Source: an uncultured Eubacteriales bacterium (GTDB taxonomy: Bacteria; Bacillota; Clostridia; Christensenellales; UBA1242). Taken from it: DNA of 45,123 nt. Made by a program: the position numbers and the translations under genes. Each line of letters begins with the position of its first letter. Position 1 is the first letter of the stretch. Of this stretch, positions 1-45,123 are shown piece after piece. Where the stretch lies: positions 1 to 45,123 of the forward strand of contig USSZ01000002.1 of assembly GCA_900557645.1 (NCBI GenBank), written 5' to 3'. The notes under the pieces are model-generated. The model made no database searches. It saw only the letters and a list, made by a program, of their open reading frames with translations, and had not been told where the DNA came from.

Positions 1-3000
1 AAAATATACCATGTGTTATTTTATTGGAATTTGATCTTGGTATTACAATCTTCACATTATTGTATTCTAACCCTTGTGACTTGTGAATAGAGACTGCATA
101 TGCTATTTGAAATGGTACTATAGACTTTAGTTTTGATTCTTCACGTTCTTCTTCTGTTGTCCCTCCTTGATTTTCAAATACAGTTAATTTTATAACGGTA
201 GCATCATCTAAATAATCACATACTTCAAAGTCGCTAAATCTAGTATCAAACTCTGTTAATAATATTTCTGCTTTTATTTTAAATGTTATATAATTTTCAC
301 CTTGCTCTATACCAATAATTTTTCCTTTTAAATTGTTATATAATTCTGGGAATCTTTTTGATTCATTAAATAGAATTGGATCTTTCACTTTATATTTCCA
401 TTCATGCCATTTATACTCATGTCCATCATTTGAATCCTGAAAATAATTATTGATATTGTTTAAACCATATCTACCATCATAATTTAAACACAACACAATT
501 TTGTCTTCATCACTGTCTATATCGTTAAATAAATTTTCTGTAATTCTTTCAGAAAATGGACCATCTATTACTAACTTTTCAGTAATTTGTGGACCTAAAA
601 TACGAACTTCATTCCACAAACTTTTTATCTTTTTATTTTCTGTTCTCCATGTATTATTTAATTCAATCATAGACTTTCCCTCTACAATATTTTTAACATA
701 ATAAAACCAATTGCCAAATTCAATAGATTCTATTTGATAAATATCACCCACCATTACAAATAAAGCATCTTGATTAATTTTATTTAATAAAATACTCATT
801 GTCCTATTATCAATAGTACTACATTCATCTATAAAAATAACATCATAATTTACAATATTTTTTCCTCTAACTATTTGATCTGCAACAGCAAATTTAGAAT
901 TTATTCCAGGTGTCGATATCCTTCGTTTTAAATTTTGAAGTGCTGTATGTGTTTTTGTTAAAAACAATTTACTTTTCCCTTCCATTAATTGGGATATATA
1001 ATCCATTAATTGAGTTTTTCCTGTGCCAGCCGCGCCATAAATTAGTAATAATCTTGAATCAACAAAAAGCTTTTGAACTGCGATTTTCTTTAATTCATCA
1101 TCTTTAAAAAGTTCTTTATGTTCTTTTATAAAATTTTCATTAACTCTTTTTTGCCCTCCAATACCTGATATTGTGAGTTCTTTTAACTTATTAATAATTT
1201 CTAGTGTCTGACTTTCATAATTTTGTATATAAACATACTTATCATTTTCTAAAACTTTAAATCCTTGTGCAATATCCCATGAATTTAATTTTGAATTATA
1301 AACATCTATTTTTTGCAATAAATCTTCATTTAAATCTTCCTTGTTTAAATAAATTTCACCAGAATCTTCTACTTTCTTTTTTATACTAATATATGGCAAA
1401 TAATCTTTAACAGTATTAATCCCAACAGCTCTTAATACATCTCTAGAAAAATGTGTATTGTTTGTTTTACTATTAGGTATATTATACAAACAAGGTTTAT
1501 TTTCAAAAGGGGTACATCGTGAAGTTATTTTCAGAGATTTATTATAAAATGATTTTGTTTCATCAGGTTTTCTCTTTATGCTTTCAATAATTTCTTCTTT
1601 CATTCTTATCAAAATATACCTAATTATGTTTTTTCCATAAGTATTGCTGCTATTATTAAAATTTTTATGTATGTCAACTAGAACATTTTTAAAGTATTGT
1701 GTATTTTTATTCTCATAAATGCAACTAATGGCTTGATTAAATGAAAATTCATTTAAGTCTATTAAATCTAACAAATTCATGCCCGTTTTTTGTAAAAAAT
1801 CCATTAAAGAACTATATTCTCCATAATTTCCAGACAATTTCAATTCATGATTTAATAAACTCGAAAACTTATTTAAAACACCAGGGTCAATTGAAACTTT
1901 CCAACTTGTTACAACTTTTATTCTAGAAGGTTTAGTCCATAATTCAATTATATCTTCAACAAAGCCCACTTGAATTGTGTAATTAGTTGGAATATTTTCA
2001 TGCGTATAGACAATAAATCTATTAAACTTAGAAGCATAAAGATCAGATAATTGCAATGTCATCTCATAATATCTTTTACCGTTTATATAAAAAGGCGTTT
2101 TCTTCTCTACAAAATATCTTGATTTATTATATCCTGCCATTTGATTCTTATTTTTTTCTACAATTTGGCAAACTTTTTCATAATAATCTTTATCTTCTTC
2201 AGTTAAATCCAAAGGGAATTTTTCTAAATTAGTTAAAACTTCTACTTTATAATATTCTTTTAAGTATTCTCTTATTCCCCATAAATAATCATAATATTTT
2301 AATAAAAGTCTTTCACTTTGACCATCTTCAGGTATTCTTCTAGCTAAGTATCTTAATGATTGATAAAAATCAGTTAAAAAATGAGTGCTTCTGTCAAATA
2401 AAGCTTTCTCCCATGCTATTGCGATAGTTGGATTTTCAACGCCACACCGTACTGCATTTAATAATAATGTCGCCATACAAAAATCTTCTAATGACACCAT
2501 CATTTTTTTAGATACACTTTCTCTAGTTTCGTCTAACAATTCAATTCTATCAATTGCTTCACATATATCATTATTTCGTTCTTTTATAATTTTAAGTATT
2601 TCAATTTTATTCCTTCTAGTATCGTCTAATTTTCTAATAAATGAATGCTGTTCAGCTATTTTTGTTAAATTTTTAACAAATTCTTTAATAGATTCTTCCG
2701 AACATTTAATTTCTTCATTCTTATCAAAAGTAATGGTAACACTATTGTTTTTGAAATCTATATTGTTTATAAAATTAGGTGAAAGATATTTCCAAAAAAC
2801 TCTTTCATGCGTTCTTACTTTGGGTTTTATAACTACAAATAGTATCCCTGGATCTGAAGTGACATTTTTGTATATATAAGCAGGAAATGCAAGGCTTTTT
2901 AACGAGTATTTTATACCATCATTAATTTCTTCATATTGAGAATCTGTACCTTTTATCTGAACAGTAAAATTTTGAAATGGTCTTCTAGAAATATTTGGAT

Positions 3001-3178
3001 CATTTATTAATTCAAAATTGCCATCAGTATTAGGCCATTTATCTTCAGAAGCAAAATTTGTGGAAATATTACTACATCTTAAAAAAAACTCTAGTACACT
3101 AACAGCAGCCCTATCTTCTTCACTTCTTTCACTATGTGTTTTTATATGTCTTTCAATATCTTCATCTTTTATTTCCAT
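1..3178 (-). CDS. Large nuclease-helicase fusion, 3' end beyond the window edge: DUF4365-like PD-(D/E)xK N-domain, about 600 aa of unknown function, then a RecD-like SF1 helicase
   Basis: Hand translation of the minus strand from ATG at 3178 (GGAG 6 nt upstream) gives 1059 sense codons down to position 2. It is absent from the ORF track because it has no in-window stop. N-terminal motifs: WPNTDGNFELIN..FTVQIKGT..ILFVVIKP..VFWKYL (DUF4365-like layout). C-terminal motifs: Walker A LLLIYGAAGTGKTQL (~1005-1040), Walker B DVIFIDECS (~815-845), MVGDIYQ, and AYAVSIHKSQGLEY (~64-95), typical of AAA_30/UvrD_C_2 RecD-like helicases. Confidence 0.8.
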   Translation of the reverse strand, partial: MEIKDEDIERHIKTHSERSEEDRAAVSVLEFFLRCSNISTNFASEDKWPNTDGNFELINDPNISRRPFQNFTVQIKGTDSQYEEINDGIKYSLKSLAFPAYIYKNVTSDPGILFVVIKPKVRTHERVFWKYLSPNFINNIDFKNNSVTITFDKNEEIKCSEESIKEFVKNLTKIAEQHSFIRKLDDTRRNKIEILKIIKERNNDICEAIDRIELLDETRESVSKKMMVSLEDFCMATLLLNAVRCGVENPTIAIAWEKALFDRSTHFLTDFYQSLRYLARRIPEDGQSERLLLKYYDYLWGIREYLKEYYKVEVLTNLEKFPLDLTEEDKDYYEKVCQIVEKNKNQMAGYNKSRYFVEKKTPFYINGKRYYEMTLQLSDLYASKFNRFIVYTHENIPTNYTIQVGFVEDIIELWTKPSRIKVVTSWKVSIDPGVLNKFSSLLNHELKLSGNYGEYSSLMDFLQKTGMNLLDLIDLNEFSFNQAISCIYENKNTQYFKNVLVDIHKNFNNSSNTYGKNIIRYILIRMKEEIIESIKRKPDETKSFYNKSLKITSRCTPFENKPCLYNIPNSKTNNTHFSRDVLRAVGINTVKDYLPYISIKKKVEDSGEIYLNKEDLNEDLLQKIDVYNSKLNSWDIAQGFKVLENDKYVYIQNYESQTLEIINKLKELTISGIGGQKRVNENFIKEHKELFKDDELKKIAVQKLFVDSRLLLIYGAAGTGKTQLMDYISQLMEGKSKLFLTKTHTALQNLKRRISTPGINSKFAVADQIVRGKNIVNYDVIFIDECSTIDNRTMSILLNKINQDALFVMVGDIYQIESIEFGNWFYYVKNIVEGKSMIELNNTWRTENKKIKSLWNEVRILGPQITEKLVIDGPFSERITENLFNDIDSDEDKIVLCLNYDGRYGLNNINNYFQDSNDGHEYKWHEWKYKVKDPILFNESKRFPELYNNLKGKIIGIEQGENYITFKIKAEILLTEFDTRFSDFEVCDYLDDATVIKLTVFENQGGTTEEEREESKLKSIVPFQIAYAVSIHKSQGLEYNNVKIVIPRSNSNKITHGIF

Positions 3179-3254
3179 AAATACTCCATATTACTAATTT
3201 TTTAACTATATATTATGTTAATATATCTTAGTGCTAAAACATTAAAATTTTCAG

Positions 3255-3878
3255 TTATAATTGCTTTTCTACATCAATTTCTATTACCTTTTTAGGGCTA
3301 GTATATCTTAACATATCAGCTTCTTTTATCTTTGTGTTGCCAATATATGAAAAGAATTTTTTTGCATCTTCTATGCTAAAAAATCTCTTATTATAACCTT
3401 CAACAAAATAATAATTTTCTTCTATTTTTTGACCATTGCCAGCACCAAAATTTTTATCAGCAATTGAATTAACTCTAGCAAGTAAATGTCCGTTTGGTTT
3501 TAATATTCGCTTTATTTCTTTCATTATTGCTATTGTTGTTTTTTCGTCAAAATAATGTAAACTTAAATCTGCAATAACCAAATCAAATGTTATATTTTTA
3601 AAAGGCAGTGGATTTGAAATATCAAGCCATTTTGTTTCTACACTCTTAAGTTGTTCTTTTAGGTGTTTTAATGCAACATCTGAATAATCACAAGCAATCA
3701 CTTTAAATCCGCGTTCAGTTAAATACAAAGTGTCATTTCCAACTCCACATCCAAGGTCTAAAACTTTAGTTTTACATTTATCTAAAATATCTTTATATTT
3801 ATCTAACCAATTATCATAGGTTATTTTGCCCATCGAGTATGTCTTATGAGTTTCATCCCAATAGTCCTTAAATTGCAT
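3255..3878 (-). CDS. Class I SAM-dependent methyltransferase (small-molecule type, not a recognisable DNA methyltransferase)
   Basis: 207-aa ORF. Motif I is VLDLGCGVGNDTLYL, with acidic post-I VIACDYS and DLVIADLSLHYF. No DPPY/NPPY/PCQ DNA-methyltransferase motifs. GGAGG lies 7 nt upstream. Its ATG shares one base with the TAA of the upstream helicase gene (TAATG). Confidence 0.85.
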   Translation of the reverse strand: MQFKDYWDETHKTYSMGKITYDNWLDKYKDILDKCKTKVLDLGCGVGNDTLYLTERGFKVIACDYSDVALKHLKEQLKSVETKWLDISNPLPFKNITFDLVIADLSLHYFDEKTTIAIMKEIKRILKPNGHLLARVNSIADKNFGAGNGQKIEENYYFVEGYNKRFFSIEDAKKFFSYIGNTKIKEADMLRYTSPKKVIEIDVEKQL

Positions 3879-6379
3879 TATAATCCTCCTAAATTCTTAT
3901 AGTATTCTTTTAAAAATTGTTTTTCTTTATTTACAATATTTTGCTTTATTTCTTCAGTAAGTTTTGACCATAAGATTGGATTAAAAGATAAAATATTTAA
4001 GTCTTTACTAAAATACACAAATCTTTTTCTTTCAAACTTTTCGAAAGGATTATCTAAAATGCTTTTCTTCATTTTTGTTCTATCATTTAAGTATTTATAA
4101 TTAAAAACACAATTTTTACGGTCAACAGGTAAATTTCTATCTAATCTATCAATGTAAAACTTTGAATATTTATCAATAAGGTTATCAATATTAACTTCAC
4201 CTTCTTTATCGGCAAGTTCAAACATACTTAACATAAAAATCAATTTAAAAGAATAGGTTAAAGTATTTTCATCTATAAAATCAATAAAATCTTGCAAAAT
4301 CGTCGTTTCATTATGGTCTTTTAATTGTTTTGCTTGTTTAATTTTTGCAATGTCTTCATTTGAAAAATAAGGCATAAGTTTATTTCCTATTGGCAATGAC
4401 AAACTTGAAAAACTTGGATTTATTTTTACCCATTTACTTAAAGTATTTGTTCCAACAAATAACTCACGAGCGGTTTGTTCTAGCGACTTATAATCTTTAT
4501 ATTTTTCTTCGAAAGTGAAAACATCTATTTCTTGCATAGATATTTCAGTTTCTGAAAGTCCTAAAATGTTTAGATAATCAAAATTATTATTTATAACACC
4601 CGCAAAATCGCTGTAATTAGCAATTTTGAATAATGAATTAAAACTCCAAGGTGTAAGTTTTCCTTCATAGTTATCAACAACATCAATAACATACAAACAT
4701 TCTTTTCCTGGATAATTTCGTAAACCACGACCAATTTGTTGCAGATATAAGACTTTTGAAAGTGTTGGTCTAGCCATAACAACAATTTCAGTTTGTGGAC
4801 AATCCCAACCATCACTTATAACTTGACAGCTTAAAAGAAATTGAATTTCTTTATTTTTATAACTTTCAAAAATGGTATCATTATCTTTATTAAAACCATA
4901 AACTGCTCTTGCTTTTATTCCAGTATCGTTTAGCATTTTTTCTAGTTTTTTGCAGTGCTGAATGTTAACACAAAAGACTATTCCTTGTTTATAAAAATCT
5001 TTTTGTGGTGCGAAATATTTTTTTATTGTATTTGTAATCAACTCATTTCTAGAATCTATAACAAGCGTTTTTTCAAGATCTGCATAGTTGTAGTCTTTTC
5101 CATTATACCTGACTTCACTTAAGTCAATATTACTGATAAGTCTATAACATCTTATATTTGAAATTACACCTTTTTCAATCGCTTCTCGTAATGTCAATTT
5201 TGTTTCATATTGTCCAAACATTTCATCAAGTTTACGCTTGTCTAATCTTTCTGGTGTTGCTGTTAATCCAATTAAATATTTTGGTGTAAAGTATTGTAAT
5301 GTCTTTTTACAATTTGCCGCTTGAGCATGGTGTGCTTCATCAAAAACTATGTAATCATAATAGTCTTTTAAACGAAAATTCTTTTCAAGAAAAACTGTAT
5401 TATAATATTTTATTTCAATATCGAGTTTACCATTAAAAATTGCCACTCTCTTTTGCCAATCTTCTTTAATTGGAATTGATGGCACCATTATCAAAACTTT
5501 TTTAATTTTGTTATCTTCTGCTAGTTGCTTTAAATCTTCTATTACTATTTGAGATTTTCCTGTCCCTGTTGGAATAACAATAAGCGATGTATTAATGCCT
5601 TCTTCTCTTGATTTGTTTATATCTTCAAGAATTTTCTCTTGATGTTCATAGAGTTTAAACTTTCTTTGTTCTTTTACAACAACTGAATTTATAAAGTTTT
5701 CTTTATCACCTAAATATGATTTTATATTGTCAATCGTTTGCTCTTTAAAAGATAAATTTTGACTCGAAAAACGGAACACTTTAAAACCATACAAAACTAA
5801 TGTGTTTTGTTTTTCCAACTGTCTTTCGTATGCTTTATTACCTATTAAACAGGGGTGATGATAGTGAACACCATTCTCTTCAATAGCATAATTTCCATTT
5901 TTAGTTTCAACAACATAGTCAACAAAAGCATTTCTACCATTATCCAAAGACACAGAATATTCTTTCTTTAAATATTCTGTCGCATTATCACCATAAGTTT
6001 CTACAAACAAATCTTCAAAAGTTTTTTCAAGTGGGGTGTTGTCTAAATGTGCATTGTCAAAAGAACCACCATCATCCTTTATTTTTATATCTACTGGTGT
6101 TTTATTTAACCATTCGTTAATTTTTGTATATGTATCATCATTTACAAAATTAAATCTGTAAAGCTTATCATATTCAGCCATATATTTATTTTGCATTTCA
6201 CAATACTTAGAATAATCAAAAACTACTTCTTTATCGTTTTCACAAATATCATTATCCAATATTACACAAGTATTATCTTTTTTAAACACAAAAGAATTAT
6301 GGGTATCATCAAATGAATACTCATCTAAAAATGTAAGTCCTAACTTGCAAACAGCATTTTTATTTATCATTCTTCTCAC
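3878..6379 (-). CDS. SF2 (ResIII/DEAH-type) helicase with an N-terminal Vsr/DUF559-like endonuclease domain and a C-terminal HTH plus unknown domain
   Basis: 833-aa ORF. The GTG at 6379 is less likely as the start than the ATG at 6370. Nuclease-like core (aa 115-205, nt 5765-6037): E..LF..YG...AFVDYVVETKNGNYAIEENGVHYHH...YERQLEKQNTLVLYGFKVFRF. Helicase motifs: I VIPTGTGKSQ, II VFDEAHH, III LTATP, VI QQIGRGLR. The C-terminal ~190 aa (nt ~3881-4460) is unassigned. Confidence 0.85.
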   Translation of the reverse strand: MRRMINKNAVCKLGLTFLDEYSFDDTHNSFVFKKDNTCVILDNDICENDKEVVFDYSKYCEMQNKYMAEYDKLYRFNFVNDDTYTKINEWLNKTPVDIKIKDDGGSFDNAHLDNTPLEKTFEDLFVETYGDNATEYLKKEYSVSLDNGRNAFVDYVVETKNGNYAIEENGVHYHHPCLIGNKAYERQLEKQNTLVLYGFKVFRFSSQNLSFKEQTIDNIKSYLGDKENFINSVVVKEQRKFKLYEHQEKILEDINKSREEGINTSLIVIPTGTGKSQIVIEDLKQLAEDNKIKKVLIMVPSIPIKEDWQKRVAIFNGKLDIEIKYYNTVFLEKNFRLKDYYDYIVFDEAHHAQAANCKKTLQYFTPKYLIGLTATPERLDKRKLDEMFGQYETKLTLREAIEKGVISNIRCYRLISNIDLSEVRYNGKDYNYADLEKTLVIDSRNELITNTIKKYFAPQKDFYKQGIVFCVNIQHCKKLEKMLNDTGIKARAVYGFNKDNDTIFESYKNKEIQFLLSCQVISDGWDCPQTEIVVMARPTLSKVLYLQQIGRGLRNYPGKECLYVIDVVDNYEGKLTPWSFNSLFKIANYSDFAGVINNNFDYLNILGLSETEISMQEIDVFTFEEKYKDYKSLEQTARELFVGTNTLSKWVKINPSFSSLSLPIGNKLMPYFSNEDIAKIKQAKQLKDHNETTILQDFIDFIDENTLTYSFKLIFMLSMFELADKEGEVNIDNLIDKYSKFYIDRLDRNLPVDRKNCVFNYKYLNDRTKMKKSILDNPFEKFERKRFVYFSKDLNILSFNPILWSKLTEEIKQNIVNKEKQFLKEYYKNLGGL

Positions 6380-6686
6380 TTACACTTTCAAGAAAAATTT
6401 TCTTTTTGAAAGCACCTCTTTTGTCAACCTTTGCATTCCTTATTTTTTCAAAATCTTCATAAGAAACACCTTTAACAGCAAGAATTGCTCTTAAAACTTC
6501 TTCCAAATCAGCAAGTTCTTCCACTTCTCCACTTTCTAAATATTCCTTAAGTTCTTCTTGCATTTTTGTATTAAGAGTTTCTAAATACTCATCATCTTCC
6601 ATAATTCTTGTCACACAAGTTTTGCCATTATCAGCAACAATTATCTCTGGAATTTTATCTCTAACAAGTTTGTTATATACTTTCAT
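6360..6686 (-). CDS. MazG-like / PRA-PH-like all-alpha nucleoside triphosphate pyrophosphohydrolase
   Basis: 108-aa ORF starting MKVYNKLVRDKIPEII, with the acidic metal-binding helix pair QEELKEYLESGEVEELADLEEVL. GGAG RBS is present. The 3' end overlaps the helicase start by 11-20 nt. Confidence 0.7.
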   Translation of the reverse strand: MKVYNKLVRDKIPEIIVADNGKTCVTRIMEDDEYLETLNTKMQEELKEYLESGEVEELADLEEVLRAILAVKGVSYEDFEKIRNAKVDKRGAFKKKIFLESVSEKNDK

Positions 6687-6792
6687 AATGTTATCTCCTT
6701 AAAAGCATTATAACATATTTTTTTGTAAATTTATTTAAAAATCTACAAAAATCATAATTTTATGTTATACTTTAATTAAGAGAGGGATAATA

Positions 6793-7878
6793 ATGAAAAA
6801 AATTGAAAAGGCATATTTTATTTATAGATGTTTTGCTGAAATGGTTCTTGATATAAAAGACACATATATTAATTATTTAGTTGTTGAAAAATATCATATG
6901 AAGCAATTTTCTTACTATAATGCTTCTTTACACTTTCAAGCTTGCATTTTAAACTTTTATGCTATTTTTCAAAAATTCTTATGCAAAATATTTAGAAAGA
7001 TTTTAAAGGATAATGCTTTGCAATATTTTGGCAGTGAACAAATATTGTTTTCTAAATTATATAAATATAAATACAATAAAACTAATTTAATTAATGATTT
7101 AATAGAAGAAAAAATTAACAACTTTACACGTGGAACTTCAGATATATCTAATTTATGTAAAAATTTAGGAATTATTAATCTCGGAGCACTTAATGAATTA
7201 AAAATTGATTATGAAGAATTTTGCGCACGAAGAAACATCTATGCGCATGGTATTGATCACATAACTAAAGAGTATTTAATAATAAGCAATGAAGTGAATA
7301 ATTCTTGGTTAAAAGACAATAAACTTGTTGAAAATCAAGAATATATAGTTCATTGCATGAATCTTATATATAAGTTATTTTTCCAATTGTATTATGATTT
7401 AGATATTATAACAAAAGAAAAAATTGATAGATCAATAATAGAATCTTTAAATACGTTTATTTATGAAGAATTTTATAATAAAGGGAATTGGGAAGTTTCA
7501 AAATATATTTATGCTAGATTAAAAAATATTAAATGTAAAATTACAAAAGCAAATACTACTCTATATAAACAAATGTATTTTGTAAACTTTCTCCATTCTT
7601 GTAAAATGCTTGGAGAAAATGTAGTGCAAAAAATAAAAAATATAAAATTTAGATATGATTATAAAAAATATGAAATTGTGAAAAATGCAATTTTAGAAGA
7701 AAATAAACTTGTTTATGAAGGTATAATAGCTTTACAAAAACAAAATACAGATATTAATAAAAGTATAAGTATTGAAAATGTTAATACATGGCCTGTTTTT
7801 AACTCTTTTAGATGCTCGGATTATTATAAAAAATTATTAATGAATTTATCTACAGTTTCTGAAATCAAAGAAAAATAG
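6793..7878 (+). CDS. HEPN-domain protein (Rx4H motif), Abi-like / RiboL-PSP-HEPN-like, with an unknown C-terminal half
   Basis: 361-aa ORF with RBS GAGAGGG. EFCARRNIYAHGIDH carries R147-x4-H152 (nt 7231-7248). It sits divergent to the helicase operon. Confidence 0.6.
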   Translation: MKKIEKAYFIYRCFAEMVLDIKDTYINYLVVEKYHMKQFSYYNASLHFQACILNFYAIFQKFLCKIFRKILKDNALQYFGSEQILFSKLYKYKYNKTNLINDLIEEKINNFTRGTSDISNLCKNLGIINLGALNELKIDYEEFCARRNIYAHGIDHITKEYLIISNEVNNSWLKDNKLVENQEYIVHCMNLIYKLFFQLYYDLDIITKEKIDRSIIESLNTFIYEEFYNKGNWEVSKYIYARLKNIKCKITKANTTLYKQMYFVNFLHSCKMLGENVVQKIKNIKFRYDYKKYEIVKNAILEENKLVYEGIIALQKQNTDINKSISIENVNTWPVFNSFRCSDYYKKLLMNLSTVSEIKEK

Positions 7879-8028
7879 CATTCATTTTAAAATTGAAAAA
7901 TTCTTGAAATAGATATTAAATTTTAGAATTATTATGTATATTAAAAAATGTTATTTTAAATACATTGTAATTGACAATGAATTTTTAAATGAAAGTTCAA
8001 TCTGAATAGTGTTGGTGCCACCAAAAGG

Positions 8029-8063
8029 TTGTCGTTTGAACTCAAACGGCAATCTATTATTTT
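8029..8063 (+). terminator. Probable intrinsic terminator downstream of the HEPN gene
   Basis: Stem ttgtcgtttg (8029-8038) / caaacggcaa (8043-8052), 10 bp with one G-U pair and loop aact, followed by T-rich tctattattttc. Confidence 0.45.
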
Positions 8064-8183
8064 CTATCTATAAAAAATTATTTCTTTCATTAGAAATTAT
8101 ATAAAATATTTTATAACAAAAAAATATGCTAAATATATTTAATTTAAATATAAATAGTTTCTCAAAATTTGTAAATTGTATTT

Positions 8184-9206
8184 GTGATGATAAAATATAG
8201 ATTTCTATCAATTACATTAAAACTTAAACATAATAATTTTTTTACAAAAAAGAACATTGACTTTGATTATTATTCAAACTATAATATATATATGAATAAC
8301 ACTATATTGAAATTTGTAATGTCTCATAATATAGATTTAAAAACCATAGAAAAATTTGATGATATTAAAGTTGATAACAAAGAAGATATCAACAATATTA
8401 TTGATGAAAATAAATTTTATAGCAAATTTAATGTCTTAAAAAATATTTGCATTGCAGACATTAAAGGTTATGACTATAAATACGTTTCATTAAATAATGA
8501 TAATTTTTTAGAAAATATGTCTCGTTTTTTTGATGAAAATGGTTTTAGTTATGAAAAAAGATCTATTTCAATGTTGGATTATTCAACAAGTGAAATTATT
8601 GATAAACTTTCAAATAGTTTTAGAAAAGAACCTATATGCTTATTAGAAGCAGACAAACACAAATATGTTATAGGTAACAATGGGCTTCATAGATATCATG
8701 TATTAAAAGCACATTATTTAAAAGAATTATCTTTATTAGATAAAAATGATCTTACATCTATAAAATCATTAAGGGATAAATACACGATAGAAACTCGAGT
8801 AGATGAAATTGATTATTTTAAAACTTATTCATCTTACATTTTAAAATTAATTGGTGAACTCTATGATGATAGATTAAAATTCGAAAGCGAACTTGACGAA
8901 TATTACCAACCTACCCAAAATATAATTATGCGACATTATAATGATTTTGAAAAAAGCAAAATACTTAATGATAATCAACTTCTATCACTCTTAAAATCAT
9001 CAGTATCTGAAATTTTATTAAGAAATTCAACCTCAAAAAAAATAAGTAAACAATTAATAAATTCAATTAAACAAACCTATGAAAAATTTGAGAGTTTTAA
9101 AGAATATTGTTTAGAATACTTACCAGAAGTTATTCATTACATTGATAAAACTTATAAATACTCTTACTCTTATTCATATATGGAGGAGATACCATGCAGA
9201 TTATAA
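8184..9206 (+). CDS. ParB/Srx-fold (DGQHR/DUF262-like) domain protein; start uncertain
   Basis: 340-aa ORF. EPICLLEADKHKYVIGNNGLHRYHVLKAHYL (nt ~8650-8717) fits the ParB N-domain pattern (Pi.v...g.y.viDG.HR..a). No SD precedes any candidate start (8184 GTG, 8187, 8292 ATG). Confidence 0.5.
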   Translation: MMIKYRFLSITLKLKHNNFFTKKNIDFDYYSNYNIYMNNTILKFVMSHNIDLKTIEKFDDIKVDNKEDINNIIDENKFYSKFNVLKNICIADIKGYDYKYVSLNNDNFLENMSRFFDENGFSYEKRSISMLDYSTSEIIDKLSNSFRKEPICLLEADKHKYVIGNNGLHRYHVLKAHYLKELSLLDKNDLTSIKSLRDKYTIETRVDEIDYFKTYSSYILKLIGELYDDRLKFESELDEYYQPTQNIIMRHYNDFEKSKILNDNQLLSLLKSSVSEILLRNSTSKKISKQLINSIKQTYEKFESFKEYCLEYLPEVIHYIDKTYKYSYSYSYMEEIPCRL

Positions 9207-9529
9207 AATGCACTAATTCTGACAAGCCAAACACAGAAAAATATATTATGAAAATTAACAACCAAGAAATTGGATTTGGCTATTTGATTGAAACTGAAAT
9301 TAATCCTATAGAAATATTTATAAATGAAGACCAAAGATCTAATGGTTATGGTAAACTATTATTTGCAAAACTATTACAAATTTGTAAAGAAAAAGGATTA
9401 AAAGTATTATTTTTTGAACTTAAAAATGAAGATTATAGAATGATAAACATAATCACATCTTTAGGAGCACGGCATATTGGGACAAATTATGGTATCAATA
9501 AATTTGTTTTGCCTGTTAATTTAGAATAA
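9194..9529 (+). CDS. Minimal GNAT-fold N-acetyltransferase (111 aa)
   Basis: Motif A-like QRSNGYGKLLFAKLLQICKEKG. GGAGG lies upstream inside the preceding gene, and the ORF overlaps that gene by 13 nt. Confidence 0.6.
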   Translation: MQIIKCTNSDKPNTEKYIMKINNQEIGFGYLIETEINPIEIFINEDQRSNGYGKLLFAKLLQICKEKGLKVLFFELKNEDYRMINIITSLGARHIGTNYGINKFVLPVNLE

Positions 9530-9537
9530 TTAAAAAA

Positions 9538-9567
9538 AACATCTTACGGTTTAAGATGTTTTTTTTA
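9538..9567. terminator. Bidirectional intrinsic terminator between the convergent GNAT and aminopeptidase genes
   Basis: Stem aacatctta / taagatgtt (9 bp) with loop cggtt, an A-run on the left and T7 on the right. Confidence 0.7.
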
Positions 9568-10962
9568 TTCAAAAAATGCTTTATATCCTTTATATGCACT
9601 ATATAAATCGGCTTTTGAAATCAATTCATAAGGTGCGTGCATCGATATCACGGGAACTCCTATGTCAACAGTATCTATATTTAATTGTGCAATAAATTTT
9701 GCTACTGTTCCACCTCCACCAATATCAACTTTACCAAGTTCTGAAGTTTGCCAAATTATATTATGTTTTGAAAAAATATCTCGAATTCTCTGAACAAGTT
9801 CGGCAGATGCATCATTTGAATCTGATTTTCCTCCACCTCCAGTATATTTATTCATACATACGCCACATGATAATATAGCAGCATTATTTTTTTCAAATAC
9901 ATCAGCAAAATTAGAGTCATATCCGGCAGTAACATCTGCTGAAATACACATAGATTTTTGTCTAACTTTTCGAACATTTTTTTTAAGTGATATGCAAATT
10001 TCATCAATTATATCTTCATAAATCTTACTTTTGATACCTGTTACACCTTCACTTCCTATTTCTTCTTTATCTACCAAAATACATAAAACTGTATTTTTAT
10101 TTCTAGAATCAACGATGGCTTTTAAAGATGCATAAGCACAAACCTTATCATCATGTCCATATGCTCCAAGTAGTGATCTATCAAAACCAATATCCCTTGG
10201 TGGCAATGCAGGCACAATACTTAATTCTGCACTAATAAAATCTTCTTCTGTAATATGATATTCATTATATAAAATTTGCAAGACATTTTCTTTAATTTTA
10301 TCTTTTAACTGCTCATCTTTTAATGCTTTTCCACCCACAACAATATTTAATTGTTCGCCATTAATAAAATCATTAGCCTTTAATTCCATTTGACTTTTCC
10401 CTAAATGAGGTAATAAATCATTGATATAAAAAACGGGATCATTTACATTATCACCTATATTTATATTTATTTTTTTATTATCCTTTGTAAAAACAACTCC
10501 ATGAATTGACAATGGCATTGCTGTCCATTGGTATTTTTTTATTCCACCATAATAATGGGTTTTAAAAAAACATAAACCATCGCTTTCATATATTGGGACT
10601 TGTTTTAAATCAAGTCTTGGCGAATCCAAATGACTGACTATAATTCTTAACCCTTCTTTCTCAATGTCATTTTCTCCTATTTTAAAAAGAACAATTCCCT
10701 TTCCTCTATTTGAAATAAATTTTTTATCGCCAACTTTTAACAAATCACCAAAACTATATTCACTAAAATGATATTTCATTGCCTCACTAGAAACATAATC
10801 GTTTACTTCTCTTTCTGTTTTACATTTAGTCATAAACTCTTTATAATTTTCTGCAAAATCAAAAATTTCTTTTTCCTCTTGTTTACTTGCCAATTCAAAA
10901 TAATTTCTTTTCACATATCTGTAAGATTCCACTTTTTGTTTATCTGACCCTATGTTTTCCAT
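9565..10962 (-). CDS. M18-family aminopeptidase
   Basis: 465-aa ORF with SHLDSPRLDLK, HDDKVC, LVDKEEIGSEG and ISMHAPYE motifs typical of M18 aminopeptidase 1. GGGGG RBS. Confidence 0.85.
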   Translation of the reverse strand: MENIGSDKQKVESYRYVKRNYFELASKQEEKEIFDFAENYKEFMTKCKTEREVNDYVSSEAMKYHFSEYSFGDLLKVGDKKFISNRGKGIVLFKIGENDIEKEGLRIIVSHLDSPRLDLKQVPIYESDGLCFFKTHYYGGIKKYQWTAMPLSIHGVVFTKDNKKININIGDNVNDPVFYINDLLPHLGKSQMELKANDFINGEQLNIVVGGKALKDEQLKDKIKENVLQILYNEYHITEEDFISAELSIVPALPPRDIGFDRSLLGAYGHDDKVCAYASLKAIVDSRNKNTVLCILVDKEEIGSEGVTGIKSKIYEDIIDEICISLKKNVRKVRQKSMCISADVTAGYDSNFADVFEKNNAAILSCGVCMNKYTGGGGKSDSNDASAELVQRIRDIFSKHNIIWQTSELGKVDIGGGGTVAKFIAQLNIDTVDIGVPVISMHAPYELISKADLYSAYKGYKAFFE

Positions 10963-11060
10963 ATATCCCCCGTATAAATTATTATTTACAAAATATATTA
11001 AAATAATCTATTTTATATATTAGAAAATAATAAAAAAACACCTTAATTGGCGTTTTAATA

Positions 11061-11657
11061 TCAAAATCTAAGTTCTTCAGGCAGTATAACCTCACAGTAT
11101 CCCTGTTTTGCTCCACACAAAGGACATTCCTCCCATGCTTCTTTATCAAAACTAACATGTCCACATGCTGGACATACCCACGCAACTTTTTTTGCTTTTT
11201 TATATAATTGCTTATTTTTCATTTGATTGTATAATTCTTCAAATACTTTTGCATGTCTTATTTCAACTTCTCTAATCATATTAAAAATATGGGCTATTTC
11301 TTCGAAACCTTCTTCCATAGCAACCTTTTCAAACTCGGTATATACTTTTGCTTCATCAAGTTCATCTTCACATAAAAGTTTTAAGTTATCAAGAAGATCC
11401 CACTTTTCTTTAAAGGGATAACCTGCACAAATATCAATATTATCAACTTGTTTCATTTCGCTGTCTTGTATTTGCATATATAAAACACGGGCATGATTAA
11501 ATTCCTGATATGCTATTTTATCTATTAATGTTGCTATTGCCTCATAGCCATTATATCTAAAACCATATTCACAAAATTCATATCTAGTCCGTGCAGCACA
11601 TTCTGCAGTATATGCTCTTGCCAAATTTATAAATGTTTGACTATCTTTTAATTTCAT
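11061..11657 (-). CDS. Rubrerythrin-family protein (ferritin-like di-iron domain plus C-terminal rubredoxin-like CxxC..CxxC)
   Basis: 198-aa ORF with E..EF.H helices and WVCPACGHV...CPLCGA. GGAGGAA RBS. Confidence 0.85.
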   Translation of the reverse strand: MKLKDSQTFINLARAYTAECAARTRYEFCEYGFRYNGYEAIATLIDKIAYQEFNHARVLYMQIQDSEMKQVDNIDICAGYPFKEKWDLLDNLKLLCEDELDEAKVYTEFEKVAMEEGFEEIAHIFNMIREVEIRHAKVFEELYNQMKNKQLYKKAKKVAWVCPACGHVSFDKEAWEECPLCGAKQGYCEVILPEELRF

Positions 11658-11801
11658 ATTATTCCTCCTTTACTGATTATGGCTTAAACAGATTTTTTTA
11701 TACATAAAAATTTTTAAAATATAAGTTTTTCTTTTCAAGATTTTAAAGTAATATTTAAAAAACAATTTTATATTTCAAAGTCAATAATTATTTAAAATAT
11801 A

Positions 11802-11829
11802 TTGACATAGAAAATATTCATGTTAAAAT
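11802..11829 (+). promoter_or_regulatory. Sigma-A-type promoter with extended -10, giving a leader of about 285 nt for the 12120 gene
   Basis: TTGACA (11802-11807), a 16-nt spacer ending in TGt, then TAAAAT (11824-11829). Confidence 0.5.
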
Positions 11830-11930
11830 AATATAAACTATGTGGTGTTAAAATTTTATTATCATAAAATTTTAATAAATTCTAACGAATTTGTGTGTTT
11901 TGCACGCCACCTCTGTTTGAATATACATCT

Positions 11931-11955
11931 GTCTCACTCTTGCAAGCAAGTTCGA
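11931..11955 (+). repeat. 25-bp exact repeat, copy A (GTCTCACTCTTGCAAGCAAGTTCGA)
   Basis: Perfect reverse-complement match to 36594-36618. It contains the internal palindrome CTTGC-AA-GCAAG. Confidence 0.95.
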
Positions 11956-12119
11956 CTTCAAATAAATTAAACTATATCCCATCAAAAAAAAAATTAAAAA
12001 TATTCAACAACTTGATTGATATAACCACCTATTTAAATAACAATTATTTTATGTCGACTATGACTTTGCTTTACTTTTAGAACACATCTGATAAAATAAA
12101 TAAATTCACAGGAGGTAAT

Positions 12120-13091
12120 ATGAAAAATACTTTTAACTTTTGTGTTAATTTAGAAGATAGAAAAAAACAATATCTTGCTTTTTCAAAAGAGCATGAATCT
12201 TTATTGAATTTGCATAGATATATTAGTAAAAATATAAAGAATTTTACTGATATGAGAAATCTTAATATTTGTGATAAAAATCTTTATGAATTAAGATACA
12301 AATACATAAATGCTTTTATTCATTCACCTAAAAAACTTGCCATTGAAGATATGTATTCTTTTACACAATCTTTAATCAACAACTTAAGCCTTTATGAAAA
12401 TAAGAACCTTGCAATTTTATTAAGATTAAGAGAACAAATTGTAAAAACTAACATTGATTATTTAAACTCTTGGTGTCCTAAATATGAGGAATTAAAATCA
12501 AACAAAGAGCATATACCAGAAAATTATAAAAATCATATGGACAACTATCAAATAATAGCAAGTTTTTTTGATAATAAAATAATTACTTTTAGCAATAAAA
12601 AATTTACAATTACACCTTTTGACCAAATGTTACTTAATAAACTATTAGAAAAACAATATATTATAACTATGCTTAAAAAATTAAATCATAATATTTATTT
12701 ACAAACAGAAGAAAATCAATACGAATCTATAAAAAGTATTCTTGAATCAATTAAAGTAGATATTAATAATAATCAAGTTAAATTTAAAGAATGTTTCCCT
12801 TATATTTCACAAATTTGTAATGAATTAACTAAAGGCAATTTCAAAAGCACTTATTTTAATTCTAAAGAATATTTTCCTGAAAATCTAAATGCTAAAAAAG
12901 ATATCATCTTAAATATTTTAAAAAATGAACTTCCTTCTGGTTTTACGAGATCAAACAATGGATTGATTTCAATAAACTCTAAACAATTTGATCTTGAAGA
13001 TGTCAAAAATTTCAATAATGCATTAGAAAATAAAATGTTGCTTGATAAAATGAAATTACATGAAAGTTTATCGGATATTGAAAATTATTAA
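12120..13091 (+). CDS. Hypothetical protein (323 aa, K/N-rich, no recognisable motif)
   Basis: Long ORF with AGGAGG 7 nt upstream and a terminator downstream. Confidence 0.7.
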   Translation: MKNTFNFCVNLEDRKKQYLAFSKEHESLLNLHRYISKNIKNFTDMRNLNICDKNLYELRYKYINAFIHSPKKLAIEDMYSFTQSLINNLSLYENKNLAILLRLREQIVKTNIDYLNSWCPKYEELKSNKEHIPENYKNHMDNYQIIASFFDNKIITFSNKKFTITPFDQMLLNKLLEKQYIITMLKKLNHNIYLQTEENQYESIKSILESIKVDINNNQVKFKECFPYISQICNELTKGNFKSTYFNSKEYFPENLNAKKDIILNILKNELPSGFTRSNNGLISINSKQFDLEDVKNFNNALENKMLLDKMKLHESLSDIENY

Positions 13092-13115
13092 AATAACATT
13101 AGTTTAATAAAAAAT

Positions 13116-13143
13116 GCTTACAAAAGTTGTAAGCGTTTTTTTT
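13116..13143 (+). terminator. Intrinsic terminator
   Basis: Stem gcttaca / tgtaagc with loop aaagt, followed by T8. Confidence 0.65.
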
Positions 13144-13192
13144 CATTTCGTCTAAAATTTATTAAACAAAATCAAAGTCTGAAAAATATTTT

Positions 13193-13549
13193 CTATAAAA
13201 CCGTCTCTTTATCATTTTCTATCGATAAAAATAATTTTTCCATTTTATCTAAATCAATTCCTTTTTTATTCATAATCTTTAAAATTATATTTGCTACTTC
13301 TGGATAATTCTCTTTTAAATATAAAAAATGTGGATATGAAAACATTTCGCCATAAGCCATATCTGTTTCTGCCACTTCTTTATTGTTATTATAAAAATAA
13401 TTAAAATAAAATCTAAATGACTCTAAATTTTCATTACTTTTATTTTTTATATAATTTTCGTAACTTTTCCATGTCATTTCTGCTATGTTTACAAGTTCTC
13501 CAATTACGTCTTTTTTGGAAACTTTCTTTATTCCATTTCCACCTATCAT
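13193..13549 (-). CDS. Hypothetical protein (118 aa)
   Basis: ORF with GGAG-type RBS (taggagaattat ATG). No motif recognised. Confidence 0.55.
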   Translation of the reverse strand: MIGGNGIKKVSKKDVIGELVNIAEMTWKSYENYIKNKSNENLESFRFYFNYFYNNNKEVAETDMAYGEMFSYPHFLYLKENYPEVANIILKIMNKKGIDLDKMEKLFLSIENDKETVL

Positions 13550-13626
13550 ATAATTCTCCTATTATTAATCAACTTATGTTTATTGTGTTATATTTTTCTA
13601 TAACATTAAACTCTAAATTTATTATA

Positions 13627-14289
13627 TCATTTTGATAGTGATTTTTCAATATCTGCATTAAAAGAATATTCTAAATTGTCATATTCATCTTCTTTATCAA
13701 AATATATGTTTGTAAGTGAATCAAAATAACTTTTTATATCTTGCCAAGACGTAAAATTTTGTAATTGTAATGCTGGCTTTAATTTTTTTTTATTTTTATT
13801 TTTAAGACTTCCTTTAAATAAAAGTGGCTTTATTCCCTTACAAGACATTAACTCACAATTTTTTCTTAAATCATCAATGAAAAATTTAATACCCTTTTCA
13901 TACGCATATGCCGGCTTATTTTTGCAACCTAAAACTAATTTATCATATTTTACATTATGATTATCAAGCCATTCATAAGTCATTGAAATTACAGGCTTTA
14001 TATTTGGACGACTTGAAACAAAGAATATAAAATAACCATCATCATGTAAACTATTAATTGTTTCTACTGCTTCAGGAAATGCTTTGTATTTAGAAGGATT
14101 AAAAAATTTAAACACTTTATTTATAAAAGAACATTTATATATACCATCACGAGGAACTTCATAATGCTTTAAATTTTTATCATTATGAAAATTTAATCTT
14201 GCAACAAAATTATACAAAAATGAATTACAACTAAATAAAGTTTTGTCTAAATCTATACCAATTATTTCACCTATAAAAATTTCTTCCAT
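13627..14289 (-). CDS. HAD-superfamily hydrolase (nucleotidase-like)
   Basis: Motif I IGIDLDKT (DxDxT), motif II FFVSSRP, and Lys plus FIDD motifs III/IV. Confidence 0.65.
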   Translation of the reverse strand: MEEIFIGEIIGIDLDKTLFSCNSFLYNFVARLNFHNDKNLKHYEVPRDGIYKCSFINKVFKFFNPSKYKAFPEAVETINSLHDDGYFIFFVSSRPNIKPVISMTYEWLDNHNVKYDKLVLGCKNKPAYAYEKGIKFFIDDLRKNCELMSCKGIKPLLFKGSLKNKNKKKLKPALQLQNFTSWQDIKSYFDSLTNIYFDKEDEYDNLEYSFNADIEKSLSK

Positions 14290-14514
14290 AATATATCCTT
14301 TTATGTAACAATTACATTCTTTAATTTTATTTATAAATCAAAATACTTCACAACAATTAAAGATATCATATTTATAATATATTTTCTAGTAGTTTTACAA
14401 AAAAAGTTGAAAAATTAACATTTTTTTACAAAAAATCGTTGTTTTTTACATATTTTATTAAATTGTTTGACATAATCTAAAAATTGTAGTAAAAAATAGA
14501 ACAAAGGAGCATTT

Positions 14515-14898
14515 ATGTTCAATGAAGAAAAATTTAGCAAATGGCTTGAAACAGGACTTCAAACAATGAAAGATGAAAATGCCTATTGCTTAAATTTATA
14601 TGACGAAGATGACGAATGGACTTGCGAACTTGTGGCAACAAATAAATTTTATAAAGATGGTAATGATTGGTGCTTTGATGAAACTAAAGTTTATAAAAGA
14701 GAAAACCCTTTTGTTTTAATCACCAAATATTCACAAGGAAACTATGAAAAAATTTTAAATGAATTTTCATCTTCCCTTCAAAATATTATTTGTAATAACA
14801 ACAATATTAAAAATATTATTACAAACAAAACTTTCGCATATGGTTTTGTAGATGGTGAACTTTACTTTCTTGATACTTGTGAGAATGAACTTTGTTAA
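14515..14898 (+). CDS. Hypothetical protein (127 aa)
   Basis: ORF with AAGGAG RBS and a terminator immediately downstream. Confidence 0.6.
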   Translation: MFNEEKFSKWLETGLQTMKDENAYCLNLYDEDDEWTCELVATNKFYKDGNDWCFDETKVYKRENPFVLITKYSQGNYEKILNEFSSSLQNIICNNNNIKNIITNKTFAYGFVDGELYFLDTCENELC

Positions 14899-14907
14899 AA
14901 TTTTTAT

Positions 14908-14939
14908 AACACGTTTTAATTAAAACGTGTTTTTATTTT
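14908..14939 (+). terminator. Intrinsic terminator
   Basis: Perfect 24-nt palindrome aacacgttttaa/ttaaaacgtgtt followed by a T-run. Confidence 0.7.
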
Positions 14940-14971
14940 CTTTTTTTATATTTTTGTGGTATATTTTTTTT

Positions 14972-16051
14972 ATGAAAGATTTAATTGAAAAAACAGATAA
15001 AAAACAACAAATAATAAAATTTATAGCACAAATTATAATTGTCGGAATTGCAGGAGCAATTGGAGGTGTTGCTTTCAAGACCTTTTTTGAAGCAATAGGT
15101 ATTGTTCCAACTGGACTTTCAGGATTTGCTCTAATAATAAAAAATTTATTCAGCAGTGGAGGAATTGAGTTGCCTACTGCTGTCATTTACCTTATTTTAA
15201 ATGTTTTTATTTTTTTATTTGCTTTAAAAATTTTCGGTTGGAAATTTCTTGTTCTTTCAGGAGTTGGTGCTGGTTGTTATACTTTAGGAATGGAATTCGG
15301 TTTCATTTCAGCACTCGTTCCTGATCCTGCTGGAGAAAAACTTCTTTATGCCATCGTTGGTGCAATTATTGTAGGCTTGACTATTGGTGTTGCCCTGCGT
15401 TTTGGAGGTTCGACTGGAGGAAGTGAAATTCTTGGGGCTATTATTAATAGATATATTCCAAAAATAAAAACTGGATATTGCATTTTAATGTTTAATGTTG
15501 TTGTTTTACTTTTAAGTATTATAACAAGTGGACTTCAAACTGGTCTTTATGCTCTGGTTGTTGCAATTATTTCTTCAATGGCAACAAATCTTGTTCTAGA
15601 GGGGTCTAAACGCGTTCTTGCATATTATATTATATGCGATGAAGATGAAGAAATTTCTAAAGCAATTTTAGATAAATATCATAGAGGAGTAACAAGACTT
15701 GATGCTGTTGGAATGTTTTCAAAGCAAAATAAAAGCATTTTATTATGTTTAATTCCTAATGAGCAAGCACATGAAATGAAAAAATTAGTAGCACAAATAG
15801 ATCAAAATGCTTTTGTGTTTTCTGCCCCAGTAAACGAAACAATTGGTGAAGGAAATTTTATGAAAAAAGCATCTCCACTTAAATATAAACTTAAAAATTT
15901 TTCTGCAATAATAAAATCAAATCAAGTTTACAAAAGACATGAAAAAATAAAACAATTAAAATTAAAACGAAAACAAAAAAGATTTAAAGAAATCAAGATT
16001 AATCGCAATCTTTTAATTTCTGAAAATGCAAATAAAAAATTTTCTAAATAA
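14972..16051 (+). CDS. YitT-family membrane protein (DUF2179 C-terminal domain)
   Basis: GIVPTGLSGFALI, GGSTGGSEIL and a C-terminal RGVTRLDAVGMFS...VF domain. The ATG at 14972 is preferred because the track start (GTG 14927) lies inside the upstream terminator. Confidence 0.85.
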   Translation: MKDLIEKTDKKQQIIKFIAQIIIVGIAGAIGGVAFKTFFEAIGIVPTGLSGFALIIKNLFSSGGIELPTAVIYLILNVFIFLFALKIFGWKFLVLSGVGAGCYTLGMEFGFISALVPDPAGEKLLYAIVGAIIVGLTIGVALRFGGSTGGSEILGAIINRYIPKIKTGYCILMFNVVVLLLSIITSGLQTGLYALVVAIISSMATNLVLEGSKRVLAYYIICDEDEEISKAILDKYHRGVTRLDAVGMFSKQNKSILLCLIPNEQAHEMKKLVAQIDQNAFVFSAPVNETIGEGNFMKKASPLKYKLKNFSAIIKSNQVYKRHEKIKQLKLKRKQKRFKEIKINRNLLISENANKKFSK

Positions 16052-16109
16052 ATTAAAGTAATTTTTAATTTATAAAAATATTTAATATACTTATATTTGC
16101 TTAAATAAA

Positions 16110-16141
16110 AAACGTCATTCTTAATTAAATGACGTTTTTTT
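16110..16141. terminator. Bidirectional intrinsic terminator
   Basis: Stem aaacgtcatt / aatgacgttt (10 bp) with an 8-nt loop, flanked by A and T runs. Confidence 0.7.
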
Positions 16142-16155
16142 AGTAAATCACTAAT

Positions 16156-16491
16156 CTAAAATTGAAGGCTCATTTCTCCTGATGCAAATCCATACGAAAT
16201 CAAAAATACAACAAATAAATAAAGAATTATTGCACATATAGAATTAACTCTTTGCCAAGGATTTCCTACTTTTACGCCTTGTAGGTTGCTATTCAAAGAA
16301 AAGCAATTTGCCATACAATACGCTAATACCACCAAACACATCCAATCATTGACAATCTTTAAATAGAATAAAACAATACAAGCAATTCCCAAAAGACATG
16401 TAAAGATACCTAATATTCTTGACATCATCATTCTACGTTTTAAAAATCCAGCATAATCTTGCACATCTTTACGACTTATATTAACTGCCAT
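16156..16491 (-). CDS. Small integral membrane protein (3 TM segments)
   Basis: Hydrophobic ORF. The ATG at 16491 is preceded by AAGGAG. The track start at 16545 lacks an RBS. Confidence 0.55.
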   Translation of the reverse strand: MAVNISRKDVQDYAGFLKRRMMMSRILGIFTCLLGIACIVLFYLKIVNDWMCLVVLAYCMANCFSLNSNLQGVKVGNPWQRVNSICAIILYLFVVFLISYGFASGEMSLQF

Positions 16492-16550
16492 AATAAACTC
16501 CTTAATTATATATTTATTGTAAAGCAAACCCATTTCTTTTGTCAAATATT

Positions 16551-17396
16551 TTAAAACTTTGGAATAAAATTTTCGTTTGCACTTGAAAAATCTTGTATAT
16601 AACCACTATTTAATCCTAAATTTAATGCATGATTTACAACTGCTTTATATTCAAGAGGATAAATTTTTCGGTTTAATTCACCTTCATTTTTTATCGGGGT
16701 AAATTGAGACATAAGACTTATTTCTGGTTCTTTAATATTTTCTTTTATATAATCAAGAATTTTAAAACTATCTTTAACCAAACCTGGCAAAACTAAATGT
16801 CTTATTAAAACTCCTTGTTGCATTACACCATCGCAAAAAATATTTTTAGGTTTCATTTCTCTCATCTTTGAAATAGCCTTTGAAGCCACTATAAAATAAT
16901 CTTTCGCAAATGATAATTTATATGAACTTTCTTGTGAAAAATATTTAAAATCTGGTAAAAATACATCAACCACTTCACTTAATCTTTCAATAATTTCAAC
17001 CTTTTCATAGGCACTGCTATTCCAAACAATTGGGATTGGACAATTAAAACCTTTCAAACTTTCGATTATCTTACTTGAAAAATGAGTTGGAGTAATTAAA
17101 TCTATACTAGAAAAATTATTCATATCGTAACTTTCTAAAAGTCTTCTAAAATCTATTATAGAATATGATTTTCCATTGCCTATATGTGAAATATCAAAAT
17201 TTTGACAAAACTGACATCTTAAATTACAACCAGAAAAAAATATGGCAAGAGCACCTTTCTTTCCACTTATACAAGGTTCTTCCCATTTAAAATTTTCAAT
17301 AATTTTTGCAATTCTTATATCTTCTTGCTCTCGACAAAAACCTAAATTTTGTTTTCTATCTACGTCACAATTTCTAGGACAATCAAAACATAACAT
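16551..17396 (-). CDS. PflX-type radical SAM protein (homologue of pyruvate formate-lyase activase)
   Basis: CPRNCDVDR..GFC, WEEPCISG, FFSGCNLRCQFCQNFDIS (CX3CX2C). Confidence 0.85.
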   Translation of the reverse strand: MLCFDCPRNCDVDRKQNLGFCREQEDIRIAKIIENFKWEEPCISGKKGALAIFFSGCNLRCQFCQNFDISHIGNGKSYSIIDFRRLLESYDMNNFSSIDLITPTHFSSKIIESLKGFNCPIPIVWNSSAYEKVEIIERLSEVVDVFLPDFKYFSQESSYKLSFAKDYFIVASKAISKMREMKPKNIFCDGVMQQGVLIRHLVLPGLVKDSFKILDYIKENIKEPEISLMSQFTPIKNEGELNRKIYPLEYKAVVNHALNLGLNSGYIQDFSSANENFIPKF

Positions 17397-17441
17397 ATTT
17401 TTATTATACTTTTAATTACTATAAAAAGCAAGAAAAAATAA

Positions 17442-17460
17442 AAGACCTTAAAGGTCTTTT
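17442..17460 (-). terminator. Intrinsic terminator after the Smr-like gene
   Basis: Stem aaagacct / aggtcttt. The minus strand reads the hairpin followed by TTTTATTTTTTCTT. Confidence 0.55.
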
Positions 17461-17477
17461 TAAATAATATTACATTC

Positions 17478-17822
17478 TTATTTAGTAAGTTGAATTATTG
17501 TTATTCCTGGATTTGCTTTATTCATATCTTCATCATTATAAATAGATTTATCAAGTAATAAAATTTTTTGTGTATCCTTATCAAATAAGTTCCACTTATC
17601 ACCACCAAAAAAGTCAATAATAAAACCCCTACGCTTCCATAAATTTAGTTGTTTTCGTAATTCAACGGCAATTGTTCCACCTCTTCCATGTGAGCCATAT
17701 CCATGTAGTATTTTCATGCAAACATATCCTTCTTTCTTTGCTCCTTCAATTTCTATTTCTACGATTGCCATTGCATATTCAACAGAATAGTTACTCTCTT
17801 TTAAATTGATAAACTTTAACAA
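17478..17822 (-). CDS. Smr-domain-like small protein
   Basis: KILHGYGSHGRGGTI...LRKQLNLW...NPGITIIQL resembles the Smr hGkG core. TTG start with GGAGG 10 nt upstream. Confidence 0.5.
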   Translation of the reverse strand: MLKFINLKESNYSVEYAMAIVEIEIEGAKKEGYVCMKILHGYGSHGRGGTIAVELRKQLNLWKRRGFIIDFFGGDKWNLFDKDTQKILLLDKSIYNDEDMNKANPGITIIQLTK

Positions 17823-17925
17823 CTTTTATTCGCCTCCAACTTCTTTTCAGATTAAAGTTTATCATAAATTTCAAATTATAGAAAAGGATTTTTATTTTTT
17901 ATTAAAATAAATTTAAAATTATAAT

Positions 17926-18669
17926 TTAACCTTCCATTAACATTTTATCAGCAATTAAAGCAATTAATTCTCCATTTGTTGGTTTTTCATTGCTACTATA
18001 AATTTTAAGTCCAAACAAAGAATTTATATTTTCAATCTTGCCACGATTCCAAGCAACTTCAATAGCATGACGCATTCCTCTTTCAACTTTTGAAGAACTA
18101 GTTTCAAATTTTTCTGCAATTGTTGGATATAGTTTTTTTGTAATAGAGCCAATAATCTCTGGTTCTTCTACTGCGAGTTTAACTGCTTCTCTTAAAAATT
18201 GATAACCTTTAATGTGGGCAGGAATTCCTATACTTATAAATATATTGGAAATTTTCTCATCTAATTGTTTTTCATTTTTACTTTCCACTTCGCCACTATT
18301 TTCTAATAAATCTTTTAATCGTTCTTCAAGATTTGATGGGATTATAGGTTTAACCATAAAATAACTTGCACCTTCTTTAATTGCTTTTGAAATAAAACCA
18401 CTATGAGAAAGATTTGAGATAAATATAATTTTGGGCATTTCGCTCATTTGTTTTTTCAAATTCTCTAAAACCATAAAGCCATCCATTCCTGACAACATAA
18501 CTTCCATTATTAGAAAATCTGGTTTTAATGACAATACTTCTTTGACCACTTCTTGACCATTTTGTGAACTTCCAACAACTTCATATTCTTCCTTGTTTGA
18601 AAAATATTTTAATAATTCATCATTCTCTGTGTCTGCTATAAATAATTTTGTCTTTTTACTGTTTTCCAT
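17926..18669 (-). CDS. spo0A: Sporulation master regulator Spo0A (atypical receiver domain)
   Basis: Receiver domain plus Spo0A_C signature: IPAHIKGYQFLREAVKLAV, ITKKLYPTIAEKFETSSSKVERGMRHAIEVAW, KPTNGELIALIADKM. The ATG at 18669 has GGAG 8 nt upstream. Confidence 0.9.
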   Translation of the reverse strand: MENSKKTKLFIADTENDELLKYFSNKEEYEVVGSSQNGQEVVKEVLSLKPDFLIMEVMLSGMDGFMVLENLKKQMSEMPKIIFISNLSHSGFISKAIKEGASYFMVKPIIPSNLEERLKDLLENSGEVESKNEKQLDEKISNIFISIGIPAHIKGYQFLREAVKLAVEEPEIIGSITKKLYPTIAEKFETSSSKVERGMRHAIEVAWNRGKIENINSLFGLKIYSSNEKPTNGELIALIADKMLMEG

Positions 18670-19034
18670 GAATCTATCTCCTTTTATCCTTTTTGCTTCT
18701 TCGGACACTTTAAAGATAGCACTTTTTTAATACAAAATAAAATATTCATAGCATCAAACAACGGCGACTAATGTCTTATCTTGTCGTATTTTGTTGTAAT
18801 TTGTTATATCGCAATTTTGTAAACAAAAAACAGATAATTTTGAAGGTTTATATTATTAATTGTCATATTTTGAATAACAAAATAAAAAAATATTTAATTA
18901 TGAAAATAAAAGTTTTTATAAAATATTTTTAATAAACATTTTGTCTAAAATTAGCAAATTTAACAACTTCTTATAAATAAAAAAAAGAGAAATCTAATTT
19001 CTCTTTTTTATTTAATTTTTAAATTACCTTTTCT

Positions 19035-20438
19035 TTATTTTGATTTTGGTTTTGTTTGTCCAACTAATTGATAATTTCCTTGTTTATCAGTTCTATACAT
19101 ATAGTAATTTGTATCAACCTCTTCTTCCTCATCTTCATCTGTATTTTCGTCATCTTCAATTTCTTCAAGTTGTGCGTAGAAATAAATGTAATCTCCTGTA
19201 TAACCACATTGTCCTGAAATAATACTTGTCATTGTAACAATTGTTTCAACTTCTGAATTTGGATTTTGAATTTTATTTATAATATTTATTCTTCCAATAG
19301 ATGTATCATTTGAAAAATAAACATAATCTCCATCAATAAACAAAAGATCAGAATAATCTTCAGAAGTTAATAATGCAATTGGGTCAAAAGATGTGTCTAG
19401 CGTTTTATACATAACTGAACTGCTTGTTGTAGAAACAAAAACATATCCTTTTCCTGCTGCTTGAATATTTGAAATAGATGTTGCATTATAGAATTTATTT
19501 TCTCTTGTTGGGTTGAAATATTTATCACTGTTGACAATATCTTTATAATAAACCTCAGAAATTCCATTCAAGGTATAAGAATAGAAAACAATATCACCAA
19601 CTCTTCCTACAAAACTTATAGTTGAACCTACAACACCTGGATCTAAATCTGTAATCTCTCCTGTTGCAAAATCAACAGATTTTACACAATCAGTGGCAAT
19701 TTCTGTATTTTCAGATGTAACTGAATAAATTACATTTCTTTGAGTTGAATTTTCATCACAAATAGCAACAGATTTTACATCTTCTGCAAGTGTAACTGTT
19801 TCACCTATATTATCTCCAATTTTAATAGAATAAAGATTATACTTGCCTTCTTCTGAAGTTGGGGCATAAATTACATAATAATAATTACCATCACTACCCT
19901 TGACAACTTTTCTTATAGAGTTTTCATCATTTCTAAATGTTCCAAATTCTTGGAAACCATCTCCATTGAATTTTACTCTAAATAAAGAAACTTGAGAATA
20001 ATCATTTTCTAGGTTTGAAGTTTTATGAGTATTTGCAGATGTAAAATAAATATAATTTCCTAAAGCAAACATATCTTGATTTTGATAACCTATAAGTTTA
20101 TCATTTACTTTTTCAATACCAAGAGGGCTTGTATTAGTTTTAGCAGACTCCGCTGTATCCTCATCATAATTAAATGGATTTGAAACATTCAATCTTGACA
20201 AATATCCAGTTTGTGAAGCCAATGAGTAATCAAAATCTTCACCACTAGCATCAGTATAACCATTTCCATAATAAATGTAATCGCCAACTTGAACGATTTG
20301 TCCTTGATAATATTTAACATCATCATAATAAATAGAACTTCCATCTTTATTGTAAACATCACTTACAGTTGCACAGCCTGTCAAAAAGAAGGCTACACAA
20401 AATAAAACAGATAAAAACTTAAGTATATTTTTTTTCAT
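19035..20438 (-). CDS. Lipoprotein with DUF5050-like beta-propeller repeats and an acidic insert
   Basis: Signal peptide with lipobox FFLTGC. Recurring GDYIYY / GNYIYF / GDIVFY / GDYVYF / GDYIYFY blades. DDENTDEDEEEE tract. Confidence 0.75.
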   Translation of the reverse strand: MKKNILKFLSVLFCVAFFLTGCATVSDVYNKDGSSIYYDDVKYYQGQIVQVGDYIYYGNGYTDASGEDFDYSLASQTGYLSRLNVSNPFNYDEDTAESAKTNTSPLGIEKVNDKLIGYQNQDMFALGNYIYFTSANTHKTSNLENDYSQVSLFRVKFNGDGFQEFGTFRNDENSIRKVVKGSDGNYYYVIYAPTSEEGKYNLYSIKIGDNIGETVTLAEDVKSVAICDENSTQRNVIYSVTSENTEIATDCVKSVDFATGEITDLDPGVVGSTISFVGRVGDIVFYSYTLNGISEVYYKDIVNSDKYFNPTRENKFYNATSISNIQAAGKGYVFVSTTSSSVMYKTLDTSFDPIALLTSEDYSDLLFIDGDYVYFSNDTSIGRINIINKIQNPNSEVETIVTMTSIISGQCGYTGDYIYFYAQLEEIEDDENTDEDEEEEVDTNYYMYRTDKQGNYQLVGQTKPKSK

Positions 20439-20577
20439 TGTTACCTCAAATTAATTTTCTTTAAAATTTTACAACATATATAAATATTTGTCAATTAAAT
20501 AAAATAACAAATAACATAAACAATCATGTTTAGTGTTTTTAAATTATATAACTAATTATAAACAATTTTTTTAATGA

Positions 20578-21279
20578 TTAAACTTCATCAATAAATATTA
20601 AATTATTATTTACTACATCACATGAAGTCAAATAATATTCGATATTGTTTTTTGTAAAGAAAGTTTCAATATTTTTTAAACCATGTAGATGTCCATAAAT
20701 CACCTTATCTACTCGATATTTTTCAAGCAATAAAGAAAATTGACTATCTTCTTTTAATGCATTCATAGGAGGATAATGCAACATACAAAAAATTTTTTCA
20801 TCTTTTTCTTTAAGTTTTATGGCAGCCTGCAATGACATTTCAAGTCTTAAGATTTCTCTATCAAAAATTTTCTTATCTTCGGGTGTTCTTTCTGAATTAC
20901 TATCCAAAACCTGCCAACCTCTTGTTCCACAAATTATGACATTTCCAAACTTAATTGCATCATTTTGAATTGCATAAAAGTTTTCTGGCAATATATTTCT
21001 GACATTTGATATCGATTTCCACCAATAATCATGATTACCTCTTATAATAACTTTTTTGCCAGGCAAGTCTTTTAACAATTTAAAATCGTCAACTGAATCT
21101 TCAAGTTTCATTGCCCAAGAAAAATCTCCAGAAAGTAAAACTAAATCATCATCTTTAACATTATCTTTCCACTGCGAAAATATTTTATCTAAATATCCGT
21201 CCCAAACTGGTCCAAAAATATCCATAGGTTTTGGATTATTAACTGATAAGTGAAGATCGCTTATTGCAAATATTTTCAT
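20578..21279 (-). CDS. Calcineurin-like metallophosphoesterase
   Basis: MKIFAISDLHL, GDFSW, RGNHDYW, YGHLHG motifs. Confidence 0.85.
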   Translation of the reverse strand: MKIFAISDLHLSVNNPKPMDIFGPVWDGYLDKIFSQWKDNVKDDDLVLLSGDFSWAMKLEDSVDDFKLLKDLPGKKVIIRGNHDYWWKSISNVRNILPENFYAIQNDAIKFGNVIICGTRGWQVLDSNSERTPEDKKIFDREILRLEMSLQAAIKLKEKDEKIFCMLHYPPMNALKEDSQFSLLLEKYRVDKVIYGHLHGLKNIETFFTKNNIEYYLTSCDVVNNNLIFIDEV

Positions 21280-21280
21280 A

Positions 21281-21703
21281 TTATAAACTCTTTAAAACCT
21301 CTTGAACATTTCTCATATCACATTTGCCATTATAATTTTGTTTGAAATATTTCATAACAAAAGGAATAGATTTGTCAGGAAGTGATAAAATAATCTCTTT
21401 AATTTCATCATTTTCAAGCATCTTTGGTAAATATTTTTTTGCTATTTCAATTTGCATAGAAATATTTTCTACTTCTTCAGTATTTCCAACTTTATTATAA
21501 TTTTCTTTTTCTTCTTCAAGTTCTTTTATAGTTTTTTGCAAAATATTTGATATATCAGCATCATCAACTTCTCCACCTTTTTCTCTCTTTTTAATATTTT
21601 CAAGCATTATTTTATTTAATAAAACACTATAAAAACTTCTAGCAACAGAATCCTTATCTTTCATTGCTTGAACATTTGCTTTTTTTATTTCATCGTATAA
21701 CAT
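21281..21703 (-). CDS. yqeY: GatB/YqeY-domain protein
   Basis: 140-aa ORF with an N-terminus typical of YqeY (L.DEIKKA...AMKDKD..R) and a C-terminal KYF..NY.GK.D pattern. Confidence 0.8.
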   Translation of the reverse strand: MLYDEIKKANVQAMKDKDSVARSFYSVLLNKIMLENIKKREKGGEVDDADISNILQKTIKELEEEKENYNKVGNTEEVENISMQIEIAKKYLPKMLENDEIKEIILSLPDKSIPFVMKYFKQNYNGKCDMRNVQEVLKSL

Positions 21704-21811
21704 AATTTTCTCCTTATGTGTTAATTATATTTCTTTTTACTTAAATTTCAAAATAATTTATTGTTTTAATTTAACTTAAATGTATATTTTTTAATTTATT
21801 AATTTTTTTTC

Positions 21812-21840
21812 TTGACAAAATAATATTAATTTATTATAAT
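21812..21840 (+). promoter_or_regulatory. Consensus sigma-A promoter for tRNA-Met
   Basis: TTGACA (21812-21817), a 17-nt spacer, TATAAT (21835-21840), 13 nt before the tRNA 5' end. Confidence 0.7.
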
Positions 21841-21853
21841 TTAGAAGTATTAT

Positions 21854-21930
21854 GGCAGCATAGCTCAGCTGGCTAGAGCGCACGATTCATACTCGTGAGG
21901 TCACTGGTTCGATCCCAGTTGCTGCTACCA
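21854..21930 (+). tRNA. tRNA-Met (anticodon CAT, elongator-like; a lysidine-modified Ile2 tRNA is not excluded)
   Basis: Cloverleaf: acceptor GGCAGCA/TGCTGCT, D-arm GCTC-AGCTGGCTA-GAGC, anticodon arm CACGA-TTCATAC-TCGTG, T-arm ACTGG-TTCGATC-CCAGT, encoded CCA. Confidence 0.9.
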
Positions 21931-21937
21931 TCAATTT

Positions 21938-21965
21938 AGACTTAACACAGGTTAAGTCTTTTTTA
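21938..21965 (+). terminator. Intrinsic terminator after tRNA-Met
   Basis: Stem agacttaac / gttaagtct with loop acag, followed by a T-run. Confidence 0.7.
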
Positions 21966-22112
21966 TTTGTAAATTATACTTATATTTGCTATAATTTAGA
22001 TTAATTGAAACAAAATCAAATGTAATGAAATCACATTTGAACAAAATTAAGATTTATTTTAATTATAGTTGTGAGAGAATCACATAAACTCAACATAATA
22101 GGAGAATTAATT

Positions 22113-22385
22113 ATGATACATTCAATGGCTGGGGGTGAATTAAAATTTAATCAACATTTTGACTTTGCAAAAGTTGAAATTATTGAAGGAGAAGATATTG
22201 GACTGATTTTTTGGTTTATATCTCCTTTTTCTAATCTGCAAATAGGAAACAAAGTTTTAGTTCCACTAGGCAAAAACAATAAAGAAGTAAAGGCTAAAGT
22301 TTTAAGAATAGATAAAAATATTTCTGAACAATCTTCACCCTTCCCAATAAAGAGAATGAAAACAATAATATCCATTATAAATTAA
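22113..22385 (+). CDS. Hypothetical protein (90 aa)
   Basis: The ATG at 22113 is preceded by TAGGAG. A bidirectional hairpin (22387-22414) follows. Confidence 0.5.
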   Translation: MIHSMAGGELKFNQHFDFAKVEIIEGEDIGLIFWFISPFSNLQIGNKVLVPLGKNNKEVKAKVLRIDKNISEQSSPFPIKRMKTIISIIN

Positions 22386-22410
22386 AATAGAACAGCATGG
22401 GACAACTGTT

Positions 22411-23127
22411 CTATTTTTTTAACAATTCTTTTTCAAGTTCTTTGCACTTGTTTTCATCCATATCAGGGACATTTTCAAGTCTATATTTAATTTTTAAATC
22501 TTTATACTTATGAACACCAATAGTTTTATATGGTAACAATTCAACTTTTTCAACATTTTTTAACTTTGATATAAAATCTTTTAATTCTTTTATATTTTCT
22601 ATAGTATCATTAATTTTAGGAACTATAACCTGTCTTAACCATAATCTTTTATTTAATCTTTGACAATCTTCAAGAAACTTTTTAAATCTATTCATTGGTT
22701 GTCCTGTAATAAATTTATAATCATCTTCTTTTACTGCCTTAATATCCAAAATTACAAGATCCGTTAAGTTTAATATTTCTTCATAGTTACCAAAGCCTAC
22801 CCCTGCCGTATCTAATGCAGTGTTTATTCCTTCTTCTTTGCAAAGTTTTAAACACTCCTTTAAAAAATCTGGTTGAAGAAGTGGTTCGCCACCTGAAAAC
22901 GTTACGCCACCTTCTTCTCCATAATAATTTTTATATCTTTTAATTTTTTCAAATAACTCTTCAGGTGATATATAAATGCATTTGCCATCTTCGTCCCAAG
23001 TCTCTGGATTATGACAATATAAACATCTTAATTGACAACCCTGACAAAATACCACATATCTTATTCCTGGCCCATCAACTAAGCCCATGGTTTCAACGCT
23101 ATTAATTCGACCTAATATTTGACTCAC
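22411..23127 (-). CDS. pflA: Pyruvate formate-lyase activating enzyme
   Basis: GRINSVETMGLVDGPGIRYVVFCQGCQLRCLYCHNPETW (radical SAM CX3CX2C) and GGVTFSGGEPLLQ. The GTG at 23127 has AAGGAAA upstream and lies 37 nt after the pflB stop. The track ATG at 23193 would overlap pflB by 29 nt. Confidence 0.9.
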   Translation of the reverse strand: MSQILGRINSVETMGLVDGPGIRYVVFCQGCQLRCLYCHNPETWDEDGKCIYISPEELFEKIKRYKNYYGEEGGVTFSGGEPLLQPDFLKECLKLCKEEGINTALDTAGVGFGNYEEILNLTDLVILDIKAVKEDDYKFITGQPMNRFKKFLEDCQRLNKRLWLRQVIVPKINDTIENIKELKDFISKLKNVEKVELLPYKTIGVHKYKDLKIKYRLENVPDMDENKCKELEKELLKK

Positions 23128-23164
23128 AGAATTTTCCTTTATCTTGTTATAAAAACGAAAATAA

Positions 23165-25429
23165 TTAAATTTTTTCGTGGAATGTTCTTGCAATTACTTC
23201 CTCTTGATGTGCACGAGAAAGTTTATTGAAATTAACAGCGTAACCTGAAACTCTTATCGTAAGAGTTGGATATTTATCTGGATGATCCATCGCATCTATT
23301 AACTTTTCTCTATCAAGAACATTTACATTTATGTGCTGTGCACCTTGAGCAAAATATCCATCAAGAATGCTTACCAAATTTTTAACTCTATCTTTTTCAT
23401 TATGTCCAAGTGCATTTGGAATTATTGAGAATGTATTTGATACACCATCTTGACAACAATCACAATAAGGAATCTTTGCGACCGAATTTAATGATGCGAG
23501 TGCTCCATTACAATCTCTTCCATGCATAGGGTTTGCTCCTGGAGCAAAAGGCTCGCCTGCCTTACGACCATCTGGAGTATTTCCTGTTTTTCTTCCATAC
23601 ATTACATTTGATGTAATTGTCAATGCTGATAGTGTATGTTTTGCATCTCTATAAAGTTTATGTTTCTTTAATGCAGAAATAAAATGTTTAGAAATTTCAA
23701 CTGCAATTTTATCCACTCTGTCATCATCATTACCATATTTAGGGAAATCTCCAACAACTTCAAAATCTGTTGCTATTCCATTTTTATTTCTAATTGGCTT
23801 TACTTTTGCATATTTAATTGCAGAAAGAGAATCTGTTGCAACTGAAAGTCCAGCCATACCAAAAGCCATTAATCTTTCAACTTTTGTATCATGCAGAGCC
23901 ATTTGTCCTGCTTCATAAGCATATTTATCATGCATAAAATGAATTATATTAAGTGCATCAACATATGTCTTTGCAACTTTATCAAGTGTGTCAAAATATG
24001 CTTTTTTAACTTTAGCATAATCAAGAATTTCATCTTCCATTTTAGCAACACCTGAAACAACAATCTCTTCGCTTTTCTCATCTCTGCCTTCATTTATTGA
24101 ATATAATAAAGACTTTGCTAAATTGCATCTAGCCCCAAAATATTGCATTTGTTTCCCAATCTTCATTGCTGAAACACAACAAGCAATGGCATAATCATGC
24201 CCATAAATAGGACTCATAACATCATCACTTTCATATTGAATACTATCCGTTAAAATTGAAATCTTTGCACAAAATTTCTTAAAATTCATTGGAAGTTTTG
24301 TTGACCATAAAACAGTTAAGTTAGGTTCTGGTGATGGGTCAAGATTTATAAGACTATGCAAAAATCTAAACGAATTTTTTGTTACCAAACTTTTCTTATC
24401 GTCAAGCATTCCCCCGATGCTTTCTGTAACCCAAGTAGGATCACCTGCAAATATTTCATCATAATCAGGAGTTCTTAAATGACGAACAAGTCTTAATTTT
24501 ATTGTAAATTGATCTACAAGTTCTTGAGCAAGTTCTTCTGATAAAATTCCATTTTCCATATCTCTTTCAATATAAATATCCAAAAATGTTGAAACTCGTC
24601 CTAAACTCATTGCTGCACCATTATTTTCTTTTACTGATGCAAGATAAGCAAAATATGTCCATTGAAAAGCCTCTTTAGCATTTGTCGCAGGAAGTGATAT
24701 ATCATAGCCATAAGTTTTTGCCATTGCTTTAATTTGGTTTAAAGCCCTGATTTGTTCACTTACTTCTTCTCTCAAACGAATTTTTTCTTCACAATCAATA
24801 TCTAAAAGTTCTTCTGAATTTAAATCTGTTTTCTTTTCTTCAATAAGTCTATCAATACCATACAAAGCAACACGTCTATAATCACCAATAATACGTCCAC
24901 GACCATAAGCATCTGGAAGCCCTGTTATAAGACCTGCATGTCTTGCTTTCTTTATATCTGGAGTATAAGCATCAAAAACCCCGTCATTATGCGTCTTTCT
25001 TATCATTTGGTCAAATATATATTCAGTTTTAGGATCCATTTTTCGACCATAAGCACCAAGTGCACTTTTGACCATTCTAATTCCACCAAAAGGATTTATA
25101 ATTCTTTTTAAAGGCTTATCTGATTGAAGACCAACAATAACTTCATTTCCTTTATCAATATACCCTGCTGGGAAATTGTTTATCCCTGAAATTCTTTTAA
25201 GATCAACATCAAGCAAATGTTTTTTTCTTTCTATTGCCAATAATTTTTCACATTTAGCCCAAACTTTTGCAGTTTTTTTACTTTTTGATACTAAAAAACT
25301 GTCATCACCACGATATTCCTTATAATTGGCATCAATAAAGTCTGAAACATTAATTTCTTTTTTCCATGTTTCACCTTTAAAGCCATTCCATCCAACATAT
25401 TTATCTTTAAAAACTATTTCATCTTTCAT
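23165..25429 (-). CDS. pflB: Formate C-acetyltransferase (pyruvate formate-lyase)
   Basis: Catalytic IACCVSAM Cys pair and glycyl-radical site [11 protein letters not shown]. The ATG at 25429 has GAGGT 7 nt upstream. Confidence 0.95.
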
Positions 25430-25527
25430 TTGTAATACCTCGCACATAGAGTATAGCATATCATCATTTTTTTACACAAACCATTTCTATCAATTTTATA
25501 AAAATAAAAGCAAACTTATGTTTGCTC

Positions 25528-26196
25528 TTATTGAAGATGCTCCAATAATTCTTTTTGAGATTTATTCATATCGCTATCACTATTTTCTGTATCTGACTTT
25601 TGTTCAATCACAGAAGGTTTTGGTCCAGCATTATTATCCTTTGAATTTTTTTCATCATCATTATTTTCATCAACGTTTTCAGTAATAATTGTAGTTTCTT
25701 CAATTTCTTGACTATCAAGTTCAACCTCAACTTCTGTTTCAGTTTTTTCTTTTAATCCTGCCAAGAAATCATATACTTCATCAAGTGTCCCATCTAAATC
25801 TAAATAATAGCATCTTCCTTCATACCTTCCATTATTTCCCCTTATAACATTAAATCCATGGCAATCTTTTTGAACATGAATTAATAATTCATCAAAAGGC
25901 ATTTCAGATTTTACTATTGTTTTATCAAATATAAATTTAACCCAAATTCCATGCTTCATATCTTCTATTGTTAAATCATGCAAACTAACACCAAAAGCAG
26001 GCATCTGTCTTGCCTGTGAAATTGCATCACAAAACAACTCATCAAACTTATTTTGTTCTTCTTCAGATAACTCGATAACCTGTCCATCATTATAAACTTC
26101 TATCATACTCACCTCGTTAAACAAGTCTACCATAACATTCGCTTGAGAACAAAATAGAATAGGCACAATCATAAAAAAATACAATAATTTCAACAT
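25528..26196 (-). CDS. Secreted hypothetical protein with an acidic C-terminal tail
   Basis: N-terminal signal peptide MLKLLYFFMIVPILFCSQA. GGAG RBS. Confidence 0.65.
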   Translation of the reverse strand: MLKLLYFFMIVPILFCSQANVMVDLFNEVSMIEVYNDGQVIELSEEEQNKFDELFCDAISQARQMPAFGVSLHDLTIEDMKHGIWVKFIFDKTIVKSEMPFDELLIHVQKDCHGFNVIRGNNGRYEGRCYYLDLDGTLDEVYDFLAGLKEKTETEVEVELDSQEIEETTIITENVDENNDDEKNSKDNNAGPKPSVIEQKSDTENSDSDMNKSQKELLEHLQ

Positions 26197-26450
26197 AAAA
26201 ACTCCTTTTTATGCTAGTTTGTTAAAAAAAATATTGTTTATTCATATTTTTAAATACAAAATTTGACTAATTTTGTCTTCTTATACAAAGTGCTTATTTT
26301 TATTATAAAATTTTGATATATTTTCAACTGTTGAATAACCATAAATTATTATCTCGAGCAAGTTTATAAATTCGCTGACAACTTCTAAAAATATAAATTT
26401 TATTTTATATTACTAACAAGCCTTACTCTTTAAAGATGTTCGACTTTTAT

Positions 26451-26479
26451 TAAAAAAATGTGGATAAAAGTATCCACAT
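26451..26479 (-). terminator. Intrinsic terminator after the AT-hook protein gene
   Basis: Stem atgtggata / tatccacat with loop aaag. T7 follows on the minus strand. Confidence 0.65.
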
Positions 26480-26503
26480 TTTCTTAAATAAGATATTATG
26501 TTA

Positions 26504-28951
26504 TTATTTATTATTTAAAGATGCAAGTTCTTTGATCAAATCTTCAAGCCTTTTGTTGATTTTGGCAAGTTCTTCTTCAGATTCTCCATTTTCTCGTGCG
26601 TTGTTTGCTTGTTCTTGTAAAGATTCAATACTTTTCATAATCTCATCTTTTTCTTTATCAATTTCATTCAAATTATCTTGATTCAATACCTGATTTATTT
26701 GAGAATTGATTGTTTCTTTCATATTATTCAATTTTTCTTCTTCATCATTAATTAAATCATTAATTTTTGAAATAGAATCGTTTGTATCCTCTGTATTTGG
26801 TTGAACTTTTCTTGGGCGACCACGTCCTCGTTTTGGCTCTTGCGATTTATTTTTTTCTTCTTCTGTAATAACTTTTTTTGGGCGACCACGTCCTCGTTTT
26901 GGAGCATCTACATCAGTTGTATTAGATTTTGCTGGTTTATTTTCTGTTGTAGGTTTATCAGCAGATTCTGTAGTTTCAGTTTTTCTAGGACGTCCACGTC
27001 CTCGTTTTGGTTCTTGTAATTTATTTTTTTCTTCTTCTGTTACAACCTTTCTTGGGCGACCACGTCCCCTCTTATGTTCAACTTCTTCACCTTCAGTTTG
27101 AATAGCACCAACTGATTCTTCTTTCTTTTCTTCAGAATTTTGAACAGCAACATCAGTTGTTTCTTCACTAGCATCTTTGTTTACTGCATCTTCAATAAGT
27201 CTTTCAAGACTATTATCAACATCAGGTTTCTTTGTAATTTCTTCAAATGTATTTTCAATAACTGGTTGAATGTTCTCTTCTTTTGGTTCAACAATCTCTT
27301 CACTCTTTTGATTTTCATCAACATAAGCACCGAAAGAATTAATTTGATCATTGACGATTTGTTGCTCTTCTTTTTGCTTTAATTCTTCAGGATTTTCATC
27401 TTTAGAAACTAATACACCATTCATATCATATACTTTTCCGTCAACATCATGGAAAAATCCTTCAGTGTCATGGAAAGAACCGTCTGCATAGATGAAATTT
27501 CCTTGTTCATCATAATGTCCTTCAGGTGTTTGAGTATTTTGTTGATATTCAGGATCAAATTGACTTAAACGAGATCTTAAAGTTACATTTTCATCCATAA
27601 GTCGTTTTATTTGAGTTTGAACATTAATAAGTTCTTCTTCGTTTTTATCTCTTTCTTTCACAAGATTATTTTTCTCTTCAATAACTTTCTTTTCTGCAAC
27701 TTTATATGCACTTCTCATGACTTTTTCAAAGAATGAACGATATTCTGATACCATACCTTTTGTTGCAACTTCAAGGCTATCTTTTAAAATCACATTTAAT
27801 TTTTCAATTTCTTTATCAAGTTCATCTTTAGAAGATTTATATCTGCTTTCTTCTTGGTCATAATCTTTTTGAAGTGAAGCCTGTTTGCTTATCTCTTTAT
27901 CTTGTTGTTGTTTTAAAAGTCCTACTTCAATTCTACTTGTTGTTGCAGCCTGTTGTTCAATAAGTTTTTGAATATTTTCTTTTGATGCTTGAATTTTTCT
28001 TTGTAAATCCATCTGAACGTTTTCATAGTTTCTTCTCAAAGCATCTTTTTGTGCTTCTACTTGGGCAATTTGTGAAAGTGTAGTAGTTCTTTTATTTATA
28101 TAAGTTTCACTTTCTTTCATTGCTCTATCAAGAAGTAATGCACCATCAACACCAACATTTTCAAAGTCAAAGTCGGAAGGTTTAACTTCATTTTTCTTTG
28201 CTGATTCAAATTCTTCTTTCGCCTTTCTTGCTCTCTGTTCGTAATATTCACGCAATTGAGGATTTCCATTTTCAATTTCTTTAGCAGTAAATAATAAGTC
28301 AAAGTCTATGTAAGGAGTAAGTTCTGCACAAGCATTAGTCAAAAATCTAGAAAATAAGTGATATAAATGATAAATATCATCTAAATTAATGACACGTTTC
28401 CCTTTGATAAATAAAACAGCAATAAGTCCAAGAAGCAATACAAGTGCTGGATACATAAGGGCATAAGCAACAACTTGTGCTGAAAATGCTTGTGTTGGCT
28501 GAGATGCAAAACCAAGGATTAAACTAATCACTGACCAAACACCAGTCAAAAGCATTAAGTTTCTAACATTATTTTTCCAACTGCTTGTTTTTAATGGTTT
28601 TTCAATAACATTTTCTTCAGTGAGATAATTTGCAGGTCCACCATCTCTATATAAAATATATTGTTGCCAATAATAAACTAAACGTTTTGGACCTTTTTTT
28701 ACTAATGCATTAAATTCTGCAATATTATTTTCATCTATTTTTTTGTTTGTAAAAAGCCATTTATTTAATTTGTCAAGAGACCTTTTTAATCTTGCTTCAT
28801 AAGAAAATATAGTCTTAATTGAAAACAACAAAATAAATAATGCTTCAACCCCCAAGATGATAGCCAAAAATCCAACTATTCCAATAGATTCAAAAATTTG
28901 ATTTAAGAATGTTTTAATTGAACTATCAATGCTACCTAACAATGAAACCAT
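26504..28951 (-). CDS. Membrane-anchored coiled-coil protein with four AT-hook (RGRP) motifs
   Basis: 815-aa ORF. N-terminal hydrophobic helices span aa ~25-190, followed by a long E/K/Q-rich coiled coil. Then come four copies of KRGRGRP(R/K)K and a second coiled coil. Confidence 0.8.
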   Translation of the reverse strand: MVSLLGSIDSSIKTFLNQIFESIGIVGFLAIILGVEALFILLFSIKTIFSYEARLKRSLDKLNKWLFTNKKIDENNIAEFNALVKKGPKRLVYYWQQYILYRDGGPANYLTEENVIEKPLKTSSWKNNVRNLMLLTGVWSVISLILGFASQPTQAFSAQVVAYALMYPALVLLLGLIAVLFIKGKRVINLDDIYHLYHLFSRFLTNACAELTPYIDFDLLFTAKEIENGNPQLREYYEQRARKAKEEFESAKKNEVKPSDFDFENVGVDGALLLDRAMKESETYINKRTTTLSQIAQVEAQKDALRRNYENVQMDLQRKIQASKENIQKLIEQQAATTSRIEVGLLKQQQDKEISKQASLQKDYDQEESRYKSSKDELDKEIEKLNVILKDSLEVATKGMVSEYRSFFEKVMRSAYKVAEKKVIEEKNNLVKERDKNEEELINVQTQIKRLMDENVTLRSRLSQFDPEYQQNTQTPEGHYDEQGNFIYADGSFHDTEGFFHDVDGKVYDMNGVLVSKDENPEELKQKEEQQIVNDQINSFGAYVDENQKSEEIVEPKEENIQPVIENTFEEITKKPDVDNSLERLIEDAVNKDASEETTDVAVQNSEEKKEESVGAIQTEGEEVEHKRGRGRPRKVVTEEEKNKLQEPKRGRGRPRKTETTESADKPTTENKPAKSNTTDVDAPKRGRGRPKKVITEEEKNKSQEPKRGRGRPRKVQPNTEDTNDSISKINDLINDEEEKLNNMKETINSQINQVLNQDNLNEIDKEKDEIMKSIESLQEQANNARENGESEEELAKINKRLEDLIKELASLNNK
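26805..27080 (-). repeat. In-frame coding repeats encoding four AT-hooks
   Basis: Near-identical units cttgggcgaccacgtcctcgttttgg at ~26811, ~26878, ~26985 and ~27051, arranged as a duplicated two-hook module. Confidence 0.85.
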
Positions 28952-29148
28952 ATTAAACCCCTTTTAATTTAGTTTTAGTATAACACATTATTTAATTTTT
29001 TACCAACAAAAATATTAATTTTTCGTATTTTTTTTCAATATTTTTACAATTATTTTTAATAATTATTTTTTTATAACTTATATTGCATTATTATTGACTT
29101 ATCGAGATTTATAATTTAAGCATAGCGTTGTTTATTGAGATAAATAAA

Positions 29149-29174
29149 GGAAATAAATAAATTTATTTCCTTAT
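29149..29174 (-). terminator. Possible terminator after addA
   Basis: Stem aaggaaataaa / tttatttcctt (11 bp, AU-rich) with a T-rich flank. Confidence 0.4.
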
Positions 29175-29197
29175 TTTTTATTATTTTTTATTTTTTA

Positions 29198-32100
29198 TCA
29201 TATTTCAATTACTTTGCCATATTTCAATGACAATAGATATTTTTTATCTATTTTTACATCAAAACCTTTTTCAATAGCAAGACTATATAAATATATCTGC
29301 TTGGAATATCTCTCTTTTATCTTTTCAACATTTTTTTCTGACGTGAATTTATAATCAATCAAAATATTTTCTTCACCTATACTAAATAAATCACAAATAC
29401 CCTGAACAATTATTTCATTTTCACTTTCACTTATACCCACTTCTTTTAGATTGGTTTTCATAATAAATTGTTTTTCTTTGAATACTCTACCATTTTTTAT
29501 AATGGATTTGATTATGGAAATATTTTTAAATAATAAATCTAAATCTATTAAATTGAAATATTCTTCACCTATCCTTTCTTTCAACAAATATTTATCTTTT
29601 TCTAAATCTTCCCTACTTTTTATTTTGTCAAAATCAATGACTTTTAAGGCTTCATGATATGCATTACCTTTTTTTATCGCTTCATCTCGAACAACAATAT
29701 TTTCATCAAAACTTTCACTATTTAAATTTAATAATTGTTTTTCATTAAACTCTTCATTATCTTTATTCATAAGTCCTGAAACAGAATTTTTATATTCGTA
29801 AAAGCAATCAGTATAATTATTATAATTAAACGAAATATAATTATTAATTTCTATATAATTATTTTTAAGTATTTCTAAATTCAAATTATTCTTTTCTATT
29901 TCGATAATATTTTTTTCTTCTATTTCTTCAACAAGGTTAAATTCATAATTTAAGGTTTTTATATGGTTCTGTGATTGAAGTTGACTATAAAAATTTTCTC
30001 CTAGTGCCGAAAAGATTAAATCATAATAACTAGAACAATTAAATATATCTTCTTCTATATTTATATCTTTTTCTTCATTTGTGCCAATTAAAACTAAATG
30101 ATTTTGTGCTCTTGTTAATGCTACATAAAAAATCATAATTTCATCAATAAAATCTTTTCTCTTATTTGAATACTTATTAGCCATAAAAATAGGAGATGGT
30201 TTTCTGATGTTTTCATCGAAATCATAAACATAAGTTCCTAGTCCAAAAACTTTTGAGATATTAAACATATTTCTATTATTTTTCCCAAGTTTCTCTCCAC
30301 AACCTGCAAGAATTACTATTGGATATTCAAGTCCCTTTGTTGCATGAATCGTTGTTATTGTAATTGCATTATTAGAACTTTCAATCATACTTCCTTCTGT
30401 TTTCACTGAATCTAAATAATTTATAAGACCTTGAATATTAAATTCAAAATCTCCTGACTTTATAATTTTAAAAAGTTCATTAATATGACTATTTTTTATA
30501 TTTGAAGATGGTAATGAAGAAAGGTAAAGATTGTAATCTTTTTTCACAAATAAATTTTGCAGTGCCTTTGTAGTGCCGAGTATTTGTTGCTCAAAAGAAA
30601 AATCTTCAATCATTTGAATAAATTCTTTAACTTTTTGATTTTTTAAAGATTGCTCTCTAATTATTTCATAAAAAGCGATATCTTGATTTGATGCACGAAA
30701 CTTTGATAACTCATCTAAACTAAAGCCCCCAAACCAAGAATTCATAACCGAAACAAGTGATATATCATCTTCAAAATTTAAAGATAATTTTAAAATACTT
30801 AATATAACTTGAAGTTGACCATCTTCTAAAAGAGCCTGTTTTATATCAGCAATAATGTTATATCCCTTTTCTTGCATATATCGGACACATTCTTTCATGA
30901 CTTGATTTCTTTCTCTAAAAAGAATTGCGATATCATTTTCTCTAACTTTTCTCCATTCTTTTCTTTTAGCATCGTAAATTTCACTTTGCAAAAATTGTTC
31001 AACTTTTATACATATATCTTTAACTTCGTTTTCAAATTTCCTGGTAAATATTATATCATCAGCCTTTACACTGTAAACACCACTAACATCTTTTTCTTCT
31101 TCCTCTTTTGGCACAACAATATCAACCATTACTGCTGGCAAACCATTGGTTTTAAATTCGCTTAAACCTTTTAACATTGATGTTTTTTTATAATCAATAC
31201 CTACACTTTCAATAGTCATAATTTTTTCAAAGATACTATTTACAAACTGAAGTAATTTATCATCAGACCTAAAATTTCCTGTCAAATACAATGCTTGTCC
31301 ATCTTTTGCTTTATCAAAGTCTTTAATGTCGTTCGTCATTATTTCCATGCTCGCATTTCTAAAGCCATATATCCCTTGTTTTGGATCTCCCACAGCAACA
31401 AAGTTTCCACCTTCTGCAATAGGCTTTATAATACTTGATTGCAATCTATTTGTGTCTTGATATTCATCAATAAAAATATAATCATATCTAGACTGCAATT
31501 CTTTTTTTACTTCTTCATCTTCAAGCAAGAATCTTGATTGTTTCTCAAGGTCTGAAAAATCAACTCCCCTTTTTATTGATTTTAATTTATTATATTCTTT
31601 TTGATATTCTTTAAAAATCAAAATCAAAGCCTTGGAAATTATATTTTCTTTAATACCATCTTTTAATGTTTGACTTACTTCATCATATTGTAAAGTTATT
31701 TTCTGAATTTCTTTTTCGTTATCTCGAATTTTTACCAAACTTTTTTTATAATCTAAATCAGAAATTTTATTTCTTGGCAAAGGCATAAAGACAAATTCAT
31801 TTATTTTTTGACAATTATCAAAAAATTTTTCACTATTATCACTTAAAGATAAATTACAAAAATCTAGCAAATTCTCTTTAAAATTGATAAATGCTTTAAC
31901 ATCACAATCACCTATAGTCATCAACTTTTCTTTTATATTTTTAATCTTATTTATGATTAAATCGTTCAAAAATTTAAAAGAATTTTTTACATAATCATTA
32001 CTTGATTTTTCAAAACTATCTAAAAGTTCTTGTGGTTTATCTTGACTATCAAAGAAATTTTGCATATTGATAATAATATTAAATATTTGATCTTTATTCT

Positions 32101-32569
32101 TTTTAAATGCAAAATATAAATCTTCAAATGCTTTATTTTTTTCTTGAGCAAGTTTATCAAAAACATGATTAAAACTTAAAAATTTAAGATTTTTACTAGA
32201 TTTTTCATCTAAAACAACAAAATTATCATCAATTTCAATTTTATTTATATTTCTTTTTAAAAGTTTTTCACAAAAAGCATCTATGGTAGATATATCACTA
32301 ATTGATATGTCATCAAGTTGTTCGATCAAAAACTCATCTCTTTTTTGCTCAAGAATTGCTTTTGTCAATCTTGTTTTCATTTCTCCTGCCGCTGCTTTTG
32401 TAAATGTCAAAACAAGCATACGTGAGATAGGAACTCTTTGCTGGCAGATGAGTTTTATTAAATATTCAATCACGACAAAAGTTTTTCCACTTCCTGCTGA
32501 AGCCGAAACAATTAATTTCTTTTTATCATTATTAAGAATCTTTTGTTGTTCTTCTGTTAATTTACTCAT
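29198..32569 (-). CDS. addA: ATP-dependent helicase/nuclease subunit A (AddA/RexA)
   Basis: UvrD-like motifs SASAGSGKTFV, FIDEYQDT and TIHATKGLEYP. C-terminal RecB-type nuclease GICDLF..LIDYKF. Confidence 0.95.
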   Translation of the reverse strand: MSKLTEEQQKILNNDKKKLIVSASAGSGKTFVVIEYLIKLICQQRVPISRMLVLTFTKAAAGEMKTRLTKAILEQKRDEFLIEQLDDISISDISTIDAFCEKLLKRNINKIEIDDNFVVLDEKSSKNLKFLSFNHVFDKLAQEKNKAFEDLYFAFKKNKDQIFNIIINMQNFFDSQDKPQELLDSFEKSSNDYVKNSFKFLNDLIINKIKNIKEKLMTIGDCDVKAFINFKENLLDFCNLSLSDNSEKFFDNCQKINEFVFMPLPRNKISDLDYKKSLVKIRDNEKEIQKITLQYDEVSQTLKDGIKENIISKALILIFKEYQKEYNKLKSIKRGVDFSDLEKQSRFLLEDEEVKKELQSRYDYIFIDEYQDTNRLQSSIIKPIAEGGNFVAVGDPKQGIYGFRNASMEIMTNDIKDFDKAKDGQALYLTGNFRSDDKLLQFVNSIFEKIMTIESVGIDYKKTSMLKGLSEFKTNGLPAVMVDIVVPKEEEEKDVSGVYSVKADDIIFTRKFENEVKDICIKVEQFLQSEIYDAKRKEWRKVRENDIAILFRERNQVMKECVRYMQEKGYNIIADIKQALLEDGQLQVILSILKLSLNFEDDISLVSVMNSWFGGFSLDELSKFRASNQDIAFYEIIREQSLKNQKVKEFIQMIEDFSFEQQILGTTKALQNLFVKKDYNLYLSSLPSSNIKNSHINELFKIIKSGDFEFNIQGLINYLDSVKTEGSMIESSNNAITITTIHATKGLEYPIVILAGCGEKLGKNNRNMFNISKVFGLGTYVYDFDENIRKPSPIFMANKYSNKRKDFIDEIMIFYVALTRAQNHLVLIGTNEEKDINIEEDIFNCSSYYDLIFSALGENFYSQLQSQNHIKTLNYEFNLVEEIEEKNIIEIEKNNLNLEILKNNYIEINNYISFNYNNYTDCFYEYKNSVSGLMNKDNEEFNEKQLLNLNSESFDENIVVRDEAIKKGNAYHEALKVIDFDKIKSREDLEKDKYLLKERIGEEYFNLIDLDLLFKNISIIKSIIKNGRVFKEKQFIMKTNLKEVGISESENEIIVQGICDLFSIGEENILIDYKFTSEKNVEKIKERYSKQIYLYSLAIEKGFDVKIDKKYLLSLKYGKVIEI

Positions 32570-35500
32570 CTTCTCCTACTTTAAAATCTCCTATTTTGTT
32601 GTGTCTTCTTTCTCCATTTATTTTTTCAAATAAACAAATTGGCAAATATGAACAATACTGACAAGCATTTTCATAAGGTTTTGCTTCAATGTATCCTTCT
32701 AAAATTTCATCTACGGCATTATCTGCAACTTTCTTTGCATAATTTTCATATACTTCTAAATCTTCTTTAGCAATCGCATTCCCCTTATACTTTCCATTTT
32801 TACCAGTTGTGCTAAACGAAATATTTAAAATTTTGCTTTTGCCATCTTTAATTAAATTTGTATCAAATTTTTCAATTATATCATCATCTTTACGAACAAT
32901 TCCTTTAAGCAAAACTTTATCATCATCAGTTTGGGCATAATCAAATTTAGCATTAAAATAAAATATTCCTGCTGGCTTTTTATTTATTTTATCCCTAACT
33001 GTCTTTTGATATAAAAATAGTTGTAATTTATTCCCATAATACAATTCTTTAAGCAAACTCCCAGTTCTTCCAGTTTTATAATCAATAATCCTAAAATAAT
33101 CTCCAAACTCATCAATTCTGTCAGCCTTTCCAATCATTTTAATTTGTTGCTTATTGCCCAAAGTCAAATTATCAAATTTCATTTCTATGTATTTTGGTTT
33201 AAATAACGAACTTCGCATCTCTCTCAAAATATCTTCAACAACACTTTTAAGTTGTTTCTTTAAAAAATTAATTAAACTATATTTCTCGTCAGTCGCATCA
33301 ATTTTCTCTTGCAAAGATTCATCTTGAATAATATTTTCAAAATTATTGTCAACAAATTGTTTTGCTTCGATATCTAAATTATAATTATCCTTAATTATAT
33401 GTTGGACTAAAACTTCTGCACATCTATGACAAATATTTCCAATATCTCTTGCGTCAAATTGATATAATTGTTTCTCTTGAATTTTTAATCCATAACTTAA
33501 AAAATGTTTAAATGGACAAGAAAAATATTGTTCTATTTGTGTAACCCTTATTTTATTATTGTAAAAATATAAATTATAACAATCTTGAGAAATTTGTTTT
33601 TTATTGATATCAATTTCTTCAAAAGGTAGCAATTTATTAAGATTATATAAAGATTTTATAACTTTATCCATTTTTGAATAATATTCATCAATAAAATTAT
33701 TTTTATTGCCAAGTGAAAGTTTTATGTTTTTTATGTCTTTCACATATTTTAAATCGAAAATATTAGAAACTCGGACAACATCTGTTGAAAATATATTATT
33801 TAAAGATTCTGCAAATGTTGGAAGTTCGTTTTTCTTTCCTTCTTCATTAAGTGCTTGATAAAACAGAAACAATTTATCCTTTGCAAGTGTCAAAAGATTG
33901 AAAAGTCTAAATCTATTTCTTCTATTAATCATTCTAATTGTCGGCTCAATTTTTTTATTATCAAAACTATATTTAATATCTTCATCACTTAAAAGTCCAT
34001 TATCGCTAGTTTGAATAGGAAGGTTCTGACAACCTAAAACAAAAATGATTTTACTATCTAAACAACTGCTTGTTGTTGCATCACCCACAAGAATTCCATC
34101 AACAAAAGATGGAACAGTTGAAACTTGCTTAAAAGACATAAGCAAATTAAATTTTTTTAAATAATCAGATATGCTAATCTCGTCTGTTTGATATTTTTCA
34201 ATTAAAGATAAAGTTTCTTTAATTATTTCAAATACTTGTAAGTTTATATTTTTTTCCTTTAAAAAATTCTTTTCATTTAAAATAGTCATAACATTATCGA
34301 ACTGTTCTTTTATTTGCGAGCATAGTTTCAAAACAACTTGTGAAAAATCAGAAGCCTTTTTCGCATTAGATAAATCTTCTAAAATATCATCATATTTAAA
34401 ATCTTTTGCTAAATACTTTTTATATTTATATTTTCCTTCAACCATATATGCTTGACATTTTGAAACAAGAGAAGAGTTCTGTCCGAGTAAAATATTAGAA
34501 AATAAACTTATCAATTTGTCGTTTGGATATCCCATAATAACAGTATCAAAAAAATCATTTATCAAAATGCCCAAAAGCGTTTTGTCGGCTGTTATTGATG
34601 AATCAATATAATAAGGAAAATTAAATTTTTTAAATATAATTTCTATAAAATTTTGATATTTAGACAAATCACTTGTCATTATCACAAAATCTTTATAGGA
34701 ATATCCCAAAGTCGTAAAATAATAAATAAGTTTACTTGTTGTAACGATTTCTTCTGTTAAATTGTTTGAAACAAAAATACTATAATATCCTTTATTTTCG
34801 CATTTGACTTTTTCATAACTATAAAGCCCTTGAATAATTGCTTGTTTCTCTGGAGAAAAATTTCCTTTTCGATGAACAACAGTAGCATTGCAATTAAGTT
34901 CTTTTGAAATATTTATAAGTTTTTGATAAATATCTTTTTCGTAAATATAATCATTTCCGATAGAAATAGATTGCGACAAACTTATATTTACTTCATTTGA
35001 AGTTTCAACCAAAACTTTTATAAGTTCATATGCCTCAGAAGTAAAACTCTCAAATTCAGCAAAATAAAATTTTGTTTTAGACAATATATCATTTTTCTTA
35101 ATCACTTCACACAAAAGCGATAATCTTTCATTTGCATCTAATTTCCCTTGCAGAAGATTTTGGTATTCTCGATATATTAAAGCAATGTCATGATATTTTG
35201 CACCTGCCATACCTTTTATATTTTTTTGTCTTTCTAAATCATCTACAGAAATTTTTGAACTTTTAAGTTGAGCAATTATTTTATTTATCTCATAACAAAA
35301 CGCAATATTGTTTTTTTTAAGAGTTAAGAAATCTTTTTTAGTATTTTCTATTGCTTTTTCAGTTAAAAGTAAACATTCTCCACTTGTAAGAACATCGACT
35401 TTAATATTAAGTTTTTTAAAAATTTCACTTGCCAGAGACGTTAACCCTACAACTCTTACATTAAATAATGCTTTTTTAGGCAACACGTTGAGAATCAGTT

Positions 35501-35633
35501 TTTCCATTTGTAATGAGTATTTGTCTGGCACAACTAAAACATGGTCAAAAGAAATATCACTATTATCAATAGTTTCAATCATATCCTTTGTTGCATCTAA
35601 TGTTGTGTTATTTATATAAAGTTTAATTTGCAT
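32562..35633 (-). CDS. addB: Helicase/nuclease subunit B (AddB/RexB type, no Walker A)
   Basis: The gene overlaps the addA start by 8 nt. Nuclease motif GKADRID...RIIDYKTG. Fe-S staple cysteines CPFKHF plus CQYCSYLPIC. Confidence 0.9.
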   Translation of the reverse strand: MQIKLYINNTTLDATKDMIETIDNSDISFDHVLVVPDKYSLQMEKLILNVLPKKALFNVRVVGLTSLASEIFKKLNIKVDVLTSGECLLLTEKAIENTKKDFLTLKKNNIAFCYEINKIIAQLKSSKISVDDLERQKNIKGMAGAKYHDIALIYREYQNLLQGKLDANERLSLLCEVIKKNDILSKTKFYFAEFESFTSEAYELIKVLVETSNEVNISLSQSISIGNDYIYEKDIYQKLINISKELNCNATVVHRKGNFSPEKQAIIQGLYSYEKVKCENKGYYSIFVSNNLTEEIVTTSKLIYYFTTLGYSYKDFVIMTSDLSKYQNFIEIIFKKFNFPYYIDSSITADKTLLGILINDFFDTVIMGYPNDKLISLFSNILLGQNSSLVSKCQAYMVEGKYKYKKYLAKDFKYDDILEDLSNAKKASDFSQVVLKLCSQIKEQFDNVMTILNEKNFLKEKNINLQVFEIIKETLSLIEKYQTDEISISDYLKKFNLLMSFKQVSTVPSFVDGILVGDATTSSCLDSKIIFVLGCQNLPIQTSDNGLLSDEDIKYSFDNKKIEPTIRMINRRNRFRLFNLLTLAKDKLFLFYQALNEEGKKNELPTFAESLNNIFSTDVVRVSNIFDLKYVKDIKNIKLSLGNKNNFIDEYYSKMDKVIKSLYNLNKLLPFEEIDINKKQISQDCYNLYFYNNKIRVTQIEQYFSCPFKHFLSYGLKIQEKQLYQFDARDIGNICHRCAEVLVQHIIKDNYNLDIEAKQFVDNNFENIIQDESLQEKIDATDEKYSLINFLKKQLKSVVEDILREMRSSLFKPKYIEMKFDNLTLGNKQQIKMIGKADRIDEFGDYFRIIDYKTGRTGSLLKELYYGNKLQLFLYQKTVRDKINKKPAGIFYFNAKFDYAQTDDDKVLLKGIVRKDDDIIEKFDTNLIKDGKSKILNISFSTTGKNGKYKGNAIAKEDLEVYENYAKKVADNAVDEILEGYIEAKPYENACQYCSYLPICLFEKINGERRHNKIGDFKVGEDE

Positions 35634-35729
35634 AGATTTATTTTATCACATAAACTGTAAAAAAAAAAGAAAAGTTTATAATTTTAAAACAAGTCGCTGT
35701 TTTAAAATCTTACCTTTCTTTTCTCACAC

Positions 35730-36503
35730 CTATAATTCATCTGCAATTTTCTCTGACTTTCTTTTTTCGAGTTTTTCTCTTAATGCTGTTGCTTTAGCAC
35801 ATTTTAATTTAATCATATTTGTCATTAATTTTGTATTTTCGTTTTTTAATTTTATAAATTCATTTTTCAAATCTTTATATTCTTTTTCTTTGTTATGAAG
35901 TTCTAAAATTGCTTTTCTTAATTCTTTATTTGCATTTTCAAAGTCAGCCTTAACTTTATCAGTAATCTCTTCAAGTGTATTTCTTTTCACGAGTCGAACA
36001 AGCCCCATAAACAAAGATTGAATTTCTGTGTCAGTCAAAGTAGTCCTCTTTTTGGTAAATTTTATAATTTTTTCACTGTCTATATTTTCATTGGTTTGCG
36101 AACGATTTTTAGCAATAAAGTTTCTATACTTGTTTTGATAACGAAGCATTTGTCCAACATCACCTTTTGATAAAGATAAACATGCTCTGCGAACACTCAT
36201 TCCACTTTGAACCAAATTATCAATTTGTTTAAGAAGGTCTTCTTCCTCTTGTTTAGAAAAATATACAATAGAAGATTTTTCATGTTTTGCAAGGTCAATT
36301 TTAAGTTTTTCTAATCGTTTTTTATCCTTTGATAAGTTATCTATTTCATGATAATAATAATTACGAACACTATTAGGCTTACGATTATACTTTTTTGCAT
36401 GATTTAAAAAAGCATTTTTAAGAGGTTTATTATCATCTTTTATTTGTTCTACCTCTGAAAATAAATCTTTAACTTCTTGATTTTTCCATATTCCTTTTTT
36501 CAT
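35730..36503 (-). CDS. Myb/SANT-like (RsfA-family-like) DNA-binding protein with a coiled-coil C-terminus
   Basis: N-terminus KKGIWKNQEVKDLF...NRKPNSVRNYYYHEI resembles RsfA/Myb repeats. The ATG at 36503 has GGAG 7 nt upstream. The track start is a TTG at 36533. Confidence 0.55.
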   Translation of the reverse strand: MKKGIWKNQEVKDLFSEVEQIKDDNKPLKNAFLNHAKKYNRKPNSVRNYYYHEIDNLSKDKKRLEKLKIDLAKHEKSSIVYFSKQEEEDLLKQIDNLVQSGMSVRRACLSLSKGDVGQMLRYQNKYRNFIAKNRSQTNENIDSEKIIKFTKKRTTLTDTEIQSLFMGLVRLVKRNTLEEITDKVKADFENANKELRKAILELHNKEKEYKDLKNEFIKLKNENTKLMTNMIKLKCAKATALREKLEKRKSEKIADEL

Positions 36504-36593
36504 ATTTTTTCTCCTTGCATAGTTTATAGACAAATTAAAAAGATTTTATACAACGAATATAATAATTTTTAACATTTTTTTTATTTACAGAAA

Positions 36594-36618
36594 TCGAACT
36601 TGCTTGCAAGAGTGAGAC
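36594..36618 (-). repeat. 25-bp exact repeat, copy B (reverse complement of 11931-11955)
   Basis: TCGAACTTGCTTGCAAGAGTGAGAC on the plus strand, 25/25 identity to the reverse complement of copy A. Confidence 0.95.
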
Positions 36619-36785
36619 TGGCATTTTTTTTAACTGTGATAACATATTTTATGTGTAAATTGTATTATCAAGCATTAATTTTAACTCGTTTAAATTTCAA
36701 CATCGCCATGTTTATATTTTGAAAACAAGTTATATAAATAAAAAATATTTCATATTTTAATTAATAAAAGGTATATGGTTAAATT

Positions 36786-37670
36786 ATGAAAAAAATTATT
36801 ATATATTCGCCTTATGATTGTCTAGTTAAAACAAGAAATGAAGAAAATACTTTAGAAACAAACTGTAATTTAGAGATAGATAGAGATATAGAACAACCTA
36901 TATCAATCTATCCCATTGGGAAAAATTCAAAGTATTCTTTTAACATTGATATAACAGATAAAACATCAAAATTTTATAGTTTAATAGAAAAAGATGACAA
37001 AATACTAATTTTTCTTTTAGATGGTTTATTTGTAGAAAACGTAAATATTTATCATTTTTTCTATAAAAATAAGCCTAGTTCAATAGAAATATCTTCACAA
37101 AACATAATCTTTTCTACAGAAAACAACAAAAAAGTAATATCTCTTCCTTTTTTTGCACAAGGTTATTCCTGTGGACAATTTTCCCACATTCTATATGTTA
37201 AATTTTCAGATAAACAAAATGATAAGTTAATTGCCTATAATACATTATCAAATAAAGCAAAGATGTTTTCTGGTGAAAAAATTGAAATAGATAAAAATGG
37301 CTTCATTGTTAATAATGAAAAAACAAAAACTTGTCAATGTGTAAAATGTGAATATTACATTGATAACGAGGGATTAAAATTAAAGTCAAAGACAGTTTCA
37401 AAAGAAGAAAGAATTTTTCCACAAGAACTTATAACTTATCAGTTTATGGAATCAATTAAAAATAACGACTTTAAAAATGCTTTATCTTATCTATCTAATG
37501 ATTTAAAAAACAATGTTGATGAGGATTCTTTAAAAGGTTATTTTGGAGATATAAGTTATTTTTATCCTATTGATAAAAATACGAGTTTTGCAATTTCGGA
37601 CAATCAAAATATTTTATACGAATTTTCTATTATCAATAATAAAATAAATGAAATTAGTGATTTTAAATAA
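36786..37670 (+). CDS. Hypothetical protein (294 aa)
   Basis: Long ORF. No motif recognised. Confidence 0.65.
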   Translation: MKKIIIYSPYDCLVKTRNEENTLETNCNLEIDRDIEQPISIYPIGKNSKYSFNIDITDKTSKFYSLIEKDDKILIFLLDGLFVENVNIYHFFYKNKPSSIEISSQNIIFSTENNKKVISLPFFAQGYSCGQFSHILYVKFSDKQNDKLIAYNTLSNKAKMFSGEKIEIDKNGFIVNNEKTKTCQCVKCEYYIDNEGLKLKSKTVSKEERIFPQELITYQFMESIKNNDFKNALSYLSNDLKNNVDEDSLKGYFGDISYFYPIDKNTSFAISDNQNILYEFSIINNKINEISDFK

Positions 37671-37762
37671 AACTTTATACTAAATTTTAACTATACAATA
37701 AAAAAATATATTGATTAAAACAATATATTTTTTTATTTTCAAACTCAGATTTTTTCCTATAG

Positions 37763-39565
37763 TCATCTATCAATATCATCACCTTGCAAATTTGTTAAGT
37801 AACTGTCTAAATGATTATTATCTGCAGATACAAAACTATTGCTTGCACCATTTTCAAAACTTTCTTTAGCGTGCTTTTCAGTTTGAGATATAATGTTATC
37901 TATAAAATCTTTATCAAAACTTTTACCTACAAAATCTTTATCTTTAATAGCCAAATTAATTATTCCTTTTTTAAATTTTTCTAAAGGTATAACTATGCTT
38001 TTTTCTCCATATTTTTCTACTATGTCAGGTCTATTAAATGACATTTTAAAAGAATTAATTTTGGTTGCCAATTTATATAAAACATTTGATTTTAAATATC
38101 CTTTAAAATCTTTTATATCAACTATCAGAGAATCTCTTCTATTTTTATAAAACTTTTGCGAATATCTCATATTTTTATAATAAAGCAAATCATTTACCGG
38201 AAACATACAATGAGAAAAATCATATGGTTTAGCAGAACTATTGGCATCAGCAGTTATATCACAAGCATAGTAACCTTGTATATTATACTCTTCGTCATTA
38301 ATATAAATTAAATTGTGAGTATGTTCTCCAATTCTTTGATTATCTTTAGAATAAAAACGACAACCAATAATATCACATTTTAGATTTTTATCATCTAATT
38401 TATCTATAATTGCTTTTAACAATGAAGAATATCCCGAACAAACAACCTTTTTATTATTTAACACTCCAACAATTACTCTTGATTCTTCAATATTTGAACT
38501 TCTGTTATATTTTATTTTTGATAGTTCTTTATGTAAATCCAGAACAATTTCAAAAGGAGATAATCCATTTTCCTTTAAATCATAAACTATTTTATCTATT
38601 ATTGCATTTGCTTGTATTACTTGTTTTAAAGTCCACCCCTTTTCAAAATCATCAAGACTTTCAAATTTATTTAATTCATTAAATTTTATAATATTATCTT
38701 TACCATAACTTTTAAGTAATTTTTCTAAACCTACAATCAAATCAAGTTCCTCAGCACTATACAAATAGTTTGCTTTATCCCTGTTATCTTGAATTTCCAT
38801 TAAACTATCAATTCCAATTTTTACAATTTTATTTTGCTTAAGAAGTTTCGTGCAAAGGTCTTTTAATAACTCAACATTTTCTTTGGTTATGTAATTTTTA
38901 TCCAAAGAAAATAAAACTATATTATCTCGTGCATTTTCTAATTTACAAATTTGATTTTCATAACTACTTACTAATGATTGTAAATTTGTAAATGTATTTT
39001 CTCCTTTTTCTAGCATATCATTCATATCTTTTAATGCAAAATACATTGACAATTCTTGATATATATTATAAAAAGTCTCGTCATCTAATGAAACATAAGA
39101 TATAGGATTTATTTTACTATTTTTATTCTTTTTCATATAAAAATCATACAACTGTTTTTTCTCATCTTCGTTAAAGTCATAACTATCCCTATCTATAATT
39201 TTTTGAATTTTATCTTCTTCAGACAACTCAAACTTTTTTAACTTTTCTTTATAATTAATTAAATCTCTTTTTAATTTAGATATTGAAGTGTTATATAAAT
39301 TTTGTATATTATTTATAGCACTACTAAAATAATCTTTTTCTTTTAACCGAAGAACATCAATAACATAAGATGAAGATTTAATATTTACTTTATTTTTATC
39401 TTCATAAGAATTATTTAATTTATTCTCAAATTTATAAGTTTTATCATTTAATAATAAATTATCATCAAAATAAGAAGAAGATTTAACGTTTAATTTATTT
39501 GTTTCTTCATTAGTTTTATTTAATTTATTTTCAAATAAAAAATTTTTATCGTTTTTATAATCCAT
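37763..39565 (-). CDS. Transglutaminase-like (Cys-His-Asp) domain protein
   Basis: 600-aa ORF with GGAGGA RBS. KVVCSGYSSLLKAIIDKL ... GEHTHNLIYIN ... YYACDIT fits the transglutaminase-core C/H/D order. A ~35-aa tandem duplication lies at the N-terminus. Confidence 0.6.
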   Translation of the reverse strand: MDYKNDKNFLFENKLNKTNEETNKLNVKSSSYFDDNLLLNDKTYKFENKLNNSYEDKNKVNIKSSSYVIDVLRLKEKDYFSSAINNIQNLYNTSISKLKRDLINYKEKLKKFELSEEDKIQKIIDRDSYDFNEDEKKQLYDFYMKKNKNSKINPISYVSLDDETFYNIYQELSMYFALKDMNDMLEKGENTFTNLQSLVSSYENQICKLENARDNIVLFSLDKNYITKENVELLKDLCTKLLKQNKIVKIGIDSLMEIQDNRDKANYLYSAEELDLIVGLEKLLKSYGKDNIIKFNELNKFESLDDFEKGWTLKQVIQANAIIDKIVYDLKENGLSPFEIVLDLHKELSKIKYNRSSNIEESRVIVGVLNNKKVVCSGYSSLLKAIIDKLDDKNLKCDIIGCRFYSKDNQRIGEHTHNLIYINDEEYNIQGYYACDITADANSSAKPYDFSHCMFPVNDLLYYKNMRYSQKFYKNRRDSLIVDIKDFKGYLKSNVLYKLATKINSFKMSFNRPDIVEKYGEKSIVIPLEKFKKGIINLAIKDKDFVGKSFDKDFIDNIISQTEKHAKESFENGASNSFVSADNNHLDSYLTNLQGDDIDR

Positions 39566-39591
39566 ATTCTCCTCCTTATTTTTTTATCAAA

Positions 39592-40380
39592 TTATTTATT
39601 TTTATATTTCTTATTCAATCTTTGTTGGTTTAGCCAAGTTTTCATAACAAGTTTTTTAGGTAATATATTCACCATACGAACTTGACTTCTTGCAATAAAG
39701 CCACAAATAGACAATTCTTTGCCTTTTTTAGCATCTTTTATCGCTTTTTTAACTACATTTTCTGGTTTATACATGGCAACATATTTTGAAACAACTTCTT
39801 CTTTTGCATCAGTTTTTGTTGCTCTGTCAAAAAATGCTGTTTTAGTCCAAAATGGACATACACATGTTACTTTTATTTTTTTATTTTTCAATTCAACATT
39901 CAAGGCACGTGAATAACTTATAACGAATGCTTTACTTGCTGCATAAGTTGCCATATAAGGAACTGGCTGAAATCCGGCTACAGATGCAATTTGAATAATC
40001 TTTCCTCCCTCATTCATAAAAGGTATGGTTATTTCTGTCATTTTTAAAAGTGCTTTACAATTCAAATCAATCATATTAGCAGATGTTTCTACAGGTATTT
40101 CATTATATCTTCCAAACTTGCCAAATCCAGAACAATTTATAAGCCATTTAACATTAATCTCTTCTTTCTTTAACATTTCTTTATAAACTGAAAAACTTTT
40201 TTCCTCTGTCAAATCTAATACTAAAGATCGAAATTTTGTTTTTATTATTTTTTCAACCTCTTTAAGTTTTTCTTCTTCAAGTCCTATACCCCAAATTTCA
40301 TCAAATTGTCCGTCTAGTTGACAAACAAACTCTCTTCCCATTCCTGATGATGCACCTGTTATAACTGCTATATTTTTCAT
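39592..40380 (-). CDS. Short-chain dehydrogenase/reductase (SDR)
   Basis: TGASSGMG cofactor motif, NCSG, catalytic YAASK. Confidence 0.9.
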   Translation of the reverse strand: MKNIAVITGASSGMGREFVCQLDGQFDEIWGIGLEEEKLKEVEKIIKTKFRSLVLDLTEEKSFSVYKEMLKKEEINVKWLINCSGFGKFGRYNEIPVETSANMIDLNCKALLKMTEITIPFMNEGGKIIQIASVAGFQPVPYMATYAASKAFVISYSRALNVELKNKKIKVTCVCPFWTKTAFFDRATKTDAKEEVVSKYVAMYKPENVVKKAIKDAKKGKELSICGFIARSQVRMVNILPKKLVMKTWLNQQRLNKKYKNK

Positions 40381-40417
40381 TTTTACCTCTCTTCAAAATT
40401 AAACCATATAATCTTGC

Positions 40418-41191
40418 TTATAAAATTTCTTTAATATCCTCTAATAAATCTTTATCTAAAAATTCAAGAGCCTTTTCCCTAATTTTAAATGGAATTCCAT
40501 AGAATTGTTCAGCAATAGAACAAGAAATTGCAGATAATGTATCACTATCACCACCAATTGAAATAGTTGTTCGCAAACAGTCCTCAAAAGAATTTGAAAT
40601 CAAAAAGCAATAGATTGCAACGGGTATCGTTCCTTGACAAGTTACATCGAATTTATAATTTTTAATAAGTGTTTGATAATCATAATCTAATTGATAATAA
40701 TTTTTAGTTATATAATTCTTTATCTCACATTTACTAAATTTATTTTTTGCTAAATAATTTGCAACTGCAGTTGCTTCAGCACCTTTAATTCCTTCAATAT
40801 GATTGTGAGTTACCTTTGTTACTTTTTTAGATAAATCTTTTACCTCATCAATACTAGATGCAAAATCAATAACAGGACTAACTCTCATACCAGCACCATT
40901 GCCATAACTATTATAAGGTAACGAATTATCAGAATTTAACCATGTTTTAAACATAGAACCAAAACCACACTCTATGTATTTTTTTCCATAATATTTCATT
41001 TTCTCAATAACTTTGTTAGATAAATTTTCATAATTACCTTTACATTCTTTTAATGCTTTATAAACTGCAATTGTCATGACAGTATCATCAGTAAAATGAC
41101 ATTTATCATCAAACAACTGAAAATTTTTTGATTTTATATTATGAAATTCATATATAGAACCCACAATATCTCCTATTATCGCACCAATCAT
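40418..41191 (-). CDS. ADP-ribosylglycohydrolase-family protein
   Basis: MIGAIIGDIVGSIYEF..FTDDTVMTIAV and GGDSDTLSAI motifs. GGGGG RBS. Confidence 0.8.
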   Translation of the reverse strand: MIGAIIGDIVGSIYEFHNIKSKNFQLFDDKCHFTDDTVMTIAVYKALKECKGNYENLSNKVIEKMKYYGKKYIECGFGSMFKTWLNSDNSLPYNSYGNGAGMRVSPVIDFASSIDEVKDLSKKVTKVTHNHIEGIKGAEATAVANYLAKNKFSKCEIKNYITKNYYQLDYDYQTLIKNYKFDVTCQGTIPVAIYCFLISNSFEDCLRTTISIGGDSDTLSAISCSIAEQFYGIPFKIREKALEFLDKDLLEDIKEIL

Positions 41192-41254
41192 GCAAATCCC
41201 CCTTATTTCAAGAAAATTTTCATAGGAATATTAAATTATTTTAAAAATGTTAAA

Positions 41255-41623
41255 TTATTTTTCTGCTTTATCGTTATCATTGTTGTTAATTTCTTTATTC
41301 ATTTCAGTTGTTACAATTTGAACTTGATTCTTATCATCTGTAGAATTGTCTTTTAAAAGCATATCACCAATTCTTGTTACTACTGAACCAGCAACAATCA
41401 TTAAAATAAAAGGTATTGCTACAAACCACGCAATTAACGCCCGATCTGTATCAAATTTAAAAAACAATACTATAAATGAAATGAATGATGCTAAAAATCC
41501 GGCTAAGCCTAATGCAAGAGTTAATCCACCAGACAGAAGATAGATCTTTTTTATCTTTTTCTGCTTTTGTTCATTATTATTTTTTGTAATTTTATCATTA
41601 ATCCTTTTTATATACCCTTCCAT
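41255..41623 (-). CDS. Small membrane protein (2 TM segments)
   Basis: The ATG at 41623 is preceded by AGAGGA. Two hydrophobic helices. Confidence 0.55.
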   Translation of the reverse strand: MEGYIKRINDKITKNNNEQKQKKIKKIYLLSGGLTLALGLAGFLASFISFIVLFFKFDTDRALIAWFVAIPFILMIVAGSVVTRIGDMLLKDNSTDDKNQVQIVTTEMNKEINNNDNDKAEK

Positions 41624-41737
41624 ATAATCCTCTTTAATAAATAATATCATAAATATTAATATTTGTAAATAATAATATCAAACTCTAAATCAATATAATT
41701 GACTTTTTTACTTATAATTTTATACAATTTATGATAT

Positions 41738-42186
41738 ATGAAAGATTTAATAATAAAAAAAGTAACAAACCAAACTGAAATTGAAGAATTACAAAAAATG
41801 GAATATAATGTTTCAATCTATTTTAAAAAGTATGCTAAAAACAAGGTATAAAAGATCATGAAATTGAAAATTATACCATGGAAAATACTAAAAAATATCT
41901 AAATAAACAATATCAAAAATTTATTGCCAAGATTAAAAACATTTGCATAGGAATGATAATTCTCAAAAAGAAAAAATCTACCTATTACAAACAAACTATT
42001 TATGAAATTATAGATTTATATGTAATAGAAGATTACAGACATAAAAATATCGGGAAAAGTCTTATCGCATTCGCAAAAAATAAATTTAATTGCAGACTTG
42101 AATTAAGTTGTTTTTACGATGCTCCAGCAAATAAATTTTACAAGCATTTAGGTGCAAAATTACTTGAATGTGTTTACACTATATGA
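41738..42186 (+). pseudogene. GNAT acetyltransferase interrupted by a 1-nt frameshift
   Basis: Frame 2 ORF 41738-41851 (MKDLIIKKVTNQTEIEELQ...YAKNKV*). Frame 1 is open from 41839 (..KDHEIENYTMENTKKYL...VIEDYRHKNIGKSLIAFA...ANKFYKHLGAKL). The two frames overlap at gctaaaaacaagg. Confidence 0.6.
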
Positions 42187-42390
42187 AATAGACTTAAAAA
42201 AATAAAATTTCAACAATTTTATGTTTTTTAACCACTATCACAAATCAATAAAATAAGAGTCTTAATCCATAAAATAAGTTAGAGTTCTGATCAAATAAAT
42301 TAAATATTATTAAAAACTTAAAATTTATTAAACTTTGACTTGCAAAATATAATAAAATTTTATATAATAAAATATAAAAATAAAAAATAA

Positions 42391-42472
42391 GCGGATATGG
42401 TGGAATGGCAGACACGCTGGATTTAGGTTCCAGTCCGAAAGGGTGCAGGTTCAACTCCTGTTATCCGCACCA
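42391..42472 (+). tRNA. tRNA-Leu (anticodon TAG), class II with a long variable arm
   Basis: Acceptor GCGGATA/TATCCGC, anticodon arm CTGGA-TTTAGGT-TCCAG, variable arm, T-arm CAGGT-TCAACTC-CTG, encoded CCA. Confidence 0.9.
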
Positions 42473-42479
42473 AAAATAA

Positions 42480-42528
42480 AGCGACTTTGCTTATAATTGT
42501 GTTTTTTGCAAAGATCGCTCTTTTTTTT
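42480..42528 (+). terminator. Intrinsic terminator after tRNA-Leu
   Basis: Stem agcgactttgc / gcaaagatcgct (one bulge) with a 17-nt loop, followed by T8. Confidence 0.5.
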
Positions 42529-42877
42529 ATTATCATAAGTCAAATCTATGCAAGAATGAAACTTGATTATAATATTTATAAAGTTTTTATCATAAATTCA
42601 ATTTTACGCTCTAATTTCAAACTAATTTACCAAAATTTAGTTTATATATATTAAGATATATTAAGCAATAAAAAAAAACAATCTTAGTAAGATTGTATTT
42701 TATAAAAGTATCATACTACAAAAGTTTTATTTATTATTATCTCTTGCATTTTTTATACCTACTTTCTTATATAACTATTTATACAATTATGAAAATGATA
42801 TATTAAATACAATTAAATTAAATCTGACTTTCATATTGATATAGTAATATTTAGTTATTTTTTTATAATTATATGTA

Positions 42878-43183
42878 TTAACATATACTATTTTCTTTTT
42901 CAAGCATTCTTCGTGCTTCTTGATATTTTTCTATAGTCTCTAACAAATATCTTTTTTTACCTCTGGCATCAAGATTCATAAGTTTATTTTCATCCATTAA
43001 TCTTTTTAAAGGATTACATATATCAATATCATTAGTCATCAATTCTTTTACTTTATTATAAAATCCTTCGTCATGATGATCTATAACTCTAACATTTGTA
43101 TTAGCATATGTAGATCTTAACTCCTTATTAATCATTCTGTTTTTTGCTTTCATTGCAAGTGTTTTTAAAATATCATTTTTCAT
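42878..43183 (-). CDS. Hypothetical protein (101 aa)
   Basis: ORF with GGAGAA RBS. A hairpin plus T9 lies about 180 nt downstream (42678-42696). Confidence 0.55.
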   Translation of the reverse strand: MKNDILKTLAMKAKNRMINKELRSTYANTNVRVIDHHDEGFYNKVKELMTNDIDICNPLKRLMDENKLMNLDARGKKRYLLETIEKYQEARRMLEKENSIC

Positions 43184-43576
43184 AATTCTTATTCTCCTTT
43201 TATTTTTTATACTTAATGATTCCTTTTTTCAAAAAGCACTTTCATTATATAATGTTTTATAAATATTTAAAAATGATTTTAACAAATATTTTATGAAATA
43301 CTGTCGAATTTTGTAATGTTATCACTAATCTATATTTTTCACTAAACTTTTTCTATATTAATAATCGAATTAAACAAAAATACCTTATAACAACTTTTAT
43401 TTTTATAGACAGAACAAATAATAATTACATTAAAAAGATTATTAACTTTGAATTAAATAATTTTAATACAAGTAAAAACATAAGCAAATCAAAGATTATT
43501 CTTTACAATATTTTAAAAATAAATAGTAAAGATTTATAATAAAAACTGAACAAAAATTATTACATATAAAAATCAT

Positions 43577-43608
43577 AACAAAAAATACAGAACTTATATG
43601 TTCTGTAT
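43577..43608 (-). terminator. Intrinsic terminator after rubrerythrin
   Basis: Stem atacagaac / gttctgtat with loop ttatat. T-run on the minus strand. Confidence 0.65.
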
Positions 43609-43631
43609 TTTATTATTCCTATATATTTAAA

Positions 43632-44173
43632 TTAAAATTCTTCAACTAAGATTTCAAAATATGCTTCTGGATGATTGCATACTGGACATACTTTTGGTGG
43701 TTCATTACCAACATAAACATGACCACAATTTCTACATACCCAAATTTTCTTGTCTGTTTTCTTGAAAACCTTACCTTCTCTTACTAATTCTGCAAGTTTA
43801 TTATATCTTTCTTCGTGTCTTTTTTCAATTTCACCAACTGCAGCGAATTTATATGCTAAATCATCAAAGCCTTCTTCTTTTGCTTCTTTTGCCATTCTAG
43901 CATACATATCTGTCCATTCTCCATGTTCTCCTGCTGCTGCATCAATCAAATTCTCAACAGTTGTAGGGACATCTCCATTATGTAATGCTTTAAACCATAA
44001 TTTAGCGTGTTCTTTTTCATTATTAGCAGTTTCTTCAAAAATGCTAGCAATCTGCTCATATCCTTCTTTCTTTGCTTTAGATGCATAGAAAGTATATTTA
44101 TTTCTTGCTTGACTTTCTCCAGCGAATGCTTCCATTAAATTTTTCTCAGTTTTTGTTCCTTTTAATTCTTTCA
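43632..44173 (-). CDS. rbr: Rubrerythrin
   Basis: [43 protein letters not shown] and C-terminal [16 protein letters not shown]. The ATG at 44173 is preceded by GGAGG. Confidence 0.9.
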
Positions 44174-44386
44174 TTTTTACCTCCACTAGTATTATATCAT
44201 AGTTTAATTCAAATACAAAGCCTTTTAACAAAATTAAAAATTGACAATTTCATTACTAACATTATATAAAATTATTCCTAGACATTCTCTTTATAAGTAT
44301 GTAAAATATTTTGCACTATTTAAAATTTTTCTAAATTGTTTCATGTGAAACATTTTAATATAAAAGATCTTTCCCTGATAGAGAAA

Positions 44387-44408
44387 AGCGCCATAATATT
44401 ATGACGCT
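44387..44408 (-). terminator. Probable terminator after the response-regulator gene
   Basis: Stem agcgccat / atgacgct (one mismatch). The minus strand continues TTTTCTCT. Confidence 0.45.
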
Positions 44409-44446
44409 TTACCTGTCTAATATGAAACTTTTTTAATTTGAAATAA

Positions 44447-45091
44447 TTAATACAGTTTAACAATATTATTTCTGATAGCAAAAACAGCAGCTTGTGTACG
44501 ATCCGATACGTCTATCTTTCTGAAAATGTTGGAAATATGATTTTTAACAGTTCTTTCGCTTATATTCAAATTCACAGCAATTTCTTTATTAAACATACCG
44601 CCGGCAACCTGTGTCAAAATTTCAAGCTCTCTTTTTGTCAATGTCTGAAGCTTATCCTGGTCAACATCTCTATTGATTAACCTGGAATTTAAAGCAGGAA
44701 GTAAACTTGGTTGTATGTAAGACTCACCGGACATGATAACATTGATCGCCTGCTTCAATTCAGAAGAACCGGAGTCTTTCAAGATATAACCATTAGCGCC
44801 TATATCAACTGCTTTTACAAGATACTCCACTTCACTATGTACTGTCAAAATTAAAACCTTTAAAGGATCCTCTCTTCTTTTTAATTCCTCCAGCACTTCT
44901 ATACCATTCATCTCCGGCATATTAATATCAAGCAATAAAATATCCGGATGAATTTTTTCCAATTTCTGAAGACATTCTATTCCATCACTTGCTTCTTCGA
45001 TTACTTCAATACTACCATCAAACTCTAATAAATGTTTAATCCCTTCACGCATCAATGCATGATCATCTGTTAACATTACTTTAATACTCAT
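44447..45091 (-). CDS. NarL/LuxR-family two-component response regulator
   Basis: Receiver domain (LTDDH, LLDINMPEMNG, KD) plus a LuxR HTH (LTKRELEILTQVAGGMFNKEIA..SERTVKNHISNIFRKI). Confidence 0.9.
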   Translation of the reverse strand: MSIKVMLTDDHALMREGIKHLLEFDGSIEVIEEASDGIECLQKLEKIHPDILLLDINMPEMNGIEVLEELKRREDPLKVLILTVHSEVEYLVKAVDIGANGYILKDSGSSELKQAINVIMSGESYIQPSLLPALNSRLINRDVDQDKLQTLTKRELEILTQVAGGMFNKEIAVNLNISERTVKNHISNIFRKIDVSDRTQAAVFAIRNNIVKLY

Positions 45092-45123
45092 TTTAATTAA
45101 TCCTCTCTTACAATTTATTTAAA

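Follow-up and report, generated by a model that had tools for sequence, protein, structure and literature searches.

The Type IV enzyme SauUSI (PDB 7CLG) is a single polypeptide in which a nuclease of the PLD type is followed by an SF2 translocase and a DNA-recognition tail, the modified-cytosine reader DUF3427. SauUSI acts alone. Type I and Type III restriction-modification (R-M) systems combine an ATP-dependent SF2 motor and a PD-(D/E)xK-type nuclease with an adjoining methyltransferase. Hhe, Nhi and Hna are single-gene systems for which PADLOC includes models. PDC-S53 is a single-gene PADLOC candidate proposed by guilt-by-embedding (Payne et al. bioRxiv 10.1101/2024.01.29.577857). MADS is a multi-gene mad operon, with mad6-8 mandatory in the authors' model (bioRxiv 10.1101/2023.03.30.534895), and MTES_1575 has been described as a novel Vsr REase (PMC3710099).

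The locus described here lies in a 45,123-nucleotide stretch of DNA from an uncultured Eubacteriales bacterium (the window). It is best read as two candidate anti-phage modules lying side by side rather than a single system, within a defence island that borders an integrated element.

Organization of the locus

The following features were assigned:

6687-6792, no strand assigned: divergent intergenic region, likely cassette promoter and ribosome binding site (RBS), read from the sequence
6360-6686, minus strand: MazG-like all-alpha NTP pyrophosphohydrolase homologue, 108 aa, optional first cassette gene (ORF and RBS)
3878-6370, minus strand: nuclease-motor protein (helicase), 830 aa (Pfam ResIII and Helicase_C; homologues all about 830 aa)
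5666-6070, minus strand: Vsr/DUF559-type PD-(D/E)xK nuclease-like domain, aa 101-235 (weak MTES_1575/DUF559 matches and invariant residues)
4646-5665, minus strand: SF2 ATPase/translocase core, aa 236-575 (Pfam, NCBIfam and PDB sequence matches)
3881-4645, minus strand: C-terminal DNA-binding region, aa 576-830, a MerR/Xis/RacA-type wHTH and then a winged-helix-like domain (AF2 and Foldseek)
3255-3878, minus strand: class-I SAM-dependent methyltransferase, 207 aa, coupled to the motor gene via TAATG (Methyltransf_25, TehB)
1-3178, minus strand: PDC-S53 family protein (gene 4) with DUF4365, a region of about 500 aa without family match, and a RecD2-like SF1 helicase (PADLOC, Pfam, NCBIfam)

The layout given in a first-pass annotation, four co-directional minus-strand genes with overlaps, was read directly from the sequence. 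The first three genes form a coupled cassette with overlapping start and stop codons, in which base 3878 is common to the TAA of the helicase gene and the ATG of the methyltransferase gene (TAATG). The MazG-like gene does overlap the helicase gene, but the proposed 11-20 nt narrows to 11 nt with ATG 6370 as the helicase start. Within the ORF 3878-6379 of the minus strand this is probably the correct start, because the homologues are 830 aa long. As described before, 76 nt separate the methyltransferase gene from the ATG of gene 4 at 3178, which has GGAG upstream. Gene 4 is present and co-directional, but it is open at the window edge: 1059 aa are visible, the full length being 1105 aa (P0121). 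A sequence scan found no terminator-like sites between the four genes.

Ahead of the MazG-like ORF an extended -10 element (TGnTATAAT, 6715-6707, minus strand) and the RBS AGGAG (6699-6695) can be read. The region 6687-6792 likely holds the cassette promoter; this is a sequence-level assignment, since a consensus scan listed no full -35/-10 pair there.

The motor protein and its methyltransferase partner

The domain architecture of the motor protein is established. An N-terminal stretch containing conserved Cys/His is followed by the putative Vsr/DUF559-like nuclease, the SF2 core and a wHTH plus winged-helix region. Assignment as an SF2 helicase was confirmed by the Pfam matches to ResIII (4.5e-26) and Helicase_C (2e-12). 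The best PDB sequence match was SauUSI (7CLG, E 7.2e-36, residues 243-590), and the best PADLOC matches of the helicase were to mREase_IV (1e-31), which identify the motor as SauUSI-homologous. The HsdR structure 3H1T was matched with an E value of 2.6e-21, and the NCBIfam model of EcoAI-type HsdR with 2e-28, at 99 bits against an equivalog cut-off of 550. The motifs PTGTGKS, DEAH, TATP and QQxGRGxR are invariant across homologues, and the SF2 core is the best-conserved stretch of the protein (mean pairwise identity 0.68).

The Vsr-type nuclease, also proposed in the first pass, is a putative assignment: MTES_1575 was matched weakly, below threshold, by 8 of 11 family members (best 5.4e-5; 17.9-20.4 bits against a cut-off of 38.2) and DUF559 by one of the 11. 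Residues D151, E164, N166, G167, H171, Q188, N189 and R200 of this domain are invariant. For the C-terminal region, an AF2 model (pLDDT 77.5) gave no global Foldseek match in the PDB; local matches of about 55 residues were to RacA, BldC, MtaN and Xis (prob 0.9-1.0), and weaker ones to Cdc6 WH and MukE/ScpB/JetB. To judge from this model, the region would bind DNA. DUF3427 was absent from the protein by Pfam, and the C-terminal region is conserved (0.61-0.63), not hypervariable. Because of the matches to SauUSI, HsdR and EcoAI-type enzymes, the conserved nuclease and ATPase residues and the wHTH tail, we regard the protein as restriction-like.

The methyltransferase is of the Methyltransf_25/11/TehB type (Methyltransf_25 4e-19, TehB 6e-12). 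In agreement with the earlier statement that it lacks DNA-methyltransferase signatures, its 17 Pfam hits included neither a DNA-methylase family nor a target-recognition domain, and the motif-IV region reads ADLSLHY. Its PDB matches were small-molecule, TehB and METTL6-type enzymes. The PADLOC model mad2 was matched over a partial domain (1.7e-21, positions 259-398 of 492).

Linkage of the two genes was surveyed in 38 other helicase-bearing loci. The methyltransferase adjoins the motor gene co-directionally in 31 of them, that is in 31 of the 34 informative loci, four contigs being cut at or near the helicase. It also stands beside the motor gene in L049 and L073. The methyltransferase gene can be upstream or downstream of the helicase gene, the order being reversed in 8 loci, and the pairing persists to 41% helicase identity. 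Three loci with full flanks (L015, L030 and L032) carry an intact helicase gene without the methyltransferase. Two clades can be distinguished among the partner methyltransferases, with only about 20% identity between them, while the helicases share 57-66%. Given the frequency of adjacency, its persistence at 41% identity and the start/stop codon overlap, we take the Vsr-like-nuclease/SF2-motor/wHTH protein and a class-I SAM methyltransferase of about 200 aa to be the conserved unit, and their pairing is near-obligate. Of the four-gene order that was to be checked for conservation this pair was kept; gene 4 was in none of the 38 loci.

The MazG-like gene

The MazG-like protein of the window had no direct match in Pfam, NCBIfam or the PDB, so that its label is backed via relatives and motifs. 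Among 150 representatives of the family, 16 matched Pfam MazG-like (PF12643, best 9.2e-6) and 12 matched PRA-PH (PF01503, best 1.4e-7). In the EExxE motif E45 and E48 are invariant and E44 is at least 90% conserved; in ExxDxxE the same level holds for each of E57, D60 and E63. The family thus carries the metal-binding EExxE ... ExxD motifs of the MazG/all-alpha NTP-PPase superfamily. An AF2 model predicted four helices but was of poor quality (pLDDT 52), and Foldseek found no match with it. By these motifs and relatives, the product of the gene appears to be a genuine relative of the all-alpha NTP pyrophosphatases.

With 8164 clusters at 50% identity, this distinct family is very large. Its member lies directly upstream of the helicase gene in 13 of the 38 loci. 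Elsewhere, copies with 85-90% identity stand ahead of an HNH nuclease gene, again overlapping it by 11 nt, or ahead of a DUF488/DuOB cassette, and fusions to DUF559 or MTES_1575 nucleases occur within the family. Since it is found at only this part of the loci and pairs with other nuclease genes, the MazG-like gene is an optional, promiscuous accessory to nuclease genes, outside the conserved core.

Possible mechanism of module A

The reading that we consider probable is a two-module composite in which module A (3255-6686) combines a restriction-like enzyme driven by ATP with its own methyltransferase of non-canonical type, following an R-M-like logic. The wHTH/winged-helix tail would bind DNA, and ATP-driven SF2 translocation along dsDNA would carry the Vsr-type nuclease to foreign DNA for cleavage. 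A self/non-self signal, or some other licensing of the enzyme, would come from the partner methyltransferase, whose fold is non-canonical. In this lineage the MazG-like NTP pyrophosphatase would serve as a helper gene ahead of the core pair. DNA cleavage and the substrate of the methyltransferase are what we infer in this scheme. Three observations speak against it: the methyltransferase matched no DNA-methylase family and has no target-recognition domain, the DNA-binding region at the C-terminus is conserved, whereas specificity domains in R-M systems diversify, and the methyltransferases form two strongly diverged clades while the helicases remain similar. Obligatory self-protection is also hard to square with the three loci that have an intact helicase gene and no methyltransferase.

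These three loci are in line with an enzyme of Type IV character, dependent on modification or structure, in which the motor alone senses foreign DNA via its wHTH tail. The methyltransferase and, where present, the MazG-like protein would then have nucleotides or a small molecule as substrate, for instance to neutralise or sense non-canonical phage nucleotides or to tune the activity of the enzyme, without marking host DNA. The closest solved relative and the best PADLOC matches of the motor are of this type, its C-terminal domain is not diversifying, the methyltransferase is similar to enzymes that act on small molecules (TehB, TPMT and phosphoethanolamine methyltransferase types), and nucleases of the HNH and Vsr type are repeatedly accompanied by the MazG-like NTPase. 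However, neither Pfam nor the fold search found a modified-base reader (DUF3427, SRA or PUA-type), substrate prediction gave none, and a near-obligate, translationally coupled methyltransferase is unlike the known single-gene Type IV enzymes. We think a Type IV-like enzyme unlikely.

The motor-methyltransferase pair might also represent a new class of restriction-like immunity, a tentative proposal, in which a small class-I methyltransferase of the small-molecule type, rather than a canonical DNA methyltransferase, licenses a SauUSI-like Vsr translocase. The licensing signal could be a non-canonical DNA mark, a methylated nucleotide or metabolite, or a SAM-dependent guard. The highly conserved MazG-like protein would be a nucleotide-sensing or -sanitising helper shared by several effectors, namely the Vsr-helicase, HNH and DUF488 cassettes.

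Gene 4, a probable separate module

Gene 4 matched the PADLOC model PDC-S53 with an E value of 4.3e-254 (843.7 bits); residues 194-1059 correspond to positions 4-851 of the 900 in the model, the rest of the match falling beyond the window edge. The prediction of a DUF4365 domain and a RecD-like helicase proved correct: Pfam found DUF4365 (30.3 bits, cut-off 24.3), AAA_30 and UvrD_C_2, and the match to RecD2, an SF1 helicase, was 8.9e-25. In 27 of 57 informative loci the relatives of gene 4 follow type I R-M genes, with HsdS, HsdM or HsdR encoded upstream in the same orientation, which agrees with the description of PDC-S53 as a single-gene module in or beside type I R-M, BREX or DISARM. Other relatives follow a SauUSI-like enzyme or stand alone, and neighbours otherwise vary. 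Gene 4 is thus an independent, already catalogued single-gene candidate, whose usual place is just downstream of ATP-dependent restriction systems.

The first-pass annotation had interpreted the four genes as a single new defence system, in which two nuclease-helicases would cooperate. The genes are indeed co-directional, with the 76-nt gap and no terminator-like site, and several contigs from gut metagenomes carry all four, but these contigs represent the same locus, not independent occurrences. A second, independent and highly diverged array was found in L073, where a methyltransferase gene, a helicase gene (41%) and gene 4 (46%) stand together; it indicates that PDC-S53 recurs beside restriction-type motors as a facultative neighbour. 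Against a single system, gene 4 was absent from all 38 other helicase-bearing loci surveyed, including cassettes of 93-95% identity, and the motor-methyltransferase pair was present in just 1 of 85 gene 4 loci. Where the helicase is most closely related (95% identity), the three cassette genes (MazG-like, helicase, methyltransferase) have other, unrelated genes after them: HTH, YpsA, WYL and BrxA. With gene 4 a stand-alone PADLOC candidate linked mostly to type I R-M, the one-system view is very unlikely, and these same observations lead us to the composite reading. Because of the L073 array, the 76-nt gap and the lack of a terminator, some room is kept for functional cooperation with gene 4.

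Genomic context and implications

A defence-island context had been proposed, and the neighbours bear out that these are defence-type genes in an island or mobile-element setting. Of the flanking genes named in the window, GNAT was recovered, but the putative HEPN and ParB-like genes had no match in Pfam, PADLOC, NCBIfam or the PDB. Around the helicase loci, defence neighbours include BrxL, JetA/C, LmuA, MzaC, DrmD, AriA, TIR, GmrSD and several PDC candidates, and mobile-element neighbours include integrases, MobL, ArdA, PcfJ and Rep genes. This context is established; by association with it, a defence role may be inferred for module A. A non-immune role in integrative and conjugative elements, as a DNA-processing, repair or addiction cassette that would for instance handle the DNA of its own element while this is transferred, would suit its frequent position beside such mobility genes. 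Such a role is hardly credible for a cassette that is also found in chromosomal defence islands, next to components of BREX, Wadjet, Lamassu, PARIS, GmrSD and type I R-M, and whose architecture mirrors restriction enzymes.

The motor family ranges over Clostridia, Bacilli, Bacteroidales, Sphaerochaetaceae and one archaeon, Methanomicrobium mobile; the motor-methyltransferase pair has spread across phyla. As the cassette moves readily among gut and rumen anaerobes, with one copy in a methanogen, module A could shape gene flow in these communities. If it restricts phages or plasmids, it would be a new type of ATP-dependent restriction enzyme, having a methyltransferase outside the known DNA-methylase families, and would suggest that a chemistry for self-marking or licensing has gone unrecognised. 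PDC-S53 gains context as a companion that habitually lies downstream of translocating restriction systems, and the MazG-like family, with its more than 8000 clusters, as a modular partner of nucleases. Tight packing of genes within a defence island is not enough to define a system.

Comparison with known systems

The first-pass statement that the gene content matches none of the named systems it considered holds for genes 1-3, but not for gene 4. No named PADLOC v2 system was found for genes 1-3, the only matches being those of the helicase core to mREase_IV/PbeA and the partial mad2 domain match. MADS was rejected: besides mad2 (methyltransferase) there was a marginal mad8 match of gene 4, and no other mad genes. 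DISARM, BREX, Druantia, Dpd, Hachiman, Gabija and Zorya gave no strong signature-protein match in PADLOC, and only marginal helicase-core matches (DpdE/F, HamB, GajB; E 1e-5 to 6e-3). The suggested analogy with Nhi, Hna and Hhe is valid for the common idea of a nuclease-helicase fusion, but no such model was among the PADLOC matches of either helicase at E <= 0.01, and module A, unlike these single-gene systems, has a partner methyltransferase.

Module A shares with SauUSI the order of nuclease (putative in module A), SF2 translocase and DNA-recognition tail in one polypeptide. It differs in its N-terminus, which has weak MTES_1575/DUF559 matches instead of a PLDc match, in its wHTH/winged-helix tail, and in that its motor almost always occurs with a methyltransferase. 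The motor, the adjoining methyltransferase and the putative nuclease type are shared with Type I and Type III R-M. Unlike these, module A scores far below the family cut-offs and its DNA-binding domain is not hypervariable. Pfam detected neither the Type I subunits HsdM (N6_Mtase) and HsdS (Methylase_S) as partners nor a Type III Mod-type (DPPY-type) methyltransferase, and a specificity domain within the methyltransferase is ruled out because 207 aa leave no room for it.

The MazG-like protein resembles the MazG and HisE all-alpha NTP pyrophosphohydrolases in its motifs, predicted helices and the matches of its relatives, but in the window it falls below detection for every curated model. Gene 4 carries an extra N-terminal DUF4365 region outside the PDC-S53 model, which it otherwise fits almost end to end. 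Its relatives accompany type I R-M operons, and PDC-S53 follows the module A pair here as it follows those operons.

Layout of the 6.7-kb block

As the first-pass annotation had it, the block consists of four co-directional genes on the minus strand:

6360-6686, minus strand: MazG-like gene, ORF of 108 aa
3878-6379, minus strand: helicase ORF, probable start ATG 6370
3255-3878, minus strand: methyltransferase gene, 207 aa
from ATG 3178 past the left window edge, minus strand: gene 4, large ORF

ATG 6370 is the probable start of the helicase because every homologue is 830 aa long; with this start, the helicase overlaps the upstream stop codon by 11 nt. Base 3878 is common to the methyltransferase ATG and the helicase TAA, and a gap of 76 nt separates the methyltransferase from gene 4, whose full protein (P0121) has 1105 aa. 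No terminator-like site was seen between the four genes, and AGGAG and a TGnTATAAT element are located upstream of the first one. The block is bordered, in the window's own lineage, by housekeeping genes on one side and a large serine recombinase on the other.

The genes flanking the block had been described as HEPN and ParB-like/GNAT. The GNAT assignment was confirmed, but the 361-aa 'HEPN' (6793-7878, plus strand) and the 340-aa 'ParB-like' protein (8184-9206, plus strand) had no match in Pfam, NCBIfam, PADLOC or PDB sequences. Their remaining likeness is at the level of motifs (RxxxxH, GLHR).

Relationship of gene 4 to the other three genes

The idea that the four genes form a single system was not borne out. 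Gene 4, with family matches to DUF4365, AAA_30, UvrD_C_2 and RecD2-like proteins, matched almost the whole of the PADLOC candidate model PDC-S53 (E 4.3e-254). The PDC systems, 145 in number, were put forward as candidates because they occur inside BREX, DISARM or type I R-M systems (bioRxiv 10.1101/2024.01.29.577857). Homologues of the helicase (53-95% identity) were surveyed in 38 loci, 6 obtained via metagenome look-ups and 32 via a scan of one genome per species. Gene 4 was present in none of these 38 other loci, and the same was true of either window flank gene (0/38 each). Cassettes 93-95% identical to that of the window were followed by HTH, YpsA, WYL and BrxA genes, or by an integrase.

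In the reverse survey, which covered 85 loci with relatives of gene 4, HsdS, HsdM or HsdR was encoded upstream on the same strand in 27 of the 57 loci having at least 3 kb of upstream sequence. One group of relatives follows a SauUSI-like PLD-helicase-DUF3427 enzyme, and further relatives stand alone. The helicase family occurred in a single locus of the 85, L073: its copy there has 831 aa (41% identity) and stands in a row between a methyltransferase of 203 aa and a gene 4 relative (46% identity). These surveys therefore indicate that PDC-S53 is a recurrent, facultative downstream neighbour of translocating restriction-type systems; it is no fixed part of the cassette formed by the first three genes (module A, 3255-6686). 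The supposed four-gene system is a composite, one quarter of which had been catalogued before, and its first three genes are an unnamed, well-conserved cassette in a defence-type locus. Literature covering PDC-S53, COG4997, MTES_1575 and MazG/helicase/methyltransferase/Vsr combinations yielded no description of the cassette, and no matching mention was found in the DefensePredictor preprint.

The gene 4 loci had some further features. PDC-S53 relatives are often the 3'-most genes of type I R-M operons (L044-L046, 4816-11345; L057; L067-L069), with small recurrent genes in between that encode a YgjP-like metallopeptidase, a DUF6414 protein, or an AAA_21 ATPase together with a 243-aa protein. 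In both L040 and L044, gene 4 is followed by a conserved ORF of ~160 aa. In L073 (1077-4734), 5' of the three-gene array, an HNH protein and a DUF2726-containing SF1 helicase are encoded, which may be another candidate defence pair.

The helicase-methyltransferase pair

In 31 of the 38 loci, a ~200-aa Methyltransf_25-type methyltransferase directly adjoins the helicase in the same orientation. This makes 31 of 34 informative loci, as in four of the seven without it the contig ends in or close to the helicase gene. An intact helicase lacking the partner was found in L015, L030 and L032. In close relatives the methyltransferase follows the helicase; in eight other loci it stands immediately before it, and the pairing is kept at 41% helicase identity (L049, L073). 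The partner enzymes fall into two clades, 53-93% versus only ~20% identical to that of the window; motifs outside the SAM pocket are still common to both, and the helicases are 57-66% identical throughout, across both clades.

In Pfam the methyltransferase was of the Methyltransf_25/11/TehB type, with no match to a DNA-methylase family. It is similar to methyltransferases that act on small molecules or RNA (TehB, phosphoethanolamine methyltransferase, METTL6). Its best PADLOC match, a partial one, was mad2; membership in MADS was rejected because the generic SAM-binding region alone accounts for this match.

Domains of the motor protein

The domain assignments of the first-pass annotation largely held: the SF2 motor, the methyltransferase and the gene 4 domains stood, whereas the Vsr-type nuclease was reduced to a weak match to MTES_1575, a family defined as a novel Vsr-type REase (PMC3710099). 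The helicase matched ResIII and Helicase_C, and its ATPase motifs are invariant among the homologues. Residues 101-235 gave sub-threshold matches to MTES_1575 in 8 of 11 family members and to DUF559 in one of the 11; D151, E164, N166, G167 and H171 are invariant in this nuclease-like region.

For the C-terminal 256 residues an acceptable model was predicted (pLDDT 77.5). A fold search against the PDB found no global match for it; local matches were to MerR/Xis/RacA-type wHTH (confident) and winged-helix folds (weaker). The model is unlike the DUF3427 of SauUSI, and a modified-cytosine reader was rejected. Mean pairwise identity was 0.61-0.63 in the tail as compared with 0.68 in the motor; the tail, being about as conserved as the motor, is therefore no diversifying specificity domain. 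PDB sequence matches of the N- and C-terminal profiles (SarA, CHMP3, homeobox) were at chance level and without a plausible link. Conservation is lowest in the first 100 residues (window 6070-6370; mean identity 0.41); C35, C43 and C57 are nevertheless invariant there and H24 is highly conserved, a pattern that may reflect a small metal-binding module.

The MazG-like gene

The MazG-like gene was present in 13 of the 38 helicase loci, always as the gene directly before the helicase. Its product had no direct match to any family or structure in Pfam, NCBIfam or the PDB; matches to GerD, MarR and designed helices, obtained there with the single sequence and a small profile, were at chance level. 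An AF2 model (pLDDT 52), built from a shallow alignment of 28 sequences, all at least 80% identical, gave no Foldseek matches and was discarded as evidence either way. The MazG-like assignment is supported by the very large size of the family (8164 50%-identity clusters at E <= 1e-3), by matches of its representatives to Pfam MazG-like (16/150) and PRA-PH (12/150), and by the conserved acidic motifs EExxE and ExxDxxE.

Copies 85-90% identical to the window's gene also stand before other cargo: a DUF488-DUF488-DuOB cassette (L130-133) or an HNH nuclease, with an 11-nt overlap as in the window (L134-136). Fusions to a DUF559 or MTES_1575 nuclease occur in some members of the family. The gene therefore appears to be a modular helper of nuclease genes.

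In L130 (5001-9172) the MazG-like gene is 90% identical, and past the DUF488-DUF488-DuOB genes there is a duplicated 21-codon MazG-like 3' end together with the first 106 helicase codons; judged from this arrangement, it looks as if the cargo had been swapped in by recombination at conserved MazG-like sequence. In L134-L136 (e.g. L134, 5001-6291) the gene is 85% identical and the HNH endonuclease has 326 aa; the two genes lie on the chromosome in an rpsF-ssb-rpsR neighbourhood, beside a deoxynucleotidase (NT5C) gene and a nucleotide-kinase-like one.

Genomic context and hosts

Defence genes neighbouring the pair include BrxL, Wadjet JetA/JetC, Lamassu LmuA, MzaC, DrmD, PARIS AriA, TIR proteins, GmrSD and several PDC candidates; mobile-element genes nearby are integrases, MobL, ArdA and PcfJ. 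The hosts are Clostridia, Bacilli, Erysipelotrichaceae, Lachnospiraceae, Bacteroidales, Sphaerochaetaceae and one archaeon, Methanomicrobium mobile. The archaeal helicase shares 80% identity with that of the window, which indicates recent horizontal transfer. The archaeal locus (L032, strain BP, NZ_JOMF01000009.1, 9685-12493) encodes a MazG-like protein of 77% identity and no methyltransferase; it looks like a recent cross-domain transfer in the gut or rumen, the methyltransferase having been lost.

The plasmid collection gave only helicase-core matches of ~30% identity. The one full-length match in the phage collection (L049, MT836124.1, 'UNVERIFIED: Bacteriophage sp.') was rejected as a phage, its gene content looking like bacterial chromosomal DNA: TRAP transporter genes, a GmrSD enzyme, the methyltransferase-helicase pair and a subtilase.

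Possible mechanism and comparison with known systems

With the architecture, gene linkage and context as observed, we infer that module A would work as a restriction-like enzyme driven by ATP. The wHTH tail of the motor protein would bind DNA, the motor would translocate and the Vsr-type nuclease would cut; the coupled methyltransferase would signal self or else license the enzyme. A simple R-M logic has four observations against it: the methyltransferase is of a non-canonical type and has no specificity domain, conservation extends to the DNA-binding tail, an intact helicase occurs without a methyltransferase in three loci, and the partner methyltransferases form two very divergent clades. 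These observations lend some weight to a less likely, Type IV-like alternative, in which nucleotides or metabolites would be the substrates of the methyltransferase and of the MazG-like enzyme.

Among known systems, the closest solved structure to the motor was SauUSI (7CLG, E 7e-36), followed by type I HsdR (3H1T), and the best NCBIfam match was an EcoAI-type R subunit, all with scores far below the equivalog cut-offs. Module A is most likely a novel variant among ATP-dependent restriction systems.
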